This document shows positions 1 through 64,000 of a stretch of DNA of 64,000 nucleotides, piece after piece; positions within the stretch are counted from its first letter, which is position 1, and each line of letters starts with the position of its first letter. Origin of the DNA: Candidatus Multivoradales bacterium (lineage in GTDB: Bacteria > Acidobacteriota > Thermoanaerobaculia > Multivoradales > Multivoraceae); NCBI GenBank assembly GCA_965223325.1, contig CBDCWI010000001.1, forward strand, positions 160,001 through 224,000, given 5' to 3'. The position numbers and the translations under genes are program-made. The notes under the pieces are model-generated. The model worked only from the letters and a program-made list of their open reading frames with translations, did not search any database and was not told where the DNA came from.

Positions 1-37
1 TGTCGTTGTTGACATCGATGATGTTTTCGCTGGCCAT
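1..37 (-). CDS. 5' end of a gene running off the window (MASENIIDVNND...), possibly thioredoxin-like
   Basis: ATG at 37-35 on the minus strand with GGAGG about 8 nt upstream; only 12 codons visible, so the product is a guess. Confidence 0.4.
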   Translation of the reverse strand, partial: MASENIIDVNND

Positions 38-127
38 CGAGTGGGCCTCCGTAGTCTCCGCCGTGGCGGGTTGGGTTGAACTGTTGAAAGGTCAGGTTTG
101 CCGCGCAGCTCGTCGGGTGACTCTATC

Positions 128-186
128 GTCGGGATCTGGCGTCGGGATCTGGCGTCGGGATCTGGCGCCGGGATCTGGCGCCGGGA
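128..186. repeat. 13-bp tandem repeat (GYCGGGATCTGGC) x4.5
   Basis: Units at 128, 141, 154, 167 and a partial at 180, immediately after the ribF stop. Confidence 0.95.
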
Positions 187-189
187 GGT

Positions 190-1152
190 TCAGTGACTGG
201 GCAGTTCTTCCAAACGCGGTATCCCGCGCAGAAATTCCCGAGCGATTTCGACGTCCTTCCCGATCTGAGCCGACAGATCCATGGTGGAGCTGAACATCTT
301 CTCGTCGCGCAGCCGCTTCCAGAAACGGACCTCGACTGCCTCTCCGTATACGTCGCTCTGGAAATCGAGGATGTGACTTTCGCAAACGCGCTGAAAATTC
401 TCGTAGACCGTGGGCCTGGTTCCGATATTGGTCACCGCATCGAAGACCGCGGGGAACGACGGAAAGAAAACCCTGGTGGCATACACCCCGTCGAGCGGCA
501 GGAAGTCGCTATCAGGCGCCAGGTTGATGGTTGGCCAACCGAGTTTCTGGCCCATGCGATCACCACGGGCAACCAACCCGGTGACTGAATAGGGTCGGCC
601 CAGGAGCTCGTGCGCTTCGTAGACCTTCCCCTCCGCCAGCAGCCGGCGAATGCGAGTGCTCGAGACCCGTTCGACGCCGCGGCGCACCTCGTCGACGGTG
701 AACGCCTCGAAGCCGAAGCTCTTGCCCATCTGCTGGAGCAGGGAAACGTCGCCCTCACGCCGATGGCCGAAGCTGAAGTCGGAACCGACATAGACCTCTT
801 TGACCTCGAGTCGTTCGTGCAAGAAGTCGCGCACGAACGAGCGCGCGGGGGTCTGGGCGAACTCGGGCGTGAACTGCACGACCAGAACGGCGTCAATACC
901 GGTTGCGTCGAGCAATGCATCGCGCTGCGAAGGCGTAGCAAGGCGCGCCGGCGCGGCCTCGGGCCGCAGGACCGAAAGGGGGTGCGGGTCGAAAGTAATC
1001 ACCGCAGAAGGACAGTCGAGATCGCGAGCGCGCGCCACGACCAGCTCGAGGACCGCGCGCTGGCCGAGATGAATGCCGTCATAGTTCCCGATCGTGACCA
1101 CCGCACCTTGCGGAAGGTCGGTGGCTGAGAGTGCATCTTGAATGACTTGCAT
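190..1152 (-). CDS. ribF: Bifunctional riboflavin kinase/FAD synthetase
   Basis: TIGNYDGIHLGQ, TFDPHP, VSSTRIR, LGWPTINL, NIGTRPT and ESHILDF motifs. Confidence 0.97.
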   Translation of the reverse strand: MQVIQDALSATDLPQGAVVTIGNYDGIHLGQRAVLELVVARARDLDCPSAVITFDPHPLSVLRPEAAPARLATPSQRDALLDATGIDAVLVVQFTPEFAQTPARSFVRDFLHERLEVKEVYVGSDFSFGHRREGDVSLLQQMGKSFGFEAFTVDEVRRGVERVSSTRIRRLLAEGKVYEAHELLGRPYSVTGLVARGDRMGQKLGWPTINLAPDSDFLPLDGVYATRVFFPSFPAVFDAVTNIGTRPTVYENFQRVCESHILDFQSDVYGEAVEVRFWKRLRDEKMFSSTMDLSAQIGKDVEIAREFLRGIPRLEELPSH

Positions 1153-1157
1153 GGCGA

Positions 1158-2681
1158 TTAGACGGTCAGCTCCCGAGAAGCGGGACTCGGATCGTGCCCG
1201 GCAGCCATCTCGCTCGCCGTCACGACGTCCGGCCGACCGCGCGGCCCAACGATACGCCCGACCAGGTCATCGGCATGGGCCTCGGTCACCTCGACCTCGA
1301 CCAGGCTCGGCGCCGCCGCACAGCCGTCGACGATCAGCACCCGACCATCGATGCCGGGCGCCATCCCTTGATGCCGGGCTTCGAGAAGCAGATCACTCTC
1401 GGAACTCTGACCCTCGAGTAGCATCTCGAGAGTCTTACCGACCAGGCGCTGGCGGCGTTCGAGCGAAATCGGCCGTTGCACTTCGAGCAGATGCTGGAGA
1501 CGGCGTTCCGCCTCTTCGCCATCCACCGCAGCCTCGAACGTGGCCGCAGGGGTGTCCTCTTCGGGACTGAAGGCAAACGCTCCCAGGTGATCGAAGCGCG
1601 CTCTACAGATGAACTCTTCGAGATGTCTGAGGTGTTCGAGGGTCTCCCCCGGGAAACCGACGATGAACGTCGTGCGCAAGAAGACATCTGGCACAAGCTG
1701 CCGCGTGCGTTCGAGAAGGCGCAGGTAGCGCGCCGCGCTCCCTCCGCGCCGCATGCTGGTGAGCATCTCGGGATGGCTGTGTTGGAGGGGCATATCGAGG
1801 TACGAGACGAAGCGCTCTTCGCCACCCATGAGAGCAAGAAGCTCCTCGTCCAAGGTCGTTGGGTAGGCGTACATGAAACGGATCCAGGGGATCGTAGTCT
1901 CCGCCAACAGCGCCTCGACGAGACGCACCAGGCCGTAGCGACCGAGGCCGAGATCCTCTCCGTAGCGCGTCGTATCCTGCGCCAGCAACACGATCTCGCT
2001 AAAACCCTCGGCCTCGAGCCGCTTCGCCTCGGCAACAAGGCTCTTGATCGTGCGACTGCGAAAGCGGCCTCGCCAGACAGGGATGGCGCAGAACGTACAC
2101 GGGTTGTTGCACCCCTCTGCGACCTTCAGGTAGGCGAAACCGCGGGTGGTGACCAGGCGCGGCGCGGTGTGATCGAAGACGCGCTCCGCCCGGTGCGGGG
2201 CAAGCGGCAGGCTACTGCCAAGGCGCACCAGCCCAGAGACATCCTGCAGCTGGTCAAGGCCGATGAAACCATCGATCTCCGGAATCTCGGCGGCGAGCTC
2301 CTCGGCGTAGCGACTCGCCATGCAGCCCGACACCAAAAGGCGCTTCGGACCTCCGGCCTCGGTCTTTTGCTCGGCCACCTCGAGAATCGCCTCGATGGAC
2401 TCCTCGCGGGCCTCCCCGATGAAACCGCATGTGTTAACGATCACCACCTCGGCCTCGTGCACGTCGATCACGACATCGTGGCCCTGCCCTTCAAGTTCTC
2501 CGAGCATGATCTCGGCGTCTACGAGGTTCTTGGGACAACCCAGGCTGATCATTCCGACCCGCGGGGGCTTGCCCGTGTGATCAGGCGACAGCGCCGCCAC
2601 ACCGGGCTTTGGAAGCACAGAGGAACCCTGCGGCCGGGGCGCGAAGGCTCGCCGCTCTTGCCCTGAAACACCCTTGGACAT
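1158..2681 (-). CDS. rimO: Ribosomal protein S12 methylthiotransferase
   Basis: ISLGCPKNLVDAE, NTCGFI, radical SAM CxxxCxxC (CNNPCTFC), LRTTFIVGFPGET, C-terminal TRAM; start approximate. Confidence 0.95.
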   Translation of the reverse strand: MSKGVSGQERRAFAPRPQGSSVLPKPGVAALSPDHTGKPPRVGMISLGCPKNLVDAEIMLGELEGQGHDVVIDVHEAEVVIVNTCGFIGEAREESIEAILEVAEQKTEAGGPKRLLVSGCMASRYAEELAAEIPEIDGFIGLDQLQDVSGLVRLGSSLPLAPHRAERVFDHTAPRLVTTRGFAYLKVAEGCNNPCTFCAIPVWRGRFRSRTIKSLVAEAKRLEAEGFSEIVLLAQDTTRYGEDLGLGRYGLVRLVEALLAETTIPWIRFMYAYPTTLDEELLALMGGEERFVSYLDMPLQHSHPEMLTSMRRGGSAARYLRLLERTRQLVPDVFLRTTFIVGFPGETLEHLRHLEEFICRARFDHLGAFAFSPEEDTPAATFEAAVDGEEAERRLQHLLEVQRPISLERRQRLVGKTLEMLLEGQSSESDLLLEARHQGMAPGIDGRVLIVDGCAAAPSLVEVEVTEAHADDLVGRIVGPRGRPDVVTASEMAAGHDPSPASRELTV

Positions 2682-2755
2682 TGGGCGAATCGTAGCAGCA
2701 GAGGCCCTCGGCACACCGACTCCACCCCTGAACCGGCAATGAATTCCGAGAAAAC

Positions 2756-2784
2756 TTGAATTTATCGCCATTCATCGATATACT
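2756..2784 (+). promoter_or_regulatory. Sigma70-type promoter for the PilZ gene
   Basis: TTGAAT (2756-2761), 17-bp spacer, TATACT (2779-2784) in an AT-rich divergent intergenic region. Confidence 0.65.
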
Positions 2785-2850
2785 GGTTTCGCACTGTTGC
2801 CAGGGTACATCGCAACCCCAACAGCAGCCTCCCGATCACGGATCCTGGTC

Positions 2851-3561
2851 ATGCCGAAACCACCACCATTCTCGACAGAAATCCCCATCGACCGCTCACC
2901 AACCGTCGAGGACCCCGGCCTCTCCGGAGACCTGGCCTTCGTCACTCTGGCGGCGGTTGTCGATGTCGGACTCGGCGGTCTCGGACTGCAAACTGAAGAG
3001 GCCCTCCGCGTCGGCCACTCCTACACCGTCGACCTCGAGTCGTCCAACCTCGAGCTGACCGGCAAAACGGTATGGAACCGTCAGGTCGGTACCTTCCGCC
3101 AGAACAACGGTCGCATCGTGCCCCGCTACCGGGCCGGTCTGGCGTTCGAGAGCGAAACCATCACGGCCCACCAGGAAGCGTTGCAGGAGTACCTGATTCT
3201 CAACGCCGTCTCCGAAACCGCCTCGCGACGCCCCTCACCGCGCTACCACCTGCGCTCGGACACTCCGCGGGTACTCCACACCCGCTACCCGTTCACGGTC
3301 GACTCGATCAGTGTGTCCGGAATGATCGTCAAGGTCGACCAGCTCCCCACCCCCGATGCAGTCCTTCACCTGCGTCTCGGCCTCTCCGACAGCGAACAGC
3401 TCGACCTCACCGCCCGCCTCAGCGACGTCTACCAGACCTACGACAACGACAGGATCGACACCCGTGTCGCCCTCGAGTTCGTCAACCTCTACGCCGGCAC
3501 CCGCGAAACCCTGGGTAACTGGGTCCGCGAACGACGTTCACTCACCCCCCTCATCCAGTAG
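2851..3561 (+). CDS. Tandem PilZ-domain protein (putative c-di-GMP receptor)
   Basis: RxxxR (RRPSPR) followed by an SISVSG variant of the DxSxxG motif; N-terminal PilZ-like half with DVGLGG, GKTVW and AGLAF. Confidence 0.7.
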   Translation: MPKPPPFSTEIPIDRSPTVEDPGLSGDLAFVTLAAVVDVGLGGLGLQTEEALRVGHSYTVDLESSNLELTGKTVWNRQVGTFRQNNGRIVPRYRAGLAFESETITAHQEALQEYLILNAVSETASRRPSPRYHLRSDTPRVLHTRYPFTVDSISVSGMIVKVDQLPTPDAVLHLRLGLSDSEQLDLTARLSDVYQTYDNDRIDTRVALEFVNLYAGTRETLGNWVRERRSLTPLIQ

Positions 3562-3890
3562 CTCCAGCAACCGAACCACACCCACCCTCCCGGCCAAAGG
3601 CCCCGCTGCCGCGTTTCCTCTTTCCCGACAGCAACCCGACCGAACAGCTCACCCGCACCACCGCGCGGCCAAGATGATCTGAGATCTGAGATCTGAGGCG
3701 TGGAACACCACCCCACGAAAGTTCAACGGCGCGACTCCCAGTACCGCTCTACAGAAAAAGGAAGCGCGTGCCTGCGGCCACCACGCCTCAGATCAACACT
3801 CCGGAGGCGCACGACAAGCGAACCGAAGTCCTCCGCCGCACCTGCAGGGCCACCCACCAACCGCCAACGGCAACCGCAACGGACCGCTTG

Positions 3891-5800
3891 GATACGCCGG
3901 GATAAACCGGCATGGAGAAAGGAATGAGAGAGTCCCACCCTCGAAGGGGTAGCGACCCAGAGGGTCCCCGAGTCATGCGCCGGCTCCCGCGAGGGTGCGG
4001 TGAAGCGTTGACAGGGGCACACACAGGCCGGGTATTGAGCCGCGAAATAAGAATTTGGGAGTGCCGACGCTGTCAAGCGAAGCGGAAGGCGAGACTCCGT
4101 AGCGCGCTATCGCGAGCTCTGCGGCGACTCCCCGCGGTCGTAGACCCTGTGCATGTGTGGAATCTCCATGCGCGAGAACCGGGAGATCCGCGATCTGGCC
4201 AGTTGGGTATCTGGTCCGCATCGGGAAGGCTAGAGGCCGTAAGCCGATGACGCACGGATGGCGGAAGTCAGACAGGCCCGTAGTACCTGCGAAGTCGTCG
4301 AACAACGGTGGGAGACCAGCGGCGGAGGCGGTGGAGGGAAGGGGCCTGGCCAAGGGGAACACGGGCAAGCAAAACGCACCCCGGACACAGAGCCGGATGG
4401 AGAGTGCGAGCAATGCGCTGGGCCGTGTACGAGAAGCCGCCCGCAGGGGCAAGGAAGTGAAGTTCACAGCGCTTCTTCACCACATCACGGTCGAGCGACT
4501 CCGGAGCGCATTTGACGTGTTGCACCGAGACGCAGCGGCAGGAGTGGACGGAGTGTCATGGAGCGAGTACGCAGAATCTTTGCTGAGCAATCTCGAGGAC
4601 CTGCACTCTCGTGTCCACCGTGGGAGCTACCGGGCGAGTGCGACTCGTCGCGTCTACATCGAGAAATCGGATGGGCGGTTCCGACCGCTTGGCATCGCCA
4701 CGTTGGAGGACAAGATCCTTCAGCGCGCCGTCGTCTCGGTGTTGGATGCGATCTACGAGGAAGACTTTCTCGGGTACTCATACGGATTCAGGCGAGGCCG
4801 CAGCCAGCACGATGCTTTGGATGCGCTATTCGTTGGAATCACAAAGCGGAAGGTGAACTGGGTGCTCGACGCAGACATTCGTGGGTTCTTCGATGCCCTG
4901 GACCACGAGTGGCTGGTGAAGTTTCTCGAGCACCGTATCGGAGACCGTAGGATCCTTCGCCTCATCCAGAAATGGCTGAGGTCCGGAGTGATGGAAGACG
5001 GTAAGTGGCACGCGAGCACGCGGGGGACTCCTCAGGGGGCGACGATTTCGCCTCTCCTCGGGAACGTGTACCTGCACTACGTGCTCGATCTCTGGGTCCA
5101 GCAGTGGAGGAAACGCAACGCGCTTGGGGACATGATCTTCGTGCGCTACGCGGATGACTTCATCGTTGGATTTGAGAGGCAGGAGGAGGCAGAACGATTC
5201 CTCGAGGAACTGAACCTGCGACTCCGTGACTTCTCGTTGGAGATCCAACCCGAGAAGACGCGCCTGCTGGAGTTTGGCCGCTTTGCGGCCTACAACCGAC
5301 GCGCGCGAGGTCTCGGGCGGCCGGAGACCTTCGAGTTTCTAGGCTTTACGCACTGCTGTGCGCAGTCTAGTCGAGGGAGGTTCTTGCTGAAGCGCATCAC
5401 GAGCCGCCACCGAATCCGCAGGACACTGAAGGCTGTCGGTACGGCCCTTCTGGGACACCGACACTCGCCGCTACCAGAGCAAGGTCTCTGGCTGGGATCC
5501 GTGGTGCGAGGCTTCAATGCCTACTACGGCGTACCCGGCAACTCAGCGGCGTTGAACGCCTTTCGACAGGAGGTCATTCGGCACTGGATGCGCGCTCTGC
5601 GCCGACGCAGTGACAAAGACCGCACGTCCTGGAAACGGATGTGGGCCCTGGTGGCCCACTACCTACCCAAAGCCCGAGTCCAACATCCCTGGCCTGATGA
5701 GCGACTTGTCGTCAATACCTGAGGCAGGAGCCCAGTGCATTAGCAGTGCACGCTGGGATCTGTGCGGGGGGCGCCGGGCAACCGGCGCTCCTACCGCGAT
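3891..5800 (+). mobile_element. Group II intron (IIB-like, resembling bacterial class E), apparently complete
   Basis: Removing 3891-5800 restores the repeat sequence GGACCGCTTG|CGCCGGACC; DV GAGCCCAGTGCATTAGCAGTGCACGCTGGGATC (5728-5760); DVI with bulged A ending ...CTACCGCGAT; EBS1 CAAGCG (4074-4079) pairs with IBS1 CGCTTG (3885-3890). Confidence 0.95.
4247..5722 (+). CDS. ltrA: Group II intron reverse transcriptase/maturase without endonuclease domain
   Basis: AAGVDG, RPLGIATLEDKILQ, SYGFRRGRS, WVLDADIRGFFD, GTPQGATISPLLGNVYLH, RYADDF, maturase RGFNAYYG; no HNH tail; start may be 4247 or 4397. Confidence 0.96.
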   Translation: MTHGWRKSDRPVVPAKSSNNGGRPAAEAVEGRGLAKGNTGKQNAPRTQSRMESASNALGRVREAARRGKEVKFTALLHHITVERLRSAFDVLHRDAAAGVDGVSWSEYAESLLSNLEDLHSRVHRGSYRASATRRVYIEKSDGRFRPLGIATLEDKILQRAVVSVLDAIYEEDFLGYSYGFRRGRSQHDALDALFVGITKRKVNWVLDADIRGFFDALDHEWLVKFLEHRIGDRRILRLIQKWLRSGVMEDGKWHASTRGTPQGATISPLLGNVYLHYVLDLWVQQWRKRNALGDMIFVRYADDFIVGFERQEEAERFLEELNLRLRDFSLEIQPEKTRLLEFGRFAAYNRRARGLGRPETFEFLGFTHCCAQSSRGRFLLKRITSRHRIRRTLKAVGTALLGHRHSPLPEQGLWLGSVVRGFNAYYGVPGNSAALNAFRQEVIRHWMRALRRRSDKDRTSWKRMWALVAHYLPKARVQHPWPDERLVVNT

Positions 5801-6364
5801 CGCCGGACCAGGATGATCGTGATCTGAGGCGTGGTACACGACCCAGCGAAAGCTCAACGGCGCCACTCCCAGTACCGCTCTACAAGAAAAGGAAGCGCGT
5901 GCCTGCGGCCACCACGCTTCAGATCAACACTCCGGAGGCGCGCGACAAGCGAACCGAAGTCCTCCGCCGCACCTGCAGGGCCACCCACCAACCGCCAACG
6001 GCAACCGCAACGGACCGCTTGCGCCGGACCAGGATGATCGTGATCTGAGGCGTGGTACACGACCCAGCGAAAGCTCAACGGCGCGACTCCCAGTACCGCT
6101 CTACAAGAAAAGGAAGCGCGTGCCTGCGGCCACCACGCTTCAGATCAACACTCCGGAGGCGCGCGACAAGCGAACCGAAGTCCTCCGCCGCACCTGCAGG
6201 GCCACCCACCAACCGCCAACGGCAACCGCAACGGACCGCTTGCGCCGGACCAGGATGATCGTGATCTGAGGCGTGGTACACGACCCCACGAAAGTCAACG
6301 GCGCCACTCCCAGTACCGCTCTACAAGAAAAGGAAGCGCGTGCCTGCGGCCACCACGCCTCAGA

Positions 6365-7675
6365 TCACGGATAGATCTTGTAGAGCATCCGGGGGTAGGG
6401 AATCGTTTCGCGGAGATGGGGAACACCACTCATCCAGGCGACGAACCGTTCGAGGCCCATGCCGAAGCCACTGTGCGGAAAGCTTCCGTACTTGCGCACA
6501 TCGAGGTACCACTGGAAGGCCTCGATCGGGAGTTCGTGTTCGTGAATTCGTTCGAGCAACAGGTCGTGGTCGTGGATGCGCTGGCTGCCGCCGATGATCT
6601 CACCGTAGCCCTCGGGGGCAAGAACATCGAGCGCCAGCGCGGTCTCGGGGCGTTCGCCGTCGGGCTGCATATAGAAGGCTTTGGTTTTCGCCGGGTAGTG
6701 AGTGATCATCACCGGCCGATCGAAACGTGAGGCGAGCAGCGTTTCGTCTTCGGCCCCGAAGTCGTCGCCCCACTCGAGCGACTTGCCCGCTTCAGCAAGC
6801 ACCGCGACCGCCTCGTCGTAGGTCATGCGCGGAAACGGCCCGGCCACTGCCTCGAGCTTGGCAATGTCCCGATCGAGAACGTCGAGCGGGCCTCGGCAGC
6901 GCTCTAGAACCCTACCGACGACCGAGACCAGGAAGTCCTCGGCAAGCTCACAGAGGCCATCGAACTCGAGAAAGGCGACCTCAGGCTCCACCATCCAGAA
7001 TTCAGTGAGATGGCGGCGCGTCTTCGATTTCTCGGCGCGAAAGGTCGGGCCGAAGCAGTAGACCTTGCCGAGTGCAGCGGCTGCAGGCTCCAGGTACAGC
7101 TGGCCCGACTGGCTCAAAAACGCAGGATCGCCAAAGTAGTCGGTCTCGAACAACGTCGAGGTACCTTCGCAGGCAGCCGGCGTCAGAATCGGCGAGTCGA
7201 TGAGGCTGAAGCCACGATCGTAGAAGAAGTCACGGATGGCGTGCACCGCTTCACTCCGAATCTGGAGGACCGCACGCTGTTTACTCGATCGCAACCAGAG
7301 GTGGCGATTGGCCATCAAGAACGCCGTGCCGTGTTCCTTCGGCGTGATCGGGTACTCGTCGGCCAGCGACACGACCCCGATCGAGTGCGCCTTCAGCTCG
7401 ACGCCCGTTGGCGAGCGCTTGTCGGCCGCAACCTCGCCGATGCAACGGATCGTCGACTCCTGGGTGGCCTCTTCCAGAGCGTTCCATGTCTCTTCACTGA
7501 CGTCGCCGCGACTCACCACGACCTGGACGACTTCACTCCCGTCGCGGAGCTGGATGAAACCGATCTTGCCGCTCGAACGTTTGTTGGCGATCCAGCCGGA
7601 AAGTTCGACTGTCTCGCCCACCAACTCGGGCAGGTCACGGACCCATACGCGTTCTGTCTTTTCCTCTCCACTCAT
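6365..7675 (-). CDS. asnS: Asparagine--tRNA ligase
   Basis: OB-fold N terminus, [49 protein letters not shown]. Confidence 0.95.
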
Positions 7676-7723
7676 CTCGAGGAGACTACCGGATCCCCCA
7701 TGTGCCCGTTGGCGAAAGGCGAA

Positions 7724-8443
7724 TCAGTCTTCGTTGCGCGACATCTCGAGAGTCGCGAGGGCAGCACGCGCCGCGGCGCGCTCGGCACGACGCTTCGAGG
7801 TGCCGCTGGCGGTTGCGACCACTTGCCCATCGATCTGGCACTCGACGTAAAAGGTGAGCGCGTGATCGGGGCCCTCGCTCCTCACCTCGTGGTACTCCGG
7901 CAAGGCCCGTCCAGCGGCCTGCAGGCGTTCCTGCAGGACGGTTTTGGGGTCTTGTTCGACCACCGTCGGGTCGCGGGCGATGGCGCGATCCAGCAGTGGT
8001 CGGATGACCCGCCGGGTCGCCTCGAAGCCGCCGTCCAACATCACTGCGCCAAGAATCGCCTCGAGTGAATTCGCCAGCAACGAGCGCTTCGTGCGCCCAC
8101 CGCTCTTCTCTTCGCCGACCGTCATCGCAATGAGAGGTCCGATTTCGAGGTAGCGCGCCGCATCGGCCAGGGTCTTGGCTTTCACCAACTGGCTCTTCAT
8201 GGTGGCGAGTTCGCCTTCGGGCGCGTTGGCGAAGCGCTCGAATGCCCACTCGGCAGTCACCAGTCCGAGCACCGAGTCGCCCAGAAATTCCAAGCGCTCG
8301 TTGTGATCGGTCGCGCGTTGGTTGGCGGCGAGCGAGCGATGGGTCAGAGCTTCCTCGAGCAGGACGCGATCGCCAAAGGCGTAGCCCAACCGGTTCTCCA
8401 GACCGGCGAGTTCGAGGTCACGGTTGGGTTCAGATTCAGACAC
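7724..8443 (-). CDS. rnc: Ribonuclease III
   Basis: ALTHRS, NERLEFLGDSVL, dsRBD DPKTVLQE...SKRRAERAAA; GTG start inferred at 8443. Confidence 0.96.
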   Translation of the reverse strand: MSESEPNRDLELAGLENRLGYAFGDRVLLEEALTHRSLAANQRATDHNERLEFLGDSVLGLVTAEWAFERFANAPEGELATMKSQLVKAKTLADAARYLEIGPLIAMTVGEEKSGGRTKRSLLANSLEAILGAVMLDGGFEATRRVIRPLLDRAIARDPTVVEQDPKTVLQERLQAAGRALPEYHEVRSEGPDHALTFYVECQIDGQVVATASGTSKRRAERAAARAALATLEMSRNED

Positions 8444-8454
8444 GCACCGCTCGC

Positions 8455-10307
8455 TTAGAAGTGGGCCGGCTCGCCGCCCTGGCTCCAGCCCTGGCGGCCG
8501 AATCGCCGCTCCAGCTGACTGTCGTCGAGCTTGAGAATCGTTGGTCGGCCGTGGGGACATGCATACGGCTGCTCGGCTTCGAAGAGCTCTCCGACCAGTT
8601 GTTCCATCTTCTCGAGCGACAGCGGATGGTGAATCTTGATCGCGCCCTGGCACGCGCGGTCCGCCGCCAGACCGTCGAGTAGACGCGCTCGTACGTCGAC
8701 TGAGCCAGCGCCGTCGAGAGGACTTTCGCCGGCCACCGCGACCAGCAACCGTTCGGCCGCACGCGCGCTCCAACCTACCGGTAGGGCGCGAACCGCCCAG
8801 GCGTCCCCCGAGTAGCGCTCGAGCTCGAAACCGGCGCGCGCGAGACTTGGCTCGACTTCCCCGAGAGCCTCGGACTCGACCGGACCGAACTCGAGCACCA
8901 ACGGCTCGAGAAGCCGCTGGACTTCCGGTTCGTCGCCCTCGAGCGCTCTGCGAAGGCGCTCATAGAGGACCCGTTCATGAGCCGCGTGTTGATCGACCAG
9001 GTAGAGCCCATCAGGGCCTTCCACGAGAACAAGCGAACCTTTGTACTGCCCAAGGACCCTCAGGGGCCGCTCATCGCCGGGTCGCGCCGCGCCTGAGAAG
9101 CCACGCCCGGGACTGGTCCACGGTTGGTACGAGACGCCGCCGATGCGCTCCTGGCTGGGATGCGGATAGGTCGGGCTGTCCTCGGCAACGACACCGCCAC
9201 CGGGCTCGAGCATGCGCCCCAGACCCTGCCACGCGAAACTCGACGGACGAGTCTGTGGGTCGACTTCTTCGAGCACCGTCGGCTCCTCATCGCGCGCCTG
9301 GGCGAGAGCCTGCCGAAGAACCGAGGCCAGTTGGCCAAACACCGCCCGATCACGAAAGCGCACCTCGGCCTTTTGTGGATGAACGTTGACGTCCACCTCG
9401 TGCGGTGGCACATCGAGGAACAGAAACAGCGCCGGGAAGCGATCGCCATGCCAGAGGCTGCGAACGCAACCGTAGAACACCCCAAGGATCGAGCGATCGC
9501 GGAGCAGACGGCCGTTGACGTAGCTGAAGATGCGTCGTCCACCGAGCGTGCGCCGGGTCCCGAGGAGACCCCGCACGATCGCATCAGGAGGCAAAGGTAC
9601 GAGTTCATCCGCGAGCTCGGAGCCGAAGAGCTGCCTCACCCGCTCACGCAGCGCCTCGACGAACGGCGGCGCATCGGGACCCCCCGCCGTCGTCGCCGGC
9701 GCACTGAGGCGTTCGCGTCCGTCGTGGTGCACGGTCCAGTGAACCTCGGGATGGGCGAGCGCATAACCCTGGACGACCTCGATCGCCCGCCGATACTCGG
9801 TGACCGGTTTCTTGAGGAACGACTTGCGGGCCGGAACCGCATCGAACAGACCGTCGACTTCGATGCGCGTTCCCCGCCCGCGCGGCGCCGGGCTCTGCTT
9901 CTCGAGGCGTCCGGCGACGAAACGTACACGGCTGGCGTCAAACCCCTCGGCGGCGCTGGTTGCGTCGACCGTAGCCACGGCGGCGATCGCCGCCAAGGCC
10001 TCGCCGCGGAAGCCGAGCGTCTGCACTCGTTCGAGGTCCTCGAAACGACTGATCTTGCTGGTGGCGTGGCGTTCGAAGGCCGCTCTCAGTTCTTCGGGCG
10101 CCATGCCGTGCCCGTCATCGTCGACAACAATGCGACGACGGCCACCCTCTTCGAGTTCGATGACTACGCGTCCGGCACCGGAGTCGAGGGCATTCTCCAC
10201 CAGCTCCTTGACCACCGATGCCGGGCGCTCGACCACTTCGCCGGCAGCGATCTGACTGATCAGTCGATCGTCGAGACGCCTGATGCGGCGCTCCTTCTGG
10301 CTGGCGC

Positions 10308-10311
<4 letters not shown>
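8455..10311 (-). CDS. mutL: DNA mismatch repair endonuclease MutL
   Basis: IAAGEVVERPASVVKELVENALD, GFRGEAL, DVNVHPQK, DQHAAHER, CPHGRP. Confidence 0.97.
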
Positions 10312-13094
<2,783 letters not shown>

Positions 13095-13107
13095 GAAAGT
13101 GCCTTCG

Positions 13108-15132
13108 TCAAATGCTCGAGGAGCCCGCGTTCGAAGTCTGCGGCGCCGTTTCAGGGGTGGTCCCGGTGTCGTTCTTGCCGTCGTCCTGTTCGAGCTCCGC
13201 GAGCCGGATACTGCGTGAGTAAACGCGGTGGACGGCTTGCACGAGGCCGAGGCGGTTCTGGCGCTGCTCGTCATCATCCGTGCGCACGAGAACCTCGGTC
13301 ATGAACCGTTCGACAACCTCGCCGAGCTCGAGCATCCCGGCGAGCCAACGTTCATGCTCGGGACGAGCACCGGCTGCCGGCGCAGTCACCACCGAGCGAA
13401 TCACCGGGCGCACCCGCTCGAGCGTCTCCCACAGTGCACGCTCGGCCGGCTCCCGCAAGCGAGTAGGGTCGACCTCCCGCTCGGGGGCCTCCCGCAGAAT
13501 CGACACCATCCGTCGCGCGGTCCTCACGACCCGGGCCAATCCTTCGCGGCCGCGCAGGTGGGTCAACAGACCGAGGCGGGCCTCGACGTCGCCAATCAGG
13601 CTGCTACCACCGGCACCGAGCACCGCTTCGACCTCGCCTAGTTGGTAGCCGCGCTCGGCGAGGACCGTTCGCAGAATCCGCGTGCGCAAAGGGCGCAGAT
13701 CCATCAGTACGGCCTCGTCGCTCCTCCTTGCCCCTCGCTGTTGCAGACGAACCGCCCGCGCGGTCGCCAGGTCGAGATCGAGCGGCAGGCGAGTCCGAGA
13801 GAGCGTCTTGATCACTTTGTAGAGCGCCCGCCCGACCTCAGCGTCGTCGGCGCCCTCGAGTTCACGGGTGCTCATCGTGACGGCCCGGGAGGCCACCAGG
13901 TCCAGGGCATTGGCGATCTCGACCACCTGGCGCACGCCGAAGCGTTCAGCATCAACGGCGGCATCAGCGGCCGTCTCGTCGTCGGGCGATTCCGTGGCTC
14001 CTCCCAGGCAGCGCCCGCCGGCGATCGCCCGCCACACCGACTCGGGGTAGCCCTCGTCTCGGGCCATCAAAGCACCAACGACTCCCGCCAACCCGGGGTA
14101 CTCCAGAACGGTCTCGGTCGCCCGATCGGCCGGCGCCATCTGCGCCGCCTCGCGCGCGCGGTCGGCGCGCTCCTGCCATCCAAGATCGCCGCACAGGCTT
14201 TCGGCGAGCGTTGCCACCCGATCGATTCGTTCTCCCCAGGTACCACTACCCACACCGTAGCGACGTGTTCGTAGCTCACGCGCAAAACGCGCCAGAGGCT
14301 CCGAACGATCGCGCGCCCAGAGGACAGCCAGATCCTCGAGGCGTTCGGTGAGCCGCCAGGAGTGACCGAGGCCAATCGCCCCATCGGGATCGTCCGGCCG
14401 GTCGAGAACCACCAGCACGCGATCCAAGAGCTCACCGCCCGCGGACGCGCGCAGTGGAAAGACCTCCAGCCGCTCTTTCAAACAGTGTTCGACCAACACC
14501 TCTGGCAGCCCCCGAAAGACCGGCGGCAGATCGACGGTGATGACCCCTGGGCTTTCGAGACTCCAGACCAGTTCATCAATCAGTGACTCCACGCCGCTCA
14601 GTTCGGCGCCAGCTTCTTTCGCACGCTCCTCGAGAGCGGCAAAGAGCGTCGACCGACGCTCGGCTGGTTGAACCAGAACACCCCGTTCCTCGAGCGCCGA
14701 GAAGTAGTCCTCGGAGGTCGACGGTGAAAAGGGGTCAGGCGACAAGACGGGGTGCCCAATCGAAGTCGCGCCGGTCTCGACTCCCAGAACCCTCGCCTGG
14801 CAGGCCTTTCCATTGACCAGCAGCAACGCCCCGACGGGCTCGAGAACATCCCAATCACCGTGCCGTTTGTTGCCGGCCGACGAGAACGGGGCAAAGGTCG
14901 CGAGAACGGCATCGACGGCGGCCCCAACGACGCGCTCGCCGTCCCTGCCTTCGTCGCTGAGCCGTAGGGCAACCACCAAACGGCGGCAGGTCGCGCCGCT
15001 TCTCCCGCGGTCGCACTGGACACCGGCGGCAAGCAGTTCACGCACCACATGGCCACGCAGGGCCGGGCCGAGCTCCCGGGCACGAGCCCGAGGGAGGCCG
15101 TCGAAGCGAAGCTCGAGCAGAAAGTCGCTCAC
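13108..15132 (-). CDS. glyS: Highly divergent glycyl-tRNA synthetase beta-subunit-like protein
   Basis: DFLLELRFDGLP (cf. FLVEIGTEELP), RRLVV, GHPVL...AERR, RLEDLAVLWARD, D-R-ATETVLEYPGLAG, DEQRQNRLGL; located between glyQ-like and ppdK. Confidence 0.75.
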   Translation of the reverse strand: MSDFLLELRFDGLPRARARELGPALRGHVVRELLAAGVQCDRGRSGATCRRLVVALRLSDEGRDGERVVGAAVDAVLATFAPFSSAGNKRHGDWDVLEPVGALLLVNGKACQARVLGVETGATSIGHPVLSPDPFSPSTSEDYFSALEERGVLVQPAERRSTLFAALEERAKEAGAELSGVESLIDELVWSLESPGVITVDLPPVFRGLPEVLVEHCLKERLEVFPLRASAGGELLDRVLVVLDRPDDPDGAIGLGHSWRLTERLEDLAVLWARDRSEPLARFARELRTRRYGVGSGTWGERIDRVATLAESLCGDLGWQERADRAREAAQMAPADRATETVLEYPGLAGVVGALMARDEGYPESVWRAIAGGRCLGGATESPDDETAADAAVDAERFGVRQVVEIANALDLVASRAVTMSTRELEGADDAEVGRALYKVIKTLSRTRLPLDLDLATARAVRLQQRGARRSDEAVLMDLRPLRTRILRTVLAERGYQLGEVEAVLGAGGSSLIGDVEARLGLLTHLRGREGLARVVRTARRMVSILREAPEREVDPTRLREPAERALWETLERVRPVIRSVVTAPAAGARPEHERWLAGMLELGEVVERFMTEVLVRTDDDEQRQNRLGLVQAVHRVYSRSIRLAELEQDDGKNDTGTTPETAPQTSNAGSSSI

Positions 15133-16004
15133 CGGGAGCCCGCCTTTTCTCTGCGGCGACGCGCCTCGGCCACAATTCGCAGCAGCAGCTCGCGCACCGC
15201 GTCGGCCGGGGCCTCGGGAACCGGACTCGAGCCCAGACCTGGGGCTTCGAGCAGGCTGAGGTCTCGGTAGGCCTCGAGCAGGCGACGGTAGGCGAGATGG
15301 ACCGCTCCCGCGTCGAGCGCCAGTTCTGCGTCTTCGAGCGTCGCCCGCGCCAATTCCATGAAGCGTGCCTCGCCAACTACCGCGGCGTGGTAACCACGCA
15401 GGTCGGCATCGGCGTCCCCTCGAACCGCCTGCCAGGAAGTATCGGGTGCCCATTGCAACTCGGCCAGGGTTGCGGCCCCCTGACAGAGACGCGCCAGCGA
15501 TTCGAGCCGCAAAACGACTTCGGCGAGGACCGCACCCGAGCCGAGGCCGGCGAGCCGATCGACAATCGCCAGCCGGCCGAGGTTGAGGCCATTGACGCGC
15601 AGTCTGTGCCCGCGGGCACGAATGTCATGGCTGGGAAGCTCGAGAGCCAGGTCTTCGAGGCGAACGTCCATGCCCGATTGGCACAAGCCGGTCTTCTCGA
15701 GCACCTCGATCACCTCCACCAGGAGGCCGCGCTCGGGAACCGGGCGGAGGATGGCCTGGCAAACCAGCTCCGAGGCCGGTCGACCCCCGAGCAGGCGAGT
15801 ACGCCCAGGCAAGCGCGCGATCGTCTGCACCTGAACGCTTGCGGAATGGTCGCTGCCGAGCAGGAGGTCGGGCGACATCAGACTGTCGGGCAGTGCCAGC
15901 TCGGGCGACGGCAGCACAACGGCTCCCGCTCCGCGCCAGTGCTCGAGCAGAACCAGCAGCAGGTCTTCGGCAACCCGCGATGGAGCACTGGCATCGACCC
16001 TCAT
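15129..16004 (-). CDS. glyQ: Degenerate glycyl-tRNA synthetase alpha-subunit-like protein, catalytic motifs lost
   Basis: 291 aa; scaffold matches GlyQ (DLLLVLLEHW..G, QAILRPVP, DVR, NG, E...LESLA...QG...LQW, AY..LLEA) and recO-glyQ-glyS-ppdK synteny is kept. Confidence 0.7.
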   Translation of the reverse strand: MRVDASAPSRVAEDLLLVLLEHWRGAGAVVLPSPELALPDSLMSPDLLLGSDHSASVQVQTIARLPGRTRLLGGRPASELVCQAILRPVPERGLLVEVIEVLEKTGLCQSGMDVRLEDLALELPSHDIRARGHRLRVNGLNLGRLAIVDRLAGLGSGAVLAEVVLRLESLARLCQGAATLAELQWAPDTSWQAVRGDADADLRGYHAAVVGEARFMELARATLEDAELALDAGAVHLAYRRLLEAYRDLSLLEAPGLGSSPVPEAPADAVRELLLRIVAEARRRREKAGSR

Positions 16005-16762
16005 CGCCCCACCTCGGCCAGGGTCCGCTGCATCACGCGATAGCTGCGCAGCTCATGTTGCAGGAAGTAGCGCCTCACGGAAGCCGAAAGAGACTCGAGA
16101 GCCCGCAGAGTGCACGCATCAGGTGGTGTCGTCGAAATCTCGGAGAGCGACTGGCGAGACACCTGCAAGAGTGCGTGCAACACGCTCACGTCGATGCGCT
16201 CGCCCCCTTGACCGCGGGCACAGTCTGGACACACCAGACTGTCACCTCCCTCTGGTAGGACCGCACCGCGACCATCGAAATCTCCAAGACAGACCGGACA
16301 CTGACGAGGCGGGGGGAAGATCCCCCCCAGCCTGAGAACCCAGACCTCGACATAGCGCGCCACGAGACCAGGGTCGATCCCCGCTTCGAGCGCAACCACC
16401 GCACTCTCGAGGAGTCGCAACATATGGGGTGCCGGTTGGTTCTCCTGCGCGAAGGCTGCGATGTGCTCGGCCAGGTAGGTGCCCACCAGGATGCGTTCGA
16501 GATCGTGATGAAGGGCCGCCGGGGCGCGCTCCATCGCCACGTCTTCGATGCGCACTAGATCTCGACCGGGTTTCTCGAACCACGTCAAGCCAACTCGAGC
16601 GAGCGGTTGCAGCTGGCCGGCATAGCGGCTGTACTTGCGCCGCGCGCCTCGCGCGACCCCGCGCTTCAAACCGTGTTCGGCGGTGAGAAAGGCAACGATG
16701 CGGTCACCGTCATGCAGGTCTTGAACGTCGAGCAGGAGAGCCGTGGCATGCAGCCGCTTCAC
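16001..16762 (-). CDS. recO: DNA repair protein RecO
   Basis: DRIVAFLTAEHG..RGVARGAR, LQPL, zinc finger CPVC...CPDC; GTG start overlaps the mgtE stop. Confidence 0.92.
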   Translation of the reverse strand: MKRLHATALLLDVQDLHDGDRIVAFLTAEHGLKRGVARGARRKYSRYAGQLQPLARVGLTWFEKPGRDLVRIEDVAMERAPAALHHDLERILVGTYLAEHIAAFAQENQPAPHMLRLLESAVVALEAGIDPGLVARYVEVWVLRLGGIFPPPRQCPVCLGDFDGRGAVLPEGGDSLVCPDCARGQGGERIDVSVLHALLQVSRQSLSEISTTPPDACTLRALESLSASVRRYFLQHELRSYRVMQRTLAEVGR

Positions 16763-18189
16763 AGCACCATCCATTGAATCAAGAACGCCGCGGTCATGAA
16801 GTAGACCAGGAGCCCGATGATGTCGCACGAGGTGGTGACCATGGGCCCTGAAGCAACCGCCGGGTCGATTCCCAGGCGCTCGAAGAGGAGCGGCACCATT
16901 GCGCCATTGAGCGACGCCAGAAAGACCGCCGAGAAGAGCGCCACCGCCACGACGACTCCGTAGGTAACGTGCGCTCGTTCTGGAACCAGAACCGGCATGA
17001 GGACGACCGCCAGGGTGCCGGCGAGAAGCGCGAAGATGCTCCCCAGCATGGCTCCAACCTGGGCCTGTTGCATCAGGAACTGGCGCGCTCGTCCCTGCGG
17101 GCCGACCAAGCGACCGGTGGCGAGACCGCGGACTGCAATCGTCGACGTCTGACTTCCCGCGTTGCCTCCCATGCCCATGATGATGGGTACAAACATCAAC
17201 AGGAAGAAAGCCTCGCGGGTCGAGATGCCGAGGTGGTCGACCAGGAGGCCTTCGGAGCGCTCGATCAACAAGCCGCCCAGAAACAAGCCGACGAAGTTGA
17301 CCAGCAACCAGGGCAGACGAATGCGCGCAACCCGCAGCGAGCGACCCTCATAGATGAGCTCGTCGTTCGACGACCCGACCATCTTGAAGAGGTCCTCTTC
17401 CATCTCGTAGTTGACGACCGTAATCACGTCATCGATCGTGATGACGCCCATCAGGTGGTTCTCGATGTCGGTGACCGGAACCGCCAGCAGGTCGTAGCGC
17501 GAGGCCAGGCGGGCAACCTCCTCCTGGTCGGTGTCGGTGGTGACCTTGATCACCGAGCGGTTCATCAGCTCCTCGAGCTTCCTGCCCTGCTTGGCCAGGA
17601 GGAGCTCGCGCAACGAGATCACGCCGGTGAGCTGACCGCCTTCACCGACGACGTAGAGATAGAAGATCATCTCGAACTCTTCGCCGATGCTCTGAATGGT
17701 CTCGATCGCCTGCTGCACGGTCGCATCTTCGTGCAGGCTGAAGACCTCGGTCGACATCAGGCGTCCCGCCGTGTCCTCGGCATAGGTCAGCTGCTCGACC
17801 AGCTCCGGGTTCTCACGCACCTGCTGAATGGAGAGCACCTGCTCGGCGAGCTCGCCGGGCAGCGACTCGACGACCGCCACCCGGTCGTCGACCGGCATCG
17901 AGTCGAGGATCTTGCCAATCTTCTTCGGCTCGAGGCGTTCGAGAATCTCGACCCGGAGGCCCTGCGACATCTCGACGAACACCTCGCCGATCGCCTCAGG
18001 GTAGTCGCCAAGCCCGGTGTCGACGACGAAGTCCTGCTCGTGAGGCGTGAGGCCTTCGAGCAGCACGGCGACGTCCTCCGGGCGCACTTTGCCCAGGATT
18101 CGCGACAGATTGCGGCGGGCTGAGCGACGGATCAGGCGCCGAATCGTCGGCTGGAGACGCGCCGCATGCTGGTTGCTCTCAGGCGGCAT
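16759..18189 (-). CDS. mgtE: Magnesium transporter MgtE
   Basis: TAGRLM CBS pair, RIRLPWL, GMGGNAGSQ, IDPAVASGPMVTTSCD. Confidence 0.95.
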   Translation of the reverse strand: MPPESNQHAARLQPTIRRLIRRSARRNLSRILGKVRPEDVAVLLEGLTPHEQDFVVDTGLGDYPEAIGEVFVEMSQGLRVEILERLEPKKIGKILDSMPVDDRVAVVESLPGELAEQVLSIQQVRENPELVEQLTYAEDTAGRLMSTEVFSLHEDATVQQAIETIQSIGEEFEMIFYLYVVGEGGQLTGVISLRELLLAKQGRKLEELMNRSVIKVTTDTDQEEVARLASRYDLLAVPVTDIENHLMGVITIDDVITVVNYEMEEDLFKMVGSSNDELIYEGRSLRVARIRLPWLLVNFVGLFLGGLLIERSEGLLVDHLGISTREAFFLLMFVPIIMGMGGNAGSQTSTIAVRGLATGRLVGPQGRARQFLMQQAQVGAMLGSIFALLAGTLAVVLMPVLVPERAHVTYGVVVAVALFSAVFLASLNGAMVPLLFERLGIDPAVASGPMVTTSCDIIGLLVYFMTAAFLIQWMVL

Positions 18190-18212
18190 GGGAGCGTCGA
18201 TCGTAACACCGC

Positions 18213-19145
18213 TCAGAAGGCTGAAAGCCCCCGATCGAGCTCGTTGAGCACCGTACTCTTCTCGCGCCAGCCGGGCTCATGACGCACGTGCAGGTCGAGA
18301 TGGACCTTGCGCTCGAGAAACTCCTCCAGATCCTTCCGCGCAGCGATTCCGATCTCTTTGATGCCGCGACCGCCGGCGCCGATGACGATCTTCTTGTGGC
18401 TGGGCTTCTCGACCAGAATGCTCGCTGCGATCAGGAGTCGACCGGGTCGATCGCCATCGCCCTCCTGCGCCTGCCAGCCCTCCACTGCAACCGCAGTCGT
18501 ATACGGCAGCTCGGCGTGGGTGCGCTCGAGGACCTTCTCTCGGATGCGCTCGGCGACCAGGAAGCGCTCGGTATGCACCGTCAGAAGCGCAGGATCGTAA
18601 AGCGGCTCACCGACGGGCAGGTGCTTCCAGAGCGTCTGAAGGACGATCTCGGTGCCGTCCTTCTCGAGGGCGCTCGTCGGAATGATGTCCTCGAAGAAGC
18701 CGCTGGAGTCGTAGCGCTCGATCTCCGGCAGAATCTTCGACTTCTTCATCCGGTCGATCTTGTTCAAGACGACGATGCGGGGCGCCTCGATCTTTTCGAG
18801 ACTCGCCAGCGCGTAGCGGTCACCGTTACCGAACGGCTGACTGGCGTCACGTACCAGGCACACCACATCGGCGCCACGGAGGGCATCGGTCGCCGCCTGC
18901 ATCATGCGTCGGTTCATGCGGAACAACGGCTTGTGAATGCCGGGGGTGTCCCAGAACACCATCTGCCCATGGTCCTCCGAGAGAATGCCAACGATGCGGT
19001 GGCGCGTCGTCTGCGGTTTGTTCGAGACGATCGCCAGCTTCTCGCGCAACATGGCGTTCATCAACGTCGACTTGCCGGCGTTGGGACGCCCCACGAGCGC
19101 TACGGTCCCCGACTTCTTCTGGTGACTGTCGTTGTCGTCGTTCAC
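18213..19145 (-). CDS. era: GTPase Era
   Basis: GRPNAGKSTL, KPQTTR, DTPG, NKID, ELPY, KH domain VIGAGG. Confidence 0.96.
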   Translation of the reverse strand: MNDDNDSHQKKSGTVALVGRPNAGKSTLMNAMLREKLAIVSNKPQTTRHRIVGILSEDHGQMVFWDTPGIHKPLFRMNRRMMQAATDALRGADVVCLVRDASQPFGNGDRYALASLEKIEAPRIVVLNKIDRMKKSKILPEIERYDSSGFFEDIIPTSALEKDGTEIVLQTLWKHLPVGEPLYDPALLTVHTERFLVAERIREKVLERTHAELPYTTAVAVEGWQAQEGDGDRPGRLLIAASILVEKPSHKKIVIGAGGRGIKEIGIAARKDLEEFLERKVHLDLHVRHEPGWREKSTVLNELDRGLSAF

Positions 19146-19639
19146 GTTCGTTCTCGAACCTTCTCCACCGGCAGTCCGAACTCCCGCCGCAAGATCGCTT
19201 CCTGATGGTCCATTTCGCCGTTGTCGGTCTCGTGATCGTAGCCGAGGCAGTGCAAGACTCCGTGGAGAAGCAAGGTCTCGAGCTCGCGAGCCGCCCGGTG
19301 ACCGCGCTCCTCGGCCTGGCGGCGCGCGTAGGGGACTGCGATGACCACGTCGCCCCAGTGCGCGAGCTCGGCATCATGAGCTGCGCTCCCTTGATCAGCG
19401 GTCAGATCTCCCGGGAATGAAAGCACGTCGGTTGGCCGATCGATCTGGCGGTAGCTCTTGCTGAGCCGCTGCATCTCTCGGTCGCTCACAAACCGTACGC
19501 CGAGCGACATACCCACCGACGAAGGTGGAGCGATCCCTCGCTCCCTGAGCACCTCCACCAAGCGCTCGAGAAACGGGCGCACCGAGCTCGCCCTTGCTTC
19601 CGGGTAGCGGTTCGGGTTCTGGAGGACGATCTCGATCAC
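19142..19639 (-). CDS. ybeY: rRNA maturation endoribonuclease YbeY
   Basis: PTDVLSF, GDVVI, HGVLHCLGYDH. Confidence 0.95.
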   Translation of the reverse strand: MIEIVLQNPNRYPEARASSVRPFLERLVEVLRERGIAPPSSVGMSLGVRFVSDREMQRLSKSYRQIDRPTDVLSFPGDLTADQGSAAHDAELAHWGDVVIAVPYARRQAEERGHRAARELETLLLHGVLHCLGYDHETDNGEMDHQEAILRREFGLPVEKVRERT

Positions 19640-22038
19640 ACGGCGCGGAAACGGTCGCGTTGTTTGTTGAAATCGAAGCCCGGGTACTCCACCCGCTTGT
19701 GGTAGATCGACTCGAGCACCCGGCAGAACCCGGCCTTGACGCGCGCCAGGTCATGCAGGGTGAGATCGCAGTCATCGAACTGGTGGTCGGCCAGACAGTC
19801 CTCGAGAATCTCGTCGATCAGGGCCTTGATTCGGGCCGGATTCGGGTCGCGCAGCACGCGGCTCGCCGCTTCGACACCGTCGGCAAACATCAACACCCCC
19901 ATCTCGCGCGACTGAGGTTTTGGGCCCGGATAACGAAAGTCTGATTCGACGACTCCGCCACCGTCGTCGCCCTGCTGTTCGAGTGCGCGCTTGTAGAAGA
20001 AGTTCAGCTTGCGAGTGCCGTGGTGTTCTCGCACCGCGTCGATGATCGGTTCGGGAAGACGGTACTCCTGAGCCAGGTCGGCACCTTCTTTGACGTGATT
20101 GATGACGATTAGCGAACTCATCGACGGCGTGAGCTTGTCGTGCGGGTTCTCGCGTCCCTGGTTCTCGACGAAGTACTGGGCGCGCAGCATCTTGCCGATG
20201 TCGTGGTAGAGGCCCGCCGTATAGGCGAGCGCCGAGTTGGCCGAGATCTCGTCACACCCGACCTTGGCGAGGTTGGCGACCATCAGAGAATGCTGGAAGG
20301 TACCGGGGGCTTCGAAGGCCAACCGCCGGAGGAGAGGCAGGTTGGTGTCGGAGAGCTCGACCAGCCGAATGTCGGTTGTCACCGCCAGAACGTTCTCGAG
20401 GATCGGTAGCAGGAAGCTGGCCACCGCGGCCACCAGAATGCCGCCGATGAAGCCGCATAGAGCAGCAAACGCAACCCCGGCCACGGTCACTTCTTCGGGC
20501 GGGTCGAGAGCCTGCAGCATGCCGATCGCGCCGATGTTCGCCAGGCCGACCATCAAGCCTGCCCGGGTCACAGCCGAACGTTCCTTCAGGCGATCAAGCG
20601 AGAAGATGGCAGCCAGCGACCCGATGAGCATGAAGCAAGTCGGCCACCACGCATCGGCACCGACCATGCGCCCGGCCACCAGCGAGAAGCCGATCGCCGT
20701 CACCAGCGCCAGGCCGCGCCCGTAGAACAACGACACCATCAAGGCCAACGCAGCGAAGGGAATCCCAAAGAGATAGCTCAGCTGGTCGTCAAACGGCGCA
20801 GTCTCGAAGGCTGCACCGAGGGCTTGCGCAATGACGGTCGCAATGGTCACCGAAACCATCGCGCCGATCAGCAACAAGACGAGCCCGCCAAACGTCGAAG
20901 CACCGACCCGCCGACGTGAGCGCTCGAACGAGATCCCGAGATGCAGGAGACCGACCAACCCCAACAGCAGGAGCAGATTGCCAACCAGCGACGCGACCCA
21001 GGCAAAACGCGGCCGGTTCCCGCCGAGCTCTTCGATCGCCGCCACCGTCGCGACGTCGACTTCGTCACCCTTGCGCACCAGAACCTGACCTTCGCGAATC
21101 TGCTTGAAGACTTGCTCCGCCGACTCGGCGGCCTGATCGCGGCGCGCGGCTGTTTCGGTGCGGTTCAAGTAGACATTTGGCTGCAGGTTGGCGAGCAGGA
21201 GCCGTTCGAGCACCGCTCGTTCGGCCGCTGGAAAGCCGCTCCAACGCCGCATCTCGCCCTTGAGCCAGTTGCTCGCCTCTTCGCCGGCACCGACATAGCC
21301 GTAGAGGTCGAGCCGTACCCGTTCGCCCTCTGATTGCCGGTCCCTGAGGGTGATGCCGTGCAGGCGGTTCTCGAGCAGCGAGCGCTTGTCGTCGACCACG
21401 CCGATGCGCAGCAGCGAACCGTAAAGTCCCCGCACGCGGTCTTCCAGTTCGAGAACGAACCGTCGATTGATCAAGAGGTCGAGCGCCTCGTCACTCAGCT
21501 CGAGCGAAGTCGAGCCGGCCAGCCGATCGCGCCCACTCGGTTCGACCGTTCCGTCCTCGTCGCCGAGGTTGAGCGAGTCGGCATCGGCTTCTTCAATGTC
21601 GTCAGGAATTGCATCGCGTTCTTCGACGTAGCGCCGGCCCGCCGCGAACAAACGTGCCCATTGTTCATCGAGCTGGCCGGAGAGAGTCGAATCGAAGTCA
21701 TAGATCGGCAGGACGTTCTGGCGGGCGGTCTCGCGCGCCCTGTCGGTCGCCTCGACGTCGAGCACGAGAACGTCACGCGACGCCAGCCAGTCGCGGGCCG
21801 CGATGTCACCCACTTCGAGAGGCGGTGCCATCAACCCCTGCTCGCGCGGCATGAGCAGGAGTGAGCCGATGACGACGAGAATCGCCGCCCATACCCATTG
21901 ACGGGAGAGAAACCGCTGCCAGACGGCCCGTGCGCCGGTCATCTCACCGCGCCGGCGGCCACGCTTCAGGTCAATCCGGGCCGAGGTGCGCAGCTCGGGC
22001 GAGGACCCGGTTGAACTCCCTGGTCTCTCGCGACTCAT
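19636..22038 (-). CDS. 7TM-HD (HDIG) phosphohydrolase, PgpH/YqfF-like
   Basis: Extracellular domain plus multiple TM segments, APGTFQHS, YHDIGK, EHHGT, FRYPGPKP, ADGVEAASR; between phoH and ybeY. Confidence 0.9.
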   Translation of the reverse strand: MSRERPGSSTGSSPELRTSARIDLKRGRRRGEMTGARAVWQRFLSRQWVWAAILVVIGSLLLMPREQGLMAPPLEVGDIAARDWLASRDVLVLDVEATDRARETARQNVLPIYDFDSTLSGQLDEQWARLFAAGRRYVEERDAIPDDIEEADADSLNLGDEDGTVEPSGRDRLAGSTSLELSDEALDLLINRRFVLELEDRVRGLYGSLLRIGVVDDKRSLLENRLHGITLRDRQSEGERVRLDLYGYVGAGEEASNWLKGEMRRWSGFPAAERAVLERLLLANLQPNVYLNRTETAARRDQAAESAEQVFKQIREGQVLVRKGDEVDVATVAAIEELGGNRPRFAWVASLVGNLLLLLGLVGLLHLGISFERSRRRVGASTFGGLVLLLIGAMVSVTIATVIAQALGAAFETAPFDDQLSYLFGIPFAALALMVSLFYGRGLALVTAIGFSLVAGRMVGADAWWPTCFMLIGSLAAIFSLDRLKERSAVTRAGLMVGLANIGAIGMLQALDPPEEVTVAGVAFAALCGFIGGILVAAVASFLLPILENVLAVTTDIRLVELSDTNLPLLRRLAFEAPGTFQHSLMVANLAKVGCDEISANSALAYTAGLYHDIGKMLRAQYFVENQGRENPHDKLTPSMSSLIVINHVKEGADLAQEYRLPEPIIDAVREHHGTRKLNFFYKRALEQQGDDGGGVVESDFRYPGPKPQSREMGVLMFADGVEAASRVLRDPNPARIKALIDEILEDCLADHQFDDCDLTLHDLARVKAGFCRVLESIYHKRVEYPGFDFNKQRDRFRAV

Positions 22039-23096
22039 CGGGTTTCCTCCCCGCTACTCGTGGCTTCGCCTGAACGCTCTTCGTCGGCGCGCTGGTCTTC
22101 TTCCCAGAGGGCGTAGGCTGAAACGATGCGCTGCACGAGCTCGTGACGGACGACGTCACGGCCACCGAAGTGCACGAAAGCGATGCCGTCTGTGCGCGCC
22201 AGGATCGTTTGCGCCTGACGCAGTCCCGATTTGCGGCCGCTCGGCAGATCGACCTGGGTGATATCGCCGTTGACCACCGCGCGCGAGCGGAAGCCGATGC
22301 GCGTCAGGAACATCTTCATCTGCTCGGGAGTGGTGTTCTGCGCCTCGTCGAGGATGATGAAGGCGTCGTTCAGGGTACGCCCGCGCATGAACGCCAGAGG
22401 TGCCACCTCGATCACTTCGCGCTCCATCATGCGGGTTACCCGATCGAAACCGAGAATGTCGTACAAAGCGTCATAGAGCGGGCGCAGGTAGGGGTTGACC
22501 TTGTCTGCTAGATCGCCCGGTAGAAAGCCCAACTTCTCACCCGCCTCGACTGCCGGTCGGGCGAGCACGATCCGACGGACCTTCTTCTCCTGCAGCGCCG
22601 CAGCGGCCATCGCCACCGCGAGATACGTCTTGCCCGTGCCCGCGGGTCCGACCGAAATCACCAGGTCATGGTCGAGCATGGCGCGGATGTAGCGCTTCTG
22701 GTTCAGACTGCGGGGTTGCACCAGGCGCGTGGCCGCCGCCATCAGCCCGTCGTCGACAAAGAAATCGACCAGCGAGGCCTTGGGATCCTCCCGCAACACC
22801 CGGATTGCGGTCATCACCTCACTGCCCCGCACACGCTGCCCGCGTGAGATGACTTCACCCAGACCGTTGAACAGACGCCTCGCAACCGCCACATCTTCGG
22901 GATCACCCTCGAGATGAACCGCGTCACCACGCACCCCGATGCCGACCCCAAACGACTGCTCGATGCGCCGCAGGTTTTCGTCGTGAGTGCCGCATATCGT
23001 TCGCACCACGCTCTCAGGAAGCGCGACCGGTCCGCTTGCGTTCGACTCCTCGGAAGTCGCGCCGGCCGTCACCTCGATGGTTTCCGATTCCGTCAT
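22035..23096 (-). CDS. phoH: PhoH-family ATPase
   Basis: GPAGTGKTYLA, RPAVEAGEKLGFLPG, LAFMRGRTL, DEAQN, VVRH. Confidence 0.95.
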   Translation of the reverse strand: MTESETIEVTAGATSEESNASGPVALPESVVRTICGTHDENLRRIEQSFGVGIGVRGDAVHLEGDPEDVAVARRLFNGLGEVISRGQRVRGSEVMTAIRVLREDPKASLVDFFVDDGLMAAATRLVQPRSLNQKRYIRAMLDHDLVISVGPAGTGKTYLAVAMAAAALQEKKVRRIVLARPAVEAGEKLGFLPGDLADKVNPYLRPLYDALYDILGFDRVTRMMEREVIEVAPLAFMRGRTLNDAFIILDEAQNTTPEQMKMFLTRIGFRSRAVVNGDITQVDLPSGRKSGLRQAQTILARTDGIAFVHFGGRDVVRHELVQRIVSAYALWEEDQRADEERSGEATSSGEETR

Positions 23097-23959
23097 TCGT
23101 AGGAGTAGAACCCGCGACCGGACTTGCGGCCGAAGCGTCCGGCCTGAACCATCTGCTTGAGCATCGGGGGCGGCGCCATGCGGCGTTCGCGAAACTCGTC
23201 GAACATGATGTTGGCGATCGAGTAGATCGTGTCGAGGCCGATGAAGTCCATCAGCTGGAACGGGCCCATCGGGTGACCACAACCCAGCTTCATCCCGGCA
23301 TCGATGTCCTCGATCGTAGCGACGCCGTTCTCGTGCGCGCGAATGGCGTCGAGCAGGTAAGGCACCAGGAGCCGGTTGACGATGAACCCGGAACGGTCGC
23401 TGGCGCGCACGGGGCGCTTGCCGAGCTTGTCGACGAAAGCCGTCACTTCGGCGACCGGCGCGTCGTGGGTGAGCATGGTGGTCACCACTTCGACGAGCTT
23501 CATCACCGGAACCGGGTTGAAGAAGTGAAGCCCCAGAAAGCGCCCCGGCCGATCGCTCGCCGCGGCCATCTGGGTCAGAGTCAGAGACGACGTGTTGCTG
23601 GCGAAGATCGCGTTCTCCAGGGCTACATCAGCGAGATCACGAAACAGGTTCTGCTTGGCGTCGAGGTTCTCGACGATCGCCTCGATCACCAGATCGCACT
23701 CTGCCAGGCACTCTAGGTCGACGCCACCGGAGAGCCGATCGAGGGCAGCGTCGCGCTCGCCCGCTTCCAGCTTGCCGCGCTCAACCCCGCGATCGAGGGA
23801 ACCAGTCAGTGCCGTCATGCCGCGATCGAGAAGCTCCTGGCTCACCTCGCGCACGACGGTCGGAATGCCGGCACGGATCGCCACCTCGGCAATGCCTCGC
23901 CCCATCTGCCCACAGCCCACGACACCCAGTCGTTCGATCGCCAAATCGTCTACCCCCAA
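23093..23959 (-). CDS. 3-hydroxybutyryl-CoA dehydrogenase
   Basis: GCGQMGRGIA, EAIVE, ASNTSS, GLHFFNPVP, GFIVNRLL, HPMGP; start approximate. Confidence 0.92.
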   Translation of the reverse strand: MGVDDLAIERLGVVGCGQMGRGIAEVAIRAGIPTVVREVSQELLDRGMTALTGSLDRGVERGKLEAGERDAALDRLSGGVDLECLAECDLVIEAIVENLDAKQNLFRDLADVALENAIFASNTSSLTLTQMAAASDRPGRFLGLHFFNPVPVMKLVEVVTTMLTHDAPVAEVTAFVDKLGKRPVRASDRSGFIVNRLLVPYLLDAIRAHENGVATIEDIDAGMKLGCGHPMGPFQLMDFIGLDTIYSIANIMFDEFRERRMAPPPMLKQMVQAGRFGRKSGRGFYSYE

Positions 23960-24050
23960 GATTCCCCAGAAAAGTTCCCACCGGAGCCGACCTCGCCCGG
24001 ACCCGGCGCGGGACCTCCGAGGTGCGGGCAACTCTATCGCCTCCTTGTGC

Positions 24051-24590
24051 TCAGCAGGAGCCAGGGAAAGCCGCCAGAGGGTCAGAGGTCCATTCGAGGC
24101 GCCGTGCGGTGGCCGAAAGCGCAAGAACCCGCACCAGCAACCAGGGCCTCTCTTCGTCCCGCGTCACGCTGGCCCGCAGCCAGTCGGGCAGTCGCTCGGC
24201 CCACTCGATGGCCTTGATCCCGGGCCCCTGGAGAACTTCGTCGAGCCCGATCTCACCGGCCTCCGAGGCGTCGAGGCGGTAGAGATCGATATGCACCAGG
24301 GTGGGCTCGCCGTTCGTCGCACCACCCGGGTTGCCATGCTCGTGGACGAGAGTGAAGGTGGGTGACACAACCGTGGTGGGGTCGATTCCAAGTGCTGCCG
24401 CAAGACCCTGCACCAGGACGGTCTTGCCGGCTCCCATTTCGCCCTCGAGCAGCAGAACGCCATCGGGCGCCAGTGGCAGGGCGAGGCCCCTGCCGGTTGC
24501 GAAGGTCTCCTCAGCGCTGTCCAGCTCGAGGAAGGCGGCGCGCTCGCCCAGCCACTCGGCGACCCGGGCCGAGCCGGCACCGTCACTCAA
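24051..24590 (-). CDS. tsaE: tRNA threonylcarbamoyladenosine biosynthesis ATPase TsaE
   Basis: GEMGAGKT, VSPTFTL, HIDLYRL, IEWAE. Confidence 0.94.
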   Translation of the reverse strand: MSDGAGSARVAEWLGERAAFLELDSAEETFATGRGLALPLAPDGVLLLEGEMGAGKTVLVQGLAAALGIDPTTVVSPTFTLVHEHGNPGGATNGEPTLVHIDLYRLDASEAGEIGLDEVLQGPGIKAIEWAERLPDWLRASVTRDEERPWLLVRVLALSATARRLEWTSDPLAAFPGSC

Positions 24591-26205
24591 GGCCGAGTGC
24601 CTCGAGCTCCAGAAACGCCGCGGGCAGCGATTCGATCAAGTCTCCCGGCAGCAAGCTGGCCTCGCCTTGCACCACCGCTGCGAGGTCGCCAGCCAGGCCA
24701 TGCACAAAGGCTCCGCAACACGCCGCCTCGAAGGGACGCTGCCCCTGGGCGAGGAGCGCCCCCACGATCCCGGCCAGAGCGTCTCCCGATCCGCCGGTCG
24801 CCATGCCCGGGTTACCGGTAGGGTTGATCGCGACCCGGCCATCCGGGCGGGCGATCAGAGTGCGATGGCCTTTGAGCACCACGACCTGCCCGGTCTCGCG
24901 TGCCGCCCACACCGCAAAGCGCAGTCGATCGGCCTGAACCTCATGGTTGCTTGCACCCAGGAGTCGCCCGAGCTCACCGGGATGCGGAAGTAGCACCATC
25001 GACTCCGGTGTGCGCTCTGCCAAGAGAGCCGCCTCACCCTCGAAGGCGTTCAGGCCATCGGCATCGAGCACCAGCGGCGCGCGCGAACGCAGCACGAACT
25101 CGCGGGCCAGGCTGCGCACGCAGGCGCGACTGCCCAACCCCGGGCCGAGCACCACGGCCGCTCGCCGCGTTGCGGCGTCGAGAAGCGAATCGAGCGCCGC
25201 CCCGCATAGAAACCCCTGCTCTTCGGAGCAGGCGAGAGTCATCGATTCCGGCGAAGCGAGTTCGAGGACAAGCGACGCCGATTCGGGAACCGCCGCGGTG
25301 ACCAGGCCGGCGCCGGAGCGTAGCGCCCCGCGCACCGCCAGCACTGCTGCGCCGCTGGTGCCGGCTCCGCCAGCGATCACAAGGAGGTGGCCACGAGTTC
25401 CCTTGTGGTCCTGGGAAGCGCGCCGCGGCAACCAGTCGGCGATTTGATGCGCGCCGAGAAGCACGAGCTCCTCGCCCGCCGTTTCGGCGACCCGCAGGGG
25501 CAACCCGAGACCGACCAGGTCCACCTCCCCGCAGGCGCTCTCTGCTGGCGGCAGAACGTGGGCATGGCGGAGGGCGGCGAACGCAACCGTCACGTCGGCC
25601 TGTACCACCGGGCCGTCCGGCGCCTGCGCGCTGCCCGCGAGCCCGCTCGGCAGATCGACGGACAGGCGCACGACAGACGCCTCATTCATCGCTTCGACGA
25701 GCGCCGCCCACGGGCCCTGGAGCGGCCGATCGAGTCCGTTGCCGAACAGGGCGTCGACCAAGACCTCCGGTGCAGCGCCAGCTCGGTTGCCGTCGACCAG
25801 CCACTGGCTGAAGCCTGCCGCGATCTCTGCCGGCTCATCTTCTTCGGCGACGTCCCACTCCTCGGTTTCGATGCCCAGCGCGAGGACGACCGCGAGCTGG
25901 CGCGCCACTTCGCCTGCCAGCCGGCCTCCCGGTCGAGCAAGAAGCACGCGGACCGGACCCTCATCTGAGGCCAAGAGCCTGGCGGTCGCCAACCCATCGG
26001 CACCGTTGTTCCCCGGGCCGGCCACCACCGACACCCGCGCCGTCGGCCAACGCCGCCTGAGACTCTGTACGACGCCCCGGGCAGCGTTCTCCATCAGCAC
26101 TGCAGCGGGCATTCCGAGCTCTTCGATCATTTGGCGATCGAGCTCGGCCATCGCCTCGGCAGTCAGCACTGGCCCGGCGGGTAGCCGGGCTTTCCTCCGC
26201 GTCAT
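24583..26205 (-). CDS. nnr: Bifunctional NAD(P)H-hydrate epimerase/dehydratase
   Basis: LMENAA, GPGNNGADG, VDALFG, DLPSG, HKG..G, GPGLG, DADGL, PHPGE, ATGGSGD. Confidence 0.94.
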   Translation of the reverse strand: MTRRKARLPAGPVLTAEAMAELDRQMIEELGMPAAVLMENAARGVVQSLRRRWPTARVSVVAGPGNNGADGLATARLLASDEGPVRVLLARPGGRLAGEVARQLAVVLALGIETEEWDVAEEDEPAEIAAGFSQWLVDGNRAGAAPEVLVDALFGNGLDRPLQGPWAALVEAMNEASVVRLSVDLPSGLAGSAQAPDGPVVQADVTVAFAALRHAHVLPPAESACGEVDLVGLGLPLRVAETAGEELVLLGAHQIADWLPRRASQDHKGTRGHLLVIAGGAGTSGAAVLAVRGALRSGAGLVTAAVPESASLVLELASPESMTLACSEEQGFLCGAALDSLLDAATRRAAVVLGPGLGSRACVRSLAREFVLRSRAPLVLDADGLNAFEGEAALLAERTPESMVLLPHPGELGRLLGASNHEVQADRLRFAVWAARETGQVVVLKGHRTLIARPDGRVAINPTGNPGMATGGSGDALAGIVGALLAQGQRPFEAACCGAFVHGLAGDLAAVVQGEASLLPGDLIESLPAAFLELEALGLE

Positions 26206-26921
26206 GGGATCCTCCCCCATCGCTTCAGGACCTTTCGGGTCGCCTCACAAACGAGGCCAGGGTCGTGCGTCAACGTCTCACACAAGCGCTCGAGATCGGC
26301 CGGCTCGTCGACGTCGCCGAGCGGTGCCAACAGGCGTGAGCAAAGACCCGCGCCCTCGAAGACCGTTCTGAGAGAGGCCAGGGTTCTTGCGCTCGACCAG
26401 GGAATGCCCCGAAAGAGTTCCGGCGCCAGGTCCTCTGCAGCCAGCGCCACGAGATAGAAGCCACCGTCGTCGGCCGGGCCGAAGACCGCATCGACACCTC
26501 GAGCGCCAAGCATCTCGAAAGCCTCGTCGATTCTCTCGCTTGCGAGGGTCGGGTGATCACTGCCGACGGCGGCCACCAACGGGTGCTTCTGGCCCACCGA
26601 AGAGAGAGCATGAAACAAGCGCTCGCCCAGACCTCTACCGGTCTGCTCGAGGGTTGGCGCATCAAAGAGCGGCCTGGGCAGCAGTTCGACGGGCGGCGGC
26701 TGGCGCACTCCGTCATTGGCATCGAGTGCCCAGGCGACCCAGACAGCGGCCGCCGACCGATCGAGCGCCACTCCGGTGTCGAAGACAAACGCCGCGTGTA
26801 GCTCGGCAGCCTGCTGCGCTGTCAGTGAGCCCACAGCCGGACGGGTCAACCGGGTCTTGACCCTTCCGGGGATGGCCGGCTTGGTCATCAGCACCACGGC
26901 CGGGGGCGTCATGGCGCCCAT
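26202..26921 (-). CDS. DUF2064/TIGR04282-family glycosyltransferase-like protein
   Basis: KPAIPGRVKTRL, GLGERL, GSDHP, GPADDGGFYL, IPWS, DVDEPADL. Confidence 0.85.
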   Translation of the reverse strand: MGAMTPPAVVLMTKPAIPGRVKTRLTRPAVGSLTAQQAAELHAAFVFDTGVALDRSAAAVWVAWALDANDGVRQPPPVELLPRPLFDAPTLEQTGRGLGERLFHALSSVGQKHPLVAAVGSDHPTLASERIDEAFEMLGARGVDAVFGPADDGGFYLVALAAEDLAPELFRGIPWSSARTLASLRTVFEGAGLCSRLLAPLGDVDEPADLERLCETLTHDPGLVCEATRKVLKRWGRIP

Positions 26922-27158
26922 CTCGTCCTACCGGTCGGTCGAACGCCGGATCGCAAAAAGGACGTACCATGGTCGGGCTCTATCGAATCCAATCCAGGAG
27001 AGACGCCCCTCGCGGGCCTCTCGATCGACGGCGACGGTTGGGTGGGCGGGCCGGGGATCAGGTCGCTGCCACCATCGGAGGTCCAACGTGGCGCAAACGC
27101 TCCAGGCGCTCGAACTGCGAGCGCCACATTCGGCACCAGTCCACGAAAAGAGGCCTCC

Positions 27159-27365
27159 ATGACCCGCTGGGAATACAAGATCATCAACATCCGCAGCGAG
27201 AACTACCGGCTGGACCCCGCGGCCGCGCGCGCATTGAACGAACTCGGCAAGGAAGGTTGGGAACTCGTTTCGATCACCTCGGTCAATTTCAAGACCGGTG
27301 CGACCGATAACATCGCCATGGTCTTCAAGCGGCCGGCCTCAGAGGACGTAGTGGCGGCGACATAG
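27159..27365 (+). CDS. DUF4177-domain small protein
   Basis: WEYKII...LNELGKEGWELVS...FKR pattern; AGAGG upstream of the ATG. Confidence 0.85.
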   Translation: MTRWEYKIINIRSENYRLDPAAARALNELGKEGWELVSITSVNFKTGATDNIAMVFKRPASEDVVAAT

Positions 27366-27374
27366 GCGCTGACC

Positions 27375-27611
27375 TCAGGCAGCGGGCGGGTTGGAATCGT
27401 CATCGACGGGCCGGACCTCTTGTGCTCGACGAGCCGCCCACGAGAGCCCCACCGCAAGGCCGATGGCCAGGCCGACCAGCGGCAACATGACGCCGACACC
27501 CGGGGTCCAGCCGAGCTGACCCCCGACAGTCTGACGAACGGCTTCGAGCTGGTTCGAGACGCCACGACGAGCTTCCTCCAACTCGGCTCCAGATGCGGGT
27601 AGGTCACTCAC
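27375..27611 (-). CDS. Small membrane-anchored hypothetical protein
   Basis: GTG overlaps the upstream stop; helical N terminus plus one TM segment. Confidence 0.55.
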   Translation of the reverse strand: MSDLPASGAELEEARRGVSNQLEAVRQTVGGQLGWTPGVGVMLPLVGLAIGLAVGLSWAARRAQEVRPVDDDSNPPAA

Positions 27612-28183
27612 CAGCTCTGATCCGGAATGTCGTCGAAGTCTCGTCGACCCGAGTCGCCGCCTTCGGAGTCTCCTCGTCCAGGGGGCTGCCGACCGGACCT
27701 CCACGCAATGCGTTCGGGTTCACCCTCTGTGCCGTCTTCGTCCGCCGCTCCACGTTCGGGCTGCGCCCTGCGCCGCTCGCGCGCGCGGCCATCTCCGAGC
27801 GCGGCGCCTTCGAACTCACCGCGCCAGAACGACAAGTGCTCGTCAACCCGCCGTTTGACGGTCGTCCCAGGGGGCTCGATCTTCGCCATGCGTTGCCGGG
27901 CGGCCCACCAGGCGATGCCACCGGCGGCCAGAAGAACGGCACCGACAGCCAAGCCCGCTGCCCAGTCCGGGATGACCCGCGAAAGGCCGGCGATGGCGCT
28001 GAAGACCAGCGCGCCGGCGCCGAGGAACAAGAGCCCTCCAGCCACTCCAAAGCGGACGCTGGCCCGCTTCGCTTCGCTTTGACTGTTGCGCAGCTCATGC
28101 TGCAGCTCTTGCCACTCGGCGTCCAGCAGGCGAACCACCGCGGCGCCGACCGAAGCAGCGTGATGTTTGACGAAACCCAACAT
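27608..28183 (-). CDS. YqjE/phage-holin-family-like two-TM membrane protein
   Basis: LLDAEW..LQHELR, two hydrophobic helices, W-A-A-G-L-A-V motif, charged tail. Confidence 0.65.
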   Translation of the reverse strand: MLGFVKHHAASVGAAVVRLLDAEWQELQHELRNSQSEAKRASVRFGVAGGLLFLGAGALVFSAIAGLSRVIPDWAAGLAVGAVLLAAGGIAWWAARQRMAKIEPPGTTVKRRVDEHLSFWRGEFEGAALGDGRARERRRAQPERGAADEDGTEGEPERIAWRSGRQPPGRGDSEGGDSGRRDFDDIPDQSW

Positions 28184-28231
28184 CCTCTGAGTCTACCGAT
28201 CCCTCAGATGTGTCGCCGGAGAGGGACGCCG

Positions 28232-30082
28232 CTAGCCGCCGCCGCGCGCGACGCCGGAGCCGATTCGCAAGGTCCGCGACACGAACGATGTCACTCCGGC
28301 AAGCTCGTCGCGCACCCCCACTGAGAGCTTCTGATCACCCGGCGCCATCCGCAGCGGCAAGGTCCAGGTGTAGAAGAGCTTCTGGGCACGCTCGAGATCG
28401 TCGGCCGGGATCGGAAACTCAATGCGCTCCTGAGAGACCGGCGAGAGATCTCCATTGCTGTCTTGAGCCTGCACCCAGGCGCGCAGTCTGGCCTCGTGCA
28501 CTTCGCCCAGGGGATACAGGGTGACCTTCCCGATCGGGATACGCACGTCGACGTGCACGACGTAGGTGCCATTGGCGCTGGGAATCGATTCCTTGGGCAC
28601 CAGCTGGATGCCCAGGTCGTTCTTCTGGAAGCCAAAGCGCAGACCAGCGAGGGTGCTGTCTGCCATTTCGACCTCGATCGGCTTGTCGCGATAGTTGTCC
28701 TTACAGCGCACCCGCACCCGTTTCATCTTGACCTTGCACTGGATGTTGTAGGTGCGGCCACTCCCTGCGTGCGAGGGCTGGAAACCGAGCGAGTAGTAGT
28801 TGCCGAAGTCGTTGGCGATCTTCTCGAAGCCACCACTGAAGTTGTTGGTGTTGGTGATCGCCTGACCACCGGTCTCGTCGGCCATGTAGTGCAGGGTGCT
28901 CTGCATGTTGCTGGTGGCGATCGAGTCGATATTGGTCGAAAACTCGGTGTACCCGGTTTCGGCGCCACGCAGGCTCGAGCTCCGCAGGCCAGCAGCGTCG
29001 ATGGTGTAGAAGGCCACGTTGTTGGCGTTGGCTGCGCGGGTCAGCTCCCGGAACCGGCGGCTCAGGTCGTACTGCAGTGAATCGAGAACGTTGACGCCCT
29101 GGCCGCCCGTGATGCTGGTGTCACCGCGCAGCTTCTCATCGGCGGCGTGGAACATCTCCTCGGCGGCGCGCATCGGCAACCCGTCGCTCACGTAGAGCAT
29201 CGCCTTGCGACCTGGAATGCCACCCAGGTCGTTGACCATGCTGCGCATGCCGTCGAGGGTGAACTGCATGTCGTTGTAGACGTTCTCTGCAAACATGCGC
29301 ACCCGCCCCATGACCAGGCCCTCTGAGCGCGCTTCCTCGAGATCGCGCAAGAGATCACGGCGCTCGGAGTCGTACTGCGAACGCCCCCCGGTGTGGGTCT
29401 CGATCTCATGCAGAGCGCGGGTGATCACGGCGTGGTCGCTGGTGAAGGTGCGCACGATCTTGGGGTCGCCGCGGTTGTAGGTCACCAGCATCACACGATC
29501 GGAGCGTTGCACGTTGCTGCGCAGAAACTCGCGTAGGAAGCGGAATACACGGTTGCGGTTGAAAGGCCGGATGTTGAAGTGGTCGACGTAGATCACCAGG
29601 TGCAACCGCTGATCTGCCGGCACATCGTCGAACCCGCCCCGCCGGGCGATGTCTGGGTGCGAGGAGAGGACGTCGCCACTCGACGCGCCCGGTTCGACCT
29701 TCTCACCATCCTCGTTGAAGCGATCACCGTCGCGCACCTCGTAGAAGTTGGTGATCGTTACCGGTCGGCGGTCTTCGATGAGCTCGAAGTCGTCGATTGA
29801 CAGCCCAGTGATCGGCTCACCTGTCTTCTTGTCGGTGACATAAACCGGAATGTTGACCACCTTGACGCGGATCTCCTCACCAAAGGTCGCACGCGGCACA
29901 TCGGAGGAGGCTGGTGCGGTGGTGGTCTGAGAACCGGCCGCCTCTTCCGTCGTCGTCGACTCGGAGCTTGATTCCTGAGCGATCAGTGTTCCGGCGTTAG
30001 CGAGGAGCGCCAGGAGGAGGACGGAGGCTCGGGCCGCGAGCGACGATGAGGTCTTCGTGGTTCCTACGGACAGTCTTTTCAC
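28232..30082 (-). CDS. Secreted VWFA-domain protein (Acidobacteria type)
   Basis: Signal peptide, VVNIPVYVTDK..PITGL..DF, GRKAMLYVSDG, FYTID, ADETGG, YYSLGF. Confidence 0.85.
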   Translation of the reverse strand: MKRLSVGTTKTSSSLAARASVLLLALLANAGTLIAQESSSESTTTEEAAGSQTTTAPASSDVPRATFGEEIRVKVVNIPVYVTDKKTGEPITGLSIDDFELIEDRRPVTITNFYEVRDGDRFNEDGEKVEPGASSGDVLSSHPDIARRGGFDDVPADQRLHLVIYVDHFNIRPFNRNRVFRFLREFLRSNVQRSDRVMLVTYNRGDPKIVRTFTSDHAVITRALHEIETHTGGRSQYDSERRDLLRDLEEARSEGLVMGRVRMFAENVYNDMQFTLDGMRSMVNDLGGIPGRKAMLYVSDGLPMRAAEEMFHAADEKLRGDTSITGGQGVNVLDSLQYDLSRRFRELTRAANANNVAFYTIDAAGLRSSSLRGAETGYTEFSTNIDSIATSNMQSTLHYMADETGGQAITNTNNFSGGFEKIANDFGNYYSLGFQPSHAGSGRTYNIQCKVKMKRVRVRCKDNYRDKPIEVEMADSTLAGLRFGFQKNDLGIQLVPKESIPSANGTYVVHVDVRIPIGKVTLYPLGEVHEARLRAWVQAQDSNGDLSPVSQERIEFPIPADDLERAQKLFYTWTLPLRMAPGDQKLSVGVRDELAGVTSFVSRTLRIGSGVARGGG

Positions 30083-31770
30083 TCTGGAGTCACCTCGAGG
30101 GCGGTGGACAGGAGTGCGCCTCCCGCCAGGTCATAAACGGCCACCACGACATCGTGCGGCTTCCTTCTCATCAAGAGCCGCGTCGCCCAGCGGTAGTAGC
30201 TGCCCCCCGCGGGACGGTCAGGCATCTCGAACGACAACGGGATCACAGGTATTTCCTCGCCCGTTGCACCATCCGCGTCGAGCACTGCCACGCGCAGCTC
30301 GAGGTTGGCAGTCCAGCTGGGCTTCGCGGGGTTTGTGCCACTCGGGAGCAACACCAGAGCGTCGAGCGGAATCGCCATGGCCAGCGGCACGATCATTTTG
30401 CGGCGACCCTTGGTTTCCGGCCGCCCGACCTGCACCAGGAGGGGGACTTCCGATGGTGGCGTCCCGAAATGGAGAGCACTCTCGACCGCCGTGGTGACCT
30501 GGGTCTGGCGCGAGAAGTCGGCATAGTTCTCGCGCGCTCTCGCCCGGTAGCCCTTGGTCTTCATGACCACTTTGACGTCATGGCGACTGTCGTCGCCCTG
30601 CCAGGTGGGAGTGAAGCCGAGCCAGTAGAAGGAACGGGTGTCGGCGACCACCGCTTCGAAAGCCGTGCGGCCACGACCGTCGAGCAGGGCGCGACCGCCG
30701 GTCTCGTCGGAGATGAACTGCAGGCTCTGGTGAACGCCGGTCTCGCGCAGGAAACCGTCCGTTGCGGCACCGGTGCGCTCGAAGTCGGCTCCGATCAGAC
30801 CGGTGAACTGAACACCAGCAACGTCGACCGCGTAGACCGTGTAGCCGAGCAGGTTGGCGGTATCGACAATCGCTCCGTAGAGCTCTTCGCCGCGATCGAT
30901 CTCGGCTTCGACGACCGGCCGCGAAATGTCGTTGACGATGAACTCGACCGGATCCCACGGCCAACCGCCGGCGAGCAGGACAAAAACCTTGCGTCCCGGT
31001 GGGTTGGCGAACCCGCGCAGGGTTGCCGCGGCAGCAGCCGAGACCCGCTCGAGCTGGTCTTCGAGACGTTCGACGTAGGCGCGTTCTTCGAGACTCAGGT
31101 TGGTCTGGATGTCGCTCCCCAGAGGGCCATCGGTGTCCGGCAGGATGCTGCGCGCCTGGCGCAACTCTGCGGCGCGCTGAAGGCCCGACGAACGCCGGTC
31201 GCGGGCCTCGCGCAGCGCCTTTTCGAGGTCGCGCTCCGACTGGGTCCAGCTGGTGAGCATGGTGAGCTCGGACCCGTCGTAGGCCACGATTGCCATGCGG
31301 TCTTCGGGACCGAGCTGTGCCGTCTGCAGGGCGAGCTGATCGAGCACCCGCCGGCGGTCAACGTTCTCGGAGAACAACTCATCGATGAACACCAGGTAGC
31401 TGGTGCCAACCCGGCCGCCGGGGCCGACCGCCGGGACCTCGGCGATGGCACTCCCGGTGCTCTCTTCGGCGACGTTCTGCGCGCGACCCCCGTTGATCTC
31501 GCTGAAATACTGAATGTCGACTGGCTCGCCGTCGATCTGGAGCTCGAAGTCTTCGGGCCCGAGGCCGGTGATGATTTCGCCGCGCCGGTCGGTGACCACC
31601 ACCTCGACATTGACCACCCGCACATCGACGGTCTCGCCGAAATGCGCGACCGGGGCGCTCTCCTCGGAAGTCCTGTTTTCGGAAGACTGTCCGAGCGAGG
31701 GGCCAACCGCCGCCAGCAAGAAGACGAGCGCCGCAGCGGCTTGCTGTCGCGCGCCCGATGAATGAAGCAT
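30079..31770 (-). CDS. Secreted VWFA-domain protein (Acidobacteria type)
   Basis: Signal peptide, VVNVEVVVTDR.G.IITGL..DF, PGRKVFVLL, YAVD, SDETGG, YWLGF. Confidence 0.85.
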   Translation of the reverse strand: MLHSSGARQQAAAALVFLLAAVGPSLGQSSENRTSEESAPVAHFGETVDVRVVNVEVVVTDRRGEIITGLGPEDFELQIDGEPVDIQYFSEINGGRAQNVAEESTGSAIAEVPAVGPGGRVGTSYLVFIDELFSENVDRRRVLDQLALQTAQLGPEDRMAIVAYDGSELTMLTSWTQSERDLEKALREARDRRSSGLQRAAELRQARSILPDTDGPLGSDIQTNLSLEERAYVERLEDQLERVSAAAAATLRGFANPPGRKVFVLLAGGWPWDPVEFIVNDISRPVVEAEIDRGEELYGAIVDTANLLGYTVYAVDVAGVQFTGLIGADFERTGAATDGFLRETGVHQSLQFISDETGGRALLDGRGRTAFEAVVADTRSFYWLGFTPTWQGDDSRHDVKVVMKTKGYRARARENYADFSRQTQVTTAVESALHFGTPPSEVPLLVQVGRPETKGRRKMIVPLAMAIPLDALVLLPSGTNPAKPSWTANLELRVAVLDADGATGEEIPVIPLSFEMPDRPAGGSYYRWATRLLMRRKPHDVVVAVYDLAGGALLSTALEVTPE

Positions 31771-31837
31771 CCGCGGATTCTACCTTTCGGGGAAAGGTCG
31801 TGCGCGGCTTCGTACTGGCGAGCGCGCGCGAAGTGTT

Positions 31838-32635
31838 CTAGCGCCGTCGCAGGCGCACGAGATGGTTGACCGGACCGTGCCCCGAGCCGAGTGGGAAGGC
31901 GCGCGACATCGCCTCGTGGAGGAAGGAGCCGGCCCTTTCTACGGCGACCTCGAGCTCGAGGCCGGTCCCGAGTCCAGCGGCGATCGCCGCCGAGAGAGTA
32001 CAGCCCGTCCCATGAGTGGAGCGGGTCGCGAGGCGGGGCCACGCGTAGCGATGGAAGCGCGCGCCGTCGAACAAGAGGTCGACGACCGGGTCCTCTTCGC
32101 CGTGCCCGCCCTTGATGAGCGCCGCCGAGGCGACCTCTGAAAGTGCCCGCGCCGCTTCCCCGCGCTCGTTCATCGAGCTCACCGGAGAGTCGACGAGGAG
32201 GGCTGCTTCGGGGAGGTTTGGAGTGACCAGGGTGGTGATCGGGAGCAGATGTTCGAGCAACGCTTGAGCGGTTTGAGCGTCACCCAGCGCGTCACCGGTC
32301 TTGGCCACCATCACCGGGTCGACGACCAAGGGCAAGGGACCATGCACCCGAAGTCGATCAGCAACCACCCGCACGACCTCCGGCGCCCCCAGCATCCCCA
32401 CCTTGACTGCATCGACGCCAATGTCTTCGAAGACGACGTCGATCTGGTCGGCGATCAGTGAGGGGTCGACGGCCTGGATCGAACGCACCTCGACCGTCGA
32501 CTGCGCGGTGATCGCAGTGACGGCCGACATGCCGTGGCAGCCGAACGCCGCGAAGGTCTTGAGGTCCGCCTGGATCCCGGCACCGCCGCCGGAGTCCGAA
32601 CCGGCGATGGTCAAGAGGCGCGGTGGCGTGTTCAT
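31838..32635 (-). CDS. thiD: Hydroxymethylpyrimidine/phosphomethylpyrimidine kinase
   Basis: [42 protein letters not shown]. Confidence 0.96.
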
Positions 32636-32813
32636 CGCGGCTATACTCTCACCCATCGGTTCCCCTACAAGCCGCGGTCACATCTCTGGCCCTCGGGCTT
32701 GGGAAGCGCACCCAAGACCCGGGCCCATCGAAGGGCTCTGATGGCGCTGGGCGAGTCGAACGTTCGCCGCCGGCCCACCTTTCCCCTTTCGATTCTGCCC
32801 TGTGGTTGAACAA

Positions 32814-33914
32814 ATGCTCTCTGACCTGGCTCGCGAACGCTTCGGAGCCCTAGAAAAGTACCTCGACAGCTGCGAGAAGAGCGGGCGCTGGCTGGTCCTC
32901 ACGCACGACAATCCCGATCCTGACTCGCTGGCCGCCGCCGCGATCATGAAACGGGTCCTGCGAACGCGTTTCGGCCGTCGGGTCACCGCTGCCTATGGCG
33001 GCATCGTCGGTCGCGCGGAGAACTCGACCATGGTGTCGACGCTCGGTCTCGAACTCAGCCGCGTGCGACACGTGCAGTTCAGGAACTACAAACACTTCGT
33101 CCTCGTCGACACCCAGGCGCAGACCGGCAACAACCAACTGCCGACCGACATCGTCCCGGACATCGTTCTCGATCACCACCCCAAACGCAAGGCGACCCGC
33201 GACTCCCCGGTTGTCGACCTCCGCACCGACTACGGTGCCACCGCCACCATGGCGGCCGAGTACCTGCTGCTTTCGGGTCTCGAACCGACGCGCAAAGAGG
33301 CCACCGCGATCGTGTACGCGATTCGTAGCGAAACCCTCGACTTCAGCCGTGAGTCACCGGGACCGGATCGAGCGATCTATGATCACTTCTTCCAGATCGC
33401 CGACAAGCGCCTGCTCGGACGGATTCAGCGTCCGCGCCTGCCGGAGTCGTACTTCCGCACCCTGCACGATGCACTCCTAAACATGGAGATCGTCGACACC
33501 CTGGTGGTCAGCCACCTCGGCGCCGTGGATCAGCCAGACGCAGTGCCAGAAACCGCCGACCTCCTGCTGCGCATGGAGGGACGCACCTGGGCGCTGTGTA
33601 CGGGGCGCTACGAAGACCGCATCTACTGCTCGATTCGCACCACCAATCCGCGCGCCAACGCCGCCAACATCATGCGTCGGCTGCTCGGCCGGCGTGGCAA
33701 GGGCGGGGGCCACGACATGATTGCTGGAGGGTGGCTGCCCGAGGCCGACAACGACAGGGCAACTGCCGCACGCCAGGTCCAATTGGGGCAACGACTGGCG
33801 AAGCTCTTGCGCAAGAAGCCAGAACGGCTGACACCCCTCCTACAGCCTCCGGAAGCCGACGACCCAATACGCCCCGATGATGAATCCAGGGAAGAGCCAG
33901 CGGATGGAACGTAG
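32814..33914 (+). CDS. DHH-family phosphoesterase (NrnA-like)
   Basis: THDNPDPDS, VDT, DHH, GGGH..AG. Confidence 0.88.
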   Translation: MLSDLARERFGALEKYLDSCEKSGRWLVLTHDNPDPDSLAAAAIMKRVLRTRFGRRVTAAYGGIVGRAENSTMVSTLGLELSRVRHVQFRNYKHFVLVDTQAQTGNNQLPTDIVPDIVLDHHPKRKATRDSPVVDLRTDYGATATMAAEYLLLSGLEPTRKEATAIVYAIRSETLDFSRESPGPDRAIYDHFFQIADKRLLGRIQRPRLPESYFRTLHDALLNMEIVDTLVVSHLGAVDQPDAVPETADLLLRMEGRTWALCTGRYEDRIYCSIRTTNPRANAANIMRRLLGRRGKGGGHDMIAGGWLPEADNDRATAARQVQLGQRLAKLLRKKPERLTPLLQPPEADDPIRPDDESREEPADGT

Positions 33915-34485
33915 AAGTTCGGCCGCCGGTGACCTCTGGCAGCAACTGCGCGGTCGCGTCGAGGTGCTCGCCGTTCTGTTCGCGGCCATGTGGATCATCT
34001 TTGCTCTCGACCGCTTCCTGCCCCTGGAGCGCTATGGGCTCCTGCCACGAACGGTACGCGGTCTGGTTGGCATTCTGGCCATGCCGTTCCTGCACGCCGA
34101 CCTCAGTCACATCATGTCCAACTCGGCTCCCCTGGTCGTTCTACTCCTCATCCTGGCCGCCACCCGGCCGCGCCCGTTCACCGCACTGTTCTGCACCCTC
34201 CTGGCCGGCGGAACCCTGCTCTGGCTCGGCGGCCGCACAGCCCTTCACATCGGAGCCAGCGGCCTGGTCTTCGGCCTGGTGACCTACCTCATGGTGGCCG
34301 GCTGGCGCGACGGCCGGGTTCTGCCTTGGCTCGCCGCGATCGCCGTCGGCATCGCCTACGGCGGCATGTTGTGGAGCGGAGTCCTGCCATGGCAAGTCGG
34401 CCACGGAGTCTCCTGGGACGGGCACCTGGCGGGTGCCATCGGCGGCGCAGCCGTCGGCGGCTACGAACGCCGCTGCGTCACCTGA
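33904..34485 (+). CDS. Rhomboid-family intramembrane serine protease
   Basis: FLHADLSHIMSN, GASG, SWDGHLAG. Confidence 0.92.
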   Translation: MERRSSAAGDLWQQLRGRVEVLAVLFAAMWIIFALDRFLPLERYGLLPRTVRGLVGILAMPFLHADLSHIMSNSAPLVVLLLILAATRPRPFTALFCTLLAGGTLLWLGGRTALHIGASGLVFGLVTYLMVAGWRDGRVLPWLAAIAVGIAYGGMLWSGVLPWQVGHGVSWDGHLAGAIGGAAVGGYERRCVT

Positions 34486-34697
34486 CCCTCCCGCCGCCAT
34501 CCGCACGGCAGACCCGAGTGGGGACTCTGGGCGGGGCCCGCAATTTCGGCGGATCTTCCGTTCCGGCGCGAAGTGTTGGGGGGGCAATGCGCCTCGGGCG
34601 ACACTCCCTACAAGGCAGAACATGTCCGTGTCGCGATTTCAACGCCACCTTTTCGCACCCCCTTCACTTGACGGCCACTCTTTCTGGAGCCACTCCC

Positions 34698-35621
34698 ATG
34701 TCCATCAACGTTGCCTACCGCTCGCAGGTCTGGAGTCCAGACCGTAATCGCCCCACCGCCACCGCTGAGCCACCGGCAGAAGCCCCGCAGCGATTCCCCG
34801 CGACCACCGAGCCCGCGACCGAAGATCACTTCGAATCCACGACGCATTTGCGTCAACTGGTTACCTCAGCCCACGCCGCTACCAGTCCCCTCGCGGTGGC
34901 CTATGAGGCCGACGTTCACTTCGCCGAGACCTACTACCTCGCCAGGAGCGCTGGCTTCAGAGACCCGATTGCTCGAGCGATCGCCGAAGGCACGCAGAAG
35001 CCCGACCGCGACTACCGCAGCCCGGTGCCGTTGGGTAAGGAGTACCTCAAGAACGGAGCCCTTCTCGCCGCCCTGCCTCCAACTGCCGCTGGACCACGTG
35101 CACGGCTGCTGGCGCGCCAGGAAGTGATCCGCACCCTGATGCGCGAGTGGCACTTTCTCGACGACCCGAACTCGAAAGTCATCCGCCCCGGCAACGCCAC
35201 CGCGCTCGCCAAAGTACAGCGGGCGATGTCCGAAGACCCACGCACCTTCGGCGAAAGCCTGCACCCCTATCAGGACACCTGGAGCCATCAGGGGGAGCCG
35301 TCGCTGCTTTCGATCGGTCTTCCCGGCGGCCATCCGGGCAACCCCTTCTCGCACGACTGCGACCAGACCCACAACCACCCCGAGATCGCCCTCGAAGCCG
35401 CTGAAGCTACCTACGAACGGCTCCAGGAGTACGCAGCCCTGCACCCCGCCTACGTTACCGAGGAGCCGGCCTCATTCGAAGACATCCGGCCGACGCTCGA
35501 GAAGTTCATCGCCGCCGAAACCGAGACGGAGAAACTCGCGGTCGCGACCACCGAGATGGGACTGGATCTGCATGAGGCGACCCAGAACTTCATGAAACAC
35601 GACATGAGCCTGGACCACTAG
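34698..35621 (+). CDS. Hypothetical protein with putative Zn-binding (DUF6765/PLC-like) domain
   Basis: DVHFAETYYLARSAGF, WHF, LHPYQDTWSH, GH...D motifs; low-complexity N terminus; GGAG upstream of the ATG. Confidence 0.6.
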   Translation: MSINVAYRSQVWSPDRNRPTATAEPPAEAPQRFPATTEPATEDHFESTTHLRQLVTSAHAATSPLAVAYEADVHFAETYYLARSAGFRDPIARAIAEGTQKPDRDYRSPVPLGKEYLKNGALLAALPPTAAGPRARLLARQEVIRTLMREWHFLDDPNSKVIRPGNATALAKVQRAMSEDPRTFGESLHPYQDTWSHQGEPSLLSIGLPGGHPGNPFSHDCDQTHNHPEIALEAAEATYERLQEYAALHPAYVTEEPASFEDIRPTLEKFIAAETETEKLAVATTEMGLDLHEATQNFMKHDMSLDH

Positions 35622-35665
35622 GAACCGGTGGTTCACCTCCCGCGACGCTGGTGCGCGGTTGGGAC

Positions 35666-37210
35666 CTACTCCCACTCGATCGTGCCAGGTGGCTTGCTGG
35701 TGACGTCGTAGACGACACGGTTGACCCCGTCGACTTCGTTGACAATCCGGTTGGCGACCCGACCGAGGAGCTCATGGGGCAGCTGGCACCAGTCGGCAGT
35801 CATGAAGTCCTCGGTCTCGACGGCCCGCAGGGCAACGACATCGGCGTAGGTCCTGAAGTCACCCATGACGCCTACGGTCTTGATGGGAAGAAGCACCGCC
35901 AGGGCTTGGCTGGTGCGATCGTAGAGACCGGCGGCACGCAGCTCTTCGAGAAAGATCGCGTCGGCCTCTTGCAGCGTCGCAACCCGCTCGGCAGTGACCT
36001 CGCCGAGGATACGAACCGCGAGCCCTGGACCTGGGAACGGATGCCGGCCAATGAACTCTTCGGCCAGCCCGAGCTCGCGACCGAGCTGGCGGACCTCGTC
36101 TTTGAACAGAAAACGCAGGGGCTCGATGAGCTCGAAGCCGAGCTTCTCCGGCAATCCACCGACATTGTGATGCGTCTTGATGGTCGCCGAAGGCCCGTTG
36201 ACCGAAACCGATTCGATGACGTCTGGATAAAGCGTGCCCTGAGCGAGAAACTTCGCGCCCTCGATCTTTTTCGCCTCGCGCTGGAAGACATCGATGAAGG
36301 TGGCACCGATTGCTTTGCGTTTGGCTTCCGGTTCGGTCACCCCGGCGAGCTTGCCAAGGAACTCCTGGCGGGCGTCTACGACCACCACCGGCAGCCCCAG
36401 ACCGTCGCGCAGACTGGTGGTCACCTGCTCGCGTTCACCCTTGCGCAGCACGCCGTTGTCAACGAACACGGCGGTCAGTTGGTCACCGATGGCGCGCGAT
36501 AGAAGCGTCGCGACGACTGACGAGTCGACGCCACCCGAAAGGGCACACAAGACGCGCTCCGAACCAACCCGCGCCCGCACCTCAGCGGTGGCCTCCTCGA
36601 GGTAGTTCGACATCTTCCAGGCGCCCGTTGCACCGCAGGCGTCGAAGAGAAAGTTGCGGAGAATCTGGGTGCCACCAGCTGTATGGGTGACCTCGGGGTG
36701 GAACTGAATGCCAAATCGCTTCGCCGCCGGACTCTCGAAGGCGACGATCGGCGTACTTTCTGTGCTCGCCAGTACCGACCAGCCAGCCGGCGCGCCAACG
36801 ACCTTGTCTCCGTGGCTCATCCAAACCGTTTCCCGATCGGCGAGGCCGCTCAACAGATGCCCGCGCTCGCCCACCCCAATCTCGGTGCGCCCATACTCGC
36901 GCACTCCGTCGTGCGAGACCTCTCCACCACAGCGCAGAGCCATCAGCTGCATGCCGTAGCAGATTCCTAGAATGGGAACTGGCAGCTCCTCGAGCAACCC
37001 CTCGCGGGGATGAGGCGCACCATCGGCATACACCGAATCGGGCCCACCCGACAAGATGACGCCGATCGGGGCCCGCTTCTCGACCTCTTGCAGTGAGATG
37101 TCGAAAGGGTGGATCTCGCAGTAGACACCCTGTTCGCGCACCCGTCGGGCGATGAGCTGGGTGTACTGCCCGCCGAAATCGAGAACGAGGACGGTCTGGT
37201 GTTCGGACAT
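35666..37210 (-). CDS. guaA: GMP synthase (glutamine-hydrolysing)
   Basis: LDFGGQYTQLIARR, GICYGMQ, QFHPEV, SGGVDS, IKTHHNVGG, KPPGTIEWE. Confidence 0.98.
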   Translation of the reverse strand: MSEHQTVLVLDFGGQYTQLIARRVREQGVYCEIHPFDISLQEVEKRAPIGVILSGGPDSVYADGAPHPREGLLEELPVPILGICYGMQLMALRCGGEVSHDGVREYGRTEIGVGERGHLLSGLADRETVWMSHGDKVVGAPAGWSVLASTESTPIVAFESPAAKRFGIQFHPEVTHTAGGTQILRNFLFDACGATGAWKMSNYLEEATAEVRARVGSERVLCALSGGVDSSVVATLLSRAIGDQLTAVFVDNGVLRKGEREQVTTSLRDGLGLPVVVVDARQEFLGKLAGVTEPEAKRKAIGATFIDVFQREAKKIEGAKFLAQGTLYPDVIESVSVNGPSATIKTHHNVGGLPEKLGFELIEPLRFLFKDEVRQLGRELGLAEEFIGRHPFPGPGLAVRILGEVTAERVATLQEADAIFLEELRAAGLYDRTSQALAVLLPIKTVGVMGDFRTYADVVALRAVETEDFMTADWCQLPHELLGRVANRIVNEVDGVNRVVYDVTSKPPGTIEWE

Positions 37211-37328
37211 GAAGGTAGGGCTCGGAATGGTTCGCCAGGAGCGAGTGATCGGTTCGCCCGACCATCTCACTAATGGCGGCCGACTACAACGCCCAATCCC
37301 GATCGGGCTGGTCCAACCACGGCGAGCG

Positions 37329-38369
37329 CTAGAAGACGGCTTCGTCCTTGAGATCACGCTGCATGAGCTCTTCAACGGCGGTGCGCGGCGCCTTGTCGTC
37401 GTAGAGCACCGCAACCATCTGCTGCGTGATGGGCATTTCCACGCCACGCTGACGGGCAAGGAGTGCAAGGGTGCGCGCGTTCTTGACCCCCTCGGCCACC
37501 ATCGAAGTGGCGGCCTGGATCTCTTCCAGGCTGCGGCCGCGGGCCAACTCGATCCCCGTCGAGCGGTTACGCGACAGGCCGCCGGTACAGGTCAAGACCA
37601 GATCGCCCATCCCCGCGAGCCCTGAGAAGGTGCGCTGACGGCCACCGGAGGCGAGGCCCAGCCGGGTGACTTCGTGCAGGCCGCGGGTCATGAGCGCAGC
37701 GAGGGTGTTCGAACCAAAGCCGAGGCCAGCGGCGCAACCCGAGGCAATCGCAATGACGTTCTTGGCGGTGCCGCCGATCTCGACCCCCACGACATCCGAA
37801 CTCGAGTAGAGCCTGAGGTTGTTGGCTGAAAACAAATCACGAATGCGTGCCGCGAGCCCGGCCTCTTCGGACGCCACCACCGCTGCAGTTGGCTGACCAC
37901 TGGCGAGCTCGGCCGCAAAGCTCGGCCCACTGACCACCGCGAAGTGGATCTCGCGGTTGACCGCCAGCCCCTCCTCGAAACACACCTGGCTCATCCGCGC
38001 GGTGGTTTCGGCCTCGATGCCCTTGGTCGCCGAGACCACGACCAGCGGTGTCGGAACCGCACCGCGCCGTGGTCCGGGATGGTGCTCGAGGTAGTCGCGC
38101 AAAACTGCCCGAAAGCCATGCGAGGGCACGACGACCAGCAGAACTTCGGCGTCGCCGAGGGTCGAGAGCTCCGAGGTCACGGCCAGACTCTCGGGCCAGA
38201 GAGCGTCGGGCAGGTAGCGCGAGTTGTGGCGCTCGGTCTCCAGGAGCGCGGCGAAGGCCGCGTCGCGTGCCCACAGCGTCACGCCAGGGTGGCTGCGGGC
38301 GAGGTGGACCGCGAGCGCGGTGCCCCATGAACCCGCCCCGAGGACGGCGATGGAGGTCGTTTCAGTCAT
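37329..38369 (-). CDS. gpsA: NAD(P)H-dependent glycerol-3-phosphate dehydrogenase
   Basis: GAGSWGTAL, TKGIE, SGPSFA, KNVIAIA, GDLVLTC..SRN. Confidence 0.97.
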   Translation of the reverse strand: MTETTSIAVLGAGSWGTALAVHLARSHPGVTLWARDAAFAALLETERHNSRYLPDALWPESLAVTSELSTLGDAEVLLVVVPSHGFRAVLRDYLEHHPGPRRGAVPTPLVVVSATKGIEAETTARMSQVCFEEGLAVNREIHFAVVSGPSFAAELASGQPTAAVVASEEAGLAARIRDLFSANNLRLYSSSDVVGVEIGGTAKNVIAIASGCAAGLGFGSNTLAALMTRGLHEVTRLGLASGGRQRTFSGLAGMGDLVLTCTGGLSRNRSTGIELARGRSLEEIQAATSMVAEGVKNARTLALLARQRGVEMPITQQMVAVLYDDKAPRTAVEELMQRDLKDEAVF

Positions 38370-38411
38370 CTGAGTCTCGAGGGCGCTCGTTCCGCGGTCT
38401 TCTCTTTCGGC

Positions 38412-39098
38412 CTACACACCGGCATCTTCTTCCTCGAACGATTCCGCGTTGGCGCCATCGTCGAGCGTAACCTTTTCGCCGATCTTGTTTTCTTGACCGT
38501 CGATGAGCCGTGCCAGGTTGGCGCGATGTTTCCACACGACGAGCGCCGCGATCGTGGACGAGCCGGCGACCAGGGCGCGGTATCCGTCGGCCTCACTCTG
38601 TCCTGTCCAGCCGGCCAGTTCGAGGCCGAGTGCCAGCATCGGGAACGTGAATGCCGCCAGAATCGAGCCCAGCGAGACATAACGCGTGACAAGAACGACC
38701 ACTACGAAAACCGCCAGAGCACCGAGCGTCGCCAGGGGAATCAAGGTTCCGAGCGTGCCAGCGGCAGTGGCAACACCCTTGCCCCCTCGGAAGCCGAAGA
38801 ACAGCGGATAGACATGGCCGAGGACCGCCGCGAAGCCCACCGCCGCCACCACCACCGGCGACACCTCGAGGGCACGCGCCACCGCCACCGCCAATGCACC
38901 CTTCCCGGCATCGAGCAGCAGCGCGAGGAGAGCCGGCCCGCGTCCAGCGGTGCGCAGAACGTTGGTCGCACCGGCATTGCCGCTGCCCACGGTTCGAACG
39001 TCGATCCCTTTGAGCATTCGCACCAGCAGGTAACTGAATGAAATCGAGCCCAGCAGGTAGGCCAGGACGATGGGGATGATGTTCGCGAGGCTAGTCAC
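38412..39098 (-). CDS. plsY: Glycerol-3-phosphate acyltransferase PlsY
   Basis: YLLGSI, GSGNAGATNVLR, GHVYP.F.GFRGGKGVAT, HRANLARL. Confidence 0.96.
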   Translation of the reverse strand: MTSLANIIPIVLAYLLGSISFSYLLVRMLKGIDVRTVGSGNAGATNVLRTAGRGPALLALLLDAGKGALAVAVARALEVSPVVVAAVGFAAVLGHVYPLFFGFRGGKGVATAAGTLGTLIPLATLGALAVFVVVVLVTRYVSLGSILAAFTFPMLALGLELAGWTGQSEADGYRALVAGSSTIAALVVWKHRANLARLIDGQENKIGEKVTLDDGANAESFEEEDAGV

Positions 39099-40472
39099 TT
39101 AGCGTGCCGCCTCCCCCGCTTCGCGGGCCGTCCCGACCTGGGGCATGTCCTCGAGACCGAGGACTCGCCGCCGTACCAGCTCGAGCGCCCACTGGGTCGT
39201 CAGGCGACGGATCATCTCGCGGTCGCCGGGAAAACGCGCCGCGTAGTGCGTCGTCGCTCGGCCATCGGCCGACGCCACCGCCAAGTGCACCCGGCCCACC
39301 GGTTTCTCGGCAGTCCCGCCGCCGGGTCCGGCAATACCGGTGATCGAGACGGCAAGGGCGCCGCCCAACGAACGAAGCGCCCCCTCTGCCATAGCGCGCG
39401 CTACCGGCTCCGAAACCGCACCATGCTCCGTCAGGAGCTCCTGCGGCACACCCAGTAAGTCCCGCTTGAGATCGTTGGTGTAGGAAACCACTCCACCAAG
39501 AAAGAACGCGCTCGACCCCGGAACCGCGGTCAAACGCCCGCCCAGTTGGCCACCGGTGCACGACTCTGCGGTGACCAGGGTGAGATCCGCCGCGCACAGC
39601 GCATGACCCACCGCATGCTCGAGGTCATAGGACGGCCGCTCGGGCCGACGGCCGGAAGTGAGTGGCTCGGCGGCGTCGAACATCGCATCACCCACGGCTT
39701 CGGCGAGCGCCTGGCGCAGCTCCTCGGTCTCTTGCTCTTCGCCCGGTCGTACGCGAATGCGAAGCCTGATGTCACCGGGAGGTGATGCCAGAACGGTCAG
39801 CCGGTGGCGCCCGAACTGTTGCCAGAGTTCACCGATTCTCTCTTCGACCAGCGACTCCGGGAGGCAGGCGACGCGCATCTCGACTTCCCATGCGGCGCGC
39901 GCTGGATCGCCATGGCGCTCGAGCCACTCGGCGACCGCCGTATCGACCAGTGCCTCGAACTCGTGGGGTACTCCGGGGAGGAGGAAGACCGTCGTGCCGT
40001 CGTGTTGAAGACTCTGCGCGGGCGCAGTGCCGTTGGGGTTGGGAATGACCGTCGCGCCCGCGATGACCTCGGCCTGGCGACGGTTCACCTCGGGCATCCT
40101 CCTTTCCATGCGGCGATAGCGGTCTTCGATCGCCGCCATGGCGCCGCCGTGGTGCTCGAGGGCTCGACCGGTCCAGCGCGCTACGGCTTCGCGCGTCAGG
40201 TCATCGGCCGTCGGTCCGAGACCACCGCTGACAACGATCAGTTCGGCGCGCTCGGCAAGGTTGGCAAGGGCGGCGGCAATCTCCAGGACGTCGTCGTCGA
40301 TCACCGACTTCTGCCCGAGAACGCACCCCGACTCGATGAGCCTACGGGTGAAGTGGAGGGAGTTGGTGTCGAGCCGTTCGGTTCCGAGGAGCTCAGAGCC
40401 CACCGCCAGGAAGGCGGCCCGGACCTGGGCCGTCGGGCGGTCGCTAGCCGTCGTCTCCACCTCTTGAGTCAT
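39099..40472 (-). CDS. cinA: CinA-family protein (MoCF-like domain plus NMN deamidase)
   Basis: GSELL..DTN, GGLGPTADD, LPGVP, AESCTGG, SITGIAGPGG. Confidence 0.93.
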   Translation of the reverse strand: MTQEVETTASDRPTAQVRAAFLAVGSELLGTERLDTNSLHFTRRLIESGCVLGQKSVIDDDVLEIAAALANLAERAELIVVSGGLGPTADDLTREAVARWTGRALEHHGGAMAAIEDRYRRMERRMPEVNRRQAEVIAGATVIPNPNGTAPAQSLQHDGTTVFLLPGVPHEFEALVDTAVAEWLERHGDPARAAWEVEMRVACLPESLVEERIGELWQQFGRHRLTVLASPPGDIRLRIRVRPGEEQETEELRQALAEAVGDAMFDAAEPLTSGRRPERPSYDLEHAVGHALCAADLTLVTAESCTGGQLGGRLTAVPGSSAFFLGGVVSYTNDLKRDLLGVPQELLTEHGAVSEPVARAMAEGALRSLGGALAVSITGIAGPGGGTAEKPVGRVHLAVASADGRATTHYAARFPGDREMIRRLTTQWALELVRRRVLGLEDMPQVGTAREAGEAAR

Positions 40473-41752
40473 CCAACGCGCAGCGAGGCCAGCACGATGC
40501 AGTCGCAGAGCAGCTCGGTTGCCGCTTCGACCTCCTCGAGCGGCGGCAGGCTGGGGGCCAGCCGCAGGTTCGAGTCGGTCGGGTCGTTGCCGTGCGGCCA
40601 GGTGGCACCAGCAGGCGTGAGCTTGACTCCGGCGTCTCTTGCCAAGTCGACAACCCGCTTCGCCTGACCGGGAAGCGTATCGAGCGACACGAAGTAACCG
40701 CCTGCCGGCCTCGTCCATCGAGCCAGTCCGGTCTCGCCGAGCCGGTCATCGAGGATGCGCGCAACGGCCTCGAACTTCGGGCGCAGAATGTCGGCATGGC
40801 GACGCATGTGGGCCTCGAGCCCAGACCGATCCTTGAAGAAGCGCACATGCCGCAGTTCGTTGAGCTTGTCGGGGCCAATCGTCTGGATCGAGCGCGCGTC
40901 GAGAATCCACTCGACGTTTCTGGGGCTCGCCGCAACGGCGGAAATGCCCGCGCCCGCCAACGAGATCTTGGATGTCGAGCCAAAGATCAAGGGGCGCTCC
41001 GCGTGACCCGCCTCGCTAGCAAGAGCCAGGATGTCTTCGAGGGTTGCTGTCTCATCGCCGAGCGAGTGGACGGCGTAGGCGTCATCCCAGAAGATGCGAA
41101 AGTCGGGCGCGGCGGCCTCCATCTCGGCAAGCGCCCGTACGACTTCCGGGCTGTAGACCTGGCCGCTCGGGTTGCTGTAGCGCGGCACGCAGAACATGCC
41201 CTTGGTGTTTTCGCTCTCGGTGACCAGCGCTCGCACCTGGTCAAGGTCGGGGCCGTCGTCGAGCAGCGGCACCGGCACCATCTCGATGCCGTAGCGCGCC
41301 AGGACCGAGAAGTGACGGTCGTAACCCGGGACCGGGCAAACGAATCGCACTGGGTCGCTGCTGGAGCCGCTGTCGACCCATGGTCCGCGACCATCGGGCA
41401 CGCCCTTGAGCAGAGCCTGCACCACAAGATCGTGCATCAGCTCGAGGCTCGAGTTGTTGCCGAGCACGATCTGCTCGGCGGGTTGGCCGAGTAGCGCGCC
41501 CATGAGCTCGCAGGCCTCGGGCAGCCCACGCAGGACACCATAGTTGCGGGCGTCGGTGCCGTCGCTGGCGACTGCGTTCTCCACCGTAACCGTCTCGAGC
41601 AGGCCTCGGGAGAGTTCGAGCTGGGCCGTGGACGGCTTACCGCGGGTCAAGTCGAGTGCCCGGCCACTGGCGGCGAAGGCGCGGTAGCTCGCCTCGGCTC
41701 TTTCGATCAGGGCTTGCCTGGTCTGCTCGTCGATGGCAGCGGTGGACGCCAT
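40469..41752 (-). CDS. PLP-dependent aminotransferase (aspartate aminotransferase type)
   Basis: LDLTRGKP, RNYG, PVPGYDRHF, YSNP, WDDAY, STSK, LRLAP. Confidence 0.9.
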   Translation of the reverse strand: MASTAAIDEQTRQALIERAEASYRAFAASGRALDLTRGKPSTAQLELSRGLLETVTVENAVASDGTDARNYGVLRGLPEACELMGALLGQPAEQIVLGNNSSLELMHDLVVQALLKGVPDGRGPWVDSGSSSDPVRFVCPVPGYDRHFSVLARYGIEMVPVPLLDDGPDLDQVRALVTESENTKGMFCVPRYSNPSGQVYSPEVVRALAEMEAAAPDFRIFWDDAYAVHSLGDETATLEDILALASEAGHAERPLIFGSTSKISLAGAGISAVAASPRNVEWILDARSIQTIGPDKLNELRHVRFFKDRSGLEAHMRRHADILRPKFEAVARILDDRLGETGLARWTRPAGGYFVSLDTLPGQAKRVVDLARDAGVKLTPAGATWPHGNDPTDSNLRLAPSLPPLEEVEAATELLCDCIVLASLRVG

Positions 41753-41753
41753 C

Positions 41754-42956
41754 TCAGCGCCCACCAAGAGCGCTGCCCGCTCCCTCGCTGGCAGTCGGTG
41801 CGTAAGTCAGTCGGTAGATCGCGTTCTGGTAGTCGTCGGAAATCAGGAGCGAACCGTCTGGAAGCTCGAGCAGATCGGCGGGGCGCCCCCAGAACTTGCG
41901 CTTGCCACCCTCTGACTCGGCGAGCCAGCCCGCGACCAGCGGCTCGTACGACGTGGGACTGCCGTCGTCCCCCAGGGTGACGGCCGTGATTCGGTAGCCA
42001 ATCGGCACCTTGCGGTTCCACGATCCGTGCTCGGCGATCAACACTGCGCCCCGATAGGCCGCCGGCAACATCGTTCCGCGGTAGAACTTCATACCGATCG
42101 CGGCGGTGTGAGGGGCGAGATTCTGCGCCGGCGGCTGGCTGTCGGTACAGGAGCCGGTGCTGCCCAGTTCGGGATCTTCGATCGCCTTGCCATGGCAGAA
42201 GGGATAGCCGAAGTGAAGCCCCTTCGTGGGTGCGCGGTTGAGCTCGTCGGGCGGTGTGTCTTCGCCGAGCATGTCGCGGCCGTTGTCGGTGAACCACAGT
42301 TCGCCCGTTTCTGGATGCCAATCCATGCCAACCGTGTTTCGAACTCCGCGGGCGAAGACCTCGTAGGTGCCAGTCTCGAGGTCGAGAGCCAGGATGGAGG
42401 CGTAGGGGTCTTCGACCGCGCAGATGTTGCAGGGCGCGCCGACCTGGAACCAGAGCCGGCCCTTCGGACCGAACGCCAGGTACTTCCAGCCGTGATGCGC
42501 CTCCTCGGGAAGGCCCTCGAGGACAACGGCCGGCTCGGGAGGCGAATCGAGCTGGTTGTCGATGTCGTCGAAGCGCAGGATGCGATGGACCTCGGCAACG
42601 TAGAGAGCACCGTCGCGCCAGGCCACACCATTGGGCATGTTGAGCCCCGCAGCGATCTCAATCACCTGGCGTTCGCCTCCTCGATCGACAATGGCGTGCA
42701 CGACGCCCTTCTCCCGGCGCTGCCGGCTGCCGACGAAAACCACCCCGGTGTCGCTGCGGGTCAGCGACCGAGCTCCCTGGACGCCCTCTGCCCAGAGGGA
42801 GATCTCGAAGCCTGGCGGCATCGAGAGAGTGTCGAGCCGCGGGGCAGGAGGTGCGGCCGCGCCCGGCGCGGCGAGGAAGGGGGCCACGGCGAGAGCTCCC
42901 AAGAGCCAGGCGGAGATCGGATGGTTCGCCGATGAGAAGGGATGGGTTCGAGACAT
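41754..42956 (-). CDS. Secreted PQQ-dependent sugar/sorbosone dehydrogenase-family protein
   Basis: Signal peptide, GAPCNIC, GVRN, TDNGRD, PDELN, HGSWNR, GRPAD, ISDD. Confidence 0.9.
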   Translation of the reverse strand: MSRTHPFSSANHPISAWLLGALAVAPFLAAPGAAAPPAPRLDTLSMPPGFEISLWAEGVQGARSLTRSDTGVVFVGSRQRREKGVVHAIVDRGGERQVIEIAAGLNMPNGVAWRDGALYVAEVHRILRFDDIDNQLDSPPEPAVVLEGLPEEAHHGWKYLAFGPKGRLWFQVGAPCNICAVEDPYASILALDLETGTYEVFARGVRNTVGMDWHPETGELWFTDNGRDMLGEDTPPDELNRAPTKGLHFGYPFCHGKAIEDPELGSTGSCTDSQPPAQNLAPHTAAIGMKFYRGTMLPAAYRGAVLIAEHGSWNRKVPIGYRITAVTLGDDGSPTSYEPLVAGWLAESEGGKRKFWGRPADLLELPDGSLLISDDYQNAIYRLTYAPTASEGAGSALGGR

Positions 42957-43181
42957 GTGTTGGCTCCGAAACTGAGGAGAGTCCGTAGGGGATGGACGGA
43001 TAGTAGCGCCCTGTCGCGAGCCGTGTCGGTGCCGGTCAGGGTCGCGAGAGGGTGGTTCGGCGGTTGGGGGAAGTGGAGGCTCGTGCCAAGCGCCACCAAC
43101 CTTGGTAAACTTGTATTCCTGCGCCACCCGCTTCCCGCGCTGCGCACTCACCTCCTCTGACAAGAAGGCCTTCGAACCCCG

Positions 43182-44942
<1,761 letters not shown>

Positions 44943-44968
44943 CCGCAGCCGCGCCCCCGCCCACCCAC

Positions 44969-44989
44969 CACACAGTCGGGGCGACTTTT
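44969..44989. repeat. REP-like hairpin CACACAGTCGGGGCGACTTTT downstream of the RAYT-like gene
   Basis: AGTCG-GGG-CGACT stem; inverted relatives at 46246-46268 and 46316-46336. Confidence 0.5.
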
Positions 44990-45197
44990 CAAACGCCGCT
45001 ACGGCGGCGGCGCTGCCGGGGCGCCAGCATCGGCCTCACGGGACCAGTTCCACGCCTCCCGAGACCGTTTCAGCTCTTTCGAAGCGCCCCCAAAGCCACT
45101 CCAGCCCTTTCTGCCACCGCCTAGACGCAGCTCCGCCGGACCCACGTCTCCGCGGGCTGACTGGGCGTCCTGTCGCCTGCATTACCCGCGCTTTGGG

Positions 45198-46157
45198 TCA
45201 GGGGCCGGCACGCACCGCTTGGGCCGTCTCGAAGGGCAGCGGACTCGGAAACGTGCCTTCGGGAAACTTCACATCGGGCTCGCCGGCTCGCTGTCGGTCC
45301 CGCGCCAGCCGATGCGCCCGCCACACCCAGTCAAAAGCTGCCAGCAGTCGCTGCTCCTCATCCTTGTTGCTCGCAATCACCAGCGGACAGGGCCCCAGTG
45401 CCATTGCCTTGGGAGTCCTGAAGGGGCTCAATCGAAGGAGCTTCCACTGGCCCTTCGGCTTCGTACCTTCGCGTTTGTGACGCTCTCGCGTTTCCCGTTC
45501 GATGTCGCGAATCATCTCGCGCACCCACTCGCAGTAGTCCTCGTCGCTCAGGTGGTCAAAGCCCGGGAGCTTCGAAATCACCACCGTTTCCTTCTTCGTG
45601 AAGTCCTTCTTCGTCAAGTGACGCCCAGCCTTCGTACGCTTGGCCCGGCAATAGGCCGTGTGGTCGACCCACTCGCCCTCGAGCTCGAACTTCCCTTCCC
45701 ACAAGGCCCGCGCGACGGTCACCCCAGGCCACTTGAGAGGTGAGGACACAAGGCCCGCCGCACAGCCCTGCGCCAGGACGTAGCGGAAACGCTTCGACGT
45801 ATCGGCAGGGTCGCGCCCGATAAAGGACGGTTTGTAGGGCGTTTCCCACTTCGGGCCCTTCCAGCCATGGCGAATGCGGATCTCGACGCTCGTCTGCTGC
45901 TGGACGCGGTACATGAAGTCCGCCAGCTGCTGGGCGTCTCGTGCACCGACCAGGAAATGGTGGTGGTTGACCTGATAGTCGACGGCGTAGATGGGGATCT
46001 CGGTCTTGCGCTGTGCGCGGCCGATGATGCCGTTCATGTGTGATCGCTGCTCAGAGTCGGGCTTGAGCAGGAAGGTTCCGTTCGTAATGCGGGCGGTCAG
46101 CATGACTGGTTCCGGCCCGCTGTCGGTCGTTGGTACGTATCTCGGTTTTGCTCCCAT
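45198..46157 (-). mobile_element. HUH/Y1 transposase-like protein (REP-associated tyrosine transposase/IS200 fold)
   Basis: T.R..N..FLL N terminus, HUH motif NHHHFLV, GPKW..PY, catalytic-Tyr region RYVLAQ..AAGLV..P..WP. Confidence 0.75.
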
Positions 46158-46245
46158 ATGACATGGGACGCAGAACGCCTGCGCAGCCTTGCAGCGAGGC
46201 CACACCGAGCCGAATTACGAGGTTTCGCGAACCGTGACTGGTGGC

Positions 46246-46336
46246 GGGAAAGTCCCCCCGACGGTGTGCGGGGGATGGGCGCTCGCCGGGGCAGAGGCCC
46301 GGCCCACGGGTTGTGGTGGGAAAGTCGGGCCGACTG
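46246..46336. repeat. Two REP-like copies upstream of the RAYT-like gene
   Basis: GGGAAAGTCCCCCCGACGGTGTG (46246-46268) and GTGGGAAAGTCGGGCCGACTG (46316-46336). Confidence 0.5.
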
Positions 46337-46358
46337 GCTGCCTGGGGGAGGGTGGGGG

Positions 46359-47669
46359 TTATTGCAGGGCGAACATCAAGGCGTCGAGTAATGCGTCGCG
46401 CAGGTCGGGCTCGTTCTGGTTGATCTGTAGAGCCACCACAATGTCGCTCTCCAGGTGGTAGTACATCGACGAGCGCCAACCTGGAAACCAACCGCCATGA
46501 CCGACCATCGCGCCGATCTCGGAATCGCGATGAAACACACCCAACCCGTAGGTCGCGGAGCGATCGTCGCCGCGATAGCCCGACTCGAGCATCTCCCGCA
46601 GGTAGGGTTCTTCAAAGAGCTTCCCACCGTAGAGGCGCCGCCCCCAGCGGGCGAGGTCACGAGCGTTTGAAATGAAGCCGCCACCGGTGAATTCGGTCCT
46701 CGGGTTGAGTTCCATGACGCCGGCGCGCGAGGAGTCAGCCGGCAGAGAGAAGGAGTTGTCCGGCCCCAGCCAACCGTCCGCCAGACCGTCGTACTCGAGC
46801 CCGATCTGGGCCTCTGTTCGGTCCAAGCGCAGCGGCTCGAGGAAGCGTCGCTCGATTTCGCGGTAGTAACGTCGGTCATCGAAACGAAAAGCGCCGTCAT
46901 CCTCCGAACCCTCATCTTCGATCCCCGACTCACCTTCATCGGGACCCAGCACCTCGAGCAGCACCAGGCCGAGCAGAACATAGCCGGTATCGGTATAGAA
47001 GAAGCCCTCGCCGGCCGGAAACATCGCCTCATCGCCGGCCAGGAAGGCGACCAGCTCGAGCGGTGTGAACCACGCCTCCTGACGCTCGTGCGGCAGTCGC
47101 CGCGCTTCTCTCATCGCGCCGCGGAAACCGGCGTCGAAAACATGGTCACGCAGGCCGCTCGAGTGCGTCAGTAGGTGACGCACGGTCATCGTCTCGTGGT
47201 TCGCCAGGGCCTCGAACCACTCTTCCTCGCCAAACCAGTCCGCAACGCGAGCGTCGAGGTCGAGCCGCCCCTCCTGGGCCAACGCGATCGCAAGCGCCGC
47301 CGCAAATGTCTTACCGATGCTGCCCGCCGGCATGCGCGCTTCTTCGACCATCGCCAGACCGTCTAGAGGTCGCGCGAGGCCTGCCGTCGCCACACCGATC
47401 CGTCCATCGGGAAGCGAAAACGCCGCCACAACTCCTCGAACATCGAACTCTGCTTGGAGTTGAAGAAGTCGGGATCGGAAGCGCTCGAGCTTCGCCGGCA
47501 TCGGATCCTCCGTGGGTGAGTCGACCGCGACCTCATCTCGCGGCGTGCAGGCCACCGGCAGAATCAAGGCGCAACTGGCTACCAACACCGCCGCCAGGAG
47601 CAGCGTTCGCAAACGAACGTGCCGCCACACCTCGCGGCGAGGACTAGAAGACGAATCACGGCCAAGCAT
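46359..47669 (-). CDS. Serine hydrolase (beta-lactamase/D,D-peptidase family), probable lipoprotein
   Basis: SxxK (SIGK), LLTHSSG, YTD, HGG; lipobox-like PVAC; start uncertain. Confidence 0.88.
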   Translation of the reverse strand: MLGRDSSSSPRREVWRHVRLRTLLLAAVLVASCALILPVACTPRDEVAVDSPTEDPMPAKLERFRSRLLQLQAEFDVRGVVAAFSLPDGRIGVATAGLARPLDGLAMVEEARMPAGSIGKTFAAALAIALAQEGRLDLDARVADWFGEEEWFEALANHETMTVRHLLTHSSGLRDHVFDAGFRGAMREARRLPHERQEAWFTPLELVAFLAGDEAMFPAGEGFFYTDTGYVLLGLVLLEVLGPDEGESGIEDEGSEDDGAFRFDDRRYYREIERRFLEPLRLDRTEAQIGLEYDGLADGWLGPDNSFSLPADSSRAGVMELNPRTEFTGGGFISNARDLARWGRRLYGGKLFEEPYLREMLESGYRGDDRSATYGLGVFHRDSEIGAMVGHGGWFPGWRSSMYYHLESDIVVALQINQNEPDLRDALLDALMFALQ

Positions 47670-47760
47670 GAGAATCAACCCTATCCGCTTCAGACACGCC
47701 ATGGGCCCGTCGGCTCGCCACCAGTACCCAAACGGCAGGCGAAAACGGTAGCCTGCCTCG

Positions 47761-48555
47761 ATGACTGACCCACAAGAACTCAAAGGCCACGGCCTACTCA
47801 CCGGCAAGCGCGGCCTCATCGTGGGCGTCGCCAATCACCGCTCCATTGCCTGGGGAATCGCCCAGCGCGCCCACGCCGAAGGCGCAGAACTCGGCTTTAC
47901 CTTCCTTGGCGAGGCGCTCGAGCGCCGCGTGCGTCCGCTCGCCGAAAGCATCAACGCCCCCCTCGTCGAACCGCTCGACGTCAACTCCGACGAGCAGATC
48001 GACGCGCTGTTCGCCAAAGTCAAAGAGACCTGGGGTGAGCTCGACTTCCTGGTCCACTCCGTCGCCTTCGCCGACAAGGCCGACCTCGCCGGGCGCACCA
48101 TCGACACTTCACGCGAAGGTTTCACCAGGGCCCTCGAGATCAGCGCCTACTCAATGATCGCGCTGGCGCGCGGCGCCGAACCGCTCATGCCAGCCGGTGG
48201 AAGCATGATCACCATGACCTACTACGGGGCCGTCAAAGCGGTCCCGGCCTACAACGTCATGGGGGTTGCCAAAGCGGCGCTCGAAGCCAGTGTGCGCTAC
48301 CTGGCAATCGACCTGGGCGAAAAGAACATTCGCGTGAACGCCCTCTCGGCTGGACCGATCAAGACGCTCGCCGCTTCAGGCGTCGCCAACTTCCGCTCGA
48401 TGCTCGGCCAGGCGCCGGAACGCGCGCCGCTCAAGCGCAACGTCGACACCGACGACGTCGGCCGCTCGGCGGTCTACCTGCTCTCGGACCTGTCGGCCGG
48501 CGTCACCGGTGAGGTGCACTACGTCGACGCGGGCTTCAGCATCACCGCGATGTGA
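47761..48555 (+). CDS. fabI: Enoyl-ACP reductase
   Basis: [40 protein letters not shown]. Confidence 0.97.
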
Positions 48556-51230
48556 CCAGGCTCACCGCGCCGCATTCACTCACCTACTGCGCCGCGCCCA
48601 TGCACTTCGCCGCCAGCAGGCATATCGACACGACCCTCGATCAGGAACACCCGCCGATCCGACTGGCGGCGAGAACCCTCTTCGCCTCAGCACTCCTCGT
48701 CACCTTCCCTTCGGTGACATCCCCGCAAGAGCCGTTGCAAGCACCACCCGACCTCACACCTCCAGGCAGCGTCAGAGCACCTGATCTCAACCAGCGACTC
48801 AGAGAGACCCTGGCGCAAGAGATACCCCAGCAACCGCGCACGCAGCACCTCCAGGACGACGGCGCGCCGCGCTTCGCCAACCGCCTGCTGCTCGAAGACT
48901 CCCCTTACCTCCGCCAGCACGCTCACAACCCCGTCGACTGGTTCCCCTGGGGCCCGGAAGCGTTCGAGAAGGCGCGCCTCGAGAACAAGCCGGTGTTTCT
49001 TTCGATTGGCTACTCCACCTGCCACTGGTGCCACGTCATGGAGGAAGAGAGCTTCGACGACCTCGAAGTCGGCCGCTACTTGAACCAGCACTTCGTCGCC
49101 ATAAAGGTCGATCGCGAAACCCATCCGGACATCGACACGCTCTACATGACCGCCCTCCAAGTTCAAGGTCAACGAGGCGGTTGGCCGATGTCGAGTTTCC
49201 TGACTCCAGAGGCCGAACCCTTCTTTGGAGCCACCTACTTTCCACGCCAACAGTTCCTCGACCTGCTCACCCGGGTGCAAGCAGCATGGACCGACAACCG
49301 GCCCCAGGTGATCGCCGACGCCCGCCGCCTGACAGACGCGATCCGCAGGGTCACTGCAACAGCGAACCGTGCTGAGGCGCTGGCCTCGGGTCTCGCCGAG
49401 AAGGCGACCTCTGCGATCATGCGGCGCTACGACGAGGAGCGCGGCGGGTTTTCACCGGCCCCGAAGTTCCCCAACGAGCCCGACATCTTTCTGCTCCTCG
49501 ACCATGCCGAACGCACCGGTGACGAGAGCGTCTGGAACGCCGTCAGCCTGACCCTAGAGCGCATGGCCCGTGGCGGTATCTACGACCAGATCGGCGGCGG
49601 CTTCCACCGCTACTCGACCGACGCCGAGTGGCTGGTACCGCACTTCGAGAAGATGCTCTACAACCAGGCCAACCTGACCCGCATCTACAGCAGGGCCTGG
49701 CTCCTGGAGAAGAACCCGCAGCGCGCCCTCCTCTTCGAACGCACCGTGCGCGACACGCTCGCCTATCTGTTGCGTGACATGGAGAGCCCGGAGGGCGGCT
49801 TCTACTCCGCCACCGACGCCGACAGCAAGACCGCGACCGGCGAGTTCGAAGAGGGCGTCTTCTTCACCTGGACGCCTGAAGACCTGCGCTCGTCCCTGTC
49901 GACGAACGACGCCGAGCTGGCGGCCCATGCCTGGGGCGTTGAAGCAGGCGGCAACTTTGAAGGGCGGACGATCCTCCACCTGGTGCGGCCACTTCCTGAA
50001 ACGGCCGCTCGTGCCCAACTGGAAGTCACCGAGCTTCTCGACAGGCTGTCGGAGATCGCTCTCATCCTGCGCCGTGTCCGCGGCCGGCGCCCGCCACCGC
50101 TTCGCGACGACAAGATCTTGACCGTGTGGAACGGCATGGCGATCACCGCCCTCGCGGAGGCAGCCGAGATCTTCGGCGAGCCACGCTACGAAGAAGCCGC
50201 GCGGCGCGCCGCCGCCTACCTCTGGTCACGCCACCGCATCACCGAGCAAGCCCAGGGGCCCGGCGCACCGTCGGCGGCGGCCCCGCCGCAAGGCACCGGT
50301 GCCGAGCCCCAGACCGTTCGCTTGCGACGCTCCTCCCTCGCCGGCCGTCCTGGCCAGGCACCTGCGGTCCTGGTGCCGGCGGTTCTCGACGACTACGCGG
50401 CCTACGCCGAGGGTCTCCTGGCGCTCTATGACACGACCGGTGAGCCGCGGTGGCTCGAGCGCGCCCAGGCTGTTACCGAGGGCATGAACGAGCTTTTCCG
50501 CGATCCCGAAGGCGGGTACTTCATCACCGCGGCCGACCACCGTCCAGACCTCGCCGGCCCGCTTCTCGCGCGACCGCGCAGCGGACGCGACGGTGCCGAG
50601 CCCTCCGGCGCATCGATGGCAGTAAGAGCCCTGGCCCGCCTGGCGACACGCAGCGAGGCCCCGGGCGCCCGCCATCACGCCGAAGCCGCCCTTGCATCAG
50701 AGGCCAAGAGCATCGAGCAGTACCCAGCGGCGTACTCGTACATGCTGCTCGCAGCGCGCGAACTTCGCGCCGGGGAAACGGGCCACCGGACCTACACCAC
50801 CAACGGCAAGGTGCGTGTCACCAGCCAACTCGAGCGGTCGAGTCGCGGGTCTGTCGCGCAAGCGGTTCAAATCGACATCGAACTCGACATTGCACCCGGA
50901 TGGCATGTGACCTCGAACGATCCGGGCGTTGCCAACCTCCTCCCGGCCCGCGTGGCGGCGGCCGAGCACTGGCAAGTGGCGGACCTGGCCTGGCCCGAGG
51001 CGACTGTGTTGCGCTCCGAAGCCATGGAAGCTCCAGTGCGCGCGTGGGTCGGTCACCAGAACATCCGCGTCACCCTCGAGAGTCGCACCGCGACCCTACC
51101 AACAGACTCATCACGGGTGCACGCCAAACTCGCACTCCAGGTCTGCAACGAAACGATCTGTCTACCACCCGAGAACCTCAGCCTGGCCCCACGCCGGAAG
51201 CGTCGCGCCCCTCTTCACGATCCCGAGTGA
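48552..51230 (+). CDS. Thioredoxin-domain DUF255 (YyaL/SSP411) protein with C-terminal DsbD-N-like domain
   Basis: [41 protein letters not shown]; C-terminal PGWH...[11 protein letters not shown]. Confidence 0.9.
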
Positions 51231-51235
51231 ACTGG

Positions 51236-52579
51236 TCACGGGATGCACCCTCCCCTGGGCGAGGAACTCGCGACCGGCCGACCGGTCACGCCGCCATCGC
51301 GCAGGTCGGTGATCACCCAGGGTTCGAGATCCCTGTTCCCTGGCCTCAATTCCTCCGCCTCAGCGAAGACTCGCAGGTAGTTGTCGCTGGTCCCGCGACG
51401 GACGCCGTCACGCTCGTCCTCCCAGAGCACCTCGACCGTCTCGCCGATCTGCGAACGGTGAAAGTCGACCTCTCGGACCCGCCCCACTTCGAGCATCCGA
51501 CCCATGCGCGCCTTGATCTCTCCTGGCTCGACAGGGTCCTGCATGTCGAAGGCCGAAGTTCCCGCGCGCGGCGAGTAGGCAAAGGCGTGGACCTTGGCAA
51601 AGCTCATCCGATCGACGAACGCGAGGCTCGCTTCGAAGTCGCGCGCACTCTCACCCGGGAACCCAACGATCACATCGGTGGTAACCGCCAGACCGCTGAC
51701 CTCCCGCCGGAGACGTGCCACCAGTGAGGCAAACTTCTCGCCGGTGTACGGCCGCTGCATACGTTCGAGTGTCTCATCACAACCGCTCTGCAGCGAGAGA
51801 TGAACGTGTCGACAGATGCGCGGGTCGCCGAGAAGCTCGAAGAGGCGCTCATCGAACTGCCACGGGGCGATCGAAGTCAGCCGAATGCGCGCACCCCTGG
51901 TCTCATCAAGCAGCCGCTCCACCAGGTCCACCAGCCGTGTCGTCTGTTGGGCGCCGTCGCGATGGCGGTAGGCAGAGATCTGAACCCCGGTGATCACGAT
52001 CTCTCGGACGCCCAGACCGGCGATGGAGCGAAACTCGGCCAAGACTTCTTCAGGGGAGCGCGACACCTGCGACCCCCGCACCAGAGGAATGACGCAGAAC
52101 GAGCAGCGCATGTTGCAGCCGTCCTCGATCTTGAGAGCCGCCCGCGTATGCGCGGTTGGCAGAGGCACGTAGGACACCGGCACCTCAACCGTGGCTTCGC
52201 CGCAAGACGTGGCCGGGTCGGTTTCGACCCATTCCGGGAACGCCTCGCAGACCAGCTCGTACAGTCGGCGCTTCTCTCGGTTGGGCACCACCAGATCGAC
52301 TCCGGCAAGAGCCACGGCCTCTTCGCTCGAGCCCGTGGCATAGCAGCCGGTCATCACCGTGCGCACCGGCGTAGGCCGCGCGAGCCGCCCGCCCCGCCGA
52401 GCGACCTTGCGCGAGTCACGCGCCGCCTTGTGGGTCACCGTGCAGCTGTTGACAACGTGCAGATCGGCGAGCTCCAGCGCACCAACGACCTGGTGACCTG
52501 CGGCGACGAAAGAGCGCACGAATGCCTCAGTTTCGGCCTGATTGAGCTTGCAGCCGAGATTGGTGAAATAGACGTTCAT
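51236..52579 (-). CDS. mtaB: tRNA threonylcarbamoyladenosine methylthiotransferase
   Basis: LGCKLNQAE, NSCTVT, KIEDGCNMRCSFC, HLSLQSG, DVIVGFPGE. Confidence 0.92.
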   Translation of the reverse strand: MNVYFTNLGCKLNQAETEAFVRSFVAAGHQVVGALELADLHVVNSCTVTHKAARDSRKVARRGGRLARPTPVRTVMTGCYATGSSEEAVALAGVDLVVPNREKRRLYELVCEAFPEWVETDPATSCGEATVEVPVSYVPLPTAHTRAALKIEDGCNMRCSFCVIPLVRGSQVSRSPEEVLAEFRSIAGLGVREIVITGVQISAYRHRDGAQQTTRLVDLVERLLDETRGARIRLTSIAPWQFDERLFELLGDPRICRHVHLSLQSGCDETLERMQRPYTGEKFASLVARLRREVSGLAVTTDVIVGFPGESARDFEASLAFVDRMSFAKVHAFAYSPRAGTSAFDMQDPVEPGEIKARMGRMLEVGRVREVDFHRSQIGETVEVLWEDERDGVRRGTSDNYLRVFAEAEELRPGNRDLEPWVITDLRDGGVTGRPVASSSPRGGCIP

Positions 52580-52745
52580 CGGTGTGGGTTCTATCGCTGT
52601 GGGGAGCGGCCGCCAAGAATAACCGGTAGCCCGGCCTCGCAACCGTTGCGGGTCGCGCGCCAGCCAACCCCGCTCGAGCCAACCTGCCGCCGCCCCAAGA
52701 ACCCGCAGAACGCCCCGCGCTTCATCGACCGACCCGGAGACCTCA

Positions 52746-53414
52746 ATGCACGCTGCCGCGCCACGCCGCTCCACCCTGAACGCCACCGCGATCGCCGCCC
52801 TGGTTGTCACTCTCGCAAGCTTCGCTGGCGCCGCCAGCGCCCAGCAGCAGCTCAACCGCTTCGAGCTCTCTCCACAGTTCGGGCTCCAGTTTCAGGGCGA
52901 GTACGAGTTCGACGACGTCGACTTCGGTTACACCCGTATCGAAGTCGACTCCAGCGAGACCTTCGGCGTGACCTTCGATATCCCGGTCAGTCGATCGCTC
53001 TCGGTCGAGCTCTTCGCCGCCCGCCAGGAGACCGAACTCGAGATCACCGAGGGCGTCGGCCAACTCGCCGATCCCGACGTCACGTTCGACTTCTACCACG
53101 TCGGTATCCAGTGGCAACCCCCTCTTGGCCAGGTCAAGCCGTTCTTCGTCGCCACCGTAGGTGCCACCAAGATCGACCCTGGCATCACCGAGATCGACAC
53201 TGAGTATCAGCCCTCGCTGTCGGTTGGCGGCGGCGTCAAGCTGATGTTCTCCGAGAACCTGGGCCTGCGCCTCGAAGGCCGCCTGATGGTGACCAGCCTG
53301 GACGACGGCTTCGATGACGGATACGACGACTACCGTTGTTGCCGCCGCCGCGACTACGACAACGACAACATCGCCCAGGGCCGAGTGGCTGCGGGCCTGG
53401 TGTTCGCCTTTTGA
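52746..53414 (+). CDS. Outer-membrane beta-barrel protein
   Basis: Signal peptide, alternating beta-strand pattern, GGGVK..F, GLRLEGR, terminal Phe. Confidence 0.85.
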   Translation: MHAAAPRRSTLNATAIAALVVTLASFAGAASAQQQLNRFELSPQFGLQFQGEYEFDDVDFGYTRIEVDSSETFGVTFDIPVSRSLSVELFAARQETELEITEGVGQLADPDVTFDFYHVGIQWQPPLGQVKPFFVATVGATKIDPGITEIDTEYQPSLSVGGGVKLMFSENLGLRLEGRLMVTSLDDGFDDGYDDYRCCRRRDYDNDNIAQGRVAAGLVFAF

Positions 53415-53473
53415 TGCCCACCCCAGGCCCTCAGAGACCCCCTGAGGGGCTTCTGAGAGGCTCTGGCCACTCT

Positions 53474-53560
53474 CAGCACTCGATAGCCAAAACAGCACTC
53501 AATAGCCAAAATCTAATATATCGAGTATTACTAGACTTTAGAGGCTCTGATTGCTAGTCT
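53474..53560 (+). promoter_or_regulatory. parA promoter with an upstream tandem 19-bp direct repeat
   Basis: CAGCACTCRATAGCCAAAA x2 (53474-53511); TAGACT (53532-53537), 17 bp, TGc-TAGTCT (53555-53560). Confidence 0.55.
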
Positions 53561-53612
53561 GAAGGGATGGACCGCCTACCCGGCGATCCGCCCTCAGGCC
53601 AAGGAGCAGAGC

Positions 53613-54743
53613 ATGATCATCGCGGTTGTCAGCAAGAAAGGTGGGGTCGGCAAGACCACCACCGTCACCAGCCTCGGCGCGGCGATGGCGGAGCGTGGCC
53701 AGAGGGTCTTGATCGTCGATCTCGACCCTCAATGCTCGAGCTCACTCTCCCTGGGACTCCGTCGTGTCGAGATGGCACCCTCGGCAGCGGACGTCCTGTT
53801 GCGCAGCACCACCGCCGAGGAAGCCATCCAGGCGACCACCCTCGCCGGCCTCGACGTACTGCCAGGCTCGACCGACCTTCTCCACGCCGACCACGAGCTG
53901 GCGCCGCTGCGTGACCGCGAGCGCATTCTGACCCGCCGCCTCGAGGCCTTGCGCGAGCGCTACGACTGGATCTTCATCGACTGTGCTCCATCCCTTTCGG
54001 TTCTACCGACCAACGCCATCGTCGCCGCAGACCACTACCTGGTGCCCACCACACCGCATTTCCTCGCGAGCGAGGGCATTGAGAACCTCGTGCGCGCTGT
54101 CCACCGCATCGGAAAGCGCAATCAAACGACCTGCCGCCTCCTCGGAGTCGCCCTGACGATGGTTGACTACCGCACACGACTGACCAACGACAACGTCCGG
54201 ACCCTGCGCGAGAGCTTCGGCTCCGACGTCCTGGGCATCGAGATTCGCGTCAACGTCCGTCTTGCCGAGGCGCCCCAGCTCGGAAAGTCGATCTTCGAGC
54301 ACGCTCCCAACTCCACCGGCGCTTCGGCCTACCGTCTGCTGGCCGAAGAGATCGACCTGCGAGTCGGCGCGAGCGCCGAACCCATCCAAGACGAGGCCAC
54401 AGAGGCCACAGAAGGCACAGAGGTCCTTTCTCCCGAGGCCATGCGGCCGGTCGCAGCAGAGCCAGTCGGGGCGTCACGACCGGCAGTCTCCGACGAGGCC
54501 GTACAAGAGCAGCCGCTCGCGCCACCCCACCCTCTCGAGCCACACCCCGCTCCGCCCAGTGGGGCCGGTCACCCCGCCGAGCCCGAGCCGGCCCCGACTC
54601 TCCAGGACGACCAGATCGCAGCTGCCATCGAGGTCATCGATGCGCTCGAGCCAACCAACGTTTGCGCGCCCGAAGACGCCAGCGAAACCGAGGAAGCCGA
54701 AGCGCGGTCTGGCTGGTTCGGGTGGAGTCTCTTGACGCACTAA
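53613..54743 (+). CDS. ParA/Soj-family ATPase with long acidic Pro/Ala-rich tail
   Basis: KGGVGKTT, DLDPQ, IDCAPS, NVRLAEAP. Confidence 0.92.
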   Translation: MIIAVVSKKGGVGKTTTVTSLGAAMAERGQRVLIVDLDPQCSSSLSLGLRRVEMAPSAADVLLRSTTAEEAIQATTLAGLDVLPGSTDLLHADHELAPLRDRERILTRRLEALRERYDWIFIDCAPSLSVLPTNAIVAADHYLVPTTPHFLASEGIENLVRAVHRIGKRNQTTCRLLGVALTMVDYRTRLTNDNVRTLRESFGSDVLGIEIRVNVRLAEAPQLGKSIFEHAPNSTGASAYRLLAEEIDLRVGASAEPIQDEATEATEGTEVLSPEAMRPVAAEPVGASRPAVSDEAVQEQPLAPPHPLEPHPAPPSGAGHPAEPEPAPTLQDDQIAAAIEVIDALEPTNVCAPEDASETEEAEARSGWFGWSLLTH

Positions 54744-54893
54744 GGCGTCACTCCGTTCTCCGCCCCTCCCTGACAGTCCCTCCTGGCAACCACTTCCCTT
54801 CACGTTCCTTCCTGTTCCGCCCGATCTCTTCCTTTCCCTTCGCTCTCGCCCACATCTCTTCCGCGCCAGAACGCTGGAGCCCCGGCCCACCAG

Positions 54894-54902
54894 TGGTATG
54901 AT
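54894..54902 (+). promoter_or_regulatory. Extended -10 element upstream of the second parA
   Basis: TGGTATGAT; AGGAGA RBS at 54981-54986. Confidence 0.4.
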
Positions 54903-54991
54903 CCCTCCCTTCCCGGATCGATGCCCTGGCACCAGGAGGCTGTAGCGCCCTGCCGCAACTGCTTTCTGCTTGTGTTTTGTAGGAGAGTTTC

Positions 54992-55822
54992 ATGATTGTT
55001 GCTGTACTGAGCCGGAAAGGCGGCGTCGGCAAGACCACCACCGCCGTCAACCTGGCCGCTGCCCTCGCCGAACACGGAAAACGCGTCCTGCTCGTCGACC
55101 TCGACCCCAGCGGCTGCGCCTCGGCCAGTCTCGGAGTGGAGCGCGGAGCACTCGCCCCATCGGCCGCAGATGTATGCCTCGGGCGCTCGAAGCCGCTCGA
55201 TTCAGTGCGCGAAACAGCGACTCCTGGGCTCCACCTGATGACCAGCTCGGCCGACCTGCGCGACGTCGAAGCGCAACTGGTTGGCGGCAAGCGTAACCAG
55301 GTCGCCGAGGCCCTCGACCCGCTGACCAGCGTCTACGATCTGATCTTCATCGACGCCCCGCCGAGCTTCTCTCCCCTCGCCCAGGCAGCCCTCTTCGCCT
55401 CGGACTACCACCTGATCCCCGCCACCCCCAACTTTCTCTCGCGCCTCCTGCTGCCCAACACAGTCGACTCGATGGCGCGCGCCTGCCACCGCTTCGGCGT
55501 TCGCTCGCACCTCCTCGGCATTCTGATGAACATGAGTCGGAGCGAGGACGACCGAGCCCCGCTGCGCGAGCTCTTCGAAGAGCGCCTCTTCGAAACCTCG
55601 ATCGAGTGGAATGAGTGCATCGCCAGTGCACCTGAACAAGGTCTGCCGGTGCTCGCGACCGAGGGTGGGACCGGTCCAGCCAGCCGCGCCTACCGCGAGC
55701 TCGCGATCGAGGCCTGCGGCCGTCTCGGCCTCGACGCACCAGGTCATGCCATCGAGATCGCCGGCGACGACGATCCGTCGGGAACCAGCTGGGTCTCCCC
55801 GCTGCCGGCGTCGACCCACTAG
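54992..55822 (+). CDS. Second ParA-family ATPase (divergent)
   Basis: RKGGVGKTTTAVNLAAAL, DLDP, IDAPPS. Confidence 0.9.
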   Translation: MIVAVLSRKGGVGKTTTAVNLAAALAEHGKRVLLVDLDPSGCASASLGVERGALAPSAADVCLGRSKPLDSVRETATPGLHLMTSSADLRDVEAQLVGGKRNQVAEALDPLTSVYDLIFIDAPPSFSPLAQAALFASDYHLIPATPNFLSRLLLPNTVDSMARACHRFGVRSHLLGILMNMSRSEDDRAPLRELFEERLFETSIEWNECIASAPEQGLPVLATEGGTGPASRAYRELAIEACGRLGLDAPGHAIEIAGDDDPSGTSWVSPLPASTH

Positions 55823-55866
55823 GGCCGCCTGAAAGCCGGGCACCTCCTCCCCCGGGCCGAGGGGCG

Positions 55867-56121
55867 TCACTCGATGGCTGGCCCGGATTCAGCGCTTCCA
55901 GCGTTCTCGAGGCACCTGCGGGGCGATGCCGGGGGACGATGCCAGGACAGGCTCGCCCCGGGCGCTGACAAGCGCTGCCAGGTTCCGTCGGCCCGCAGAA
56001 TCTCTACCCGTTTCACCTGAAACACTAGAAATACTGTTCTACCAGCCGGACGAAAACCGCCCATAGGCGCGAAAAATGGCTTGATTCTCCGTTTTCTCTT
56101 TGCTACCTTACAGGTGGGCAT
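55867..56121 (-). CDS. Possible 84-aa basic small protein
   Basis: AGGAGGT 5 nt upstream of the ATG; no recognisable family and an atypically AT-rich 5' half. Confidence 0.3.
   Translation of the reverse strand: MPTCKVAKRKRRIKPFFAPMGGFRPAGRTVFLVFQVKRVEILRADGTWQRLSAPGASLSWHRPPASPRRCLENAGSAESGPAIE
56081..56109 (+). promoter_or_regulatory. Sigma70-type promoter for the candidate sRNA
   Basis: TTGATT (56081-56086), 17 bp, TGc-TACCTT (56104-56109). Confidence 0.55.
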
Positions 56122-56173
56122 GGGGCACCTCCTGGTTCGGATTCATTCCAACCGTTGTGTGCCCGTTTTTTTT
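56116..56173 (+). ncRNA. Candidate ~58-nt small RNA with anti-SD motif and intrinsic terminator
   Basis: Promoter directly upstream; GGGCAC...GTGCCC outer stem, GGTT-C-GGA/TCC-AACC inner stem, T8 tract (56166-56173); CACCTCCT at 56126-56133. Confidence 0.5.
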
Positions 56174-56224
56174 GGCCGTCATCTCGCGTTTTGGCGCGCC
56201 CCCCGCAAAGGCTCAAACGAGGCC

Positions 56225-57481
56225 TCAGGTTTCGTCGAGGAGCGCCTGACTCGCCTTCCGGGCAGCACCGGCCAGCAGCGCTCCACCCACGAAGATCGCG
56301 CCCTCCGCGGCATAGAACCGAGGCGTATGGGCGCCAATGTCAGGTGCCGCGGCCTCGCGGGCACCGACTCGAAAGAACGCGCCGGGGATCGCCTCGAGGT
56401 AGACGCTGAAATCTTCGCCGCCCATATTGACTCCCGGCATCGGCACCACGCCGGCCTCACCCAGCAGGTCGACAGCCACCGCGCGGGCCCACTCTGACTG
56501 GGGCTGGGTGTTGATGATGGGCGGGGTGCCCGGCTCCAGATCGAGCTCGGCACGCACGCGGTGGGCCGCGGCGATGTGACCGACGAGATGGCGCAACTCT
56601 TCTTCTAGCAGCTTGCGGCTGGTGGGGTCGGTCGAGCGCATGGTGCCGGTGAGGCGAGCCTCCTCGGGAATGACGTTGGCGGCCACACCTGCCCGAAACG
56701 AGCCGACGGTCAACACGACGGGCAGTCCGGGGTCGGCACGCCGCGAGGCGACGGTCTGGAGCGCTTGCACCAGTGCTGACGCCGCGACGATCGGGTCGTG
56801 TGCGAGATGTGGCCGAGCACCATGACCCCCCTGGCCCCTGATCAGAATCTCGAACTGGTCGGCAGCCGCCGCCATCGGCCCTGGCTGAACAACTGCTTCG
56901 CCGACCGCGAAGCGGCGGTCGACATGCGCACCGTAGATGGCTGCGCACCCGTCCAGGGCGCCGGACTCGAGGACTTTCGCCGCACCTTTGCCGACCTCCT
57001 CGGCCGGCTGCAGAACGATCAGAACGTCGCCGGCCGCCGGTTGGCGGCTGATCAAGCGCCCCGCCGCGACCGCCCAGGTGGCGTGGACATCGTGACCGCA
57101 AGCGTGCATGACACCGGGGTTCTCTGAACTGTACGGAAGCCCCGTGTCCTCCTCGATAGGAAGCGCATCGATGTCACCCCGCACGGCGACCGGCGGCAGA
57201 TCGCGGTCCAAGCCGGCGAAGCGGACCACCAGACCGGTTCCGGCGACGCGCTCGATCGCCGTCGGGGCGAGCGTTTCGAGCGCCGCCTCGAGACGCGCGC
57301 AGGTGTTGTGCTCCTCGAACGAGAGCTCCGGATGCCGATGAAGGTCACGCCGCAACGCGACCAGAAAGGAACGTTCTTCCTCGCTCCACAGCGCTGCGAT
57401 CTTGGCTGGCAACTCGAGGCTGGGGGCCGCTCCCTCTCGCTCCCTCGCCCCAGACGACCCACCGGCGTCAGCTGGACTCAA
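56225..57481 (-). CDS. M20D-family amidohydrolase
   Basis: HRHPELSFEE, RGDIDALP, MHACGHD, QPAEE, GGHGA.PH, GEDF. Confidence 0.93.
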   Translation of the reverse strand: MSPADAGGSSGAREREGAAPSLELPAKIAALWSEEERSFLVALRRDLHRHPELSFEEHNTCARLEAALETLAPTAIERVAGTGLVVRFAGLDRDLPPVAVRGDIDALPIEEDTGLPYSSENPGVMHACGHDVHATWAVAAGRLISRQPAAGDVLIVLQPAEEVGKGAAKVLESGALDGCAAIYGAHVDRRFAVGEAVVQPGPMAAAADQFEILIRGQGGHGARPHLAHDPIVAASALVQALQTVASRRADPGLPVVLTVGSFRAGVAANVIPEEARLTGTMRSTDPTSRKLLEEELRHLVGHIAAAHRVRAELDLEPGTPPIINTQPQSEWARAVAVDLLGEAGVVPMPGVNMGGEDFSVYLEAIPGAFFRVGAREAAAPDIGAHTPRFYAAEGAIFVGGALLAGAARKASQALLDET

Positions 57482-59262
57482 GGTGTCTCCCCGGCCGCCC
57501 CTCCCGGTGCCCGGTAGCCGGGCCCGCGCACGACGCGACCGGAGAACACGCCGGTCGCCTCACCGTCAAGGAGTGCGACCTCGCCGTTGACCAACACGTG
57601 CAGAACGCCGGAAGCGAGCTGATGGGGGTCCTCGAAGGTGGCGTGATCCTCAACCCGCTGAGGGTCGAAGACCACCACATCGGCAAAGAAGCCGGGTGCC
57701 AGCTGACCGCGGTCGACGATGCCGGCAAGTCCCAGCTGCTCCATCGACAGGGTCGTCAGCCGTCGCACGGCTTCCGCCAGCGTGATGAGGCCCTCGTCGC
57801 GAACGTAGCGACCCAGCAGGCGGGCGAAGTTTCCATAGGCACGGGGGTGGGTGCTATTGCTCAGAAAGACACCCTCGGGTGCCATCGAGGCCGCGTCTGA
57901 GCCGAAGCTCACCCAGGGCAGCTGGATCTGGCGGCGAACGTTGTCTTCACTCATCAGGAAGTACACCGATTCGACCCTGGTCCCATCCTCGATCACCAGG
58001 TCAATCGCGGCAGCTTCGGGTGTCACCCCACGCAGCTGGGCAACCTCGGCAATCGTCTTCCCGGTGTAGGCCCGCCTGAGCTCCGGGTTGCGAAAGCCCA
58101 CCAGCATCACGCCCTCTGGACCGGCAGCCTCGTAGAGGTTCTCCCAACCGTCGCCGGGTAGACGCATGGCCTCCTCGACGGCACGCCGCGTCTGCGGATC
58201 TTCCAAGCGCTCGATCCAGGCGGCTAGCCCACCCTCTTGAACTGCCGGCGGCATCGCCGCATCGAGGCCAGTCGAACCCGCGGTGTAGGTGTACATGTTG
58301 GCACCGACATCGAGGCCCTCGGCGCGGGCGGCTTCGATCCGTTCGATGACGGCATCGAGCATCGGCCAGTTACGGCGGCCGCCCTGTTTCAGGTGGTAGA
58401 TCTCGCCGCCGACCGCAGCTCCTTCGACAATCGCAAAGAACTCGTCGAGCGCTTCGAGAAGCTGGTCGCCCTCGCTACGCATGTGGGTGATGTAGCGCCC
58501 ACCGGACTCACCCGCGGCCTCCAGAAGAGCAGTGAGCTCTTCGGTCGAGGAATAGAACGCCGGTGCATAGATCAGCGACGATCCGACGCCGAGCGCCCCC
58601 TCGGCCATCGCCTGCCGCACAAGATCTTGCATGCGCTCGAGCTCCTGGGCATCGGGTTCACGGTTGTCGTGGCCAAGCTCGTGAATGCGCACCGTCGTCG
58701 CACCAACGAACGAGGCAACGTTGGGAACGATTCCACGCCGTTCGAGGCTTTCCAGGTACTCCCCCAGGGTCGTCCAGTCGATCTCGTACTGGGCTTCCTG
58801 CTGCGCCTCGCGCATCCGCTCCTTCATCGTGTCGTTGAGTGGGCCCATCGACATGCCTTCGCCGAAGACCTCGAGCGTCACCCCCTGGCGCAGATCGCCG
58901 AGCGACCGCCCGTCGACCAGGAGTGACTCGGTCGCCCAACTCAGCATGTTGACGAAACCGGGCGCCACCGCCAGACCGCTCGCATCGATTCGCCGCCGGT
59001 GCTCTCGGTGCTCGAGATCGCCGATCTCGACAATGCGATCTCCAACGATGCCGATGTCGGCATCGACGGGCGGACTGCCGGTCCCGTCGTACACCGCTCC
59101 CCCAACGATCACGACATCGAAGACGGTCTGGCTGGTCTCGGCCTCGGGGGCGCAACCCGAGATACCGAGGAGTCCAGAAACGAGAAGCCCTGCCGCCAGG
59201 AACGCTGCCAGGGCAAACACTGCCAGGGGGAGAAAGCGCTCACGGTCGGTGCGTACCGACAT
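57478..59262 (-). CDS. N-acyl-D-amino-acid deacylase family protein, probable lipoprotein
   Basis: DGTG, APGF, THMRSE, YHLK, GSD, HPRAYG.F, ADVVVFDP; ISGC lipobox. Confidence 0.88.
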   Translation of the reverse strand: MSVRTDRERFLPLAVFALAAFLAAGLLVSGLLGISGCAPEAETSQTVFDVVIVGGAVYDGTGSPPVDADIGIVGDRIVEIGDLEHREHRRRIDASGLAVAPGFVNMLSWATESLLVDGRSLGDLRQGVTLEVFGEGMSMGPLNDTMKERMREAQQEAQYEIDWTTLGEYLESLERRGIVPNVASFVGATTVRIHELGHDNREPDAQELERMQDLVRQAMAEGALGVGSSLIYAPAFYSSTEELTALLEAAGESGGRYITHMRSEGDQLLEALDEFFAIVEGAAVGGEIYHLKQGGRRNWPMLDAVIERIEAARAEGLDVGANMYTYTAGSTGLDAAMPPAVQEGGLAAWIERLEDPQTRRAVEEAMRLPGDGWENLYEAAGPEGVMLVGFRNPELRRAYTGKTIAEVAQLRGVTPEAAAIDLVIEDGTRVESVYFLMSEDNVRRQIQLPWVSFGSDAASMAPEGVFLSNSTHPRAYGNFARLLGRYVRDEGLITLAEAVRRLTTLSMEQLGLAGIVDRGQLAPGFFADVVVFDPQRVEDHATFEDPHQLASGVLHVLVNGEVALLDGEATGVFSGRVVRGPGYRAPGGAAGETP

Positions 59263-60080
59263 CAGTCGTTGGCCTCGTCTCTACCGGCCGAGGTGTCGGT
59301 CAAGGGGCGAATGCGGATGTTGCGAAACCACACCGGGTCGCCGTGGTCCTGAATCGCCAGGCGGCCCCGCGGAGAGCGGCCATAGCCTTCCCACTGGGCA
59401 AACTTGCTTCCCGCAACCAGCGCTTCCCATTCTTCGTTTCCCAGCACGTAGGAGACGACGCGCTCCCCGTTGAGCCAATGCTCGACGTCGTTGCCGCGCA
59501 CCAGCAGTCGCACTCGATTCCACTCGCCGACCGGCACCCGGGCGTACTCGGAAGGCGCGATGAGCGCGTAGTTCGAGCCTGCCGAAGTCAGTGGATTCTT
59601 ACCATCGCGGTGAGCGCTGTCGTCGAGAATCTGCATCTCAGGACCGGTGTGGTAACTGCGCTCACCGGCTTCTTCGTTGACCCGGTACATGAGGCCACTG
59701 TTGCCGCCGGGTGAGATCTTCCACTCCAGGGCAAAGTCGAAGTCTCTGTACTCGTCCTTGGTCACCAGGTCAGAGCGTTGGCCACCATCGGCCTCGGCGG
59801 CATCGGGGGAGAAGAAGATCGTGCCGTCCTCGACGGTCCAACCCGCCGGAATGCCCTGCATGCCATAGCCCCGCCAACCGTCGAGGGTCTCGCCGTCGAA
59901 CAGCAGCTGCCAGCCGTCGGCGACTTCGCCTTCGGTCAGAGTGTTGACCGGTGGCTCGTACTCGGACACGGCGGGTTCATCGACCTCTTCGACCGGCGGT
60001 TCGCTGCAAGCTAGAAGCGAGAGGGGCACCAAGAGGGCGAGCGCAGCAAGGGTTGTCGGGACACGTGAGAGACGTTTCAT
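59262..60080 (-). CDS. DUF1080 (3-keto-disaccharide hydrolase) lipoprotein
   Basis: LLAC lipobox, GWQLLFDG..L.GW, NSG, EMQILD, GEWN, IQDHG..VWFRNI. Confidence 0.92.
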   Translation of the reverse strand: MKRLSRVPTTLAALALLVPLSLLACSEPPVEEVDEPAVSEYEPPVNTLTEGEVADGWQLLFDGETLDGWRGYGMQGIPAGWTVEDGTIFFSPDAAEADGGQRSDLVTKDEYRDFDFALEWKISPGGNSGLMYRVNEEAGERSYHTGPEMQILDDSAHRDGKNPLTSAGSNYALIAPSEYARVPVGEWNRVRLLVRGNDVEHWLNGERVVSYVLGNEEWEALVAGSKFAQWEGYGRSPRGRLAIQDHGDPVWFRNIRIRPLTDTSAGRDEAND

Positions 60081-60218
60081 CTTCAAAGCTCTCCACAGTT
60101 GAGGGATCTAGAAACGCAGCGTAGCAGTGCCCAACAGGAGTGCCCGCCGAAGACACCAGGAAACGCTACAGTTGAGGGCTTAGACGGTTCTCGAGGCAGC
60201 AACGGGTATCCTGCCCGC

Positions 60219-62696
60219 ATGACCAGCCCCCAGAGCGTTGTCAGGCGAGTCGCCCTCGTCCTGGTGGCGCCGTTCCTTCTCGCGGTCGCCACAGTCACCA
60301 GCCCACGCGCCCACGCACAGCCGGCCACCAGCCGAGACCTGGCGCCAGCGAGCGAGACCATCCAGGCCGCCGGGCTCGACGCGCCGGCCGAGATCCTGAT
60401 CGACCGCTGGGGTGTAGCCCACATCTTCGCCGCCGATCAAGATGACCTCTTCTTTCTCCAGGGCTGGAACGCCGCCCGCGACCGCCTGTGGCAGCTCGAC
60501 TTGTGGAGACGGCGCGGAGAGGGGCGTCTAGCCGATGTCTTCGGCCCCGCCTTCATCGAGCAGGATCGGGCGGCGAGGTTGTTTCTCTATCGCGGAGACA
60601 TGCACGCCGAATGGATCGCCTACGCCTCGGACACCAAACGCATCGTGACGTCGTTTGTCGCCGGCATCAACGCCTACATCGAGCTCACCGAGCGCGAGCC
60701 AGAACGCCTTCCACCGGAGTTCGAGGCGCTCGACTACCAGCCGGAGCGCTGGCAACCGGAAACCGTGGTGCGCATCCGCAGTCACGGTCTCTTGCGCAAC
60801 CTACGCTCGGAAGTCGCACGCGGTCGCTTCCTGGCCAGTCATGGCGAGCTCGCCCTCGCCTTGCGCGACCGTCTGGAGCCCGAGCACACGTTCGAGGTGC
60901 CGGCCGAGGTCGACCTTCCGGCCATGCCCGACGAGCTGCTCGAGACGTATGACCTCGGCACCCGATCAGTCTCGTTCGAAGCGCTCGCGAACGAAGAGGC
61001 CAGCCGCTCGGTCGCTGCGATCGAGACCTTGTCGGCGTGGGCGACCTTCGACGCCCTGGGCTCGAACAACTGGGCGATCGCTCCTTCGAGGACTGCCACC
61101 GGGCGGCCCGTTCTCGCCGACGATCCCCACCGCACGCAGGCGTTACCATCGTTGCGCTACATCGTCCACCTCGCCGCCCCTGGCCTCGACGTCGTCGGTG
61201 CCGGCGAGCCCGCTCTGCCCGGCGTCTCGATCGGTCACAACGGCACCGTTGCCTTCGGCCTGACGATTTTCTCGATCGATCAGGAAGACCTCTACTTCTA
61301 CGACACCCACCCCGAGAACAGCGACCTTTACAACTACCGGGGTTTCTGGGAACCGGTGCGTGAGATCGAAGAAACGATCGCTGTGCGCGGTGAGGCCAGC
61401 GTCACGGCAACGCTACGTTTCACCCGTCATGGACCGATCCTGTTCGAGGAGGCCGACAACGACCGCCTCTGGGCATTGCGCGCGGCCTGGCTCGAACCCG
61501 GGATGGCTCCCTACCTGGGCTCGATCGAGTCCATGCGGGCCGAGACCTGGGACGAGTTCCTGGCGGCGATGAACCGCTGGGGGTCACCGTCCGAGAACCA
61601 GGTCTACGCCGATACCGCGGGCAACATCGGTTGGAAACCTGGCGGCCTCACCCCCATCCGGGAGAACTGGGACGGGCTGGTGCCGGTCCCCGGCGACGGA
61701 AGATTCGAATGGACGGGCTACCGCCCGATGGACGAGTTGCCGGTCGAGGAGAATCCTGCCCGTGGTTGGGTGGCAACCGCCAATCAGATGAATCTGCCGC
61801 CGGACTACGACCTCCCCCTGGGCTGGGAATGGGCGGCTCCCTATCGCTTCGAACGCATCCGGGAGGTACTGAGTGGAGACCGCCGCCACTCCGTCCAGGA
61901 CTCGCTCGCACTGCAAGGCGACAGCCTTTCGATACCGGCCCGGCGGCTCCAGAAGGTCCTCGAGGACGTTCCGGTCAAGGGTCGTGCCCGCCAGGCACGG
62001 CAACTCCTGCTTTCGTGGAACGCCCACCTCGACATCGACAGCGGCGCCGCAGCGCTCTTCGAGATCTGGTGGCGACGACACCTGCCCGGCGCCACCTGGG
62101 CCGCACTTGCGAACCAGCGAGACGACATTTCCGAAGAGGCCACCCAGGCGCTGGTACGCGAAGCCAACGTCGAAAACCTGCTCCGGCTCCTCGAGAACCG
62201 ACTGACCGCCAGAGACCAGGCCATCGCTCTCGGCACCCAGGTCCGGAGCGAGGTCATCACCACGAGCCTTGCCGCTGCCTGGCTCCAGGCAGAGGAGCTG
62301 ATGGGCAAGCGTGTACCAGCCTGGCGTTGGGGCGACCTTCACCAGATCGAGCCCATCCATCCCCTGGCCGGCCGACTCGAAGCTCTGGGCCTCACCGGAC
62401 GTCTACCGGCAACCGCACGACCTGGAAGCAGCGAAACGGTCGGCAACACGCGCTACGGACGCACGAGTTTTCGGCAGATCTCGGGAGCATCTTTCCGATT
62501 GGTGCTCGACGTGGGCGCCTGGGACCAGTCGTTGGCGATGAACTCACCGGGGCAATCGGGGGACCCCCGAAGCCCCCACTTCGGCGATCTCCTCGCCCCG
62601 TGGGCGGCAGGCGAAGCCTTTCCGCTTCTCTACTCGAGAGCCAGCATCGAGGGCGAAACCTTGACCCGGTTGGTGCTTACGCCGCTCGAGCCCTGA
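60219..62696 (+). CDS. Penicillin acylase-family Ntn hydrolase (S45)
   Basis: Signal peptide, D.WGVAHI, DRLWQ, GSNNW nucleophile, DPH, ATANQ, PGQSG. Confidence 0.94.
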   Translation: MTSPQSVVRRVALVLVAPFLLAVATVTSPRAHAQPATSRDLAPASETIQAAGLDAPAEILIDRWGVAHIFAADQDDLFFLQGWNAARDRLWQLDLWRRRGEGRLADVFGPAFIEQDRAARLFLYRGDMHAEWIAYASDTKRIVTSFVAGINAYIELTEREPERLPPEFEALDYQPERWQPETVVRIRSHGLLRNLRSEVARGRFLASHGELALALRDRLEPEHTFEVPAEVDLPAMPDELLETYDLGTRSVSFEALANEEASRSVAAIETLSAWATFDALGSNNWAIAPSRTATGRPVLADDPHRTQALPSLRYIVHLAAPGLDVVGAGEPALPGVSIGHNGTVAFGLTIFSIDQEDLYFYDTHPENSDLYNYRGFWEPVREIEETIAVRGEASVTATLRFTRHGPILFEEADNDRLWALRAAWLEPGMAPYLGSIESMRAETWDEFLAAMNRWGSPSENQVYADTAGNIGWKPGGLTPIRENWDGLVPVPGDGRFEWTGYRPMDELPVEENPARGWVATANQMNLPPDYDLPLGWEWAAPYRFERIREVLSGDRRHSVQDSLALQGDSLSIPARRLQKVLEDVPVKGRARQARQLLLSWNAHLDIDSGAAALFEIWWRRHLPGATWAALANQRDDISEEATQALVREANVENLLRLLENRLTARDQAIALGTQVRSEVITTSLAAAWLQAEELMGKRVPAWRWGDLHQIEPIHPLAGRLEALGLTGRLPATARPGSSETVGNTRYGRTSFRQISGASFRLVLDVGAWDQSLAMNSPGQSGDPRSPHFGDLLAPWAAGEAFPLLYSRASIEGETLTRLVLTPLEP

Positions 62697-62917
62697 ATCC
62701 CGGAAGGTCGCACGAGGCCACACCCTCGATGGCATATAATCGCCTCTGATTTTCGACACCCTGAGTGATGTGCGCAGGTCTCCAGTCAGGAGGGCTGCTA
62801 AGGGCAAAGAGCGTTTCGATAACGAAGCACCTCTGCTCAACGCAGCGAGAGGAGGGTGTCAGAGACTACCGAACATGCCCCACGTGTCCGCTCATCGGCC
62901 ATCGTCGCTCGAGATCG

Positions 62918-63346
62918 ATGGCTCCTCTCTTACAGGACAACCTTCCTCACGGTTCCCACATGACAGACGACAATCTCCCGCGCGGCGACGAGCGCGTTCT
63001 GCTGGTCGACGATGACGATCAGGTCCGTCGCGCTCTTGGCCTGCTTCTCAAGAACCTGGGCTACGACACTCTGCTCGCATCGGATGGTGAGGAGGCTCTC
63101 GGCATCGTTGCCAACGAGACTCTCGACCTGATGATCTCCGACGTTGTGATGCCCGGAATGGACGGCATCCAGCTCTCATCCAAGGTCCGCGAGGAGTACC
63201 CCCAGCTCCCGATTCTGTTGATCTCAGGCTACTCAGACGGAACCGTCACCAGCGTGCGCAACACCCGCTTCTTGCGTAAACCGTTCTCGATGAGCGACTT
63301 GGCGCGCGAAATCCGCGCTACCCTCACCGAGTTCCAGGCCAGCTGA
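62918..63346 (+). CDS. Stand-alone response regulator receiver protein
   Basis: VLLVDDD, SDVVMPGMDG, ISG, KPF; start 62918 or 62960. Confidence 0.88.
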   Translation: MAPLLQDNLPHGSHMTDDNLPRGDERVLLVDDDDQVRRALGLLLKNLGYDTLLASDGEEALGIVANETLDLMISDVVMPGMDGIQLSSKVREEYPQLPILLISGYSDGTVTSVRNTRFLRKPFSMSDLAREIRATLTEFQAS

Positions 63347-63364
63347 GTTCGCGACCACACGCCC

Positions 63365-64000
63365 TCAGGGGTCGACGATGCCGGTCAGGGTGGACTGAGG
63401 CTGCAGCGCCTTCGTGGACTGCCCACGCAGGCCGCGTAGGAAGGTGGAGATTGCCGCGTCGCGCAGATCTTCGAACAGAGTGTAGGAGAGCGGCACGACC
63501 AGAAGCGTGAGCAGACTGGCTGTGATCATGCCGCCAATCAAGGTCAGCGCAAAGCTGGTGTAGCCAAGGCCCATCCGCCCGCCGCCACCACCGAAAAGTA
63601 GCGGCACCATGCCACAAACTGTCGTCAGGGCGGTCATCATGATGGGTCGGAATCGACGCTCGGTGGCCAGGCACAGCGCACTGAGGCGATCGAGCCCTTC
63701 GCGCTCTCTGAGGCGGCGGACGTAGTCGAGCAACACGATTCCGTTGTTGACCACGACACCGATCAGAATGATCATCCCGACAAGGCCGAGGAAGTCGAGG
63801 TCGGTCCCCGTCAGCACGTGAATCCAGGTCACGCCGACGTTGGCGAGCGGAATCGTCACCAGAATCGCCATCGGGAGCAGGAAACTCTCGAACAGAAAGC
63901 CCATCAACAAGTAGACGAAGACGATCGATAGCACAACGGCAAACATGAGGTTGCCCAGCTCCTCGCCAGCCGAGAAGCGCGGGCGATCTCCAAAGCTGAT
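63365..64000 (-). CDS. RND efflux transporter permease (AcrB family), C-terminal part
   Basis: FESF..P, GVVVNNGIVL, RFRPIMMT, GG...SLLTL.VVP; continues beyond the window. Confidence 0.92.
   Translation of the reverse strand: MSFGDRPRFSAGEELGNLMFAVVLSIVFVYLLMGFLFESFLLPMAILVTIPLANVGVTWIHVLTGTDLDFLGLVGMIILIGVVVNNGIVLLDYVRRLREREGLDRLSALCLATERRFRPIMMTALTTVCGMVPLLFGGGGGRMGLGYTSFALTLIGGMITASLLTLLVVPLSYTLFEDLRDAAISTFLRGLRGQSTKALQPQSTLTGIVDP

Follow-up and report, generated by a model that had tools for sequence, protein, structure and literature searches.

In this study, we investigated a group II intron that interrupts a tandem repeat array of Candidatus Multivoradales bacterium, within a window of 64,000 nucleotides (the whole stretch of DNA analysed). 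Our data indicate that this is, very probably, an active En-minus intron which has recently multiplied by sequence-specific retrohoming into (C)GGACCGCTTG/CGCC, the slash marking the point of insertion, within structured repeats. The repeats constitute a previously undescribed, lineage-specific family of structured extragenic elements. The array, the intron and their neighbours occupy these positions in the window:

2797 to 3561, plus strand: open reading frame upstream of the array, 254 codons (from the list of open reading frames; a crude GC3-based gene call)
3690 to 3794, plus strand: hairpin module H1, with arm GATCTGAGGCGTGG (3690-3703), a C/A-rich loop and arm CCACGCCTCAGATC (3781-3794)
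3795 to 3890, plus strand: 5' exon, formed by the 5' half of repeat core 1 and ending in IBS1 within GGACCGCTTG (nhmmer match 163786-163890 in genome coordinates)
3891 to 5800, plus strand: complete group II intron, 1,910 nt
5801 to 6021, plus strand: repeat unit 2; its start, from CGCC on, is the 3' exon and forms the 3' half of core 1, followed by hairpin H2 with arms at 5818-5834 and 5912-5925 and by the 5' half of core 2
6012 to 6025, plus strand: first empty target, GGACCGCTTG/CGCC, junction 6021/6022, read from the sequence
6022 to 6242, plus strand: repeat unit 3, 99.5% identical to unit 2
6233 to 6246, plus strand: second empty target, GGACCGCTTG/CGCC, junction 6242/6243, read from the sequence
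6243 to 6368, plus strand: terminal partial unit, with 3' core and hairpin H4 (arms 6260-6276 and 6352-6368)
6365 to 7675, minus strand: gene for a class II aminoacyl-tRNA synthetase, 436 aa, convergent with the array (Pfam tRNA-synt_2 and tRNA_anti-codon)

Tandem Repeats Finder delimited the array at 5801-6367, with a period of 221, 2.6 copies and 98% matches, while one more array copy (201 nt, 95%) lies upstream of the intron, and degenerate repeat sequence is recognisable from about 3663, ahead of H1. The arms of H4, CGTGATCTGAGGCGTGG and CCACGCCTCAGATCACG, are complementary at 17/17 positions with about 76 nt between them, and the TGA stop of the synthetase gene (6365-6367) sits inside the outer end of this hairpin. 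The synthetase orthologues of five relatives have the same ..IYP-stop end, followed by unrelated sequence from which the element is absent. The open reading frame at 2797-3561 has the orientation of the array and the intron, and is a possible source of read-through transcription.

The first-pass annotation had placed an RT-encoding intron at 3891-5800, splitting the array at an exact point, and this is borne out by two empty sites of the same 221-bp array: when compared with them, the intron flanks GGACCGCTTG and CGCCGGACC reproduce the uninterrupted junctions 6021/6022 and 6242/6243, and none of the alternative registers fits. The identical empty targets reported at these junctions were likewise confirmed in the sequence. 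The parts recognised within the intron are:

3929 to 4147, plus strand: domain I core (RF02005, model positions 1-225 of 225)
4074 to 4079, plus strand: EBS1 CAAGCG, in a terminal hairpin loop of the Rfam alignment, covarying with IBS1 in related introns
4247 to 5722, plus strand: RT/maturase, 491 aa from the ATG at 4247 (TIGR04416, RVT_1), in a frame open from 4157
5728 to 5760, plus strand: putative domain V-like hairpin, 33 nt, read by eye from the sequence
[quoted passage not shown]

The Rfam model RF02005 (group-II-D1D4-6) matched the intron at 3929-4147 with 180.6 bits against a gathering score of 49 (E 1.7e-53). EBS1 is complementary to IBS1 CGCTTG (3885-3890) at 6/6 positions, as had been claimed, and the pairing is strengthened by the hairpin-loop position and by covariation, since in related introns the loop (UAAGCG) and the inferred 5' exon end (CGCTTA) change together. 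The EBS3 that had been proposed, the G after GGAAGGC, is unsupported, because related introns have A at the homologous base, yet also have C as the first base of the 3' exon. No EBS2/IBS2 pairing was found; the expected internal loop, AAAUAAGAAUUU, does not pair with the exon. Group II introns usually have the boundaries 5'-GUGYG ... AY-3', whereas this intron begins with GAUACG and ends with ...GAU (AU), and related introns apparently begin with GUACG, judging by the boundary deduced from their EBS1. The two hairpins read by eye are conserved in related introns, but we only infer domain V from them, since the domain V/VI model RF00029 gave no match at E <= 1, and given this and the GAUACG 5' end, the case for a competent ribozyme is its copy number. 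With 356 nt ahead of the ORF, the intron RNA is compact.

The RT/maturase scored 342.6 bits against TIGR04416 (cut-off 300) and reached E 1e-36 to 1e-41 against solved group II RTs, and its tblastn relatives align from residue 7. No H-N-H endonuclease domain was found in the 491 aa, where Pfam and NCBIfam returned RT/maturase models only (in Pfam, RVT_1 only); judged from this domain content, the protein is En-minus, with RT/maturase only. A 521-codon open frame is kept in 14/14 full-length copies of the intron. Related introns with 59-62% identical proteins occupy other sequence contexts, three of them being inserted at the apparent start of what we take to be an IS transposase gene. The En-minus intron lineages are given as classes C, D, E and F in PMC4424553.

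With blastn, 14 full-length intron copies were detected in the genome, 12 at 100% identity and two at 99.95% (one mismatch each), in addition to a 239-nt 3' fragment, which represents a 5'-truncated copy, and a 36-nt match. In a DNA run from the same organism, depth was about 218 over the intron versus about 22 in its flanks. Thirteen of the 14 full-length copies, together with the truncated copy, whose 3' flank is the same, were located at ...GGACCGCTTG/CGCC inside one repeat family, rather than in unrelated sequences sharing only the 6-nt IBS1, which agrees with the earlier proposal of the repeat family as homing site. The remaining full-length copy (C2:2349730-2351639) is ectopic, being inserted at GAGCGCTTG/CAGT away from the family, and shares GCGCTTG/C with the family sites without having the repeat. 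Uninterrupted CGCTTGC sites number 1,795 genome-wide, and just 114 of them (6.4%) fall within the family; GGACCGCTTGC occurs at 90 sites genome-wide. Among 142 uninterrupted family units spanning the site, 114 have CGCTTGC, 79 have GGACCGCTTGC and 50 have the exact 15-mer, and the intron occupies 13/127 family sites. The 11 nt upstream of the insertion site are conserved among occupied units, and the common target is a conserved segment of 11-15 nt in a divergent repeat family.

Retrohoming would be the route of this spread, with a specificity that probably needs more than the EBS1/IBS1 pairing. The insertions appear to be independent, because the host units differ widely between loci in flank sequence while the introns are identical or 1 nt apart. 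Alternatively, a single insertion could have been followed by copying of the carrier unit, through mobility of the repeat or recombination, and the repeat family, being dispersed and arrayed, must itself have multiplied somehow. Such hitch-hiking is scarcely credible and largely refuted: the units that hold these near-identical introns differ in the hairpin stem as well as in the flanks, the occupied unit in the window resembles its own array-mates, a single unit is occupied per array, and one copy lies outside the family. Insertion would be nearly neutral and tandem duplication of units would supply fresh sites. The description of the homing site as harmless and renewable is reasonable, because the site is extragenic and identical empty sites stand beside the occupied one; the suggested partnership of repeat array and retroelement is unsupported, as nothing indicates a gain for the repeat from the intron. 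The link of En-minus introns to replication or ssDNA, also raised in the first-pass annotation, is not visible: 8 introns are co-directional with replication and 6 head-on, the repeat loci are split 28 versus 32, and neither set is biased towards one replication strand.

The repeat had been called multicopy and palindromic. This holds for the 17/17 arms and for a diverged family of 183 nhmmer matches at 60 loci instead of one, whereas the exact 221-bp unit, a divergent member of that larger family, was found by blastn at this locus only in the genome. The units are single or, mostly, in tandem arrays of 2-7; they measure about 275 nt, their array periods (221, 260, 234 and others) are not multiples of three, and representative units have a mean column identity of 70%. 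Subfamilies with the same hairpin stem at several loci were observed. Scanned against Rfam 15 at E <= 1, 3 kb from the window and 18.5 kb from four further arrays hit the intron model only, with no match for the repeat family, and neither 56 genomes from the same taxonomic family nor a single metagenome pattern scan yielded a member.

On the intron strand, the unit starts with a weakly conserved leader, followed by a core that the helix P1 closes, the motif AAAGTGAC and hairpin H, whose 16-bp stem carries a C/A-rich loop of about 80 nt. P1 is a covarying 8-bp helix, and the intron is inserted inside its 3' strand, about 15-25 nt upstream of H. In P1, 97.9% of cells are paired and three pairs show double changes (14 cells), while 0/500 shuffles reached the observed score and slid controls paired at 21-58%; its closing pair is G.U in 34/36 units and would read C.A on the gene strand. 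Insertions are tolerated in the core interior, and sequence blocks are conserved. Complementarity in H is 92-100% at positions 0-15 and at chance level beyond (48 loci), its base reads (C/G)TAG...CTA(G/C), and hairpins of this type occur almost only with units (48/57). The stem itself varies by locus, with 46 distinct 9-nt stem cores in 49 terminal hairpins. No consensus structure beyond P1 and H was detected, RNAalifold recovering P1 only, and no column pairs had a mean pairing probability of 0.25 or above.

Given this architecture, structure-guided targeting as in class C (IIC) introns, with recognition of a DNA stem-loop (P1 or H) and a short IBS1, has to be weighed, and we regard it as improbable. 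According to PMC4424553, IIC introns make use of the stem-loops of intrinsic terminators, behind which they insert, and of integron attC sites. The present intron is similarly En-minus and compact, with no EBS2 found, and it targets an extragenic motif that is repeated, contains a hairpin and lies near gene ends; its site lies inside a covarying helix, shortly upstream of the 16-bp hairpin, and a 7-nt match alone cannot account for 13/14 copies in the family. However, the IIC stem-loop stands directly 5' of the insertion point and the large hairpin here stands 3', the ectopic copy has GCGCTTG/C without the repeat, and the relatives with 59-62% identical proteins are found in other contexts. 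Contrary to IIC introns, the site shows sequence conservation across 11 nt or more and lies within another helix on the 5' side of the big hairpin, the intron runs antisense to the gene next to it, and another Rfam D1 model was matched (RF02005, a model not itself mapped to a class). A IIC-type site, directly downstream of a stem-loop and with a short IBS1 only, was rejected on the 11 conserved nt before the site and the 3' position of the hairpin. Sequence-specific retrohoming is our preferred reading.

The repeats abut the stop codons of convergent genes. The next gene is on the opposite strand in 54/60 loci, and the distance from its stop codon to the outer end of the hairpin is a few nt at most in 43/54 analysable loci, 34 of them having one fixed offset. 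These stops comprise TAG 36, TGA 5 and TAA 2, compared with 1,659, 2,478 and 248, respectively, genome-wide. The products of the 20 abutted genes scanned (out of 49) are unrelated; 18 have Pfam matches, mostly housekeeping, and two have none. Because the last hairpin of an array usually holds the opposite-strand stop codon, the intron interrupts no coding sequence and runs antisense to the abutted gene.

The non-Watson-Crick pairs in H comprise 26 G.T versus 4 A.C in 59 distinct arm pairs, and 12 versus 1 in terminal hairpins only, and the within-array variants (C>T 42, G>A 59, A>G 48, T>C 39) show no mutation bias matching this excess. The wobble statistics suggest that the selected hairpin is on the intron-sense strand, and the repeat may act as a single-stranded nucleic acid, RNA or ssDNA, of that strand. 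Whole-unit folding energies are -127 kcal/mol for the gene sense versus -110 kcal/mol for the intron sense, the gene-sense value being lower in 33/37 units.

It is possible, and we hold this tentatively, that the units are multicopy structured RNA genes or modules, transcribed convergently to the abutted gene in the intron sense; the intron would be cotranscribed as a true intron, and P1 would be restored upon splicing. The G.T excess without mutation bias, the G.U closing pair of P1, the covarying helices with conserved blocks around an insertion-tolerant core, and the requirement of intron spread for sense transcription point in this direction. Nevertheless, no conserved promoter was seen upstream of the first units, Rfam gave no match, the U-tract after H is absent in the intron sense, the gene-sense strand folds more stably overall, and ssDNA hairpins tolerate G.T wobble too. 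A comparable case is TwoAYGGAY of Pseudomonas fluorescens SBW25, whose RNA copies stand at a fixed distance from tandem REP arrays (bioRxiv 10.64898/2026.09.22.753630); as the present units would be, it is a multicopy structured RNA motif of dozens of intergenic regions coupled to tandem repeat arrays, but it is unrelated in sequence and structure, the units here having no Rfam match, and it involves no intron. A bolder version, which we find decidedly unlikely, takes the units as new multicopy structured RNA genes, with intron-sense transcription reaching the convergent stop codon and with a genuine intron whose splicing would restore P1. In its boldest form the intron RT would help to build the arrays, because four 130-nt units at C2:700868-701391, each ending 1 nt from the 5' splice site and lying directly upstream of an occupied unit, look like copies of free 5'-exon RNA.

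Somewhat unlikely, in our view, is that the units are non-autonomous DNA of the REP/REPIN/BIME or MITE type, with ssDNA hairpins moved by a trans-acting enzyme, for which a Y1 (IS200/RAYT-like) transposase preferring TAG or CTAG at gene ends would be the candidate. REPs are short (20-40 nt) imperfect palindromes of conserved sequence with a GTAG head, and their cognate RAYT is flanked by repeats. The present family is equally extragenic, dispersed, arrayed, hairpin-forming, high in copy number and lineage-specific, being absent from relatives, and its (C/G)TAG...CTA(G/C) base resembles that head; subfamilies have one stem at several loci, strand-specific wobble is compatible with ssDNA recognition, and there are 28 Y1_Tnp matches in the genome. 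However, only 1/28 Y1 ORFs is near an array (about 325 bp), no RAYT flanked by units was found among them, and a conserved terminal repeat for enzyme recognition is absent because of the 46 different stem cores in 49 hairpins. IS200/IS605-type elements have a replication-strand bias, which is absent here (28 versus 32 loci), the loop of about 80 nt is unlike REPs, and an orientation to the gene fixed in 54/60 loci is unexpected for a symmetric inverted-repeat element. In comparison with REP/BIME/REPIN elements and RAYT transposases (PMC2817692), the units differ in their length of about 275 nt, 80-nt loop, separate conserved core, variable stem sequence and fixed orientation to the stop codon. 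Identity with these elements was rejected despite the (C/G)TAG head, on account of the 16-nt arms, the 80-nt loop and the 46 cores in 49 hairpins. MITEs have conserved terminal inverted repeats and a target-site duplication and occur in either orientation; this identity was also rejected, the stem sequence being unconserved and the gene-relative orientation fixed in 54/60 loci.

Thirdly, the arrays could be cis-acting 3'-end elements, terminators or stabilisers, in the gene-sense mRNA, where the antisense intron would merely be tolerated. The hairpin begins at the stop codon in 43/54 loci, the gene-sense RNA has the more stable fold, and a TTTT run lies about 6 nt downstream of the hairpin on the gene strand. 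This reading is unlikely, since the wobble statistics favour the opposite strand and the G.U pair of P1 becomes C.A on the gene strand, a terminator repeated 2-7-fold has no evident use, and the element is absent at the orthologous genes of five relatives. Mycobacterial interspersed repetitive units (MIRUs) are also tandem intergenic repeats in fixed orientation with ends overlapping flanking stop codons, as observed here; they are 40-100 bp long, contain small ORFs and run in the gene sense, whereas the periods found here are not divisible by three and the strand under selection runs antisense to the gene.

As for the intron, RmInt1 reportedly targets a multicopy mobile DNA, ISRm2011-2. This class D, En-minus homing group II intron of Sinorhizobium meliloti (PMC5894124) resembles ours in its En-minus RT/maturase, its many near-identical copies per genome and its sequence-defined, repeated homing site, and in both cases insertion would do little harm because the homing site is itself repeated. 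The two differ in that the target here is a non-coding structured repeat and not an insertion sequence, the replication-strand bias is absent and the 5' end is GAUACG. A group II intron of Pseudomonas putida KT2440 is likewise tied to extragenic palindromic repeats, with 2/9 copies REP-associated (PMC1525189), though the association described here is far tighter, 13/14 copies being at one exact repeat position. Our data would portray a selfish element living within another, that is, a mobile intron in one conserved site of a repeat family.

The 1,910-nt insertion occupies positions 3891-5800 of the window, and these limits, drawn from the sequence alone, can be taken as exact, because its flanks, GGACCGCTTG and CGCCGGACC, are contiguous at 6021/6022 and 6242/6243 in the next two units of the 221-bp array (a slash marks the insertion point) and no other register fits. 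The Rfam model group-II-D1D4-6 (RF02005) covers 3929-4147 over its full model length with 180.6 bits, and the product of the intron ORF was identified as a reverse transcriptase/maturase by an RVT_1 match, by TIGR04416 (342.6 bits against a cut-off of 300) and by its resemblance to solved group II reverse transcriptases (E 1e-36 to 1e-41). The PDB matches of this protein do not discriminate between classes D, E and F, and no endonuclease domain was reported for it. No match of the Rfam domain V/VI model to the intron was obtained at E <= 1; by eye, a D5-like hairpin was recognized at 5728-5760, along with a D6-like hairpin whose bulged A precedes the intron end by 7 nt, and both are conserved in related introns. 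The 5' end of the intron (3891-3896) reads GAUACG, with an extra A compared with the GUACG inferred for its relatives. This start departs from the usual GUGYG, yet the intron has 14 near-identical copies.

The first-pass annotation had assigned EBS1 to CAAGCG at 4074-4079, and this hexamer does lie in the loop drawn by the Rfam alignment, where it forms six of six pairs with the last six 5'-exon bases (IBS1, CGCTTG). In related introns the loop is UAAGCG and the inferred exon end is CGCTTA, so that the EBS1-IBS1 pairing covaries. The EBS3 pairing proposed at the same time is not supported by this comparison, since the EBS1 hairpin is followed by G in this intron and by A in the relatives, whereas the first 3'-exon base is C in both; no EBS2 was found in the intron.

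With blastn against the 6.69-Mb genome, which consists of two contigs (C1 and C2), we observed 14 full-length intron copies, 12 identical to that of the window and 2 with one mismatch, in addition to one 239-nt 3' fragment and one 36-nt hit. The 521-codon frame is kept in all 14 full-length copies, and in a DNA run from the same organism the depth over the intron was about 10x that of its flanks. Conserved surroundings are common to 13 of the 14, and on its 3' side the truncated copy agrees with these 13; the remaining full-length copy, at GAGCGCTTG/CAGT, is located between two co-oriented genes. Of the 1,795 occurrences of the heptamer CGCTTGC in the genome, only 114 fall within the repeat family, so IBS1 plus one base cannot explain the presence of 13 of 14 copies there. 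Among the 127 family sites with CGCTTG/C, 13 are filled by the intron, and the identity of the introns, combined with the strong differences among their host units, indicates independent, recent insertions into pre-existing units. The occurrence of one intron per array was considered as a special pattern and rejected, as chance suffices (P = 0.22). The intron clearly represents site-specific homing, here into an extragenic target present in many copies; its behaviour is of a known kind, and its target is of a new kind.

With respect to the replication fork, 8 introns are co-directional and 6 head-on, and no replication-strand bias was noticed for the introns (8 vs 6) or for the repeat loci (28 vs 32). 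GC skew is negative across all of C1 and C2:0.36-3.51 Mb and positive elsewhere, which would fit a single 6.7-Mb chromosome with C1 inverted relative to C2, an origin near C2:3.51 Mb and a terminus near C2:0.36 Mb. Among the contigs of four DNA runs, none carried the intron in linker 2 or 3, the empty junctions of the window array, and none joined across an empty linker 1, the occupied one, results that are uninformative because repeats break the contigs. Runs X5-X7 contain the intron with loose ends matching other loci of this genome, so they are not independent organisms, and two low-depth internal joints (4.78 vs ~218) were seen in the contigs.

The multicopy repeat that had been proposed as the target was upheld for the family and not for the identical 221-bp unit, which was found only at the window locus. 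An HMM built from 13 rebuilt sites (threshold E <= 1e-3) gave 183 matches in the genome, grouped into 60 loci, mostly tandem arrays in which 2-7 units recur at periods of 130-310 nt. The true size of the family is probably somewhat greater; more tandem hairpins of the terminal type (H) lie at C2:91005-91585, C2:1641020-1641438 and C2:952725, and were missed by the core HMM. The unit is laid out as follows.

Layout of the repeat unit, parts in order, intron strand
Part 1, intron strand: weak leader
Part 2, intron strand: CGTTCCATCGAAGCC.GGAA
Part 3, intron strand: TCCGCGGCGCGCG
Part 4, intron strand: variable interior with the conserved blocks GCAGTCC, TGCAGGGCG and GGCC
Part 5, intron strand: CGGACCGCTTG/CGCCGC, with the intron insertion point at the slash
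Part 6, intron strand: AAAGTGAC
Part 7, intron strand: hairpin H

Several variants of this layout were disclosed. At C2:700868-701391 (minus strand), four 130-nt units without the 3' core and hairpin end in ...GGACTGCTT, 1 nt from the intron-site position, directly upstream of an intron-occupied unit to which they are about 88% identical by eye; the 3' part is also missing from units in C2:4134142-4134977 (junction 4 nt before the site) and C2:603854-604046. A subfamily with an extra C5...G5-type hairpin of about 25-35 nt, a few bases past the intron site (CGCC/TTTTTCCCCCTCCGGGGG...), was noticed at C2:510626-513552, 3795025-3795746, 4105375-4106034, 4113472-4114135 and 4366985-4367652, and the intron is present in two of its arrays. 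In the array at C1:421637-422837, the variable core interior of the units has gained about 100 nt of sequence with CCCGGGC repeats, indicating that this interior tolerates large insertions.

Within the core, helix P1 pairs GCGGCGCG with UGCGCCGC, and the intron insertion point falls between the second and third pair of its 3' strand. Of 38 units chosen, 2 with an insertion were left out, and in the remaining 36 representative units 97.9% of the cells are paired, with both-sided changes in three pairs (14 cells); the observed score was reached by none of 500 shuffles, and slid controls paired 21-58%. For the core, RNAalifold gave P1 only as a consensus fold, no further helix with more than two covarying pairs emerged from a column-pair scan, single-sequence folds were mutually inconsistent, and mean pairing probabilities stayed below 0.25 for every pair. 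Hairpin H shows 92-100% complementarity over 16 positions in 48 loci, with position 17 paired in 58% and chance levels beyond, and its loop measures 76-84 nt in most loci, with 40% C, 30% A, 20% G and 10% T. The stems are highly diverse, with 46 different 9-nt cores among 49 terminal hairpins.

On the gene calls used, which are crude and GC3-based, in 54 of 60 loci the gene beyond the 3' end of the array is encoded on the opposite strand, and in 43 of 54 analysable loci its stop codon is no more than a few bases away from where H ends on the outside. The offset is one and the same in 34 of these 43, so that the stop codon constitutes positions 13-15 of the H stem. Abutted stops comprise 36 TAG, 5 TGA and 2 TAA, compared with 1,659, 2,478 and 248, respectively, over all called genes. 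The products of 20 of the 49 abutted genes were scanned and are unrelated and mostly housekeeping, including the class II aminoacyl-tRNA synthetase of the window (6365-7675), BamA, IMP dehydrogenase, argininosuccinate synthase, arginase, YchF, kinases and others. In five relatives the orthologues of the window synthetase share the same ..IYP-stop end and continue into unrelated sequence, which indicates that the element begins at the stop codon. At locus L040, on contig C1 of G007, a genome of the same family, a different tandem array of about 190 nt, which the family HMM does not detect, follows right after the stop of the synthetase orthologue; arrays that abut stop codons may be a wider habit of this bacterial family.

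In H, the non-Watson-Crick pairs read on the intron strand were 26 G.T, 4 A.C and 15 others (944 pairs in 59 distinct arm pairs, counts that overstate independence because array-mates are related), and the terminal hairpins alone gave 12 G.T, 1 A.C and 7 others. Variants within arrays (C>T 42, G>A 59, A>G 48, T>C 39) are not skewed in a way that could yield such an excess of G.T, and the last pair of P1 is G.U in 34 of 36 units. Taken together, these patterns indicate that pairing is selected on the intron-sense strand, whose selected form would be RNA or single-stranded DNA. A structured RNA of that sense ranks first among the readings of the target, though it is held tentatively and at less than even confidence. 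Counting against it, a promoter scan of 3300-6700 found no sigma-70 sites, with four terminator-like sites all inside the intron on the minus strand, no conserved motif precedes the core in 38 first-unit upstream regions, and no Rfam family matches the repeat. An omega-RNA is unlikely, as the genome has no TnpB-type protein (PF07282).

A hairpin-type mobile DNA, for which single-stranded DNA would be the selected form, comes second and is rather unlikely. The Y1 transposases of the genome are not flanked by units, and a link to them was rejected; 28 PF01797 (Y1, IS200/RAYT-like) matches with open frames of 174-412 codons were recorded, many of them clustered near C2:4.455-4.487 Mb and C1:2.126-2.144 Mb, and one within the window at about 45789-46049 (minus strand). 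The third reading, a 3' element acting in the sense of the abutted gene, is doubtful to a slightly greater degree; by whole-unit MFE the gene-sense strand folds more stably, which runs against selection on the intron-sense strand, but we attribute it to a composition effect of that G/U-rich strand and do not count it as functional evidence. Three large ORFs overlap with units, and their products are ordinary enzymes or regulators. The target fits neither a curated RNA family nor a classical repeat type.

Outside this genome, the repeat was absent from the BLAST results in 30 relatives, and a covariance model, with 48 candidates per genome scored, did not detect it in 56 genomes of the same family. 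Nor was it seen around the 15 loci with related intron proteins, around the intron fragments of relatives, or downstream of five synthetase orthologues. The exact 22-base target pattern had no match in metagenome contigs, and a 24-base EBS1-hairpin pattern matched one of them, L114, which carries a different intron (81% over 100 nt) and is not informative. The genome of the same genus is distant (77% protein identity in the synthetase) and holds only a degenerate relative of the intron (L021, G001:C2:1352289-1353190), which is 5'-truncated and internally deleted, has a differing EBS1 loop (AGUUAGGAAAU) and the 3' exon CACGCC, and lies outside a repeat unit. Elsewhere, the closest proteins from intact introns share 59-62% identity, and their introns occupy other targets. 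Three related introns of a Solirubrobacterales MAG (L009, L012 and L015; 59% protein identity) lie inside conserved coding sequence (...LLPPS..WLPEDHL), which we take to read like the N-terminus of an IS5/IS1182-type transposase.

The known targets of bacterial group II introns are of three kinds, sequence-specific homing sites, terminator motifs and attC sites (PMC4424553), and an association with REP elements was reported for 2 of 9 intron copies in P. putida (PMC1525189). In a limited literature set, neither this repeat nor any group II intron that specialises on a repeat of this sort was found described. Here the homing site belongs to a conserved helix of a lineage-specific, non-coding repeat, and identical copies occupy 13 of the 127 potential sites. 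The system is suited to asking by what means an En-minus intron selects its sites, whether replication is required, given the lack of strand bias, and how a retroelement can persist and leave its host unharmed. As an object, the target may be more unusual than the intron. It comprises about 180 structured units with stems that covary between loci and with selection for pairing on the strand antisense to the abutted gene, and their terminal hairpin time and again takes in the stop codon of an unrelated housekeeping gene. If expressed, the repeat would represent a new multicopy RNA; as mobile DNA, it would show a new insertion preference in its targeting of stop codons.

Follow-up and report, generated by a model that had tools for sequence, protein, structure and literature searches.

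What is an open reading frame that stands in the place of glyQ and has lost most of the active site of a GlyRS alpha subunit? The question is raised by a window of 64,000 nucleotides (by which we mean the whole stretch of DNA analysed) from Candidatus Multivoradales bacterium. We call the source genome G000, its family f1 (56 further genomes) and a neighbouring family of the same order f7. The sequence-only reading of the window had seen there a 291-aa uninterrupted frame coupled by overlaps to recO and glyS, and had proposed a catalytically dead pseudo-synthetase, retained for a role other than aminoacylation while another GlyRS glycylates tRNA. The frame and its two overlaps are indeed present in the list of open reading frames and in the letters themselves (Table 1). 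The ATGA and GTGA overlaps would couple the translation of recO, GlyQ-like and GlyS-like, and a comparison of synteny reveals the same order of the mgtE-recO-glyQ-glyS-ppdK block in relatives, whether their copies are canonical or degenerate.

Table 1. Coordinates of the features of the glyQ locus, numbered from the first letter of the window.
Feature	Position	Strand	Description
ppdK ORF as listed	10308..13277	-	PPDK_N, PEP-utilizers and PEP-utilizers_C matches
GlyS-like ORF	13108..15132	-	674 aa, GTG start; beta-subunit homolog without the B2 (tRNA-elbow) domain
GTGA overlap	15129..15132	-	GlyQ-like stop / GlyS-like GTG start; read from sequence
GlyQ-like ORF	15129..16004	-	291 aa, ATG start; glyQ positional ortholog with eroded active site
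ATGA overlap	16001..16004	-	recO stop / GlyQ-like start; read from sequence
recO	16001..16828	-	upstream neighbour; Pfam RecO_N and RecO_C; TIGR00613 77.6 bits

The GlyQ-like frame has G+C contents of 0.81/0.49/0.75 at the three codon positions. Its codon-usage score, 0.309 per codon, ranks at the 33.5th percentile among 2337 long ORFs taken from the genome and exceeds that of recO. Long open frames are commoner than usual in this DNA, given its high G+C. One of them, a 248-aa ORF on the opposite strand (15297-16043, plus strand), was rejected as a real gene: its codon score is lower (0.222) and the Pfam match lies on the minus strand. The listed ppdK frame carries an N-terminal extension that overlaps the end of GlyS-like; judging from the translation, its true start is likely to be near position 13094.

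The proposed homology to GlyQ holds in both profile and structure searches. PF02091 aligns positions 3-251 of its 278 with residues 14-259, at 42.2 bits (E 7.6e-11); the match is extremely weak, and it passes the gathering score of 27 bits as a full-length member of the family, which agrees with the claim that the overall length of GlyQ was kept. Canonical proteins of the sister families score 438-451 bits on the same profile, and GlyQ-like falls about eight-fold short of the NCBIfam equivalog cut-offs (NF006827, 44.2 vs 369 bits; TIGR00388, 40.5 vs 361.45 bits). The divergence is not a matter of chance: of 172 columns that never vary among 12 canonical GlyQ of the same order, it keeps 49. Given an input alignment of 11 degenerate sequences alone, AF2 predicts a confident GlyQ fold (pLDDT 79.4, pTM 0.79), in which both the class II catalytic fold and the C-terminal helical domain are present. 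Foldseek places this model at TM 0.84-0.87 from solved GlyQ structures, with 17-21% identity, and the top 14 matches are all GlyQ. Canonical GlyQ and GlyQ-like are alike in fold, in length and in their place, flanked by recO and glyS and joined to both by overlaps of stop and start codons, as befits a direct positional ortholog. They differ in that the former score around 445 bits and the latter 42, and in that GlyQ-like is not the GlyRS of its genome.

The motif replacements listed in the sequence-only reading are all visible when GlyQ-like is aligned with canonical sister-family GlyQ and with solved GlyQ chains. In these two alignments EVGAGTM faces ALPDSLM and QPSRRPADGRYG faces QTIARLPGRTRLLG, while EITYGLER is aligned to EVVLRLES; the EDNWE region is also altered, GHRLRVNGLNLGRLAIVDRLAG being the aligned stretch listed between EDNWE and EITYGLER. 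The available text of Ju et al. 2021 (PMC8464048) names five residues of the glycine pocket that every (alpha-beta)2 GlyRS conserves (T39, Q82, Q84, W121 and E162 in E. coli numbering). It also places R64 in motif 2, R76 and R169 at the gamma-phosphate, and D67, E134 and E141 at Mg, and reports that single changes at the Mg-ligand and motif-3 arginine positions of the E. coli enzyme cost 11- to 123-fold in activation. By these assignments GlyQ-like has lost three of the five pocket residues (T39L, Q82V, W121L; Q84 and E162 are kept). Two of the three Mg ligands, those that canonical relatives keep, are also gone (D67 to P or R, depending on the alignment, and E141N); the E134 position is already Q in the canonical GlyQ of this order and is R here. 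The motif-3 arginine is replaced (R169S), R64 and R69 are kept, and R76 is R or a gap according to the alignment. Such losses strongly support the proposal that GlyQ-like would be catalytically dead.

The copy of G000, at 42 bits, is the most eroded GlyQ among all those compared. The catalytic residues lost differ between lineages, and the 11 GlyQ-like proteins of this family share only six invariant columns (L31, P66, G139, E168, L170 and A238), with no new conserved polar cluster among them. This looks like relaxation, and not like a new conserved site.

Another GlyRS is encoded elsewhere in the genome, as the sequence-only reading had implied, and it is of the alpha2 type. It is present in a single copy on contig 2 (around 3002797-3004314, minus strand; 453.7 bits vs a cut-off of 243.3), its nearest named relatives being Thermoanaerobaculia and Holophagales MAGs, and a genome-wide profile search with PF02091 matched once only, so that no second GlyQ was found. 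We surveyed 300 genomes of the order: G000 and the 56 others of f1, 24 of f7 and 219 of other families. The alpha2 enzyme is carried by 54 of the 56 f1 genomes (plus G000), by 24/24 f7 genomes and by 3/219 of the others. Degenerate GlyQ is confined to f1 and f7, the two families carrying this enzyme, and GlyQ is degenerate in every copy-bearing genome of both (9 of 56 and 23 of 24, respectively; E 1e-23 to 1e-83). Complete copies in the other families reach E values of about 1e-128 to 1e-136, some split or contig-cut copies scoring lower.

The alpha2 enzymes of f1 and f7 are only 42-44% identical, the f1 enzyme being 57-68% identical to those of MAGs of other phyla, and the two do not group together in a tree built from ORFs chosen by homology. 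The alpha2 takeover thus happened twice. In the Acidobacteriota lineage glyQ was inherited vertically, in its ancestral block, and the alpha2 GlyRS is foreign. A RecO tree, used as a proxy for the species tree, left 11 of its 21 inner branches open; hence we make no claim on whether f1 and f7 are sister families or on the number of independent losses in f1. The three tRNA-Gly of the genome are all ordinary, G1:C72 with a bacterial U73, and we therefore rejected a second class of tRNA-Gly serving the old enzyme. All this strongly suggests that the alpha2 enzyme glycylates the three U73 tRNA-Gly and that the GlyQ-like/GlyS-like pair no longer aminoacylates.

Coexistence of GlyRS types has been reported once in 542 proteomes, for Haloactinopolyspora alba (bioRxiv 10.1101/2023.05.29.542759, available part), where a bacterial-type and an archaeal-type enzyme share one genome, much as both types coexist here. 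Yet, here the two types coexist on the scale of a family, and without exception the resident copy is the eroded one, whereas the available account of H. alba speaks of no erosion of one copy. We found no description of an eroded glyQS beside an alpha2 GlyRS in a literature judged mostly from abstracts, and PMC4005665 and PMC8318970, taken up as parallels, were not comparable in their accessible parts.

The GlyS partner is altered too, a point that the sequence-only reading had missed. GlyS-like scores 211.9 bits on TIGR00211, against a cut-off of 300, and also matches PF02092 and DALR_1. It aligns with the E. coli GlyS chain (E 1.6e-32) in such a way that its residues 57-92 replace residues 59-153 of the chain. 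The B2 deletion covers canonical positions 88-147, is in-frame, is common to 7 genera and was maintained thereafter. The AF2 model has a pLDDT of 83.8 and a pTM of 0.73. In an alignment read by hand against the residues named in the available text of PMC8464048, we find R159E and the loss of most residues of the HD cavity. According to the E. coli data in the same text, B2 loss cripples charging, and since the deletion is common to 7 genera, the genes have long outlasted the loss of charging in an intact state. The canonical pattern of conservation is also reversed. Canonical GlyQ are 80-86% identical and GlyS 61%, whereas here the GlyS-like proteins share 43 invariant columns, with pairwise identities of 36-43% when taken domain by domain (20% over the short remnant of B2), and the GlyQ-like proteins share 6, at 26% identity. 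The two genes occur together in 10 of the 57 f1 genomes and are both missing from the other 47; in G011 and G007 recO is directly followed by mutL-rnc-aaRS, a clean loss of glyQ-glyS-ppdK. Any role of the pair is thus dispensable. The overlap coupling and this co-occurrence suggest that the two products are partners; the joint loss of adjacent genes is no proof of a complex, since single deletions suffice.

Does selection still act on such a gene? Among the f1 and f7 matches we found no internal stop or frameshift in the relatives of GlyQ-like, and copies have persisted in this state across at least eight f1 genera and nine f7 genera. For the congeneric pair G010/G015 (genus g10, f1) the NG86 method gives a dN/dS of 0.45 (bootstrap 0.33-0.60), an approximate value because dS is near saturation; p-distances at the three codon positions are 0.35/0.32/0.52. 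Neutral simulations that avoid stops (150 runs) give a median of 1.11 and a minimum of 0.81. Under neutrality, a single congeneric pair is expected to receive about 10.9 stop-creating hits, and 0/150 runs went without any. In f7, dN/dS is 0.08-0.25 in 8 of the 10 most similar same-genus pairs and rises to 0.56 among the 25 pairs listed. Neighbouring genes have values of 0.12-0.22, and the 0.45 of GlyQ-like is 2-4 times higher. The comparisons involving G000 are all saturated (dN around 0.8-1.1) and so uninformative on its own branch. One search for homologous proteins returned only the GlyQ-like protein itself, and no relative of it above 34% identity was found among 1.84 billion representatives; its best matches there, the metagenomic proteins P0002-P0012, are themselves degenerate GlyQ, and the 10 top matches tested all score 120-286 bits on PF02091. 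No RNA run was listed among the public sequencing runs, and four runs show only a source-like contig and identical 151-letter pieces with no variants; neither outcome speaks for or against expression.

GlyQ-like is thus not an ordinary decaying pseudogene: its frame is intact, dN/dS is below 1 in its relatives and its codon usage is normal. The frameshifts and the dN/dS near 1 expected of ordinary decay are absent from the relatives compared in f1 and f7. On the whole, it seems reasonably likely that the gene is translated into a protein of GlyQ fold under weak purifying selection, the dN/dS values coming from relatives only. The claim of retention for a non-aminoacylating role fared less clearly than the others. 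Intact frames, codon usage, the predicted fold and dN/dS below 1 in relatives support it indirectly, and the absence of the pair from 47/57 genomes of the family speaks against it.

We lean, somewhat on the probable side, towards a displaced glyQ with a dead site whose folded and still translated product belongs to a residual non-aminoacylating complex. An alpha2 GlyRS of foreign origin was acquired and would have taken over glycylation. The active site of the resident GlyQ has eroded and GlyS has lost the tRNA-elbow domain. GlyQ-like, translated in coupling between recO and GlyS-like, would fold as GlyQ and form with GlyS-like a residual (alpha-beta)2-like complex, probably binding RNA or tRNA. 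The most likely role of GlyQ-like, which we propose with moderate confidence, is structural and non-catalytic, as the partner of GlyS-like, the better conserved of the two. The residual role would not be aminoacylation, and it would be dispensable since many relatives deleted the whole block.

One might go further and speculate that bacterial GlyQS has a second, aminoacylation-independent job, of which f1 and f7 would be natural separation-of-function mutants. A 'cryptic function' of GlyQS was speculated from the HD domain in the available text of Ju et al. 2021 (PMC8464048). The alpha2 takeover, on two occasions, would have left selection to keep only the second job. This would account for the beta-like subunit having overtaken the alpha-like one in conservation, and for the in-frame excision of B2 from a pair that many genera have kept whole. 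We regard this generalisation as rather unlikely.

The most serious alternative, plausible if short of probable, is that the pair is a functionless relic in slow decay since the alpha2 enzyme made glyQS redundant, with deletion as its eventual fate. The loss of the block in 47/57 genomes of the family, the erratic and lineage-specific loss of catalytic residues and a dN/dS 2-4 times that of the neighbours (0.45 vs 0.12-0.22) are what one would expect of such a relic. So are the state of the G000 copy, which is the most eroded and whose comparisons are saturated, and the long spurious ORFs common in this DNA. Frames would then stay open and dN/dS below 1 only through expression from the operon, selection against toxic misfolding or polar effects on the genes downstream, and the few stops of high G+C sequence. 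Yet, no stop or frameshift arose over at least 8 f1 and 9 f7 genera, when about 11 stop-creating hits are expected for one congeneric pair. Genes whose charging was crippled by the B2 deletion common to 7 genera (by the E. coli data cited above) have remained intact long after. Values of dN/dS down to 0.08 in f7 pairs, the ordinary codon usage of G000 and the 43 invariant columns of GlyS-like also fit poorly with a relic. A new enzyme, in which the GlyQ fold binds or activates another small molecule (a nucleotide or a different amino acid, for instance) and GlyS-like helps it, seems to us quite improbable. In f7 the motif-2 residues R64, D67, R69 and R76 are invariant in 23/23 proteins while the pocket residues T39, Q84 and W121 vary, which fits f7 proteins whose ATP site was kept and whose specificity pocket has changed, and G000 itself keeps R64, R69, Q84 and E162. 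But in G000 two Mg ligands and the motif-3 arginine, the positions at which E. coli changes are so costly in the available data, are replaced, and the f1 proteins show six invariant columns and no new polar cluster. Least credible of all, to the point of being very nearly dismissed, is a working and very divergent alpha2beta2 GlyRS that does part of the charging beside the alpha2 enzyme. Compatible with it are the retained fold, the place in the operon, the coupling, some ATP-site residues that are kept and the bacterial U73 of all three tRNA-Gly. Yet, GlyQ-like has lost three of five pocket residues as well as R169 and the Mg ligands, GlyS-like has no B2, carries R159E and lacks most HD-cavity residues (as named in the same partial source), and the equivalog cut-offs are missed about eight-fold.

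A displaced subunit with a residual role has a partial parallel. HisZ, a paralog of HisRS with no catalytic activity, serves to regulate ATP phosphoribosyltransferase. In both cases a class II synthetase fold is kept without aminoacylation, acting, in GlyQ-like if at all, through protein-protein contacts. But HisZ is an old, well-conserved paralog beside the real HisRS, with a defined partner and role, whereas GlyQ-like is the original ortholog displaced by an unrelated analogue, fast-evolving and often lost. The degenerate GlyQ of f7 have the same history: an alpha2 GlyRS in 24/24 genomes, of a different lineage from that of f1, and a GlyQ eroded to 165-283 bits. They keep the motif-2 residues and B2 and evolve under strong constraint, most of their closer pairs having a dN/dS of 0.08-0.25, whereas the copy of G000 is far more eroded.

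When an essential synthetase is displaced by a non-orthologous one, the resident genes are thus not simply deleted: they can persist over very long times, intact, fast-evolving and catalytically eroded, and this happened twice independently. From the mild state of f7 to the extreme one of this window, they form a dated and replicated series of erosion. A Pfam-based label of 'glycine--tRNA ligase subunit alpha' would misassign the function of such ORFs. If the residual role is true, the pair would be the cleanest material for a non-canonical function of GlyQS. If there is no role, it would calibrate how long expressed redundant genes survive in high-G+C bacteria.

The GlyQ-like ORF is an ortholog of glyQ in which the tested catalytic positions are eroded. 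Its single Pfam match, to the GlyRS alpha-subunit family PF02091 (42.2 bits, E 7.6e-11), covers residues 14-259 of the protein and 3-251 of the 278 profile positions, and the NCBIfam glyQ equivalog models give it 44.2 bits (cut-off 369) and 40.5 bits (cut-off 361). AlphaFold2 was provided with an alignment of 11 eroded homologs only, so that canonical sequences were unable to pull the model (pLDDT 79.4, pTM 0.79). The top 14 Foldseek matches listed against the PDB are all GlyQ alpha chains or fused GlyRS (TM 0.84-0.87, 17-21% identity). The GlyQ fold is retained in the model.

The sequence-only reading listed substitutions in the GlyQ motifs, and each of them was found when we aligned positional orthologs, including 12 canonical GlyQ that represent nine sister families within the order. 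The canonical proteins have 172 invariant columns; the GlyQ-like protein retains 49, the lowest count of all, and the other eroded copies 50-83. For the E. coli enzyme, Ju et al. 2021 (PMC8464048) give T39, Q82, Q84, W121 and E162 as the glycine pocket, R64 as a motif-2 residue, R76 and R169 as gamma-phosphate contacts, and D67, E134 and E141 as Mg ligands. We mapped these residues with a phmmer alignment to chain 7eiv_A and with our own alignments. The pocket positions read L, V, Q, L and E. R64 is retained, and R76 comes out as R or as a gap according to the alignment used; R169 is replaced by S, D67 by P or R, E141 by N, and E134 by R, the last at a position already Q in canonical GlyQ of this order. 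In the same paper, single alanine changes at pocket, ATP or Mg positions lower activation 11- to 985-fold. Of the claim that the protein is a dead enzyme, the erosion is thus observed, and the residues argue strongly for the loss of activity.

The gene order around the locus is era-mgtE-recO-GlyQ-like-GlyS-like-ppdK-mutL-rnc-class II aaRS. From our reading of the sequence, the recO stop and the GlyQ-like start share ATGA, and the GlyQ-like stop and the GlyS-like start share GTGA. The listed ppdK ORF is probably too long by about 60 codons at its 5' end, and the translation places the probable true start at an ATG near 13094. Long antisense or shifted ORFs (100-400 aa) overlap nearly every real gene between 12000 and 20000 of the window, which is an effect of G+C content.

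Features at the GlyQ-like locus (window coordinates)
Feature	Position	Strand	Remarks
GlyQ-like ORF	15129-16004	-	291 aa, ATG start (ORF listing)
GlyS-like ORF	13108-15132	-	674 aa, GTG start
ppdK ORF as listed	10308-13277	-	overlaps 3' end of GlyS-like by 170 bases
Example of overlapping long ORF	15297-16043	+	

The second GlyRS predicted elsewhere in the genome is there. The source genome (6.69 Mb, 2 contigs, 98.2% complete) has one PF02091 match, the GlyQ-like protein itself, and one homodimeric, alpha2-type GlyRS, a 505-aa ORF on contig 2 whose score of 453.7 bits clears the cut-off of 243.3. The three tRNA-Gly genes of the genome are of the usual bacterial kind and carry U73. Among the 51 tRNA genes identified by ARAGORN is a tRNA-SeC, so the organism probably uses selenocysteine.

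We surveyed 300 genomes of the order, including 57 of the window's own family (f1). GlyQ matches occur in 10 of these 57, all eroded (42-157 bits), and GlyS matches in the same 10; the remaining 47, including 42/42 of one genus, have neither. The alpha2 enzyme was found in 54 of 56 f1 genomes, in addition to the source genome, and in 24/24 of the neighbouring family f7, where 23 of the 24 genomes have a GlyQ, eroded every time (165-283 bits). Among 219 genomes of ten other families only three have it, and complete GlyQ copies there are canonical, with E values around 1e-128 to 1e-136; lower scores occur in some copies that are split or cut by a contig end. Eroded GlyQ therefore tracks the alpha2 GlyRS, and this association is family-wide. 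The three exceptions, G169 (f5) and G242 and G277 (f8), with contamination of 1%, 6% and 8%, respectively, have an alpha2 match beside a canonical GlyQ; G169 is 70% complete. Either these bins are contaminated or they show coexistence at its earliest stage. Two drafts, G035 (f12, 97% complete) and G036 (f2, 94%), have no GlyQ, GlyS or alpha2 GlyRS above cut-off, probably because of assembly gaps. Coexistence of both types is described as extremely rare, 1 of 542 proteomes, in a preprint (bioRxiv 10.1101/2023.05.29.542759). In the open-access literature we found no account of a genome that keeps eroded glyQS genes alongside an alpha2 GlyRS.

The source genome's copy is isolated. When 5.8 billion proteins were searched by word index, nothing beyond the GlyQ-like protein itself came back, and HMMER run in full over 1.84 billion representatives gave 28 proteins with E of 0.001 or less, of which the best reach 33-34% identity. 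All ten top matches checked are eroded GlyQ (120-286 bits). At 42 bits, ours is the most eroded copy seen.

Several results speak against an ordinary pseudogene. No internal stop or split frame was found in any relative's GlyQ match. In G010/G015, the sole congeneric f1 pair (genus g10, 50% amino-acid identity), p-distances by codon position are 0.35/0.32/0.52 and the NG86 dN/dS is 0.45 (bootstrap 0.33-0.60), with dS near saturation as in every informative pair. In 150 neutral simulation runs of the same composition and divergence, with stops rejected, dN/dS had a median of 1.11, a 2.5-97.5% range of 0.89-1.43 and a minimum of 0.81; a mean of 10.9 stop-creating mutations was rejected, and no run had none. 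Neighbouring genes of the same pair are at 0.12-0.22 and GlyS-like at 0.37. Constraint on the GlyQ-like gene is thus real but relaxed. In f7, same-genus values are 0.08-0.25 in eight of the ten most similar pairs, 0.37 and 0.56 in the other two, and up to 0.52 in more distant pairs among the 25 listed. Relatives thus show neither the frameshifts nor the near-neutral dN/dS of plain decay, and for the source genome's copy every pairwise comparison is saturated. Its frame has GC1/2/3 of 0.81/0.49/0.75. Among 2337 long ORFs of the genome, its per-codon codon-usage log-likelihood of 0.309 ranks at the 33.5th percentile, higher than that of recO (8.6th). We infer with moderate confidence that it is a still translated gene under weak selection.

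The GlyS-like partner (AlphaFold2 pLDDT 83.8) scores 211.9 bits on the glyS model TIGR00211 (cut-off 300). It lacks, in frame, about 55-65 residues of the canonical B2 domain, a loss mapping to its residues ~57-92. PMC8464048 describes B2 (E. coli residues 66-124) as binding the tRNA elbow; without it charging is lowered more than by truncating the anticodon-binding domain, and the enzyme-tRNA complex peak is abolished. The deletion is common to the source genome and six other f1 genera (G001, G003, G004, G005, G008, G012) and is not seen in g10 or f7. It appears to be one old deletion, maintained thereafter. The genes thus remained intact while at least seven genera diversified after a change that should cripple charging. 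In a hand-read alignment, less certain than the scripted mappings, R326 and D329 are retained, R159E, K394P, D456N and K457A are changed, and an insertion takes the place of Y434. In the HD domain (residues ~371-393), about 12 residues are inserted in a lineage-specific manner at the place of the canonical DQY.P motif, and this stretch is predicted to be disordered (pLDDT <50 at 377-393). Invariant columns number 43 in GlyS-like and 6 in GlyQ-like, and nearly invariant ones 46 and 3. Pairwise identity in f1 is 36-43% by domain for GlyS-like (20% in the short B2-remnant stretch) and 26% for GlyQ-like. In the canonical pair G026/G034 it is 61% for GlyS and 80-86% for GlyQ. GlyS-like is now the better conserved of the two, reversing the canonical pattern.

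What, then, keeps the pair? Residual GlyRS activity is very unlikely, the residues arguing strongly that the pair no longer charges tRNA. A new enzymatic specificity is improbable too, and would fit f7 better than the source genome's copy, since all 23 f7 copies (L139-L161) share the same motif-2 residues. R64, D67, R69 and R76 are kept throughout these genes, and T39, Q84, W121 and E141 vary; f7 GlyQ may still bind ATP, possibly re-purposed, beside the alpha2 enzyme. The main rival reading takes the pair for a relic and puts its open frame and sub-neutral dN/dS down to expression costs only. In its favour, the block is frequently lost and the pattern of residue loss is erratic. In G011 (L124) and G007 (L125), which lack the pair, recO is followed directly by mutL-rnc-aaRS (compared with window 8455-16828), the glyQ-glyS-ppdK block being cleanly gone, ppdK included. 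We consider the relic reading possible, if doubtful.

Inactive synthetase-like proteins are known, e.g. HisZ. We lean towards the alpha-like protein surviving as a structural partner of GlyS-like in a non-catalytic complex. Such a complex would retain motifs of the ancestral GlyS, eleven invariant arginines among them, and so may still bind RNA. The alpha2 enzymes of f1 are 70-76% identical among themselves and 57-68% identical to those of MAGs labelled Myxococcales, Planctomycetota and others. They are 42-44% identical to those of f7, and the two groups are not joined in the tree; the RecO tree is unresolved. Given the difference between the two sets of enzymes, displacement of the ancestral synthetase followed by its erosion has happened twice in this order.

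Follow-up and report, generated by a model that had tools for sequence, protein, structure and literature searches.

The question raised by this locus is what becomes of a two-subunit glycyl-tRNA synthetase (GlyRS) in a genome that also encodes a GlyRS of the dimeric type. The window, the whole stretch of 64,000 nucleotides that was analysed, carries a glyS-like gene directly preceded by a glyQ-like gene (Table 1). According to the first-pass annotation, made from the sequence alone, this pair could be a repurposed alpha2beta2 scaffold. Below, G000 denotes the window's genome, f1 its family and f7 a second family of the same order; the GlyRS types were surveyed in 151 genomes of the order.

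Table 1. Features of the glyQ/glyS-like locus (coordinates within the window).
Feature	Position	Strand	Remarks
recO, upstream neighbour	16001..16828	-	RecO_N and RecO_C match; 4-nt overlap with the glyQ-like start
glyQ-like ORF, 291 aa + stop	15129..16004	-	degenerate alpha (catalytic) subunit; PF02091 42.2 bits
GTGA, glyS-like start overlapping the glyQ-like stop	15129..15132	-	4 nt
glyS-like ORF, 674 aa + stop	13108..15132	-	degenerate beta subunit of heterotetrameric GlyRS; domain order B1-(B2 deleted)-B3-HD-ABD
B2-deletion junction, about residues 58–63 (E. coli 66–124 missing)	14944..14961	-	1/59 columns filled
HD-domain homologue, about residues 279–495	13648..14298	-	loop H18-19 and most cavity residues replaced
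DALR-type anticodon-binding domain core, residues 539–642	13207..13518	-	R541 = E. coli R585
ppdK (pyruvate, phosphate dikinase), downstream neighbour	10308..13094	-	TIGR01828 1211 bits

The glyS-like ORF is a single open frame beginning with GTG. Its product matched Pfam tRNA_synt_2f (PF02092) with 160.6 bits (cut-off 29.2; E-value 8.8e-47) and DALR_1 with 27.2 bits (cut-off 22.3), and its alignment with E. coli GlyS (7yse_C) spans residues 93–645, in agreement with the earlier description of an intact ORF of about 674 aa bearing GlyS landmarks. As sequence matches, they indicate homology, not function. In a search of named genomes for related loci, the matches were three distant GlyS loci of Halanaerobiales (21–25% identity). 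The scores fell below the equivalog cut-off of TIGR00211 (213 bits vs. 300) and below that of NF011499 (175.9 vs. 1244).

It could be supposed that the frame arose by chance in GC-rich DNA, from an assembly error or as a recent pseudogene, and long spurious frames are indeed common in DNA of 65% G+C, many of them overlapping this locus. This explanation, which we consider refuted and to have practically no chance of being right, conflicts with the full-length homology, with the positional orthologues in nine further f1 genomes and, with one exception, in every sampled f7 genome, and with the GC1/GC2/GC3 values of 0.77/0.51/0.75, which are like those of neighbouring genes. The same ORFs were also predicted in relatives by public gene callers, and four DNA runs of one study, which may include the source sample, contain 98–100% of the sampled words of the window; no RNA run was among those listed.

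The domain content was assessed with a MAFFT alignment that takes its numbering from E. coli GlyS, with the limits of B2 (E. coli 66–124) taken from the relevant part of PMC8464048. Instead of the five-domain architecture B1-B2-B3-HD-ABD, the protein has four domains of near-canonical length and no B2. Whereas canonical relatives fill 58–59 of the 59 B2 columns, the glyS-like protein fills one, so that the reported gap of about 55 residues after RRL is confirmed as the missing B2 domain. B1b, B3, HD and ABD hold 90, 126, 217 and 153 residues, respectively (91, 125, 200 and 149 in E. coli). B2 is also absent in seven further f1 members, partial in G008 (19 residues) and retained in G010 and G015 (57 residues). 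Three conserved motifs had been described as replaced, and the alignment places APFSSAGNKRHGDW at the position of FPKxMRWG, AIAGGRCL at that of AIxEHYxP and EGADDAEVGR at that of GDKDPFALRR. The VLV motif (E. coli V655–V657) was found at residues 614–616, C-terminal to R541, and the stretch best conserved among the relic proteins of the clade, residues 346–367, lies in the HD-domain homologue.

The gene order era-mgtE-recO-glyQ-glyS-ppdK-mutL is common to relatives with a canonical glyQS, and the synteny with recO is kept across the order. The ATG of ppdK, at 13094, lies 13 nt past the glyS-like stop and is immediately preceded by GAAGG. The interval from recO to ppdK yielded neither a terminator-like nor a promoter-like site. 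The glyQ/glyS junction in relatives is an overlap of 4, 8 or 14 nt or a gap of 3 nt; thus, in all lineages examined the two genes overlap or lie almost end to end, and the proposal that they stay coupled stands. In G000, this locus accounts for the only GlyQ-like match and the only GlyS-like match. Because of this single match and of the ancestral slot, occupied as in canonical relatives, a reading of the pair as paralogues was rejected, and the pair can be taken with great confidence as the ancestral glyQS orthologue in the slot recO-glyQ-glyS-(ppdK)-mutL. In G011, G016, G007 and G002, which represent at least three genera, the pair is cleanly absent and recO is followed directly by mutL.

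A dimeric (alpha2) GlyRS of 505 aa is encoded on another contig (G000:C2:3002800-3004314; NF003211, 587 bits vs. a cut-off of 312). Among the 151 genomes, this type was found throughout f1 (21/21, in addition to G000) and f7 (21/21) and in 0/108 genomes of the other families, and a degraded or absent GlyQ was confined to f1 and f7. The GlyQ scores were about 430–452 bits in the other families (matches in 106/108, lower only where contigs cut the gene), 165–281 bits in f7 (20/21 genomes) and 42–157 bits in f1, with none found in genus g11 (0/20). The pair was present in 9 of the 24 f1 genomes, covering 8 of the 13 sampled f1 genera, and had no match in the remaining 15. Presumably, the pair does not provide the Gly-tRNA-Gly of this genome, and the dimeric GlyRS takes that place. 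In G035 and G036, neither type was detected, which may reflect assembly gaps. Three genomes of a phylum sample (G170, G248 and G340) were considered as further relics and rejected: their low GlyQ scores are due to contig-end cuts, and they are without a dimeric GlyRS.

The glyQ-like product is far below the PF02091 scores of canonical relatives (438–451 bits) and reached 40.5 vs. a cut-off of 361 with the NCBIfam equivalog. Residue roles were taken from the accounts in PMC8464048 and PMC9908026, and the status "conserved" follows the text of those accounts together with our own alignment. In G000, the changes T39L, Q82V, W121L, R169S, D67R, E134R and E141N leave a glycine pocket of LVQLE vs. 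TQQWE in E. coli (three of five residues lost), RRN vs. DEE at the Mg2+ ligands (all three lost) and a serine in place of the motif-3 arginine; N256 and R269, which contact the CCA end, have gone as well. Thus, a glyQ-like gene is adjacent and overlapping, but its class II active site is degraded, and both subunits have degenerated, as the residue losses and the low profile scores agree with the earlier suggestion. Judged by sequence, the pair would count as a pseudoenzyme in its lost catalytic residues. Across f1, the Mg2+ ligands are retained in 4/29 cells, alpha N256 in 0/10 members and beta Q409 in 1/10, and the residues of the glycine pocket vary from genus to genus. About a dozen alpha-like columns are conserved in at least eight of ten f1 members. 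G000 is the most eroded member, with 42 bits for the alpha-like protein vs. 85–157 in other f1 members, and in 13 columns it departs from a residue shared by the other nine.

Could the pair still work as a synthetase or ligase, either as a conditional second GlyRS or as an enzyme that has turned to another amino acid or acceptor? The ATP-side alpha residues R64, R69, R76 and R169 are retained in 26/37 cells in f1 vs. a baseline of 36%, E162 is mostly kept, beta R326 and D329 remain in G000, and tRNA-Gly still carries U73. We nevertheless regard this possibility as very improbable, given that G000 has lost R169, every one of the Mg2+ ligands and most of the glycine pocket (three of five residues). 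The contacts to the CCA end (alpha N256 and beta Q409), which are absolutely conserved according to the pertinent section of PMC9908026, are gone, and no new conserved specificity is visible because the pocket residues differ among genera. Moreover, the E. coli enzyme is severely impaired in tRNA charging when B2 or loop H18-19 is deleted, as described in sections of PMC8464048 and PMC9908026.

For the beta-like subunit, the loss of tRNA-recognition surfaces put forward in the first-pass annotation is only half right: it holds on the acceptor side, and the anticodon contacts are partly retained. Besides the missing B2, replacements affect the residues that contact the acceptor stem, CCA end and B1 loop: W150, R159, G473, D474, R481, R531 and Q409 have become G, E, L, G, G, I and A in G000, where D476 and R482 are retained. 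The acceptor-side residues are kept in 28/110 cells across f1 and the anticodon residues in 31/50, with a beta baseline of 52%. R585 and V655 each occur in 10/10 f1 members and V657 in 9/10, and among the 16 sequences compared the counts for R585, V655 and V657 were 16/16, 16/16 and 15/16, respectively. In G000, R585, F652, V655, V657 and M658 correspond to R, M, V, V and R. Substitutions affect M658 in 10/10 and F652 in 8/10 f1 members, and the paper that gives their role describes the anticodon contacts of these two residues as backbone-mediated. The dN/dS of the ABD was 0.50 (0.31–0.77) in the closest pair, the highest of any domain except B2. Support for a retained anticodon function is uneven in view of these substitutions and of this ratio. 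The three tRNA-Gly genes of G000 keep U73 and the GCGGG acceptor stem, and from these sequences tRNA-Gly is a possible ligand of the pair. Domain net charge gave no signal.

Both subunits evolve rapidly. At a RecO identity of about 46–57%, canonical GlyQ and GlyS are 82–84% and 61–63% identical, respectively, whereas the f1 proteins share 19–31% (GlyQ-like) and 31–42% (GlyS-like), ranges that omit the congeneric pair G010-G015 (49% and 60%). The terminal branches measure 0.10–0.12 for canonical GlyQ vs. 0.52–1.86 in f1, and 0.25–0.34 for canonical GlyS vs. 0.25–1.08 in f1. Relative to the canonical subunits, the alpha-like protein is more than 10 times faster and the beta-like protein about 3 times. 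The relic beta proteins contain 2–12 lysines vs. 18–23 in canonical ones, and lysine has largely been replaced by arginine, as is expected of mutation-driven drift.

The dN/dS ratios were estimated by the Nei-Gojobori method with bootstrap for three pairs; they were 0.45 (0.33–0.58), 0.53 (0.31–0.76) and 0.45 (0.29–0.63) for the glyQ-like gene and 0.36 (0.30–0.44), 0.44 (0.34–0.55) and 0.35 (0.27–0.44) for the glyS-like gene, vs. 0.13–0.24 for neighbouring genes, and the omega values are unreliable because synonymous sites are near saturation. The HD domain gave 0.23 in the pair G010-G015. In the codon model, omega = 1 was rejected by likelihood-ratio tests (2dlnL of 520.6 for glyQ-like and 1872.6 for glyS-like). 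Fragmenting orthologues, which would have spoken against a kept complex, were not seen: all 12 beta and all 11 alpha relic genes in the codon alignments are free of internal stops. Read-through matches with stops came from G004, G030, G032 and G033, of which the last two belong to canonical families, and the genes of G004 and G030 are open. In a neutral simulation, the frame remained open in 0/300 copies at 0.2 or more substitutions per site. Four replacements are invariant in f1 (10/10; E. coli numbering), namely A637 to W, D684 to R, G11 to R and A59 to R, and these f1-specific invariants recur in about 20 cluster representatives. In G000, the invariants specific to the clade include R9, R57, P279, W596 and R643. 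With dN/dS well below 1, although synonymous sites are near saturation, we infer that purifying selection on both proteins continues.

The main rival explanation is that the pair is a relic with no function, that its operon context keeps the frames open and that deletion of the whole pair is the eventual fate. Nonsense and frameshift mutations would then be selected against through uncoupled translation, polarity on ppdK and mutL, and the cost of misfolded or truncated products. Because the operon packing is tight, the frames may be kept open for such a non-protein reason: the 4-nt overlaps of recO with glyQ-like and of glyQ-like with glyS-like, together with the 13 nt to ppdK, offer no space for signals, and terminator-like and promoter-like sites are absent. 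The clean deletions, the few conserved alpha-like columns, the lysine-to-arginine drift and the eroded state of G000 are in line with it too. However, polarity alone predicts a dN/dS near 1, while the upper bounds do not exceed 0.76 for either gene in three independent pairs and omega = 1 was rejected. The domain lengths have changed by no more than a few residues, save for the cleanly excised B2, and the new invariant Trp and Arg residues arose within the relic clade. In addition, the pair persists in 20/21 f7 genomes and 8/13 f1 genera, though clean deletion is evidently possible. We therefore hold a functionless relic to be rather unlikely, though a serious contender, and the pair not to be a decaying pseudogene.

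On balance, we favour a catalytically dead relic alpha-beta complex that remains under selection and would have a dispensable accessory role, perhaps the binding of tRNA-Gly or another RNA. The preceding course of events is well supported. A dimeric alpha2 GlyRS most probably took over the glycylation of tRNA-Gly and made the ancestral heterotetrameric GlyRS operon redundant. Parts required for aminoacylation have since disappeared from both subunits. The alpha-like subunit has lost the glycine pocket, the Mg2+ ligands, the CCA-end contacts and, in G000, the motif-3 arginine; the beta-like subunit has lost the entire B2 domain, which binds the elbow, along with the B1 loop and the acceptor-stem loop. 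Since the frames are open and coupled, the lengths are kept, dN/dS is below 1 and the clade has invariants of its own, the most likely product would be a non-catalytic alpha-beta complex retaining the GlyRS fold and the anticodon-binding domain. Its role would be dispensable, as the pair is gone without trace from some sister genera. Intact, fast-evolving and stripped-down proteins have been kept, so some non-charging role is probable. The repurposed alpha2beta2 scaffold of the first-pass annotation is compatible with residual purifying selection. A more specific version, in which the displaced (alpha-beta)2 GlyRS would persist in one or two families as a long-lived dead complex acting as a tRNA-Gly- or RNA-binding or sensing factor, is put forward tentatively and with considerable doubt.

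The pair shares with canonical two-subunit GlyRS the gene order, the overlapping or abutting frames, the slot next to recO, an alpha subunit homologous to the class II fold, the near-canonical lengths of B1, B3, HD and the DALR-type ABD, and R585 with the V655/V657 motif. It differs in the deleted B2, in the replaced acceptor-stem loop, B1 loop, CCA-end contacts, glycine pocket and Mg2+ ligands, in scores below the equivalog cut-offs, in its 3- to more than 10-fold faster evolution and in not being the sole GlyRS of its genome. HisZ, the HisRS-like regulatory subunit of ATP phosphoribosyltransferase, is non-catalytic and acts with its partner HisG. The pair may be comparable to it as a synthetase homologue without aminoacylation, kept under selection in a hetero-oligomer; however, HisZ is a paralogue beside an active HisRS of the same type, whereas the pair is an orthologue displaced by an enzyme of unrelated type, with both subunits degenerating. 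The HisRS-like domain of the eukaryotic kinase GCN2 is a dead synthetase module, fused to the kinase, for which binding of tRNA has been established by experiment and which serves in sensing. The pair would resemble this domain if its anticodon domain still binds tRNA-Gly.

In the literature, we found no description of a degenerate glyQS. A preprint (10.1101/2023.05.29.542759) states, in the part concerned with co-occurrence, that both GlyRS types were met together once in 542 proteomes, which it calls "extremely rare", and that no model fully explains the patchy distribution of the two-subunit and dimeric types. As in that case, the bacterial two-subunit and dimeric types occur here in one genome, but the co-occurrence extends over two families (20/21 f7 and 9/24 f1 genomes) and the two-subunit copy is degenerate, a condition that the co-occurrence part of the preprint does not bring up. 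The replacement has thus been caught in two families with the old enzyme still present, and therefore the order of events can be read: catalytic and acceptor-side residues appear to have been lost first, then B2, then the whole pair. Should the relic prove to have a role, it would represent an orthologous synthetase that became a pseudoenzyme and would point to a function of GlyRS beta beyond charging. If RNA binding proves to be that role, the pair would be a natural separation-of-function variant and give GlyRS beta a second role outside aminoacylation. Homology-based annotation will tend to name these genes glyQ and glyS and thereby misstate how the organisms make Gly-tRNA.

As for the relationship of the two families, the GlyS tree joins f1 and f7 (SH-aLRT 99), and the RecO+MgtE tree leaves this grouping unresolved (AU p 0.41). 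The dimeric enzymes of f1 and f7 are 45–48% identical to each other and 47–54% identical to the enzymes of other families. An AU rejection obtained with the dimeric-enzyme tree was discarded, being produced by G383, which is nested inside f1; once G383 is left out, the f1 and f7 dimeric enzymes join with 67/68 support.

The glyS-like gene follows the glyQ-like gene (see the table of features), and its GTG start overlaps the glyQ-like TGA stop by four bases. The glyS-like protein matched PF02092 (GlyRS beta-subunit family) with 160.6 bits and carried a DALR anticodon-binding domain at residues 539–642 (27.2 bits), and the glyQ-like protein matched PF02091 (alpha-subunit family) weakly, with 42.2 bits. 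Both proteins were far below the NCBIfam equivalog cut-offs (glyS 213 vs 300; glyQ 40.5 vs 361). The best solved-structure relatives were E. coli GlyS (7yse_C, E 1.6e-32, query 93–645) and the GlyQ chain 8ie2_B (E 3.6e-10), respectively. GlyS homology ends before a low-complexity C-terminal tail of ~28 residues (ELEQDDGKND to SSSI), which is absent from the aligned relatives.

Features of the relic pair and of the group II intron (window positions)
Feature	Position	Strand	Description
glyQ-like ORF	15129–16004	−	291-codon frame, upstream of glyS-like
glyS-like ORF	13108–15132	−	single open frame, 674 codons
glyS-like C-terminal tail	13108–13194	−	low complexity
Group II intron	3929–5722	+	
RF02005 match (D1–D4)	3929–4147		
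Intron ORF	4157–5722		reverse transcriptase/maturase

The pair is located in a row of same-strand genes, phoH, a 7TM-HD protein gene, era, mgtE, recO, the relic pair, ppdK, mutL, rnc and asnS. There is a 4-nt overlap between recO and the alpha-like start, ppdK starts with an ATG at 13094, 13 nt past the beta-like stop, and no terminator-like or promoter-like sites were found between recO and ppdK. Since the order mgtE-recO-glyQ-glyS-ppdK was also present in relatives with canonical glyQS (genomes G026 and G038), the relic pair is the positional orthologue of glyQS and not a paralogue. In four other genomes (G011, G016, G007 and G002), mutL comes immediately after recO and neither the pair nor ppdK has left a trace, and therefore the pair is dispensable in those lineages. 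The ppdK gene was also absent between glyS-like and mutL at loci L035, L040, L042 and L043 (genomes G004, G013, G030 and G040), as it was at the slot in genomes without the pair, so it is a variable passenger of the recO–mutL slot.

In the genome of the window (G000; 6.69 Mb, two contigs), GlyQ and GlyS each had a single match, at the relic locus. The other contig encodes a single-gene dimeric GlyRS of 505 aa (NF003211 587 bits vs a cut-off of 312), for which the nearest solved chains were 8u2q, 8sld, 8t5n and 1ati. A search of 40 relatives plus G000 gave a dimeric enzyme for 22/24 genomes of f1 (the family of the window), 2/2 of a second family of the same order (f7) and 0/14 of other families; the two f1 genomes lacking a match were 73% and 79% complete. 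In the same set, GlyQ scored 438–451 bits in 12/14 genomes of other families, 214 and 165 bits in f7, and 85–157 bits in 9/24 genomes of f1, with no match in the remaining 15/24. G035 and G036, from the same order (97% and 94% complete), matched neither GlyRS type, perhaps because of gaps in the assemblies or for another reason. When 151 genomes were sampled evenly across the order, the dimeric enzyme turned up in 21/21 f1 genomes (plus G000), 21/21 f7 genomes and 0/108 others. GlyQ was found there in 106/108 genomes of other families at ~430–452 bits (lower only at contig-cut genes), in 20/21 of f7 at 165–281 bits and in 1/21 of f1, including 0/20 in the f1 genus g11. Among 301 genomes of the phylum that were at least 90% complete, 240 had GlyQ and 59 the dimeric enzyme; three low GlyQ scorers outside f1 were rejected as relics, being contig-end fragments. 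Four unpublished genomes (G158, G185, G210 and G305), each with a canonical GlyQ, are included in these tallies, and no conclusion hinges on them. According to a preprint (10.1101/2023.05.29.542759), both GlyRS types occur together once in 542 proteomes.

It should be noted that G383 (locus L070), from another family of the phylum, has an f1-type dimeric GlyRS, which is 69% identical to that of G000 and nests within the f1 clade. A GlyQ search of G383 gave no match, and other members of its family have canonical GlyQ. Horizontal transfer of the replacing enzyme may explain this, as may contamination of the assembly.

A MAFFT alignment was numbered by E. coli GlyS and GlyQ (locus L050), with GlyS domain limits taken from PMC8464048 and residue roles from PMC8464048 and PMC9908026. 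The first-pass annotation had claimed that the glyS-like protein seems to lack the B2 domain and that its KxMRW, EHY and DPF/YALRR motifs are replaced, and the alignment bore out both points: the B2 columns (E. coli 66–124) held 1 residue in G000 vs 58–59 in three canonical relatives. The other domains maintained their length. B2 is missing from G000, G001, G003, G004, G005, G012 and G013, only 19 of its residues remain in G008, and it is retained in f7 and in the congeneric G010 and G015. Its dN/dS in the G010–G015 pair, 0.66 (0.33–1.16), is consistent with neutrality. The GlyS tree places G010/G015 beside the B2-less G004 (SH-aLRT 96), which suggests that B2 was lost more than once.

The alpha-like protein of G000 has LVQLE vs TQQWE in the glycine pocket, RRN vs DEE at the Mg2+ ligands, N256→S and R269→P at the CCA-end contacts, and R169→S among the ATP arginines, of which R64, R69 and R76 are retained; as alpha-like identity is near the twilight zone (19–31%), single-column calls carry some risk. 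In the beta-like protein of G000, K146, R149, W150 and R159 are replaced by F, A, G and E, G473, D474 and R481 of loop H18–19 by L, G and G, R531 by I and Q409 by A. Across ten f1 sequences, beta residues were retained in 28/110 cells on the acceptor side, 21/70 in the HD cavity and 7/20 for B3 ATP support, vs a baseline of 52% (159 columns invariant in E. coli and three canonical relatives). For the alpha subunit, retention was 4/29 cells at the Mg2+ ligands and 4/20 at the tRNA contacts, vs a baseline of 36%. The glycine-pocket residues vary from genus to genus in f1, so no new conserved specificity is apparent. It is well supported, and in our view very probable, that the two-subunit GlyRS has been displaced and is catalytically dead.

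At similar RecO identity, canonical pairs were 82–84% (GlyQ) and 61–63% (GlyS) identical, and f1 pairs 19–31% and 31–42%; the values for G010–G015 were 49% and 60%. Terminal branches for GlyQ were 0.10–0.12 in canonical sequences, 0.92–1.11 in f7 and 0.52–1.86 in f1 (G000 1.86), and for GlyS 0.25–0.34, 0.60–0.68 and 0.25–1.08 (G000 1.08). Lysines were mostly swapped for arginines in the relic proteins of the window and of orthologues L033–L043 (2–12 K vs 18–23 in canonical beta, 0–4 vs 7–8 in canonical alpha), a shift in composition of the kind that relaxed constraint would be expected to produce in GC-rich DNA.

The dN/dS was below 1 for both relic genes, with upper bounds of at most 0.76 (Nei–Gojobori, 500 bootstraps, three pairs); neighbouring genes gave 0.13–0.24. 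Under GY+F3X4, omega = 1 was rejected (2dlnL 520.6 for glyQ-like and 1872.6 for glyS-like), and the fitted omegas of 0.055 and 0.091 (recO 0.032) carry little meaning because the trees are saturated, at 41–77 changes per codon. No internal stops were found in the relic genes of the codon alignments, and 0/300 copies remained open in a neutral simulation once divergence reached 0.2 substitutions per site.

Retention in f1 reached 26/37 cells for the alpha arginines and 31/50 for the anticodon contacts as a class (R585 10/10, V655 10/10, V657 9/10). The beta-like proteins have 97 columns common to at least 9/10 f1 sequences, with a dense conserved block at E. coli 406–427. Some of these columns carry a non-canonical residue (G11→R, A59→R, R341→P, A637→W, D684→R); R684 is common to f1 and f7-like sequences and W637 occurs only in f1-like ones. 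A beta-like query of a 1.84-billion-protein library gave 4190 matches at E ≤ 1e-3 and only 112 at ≤ 1e-30; ~20 cluster representatives had RRPWWR or a close variant of this signature, and eleven full or near-full-length representatives lacked B2.

The open frames, the dN/dS values and the conserved architecture with new invariants support the view that the relic proteins are still under selection. The main rival is that the pair is useless and that operon packing, together with the burden of faulty products, keeps its frames open. The most economical idea would be a predicted non-catalytic alpha-beta complex in which the anticodon domain is still in use. The three tRNA-Gly genes of G000 retain U73 and the canonical acceptor stem, so the old ligand of GlyRS is still present in the genome. 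A full-text literature search found no published description of such a degenerate glyQS relic.

Contig C1 of G000 (2.14 Mb; era, recO, mutL, rnc, asnS) holds 3/51 aragorn tRNA calls, and an identical tRNA-Arg(CCT) was called on both contigs (C1 56299–56375, C2 3901–3977). The window also includes a group II intron, in which the RF02005 match (180.6 bits) is followed by the maturase gene (TIGR04416, 342 bits).
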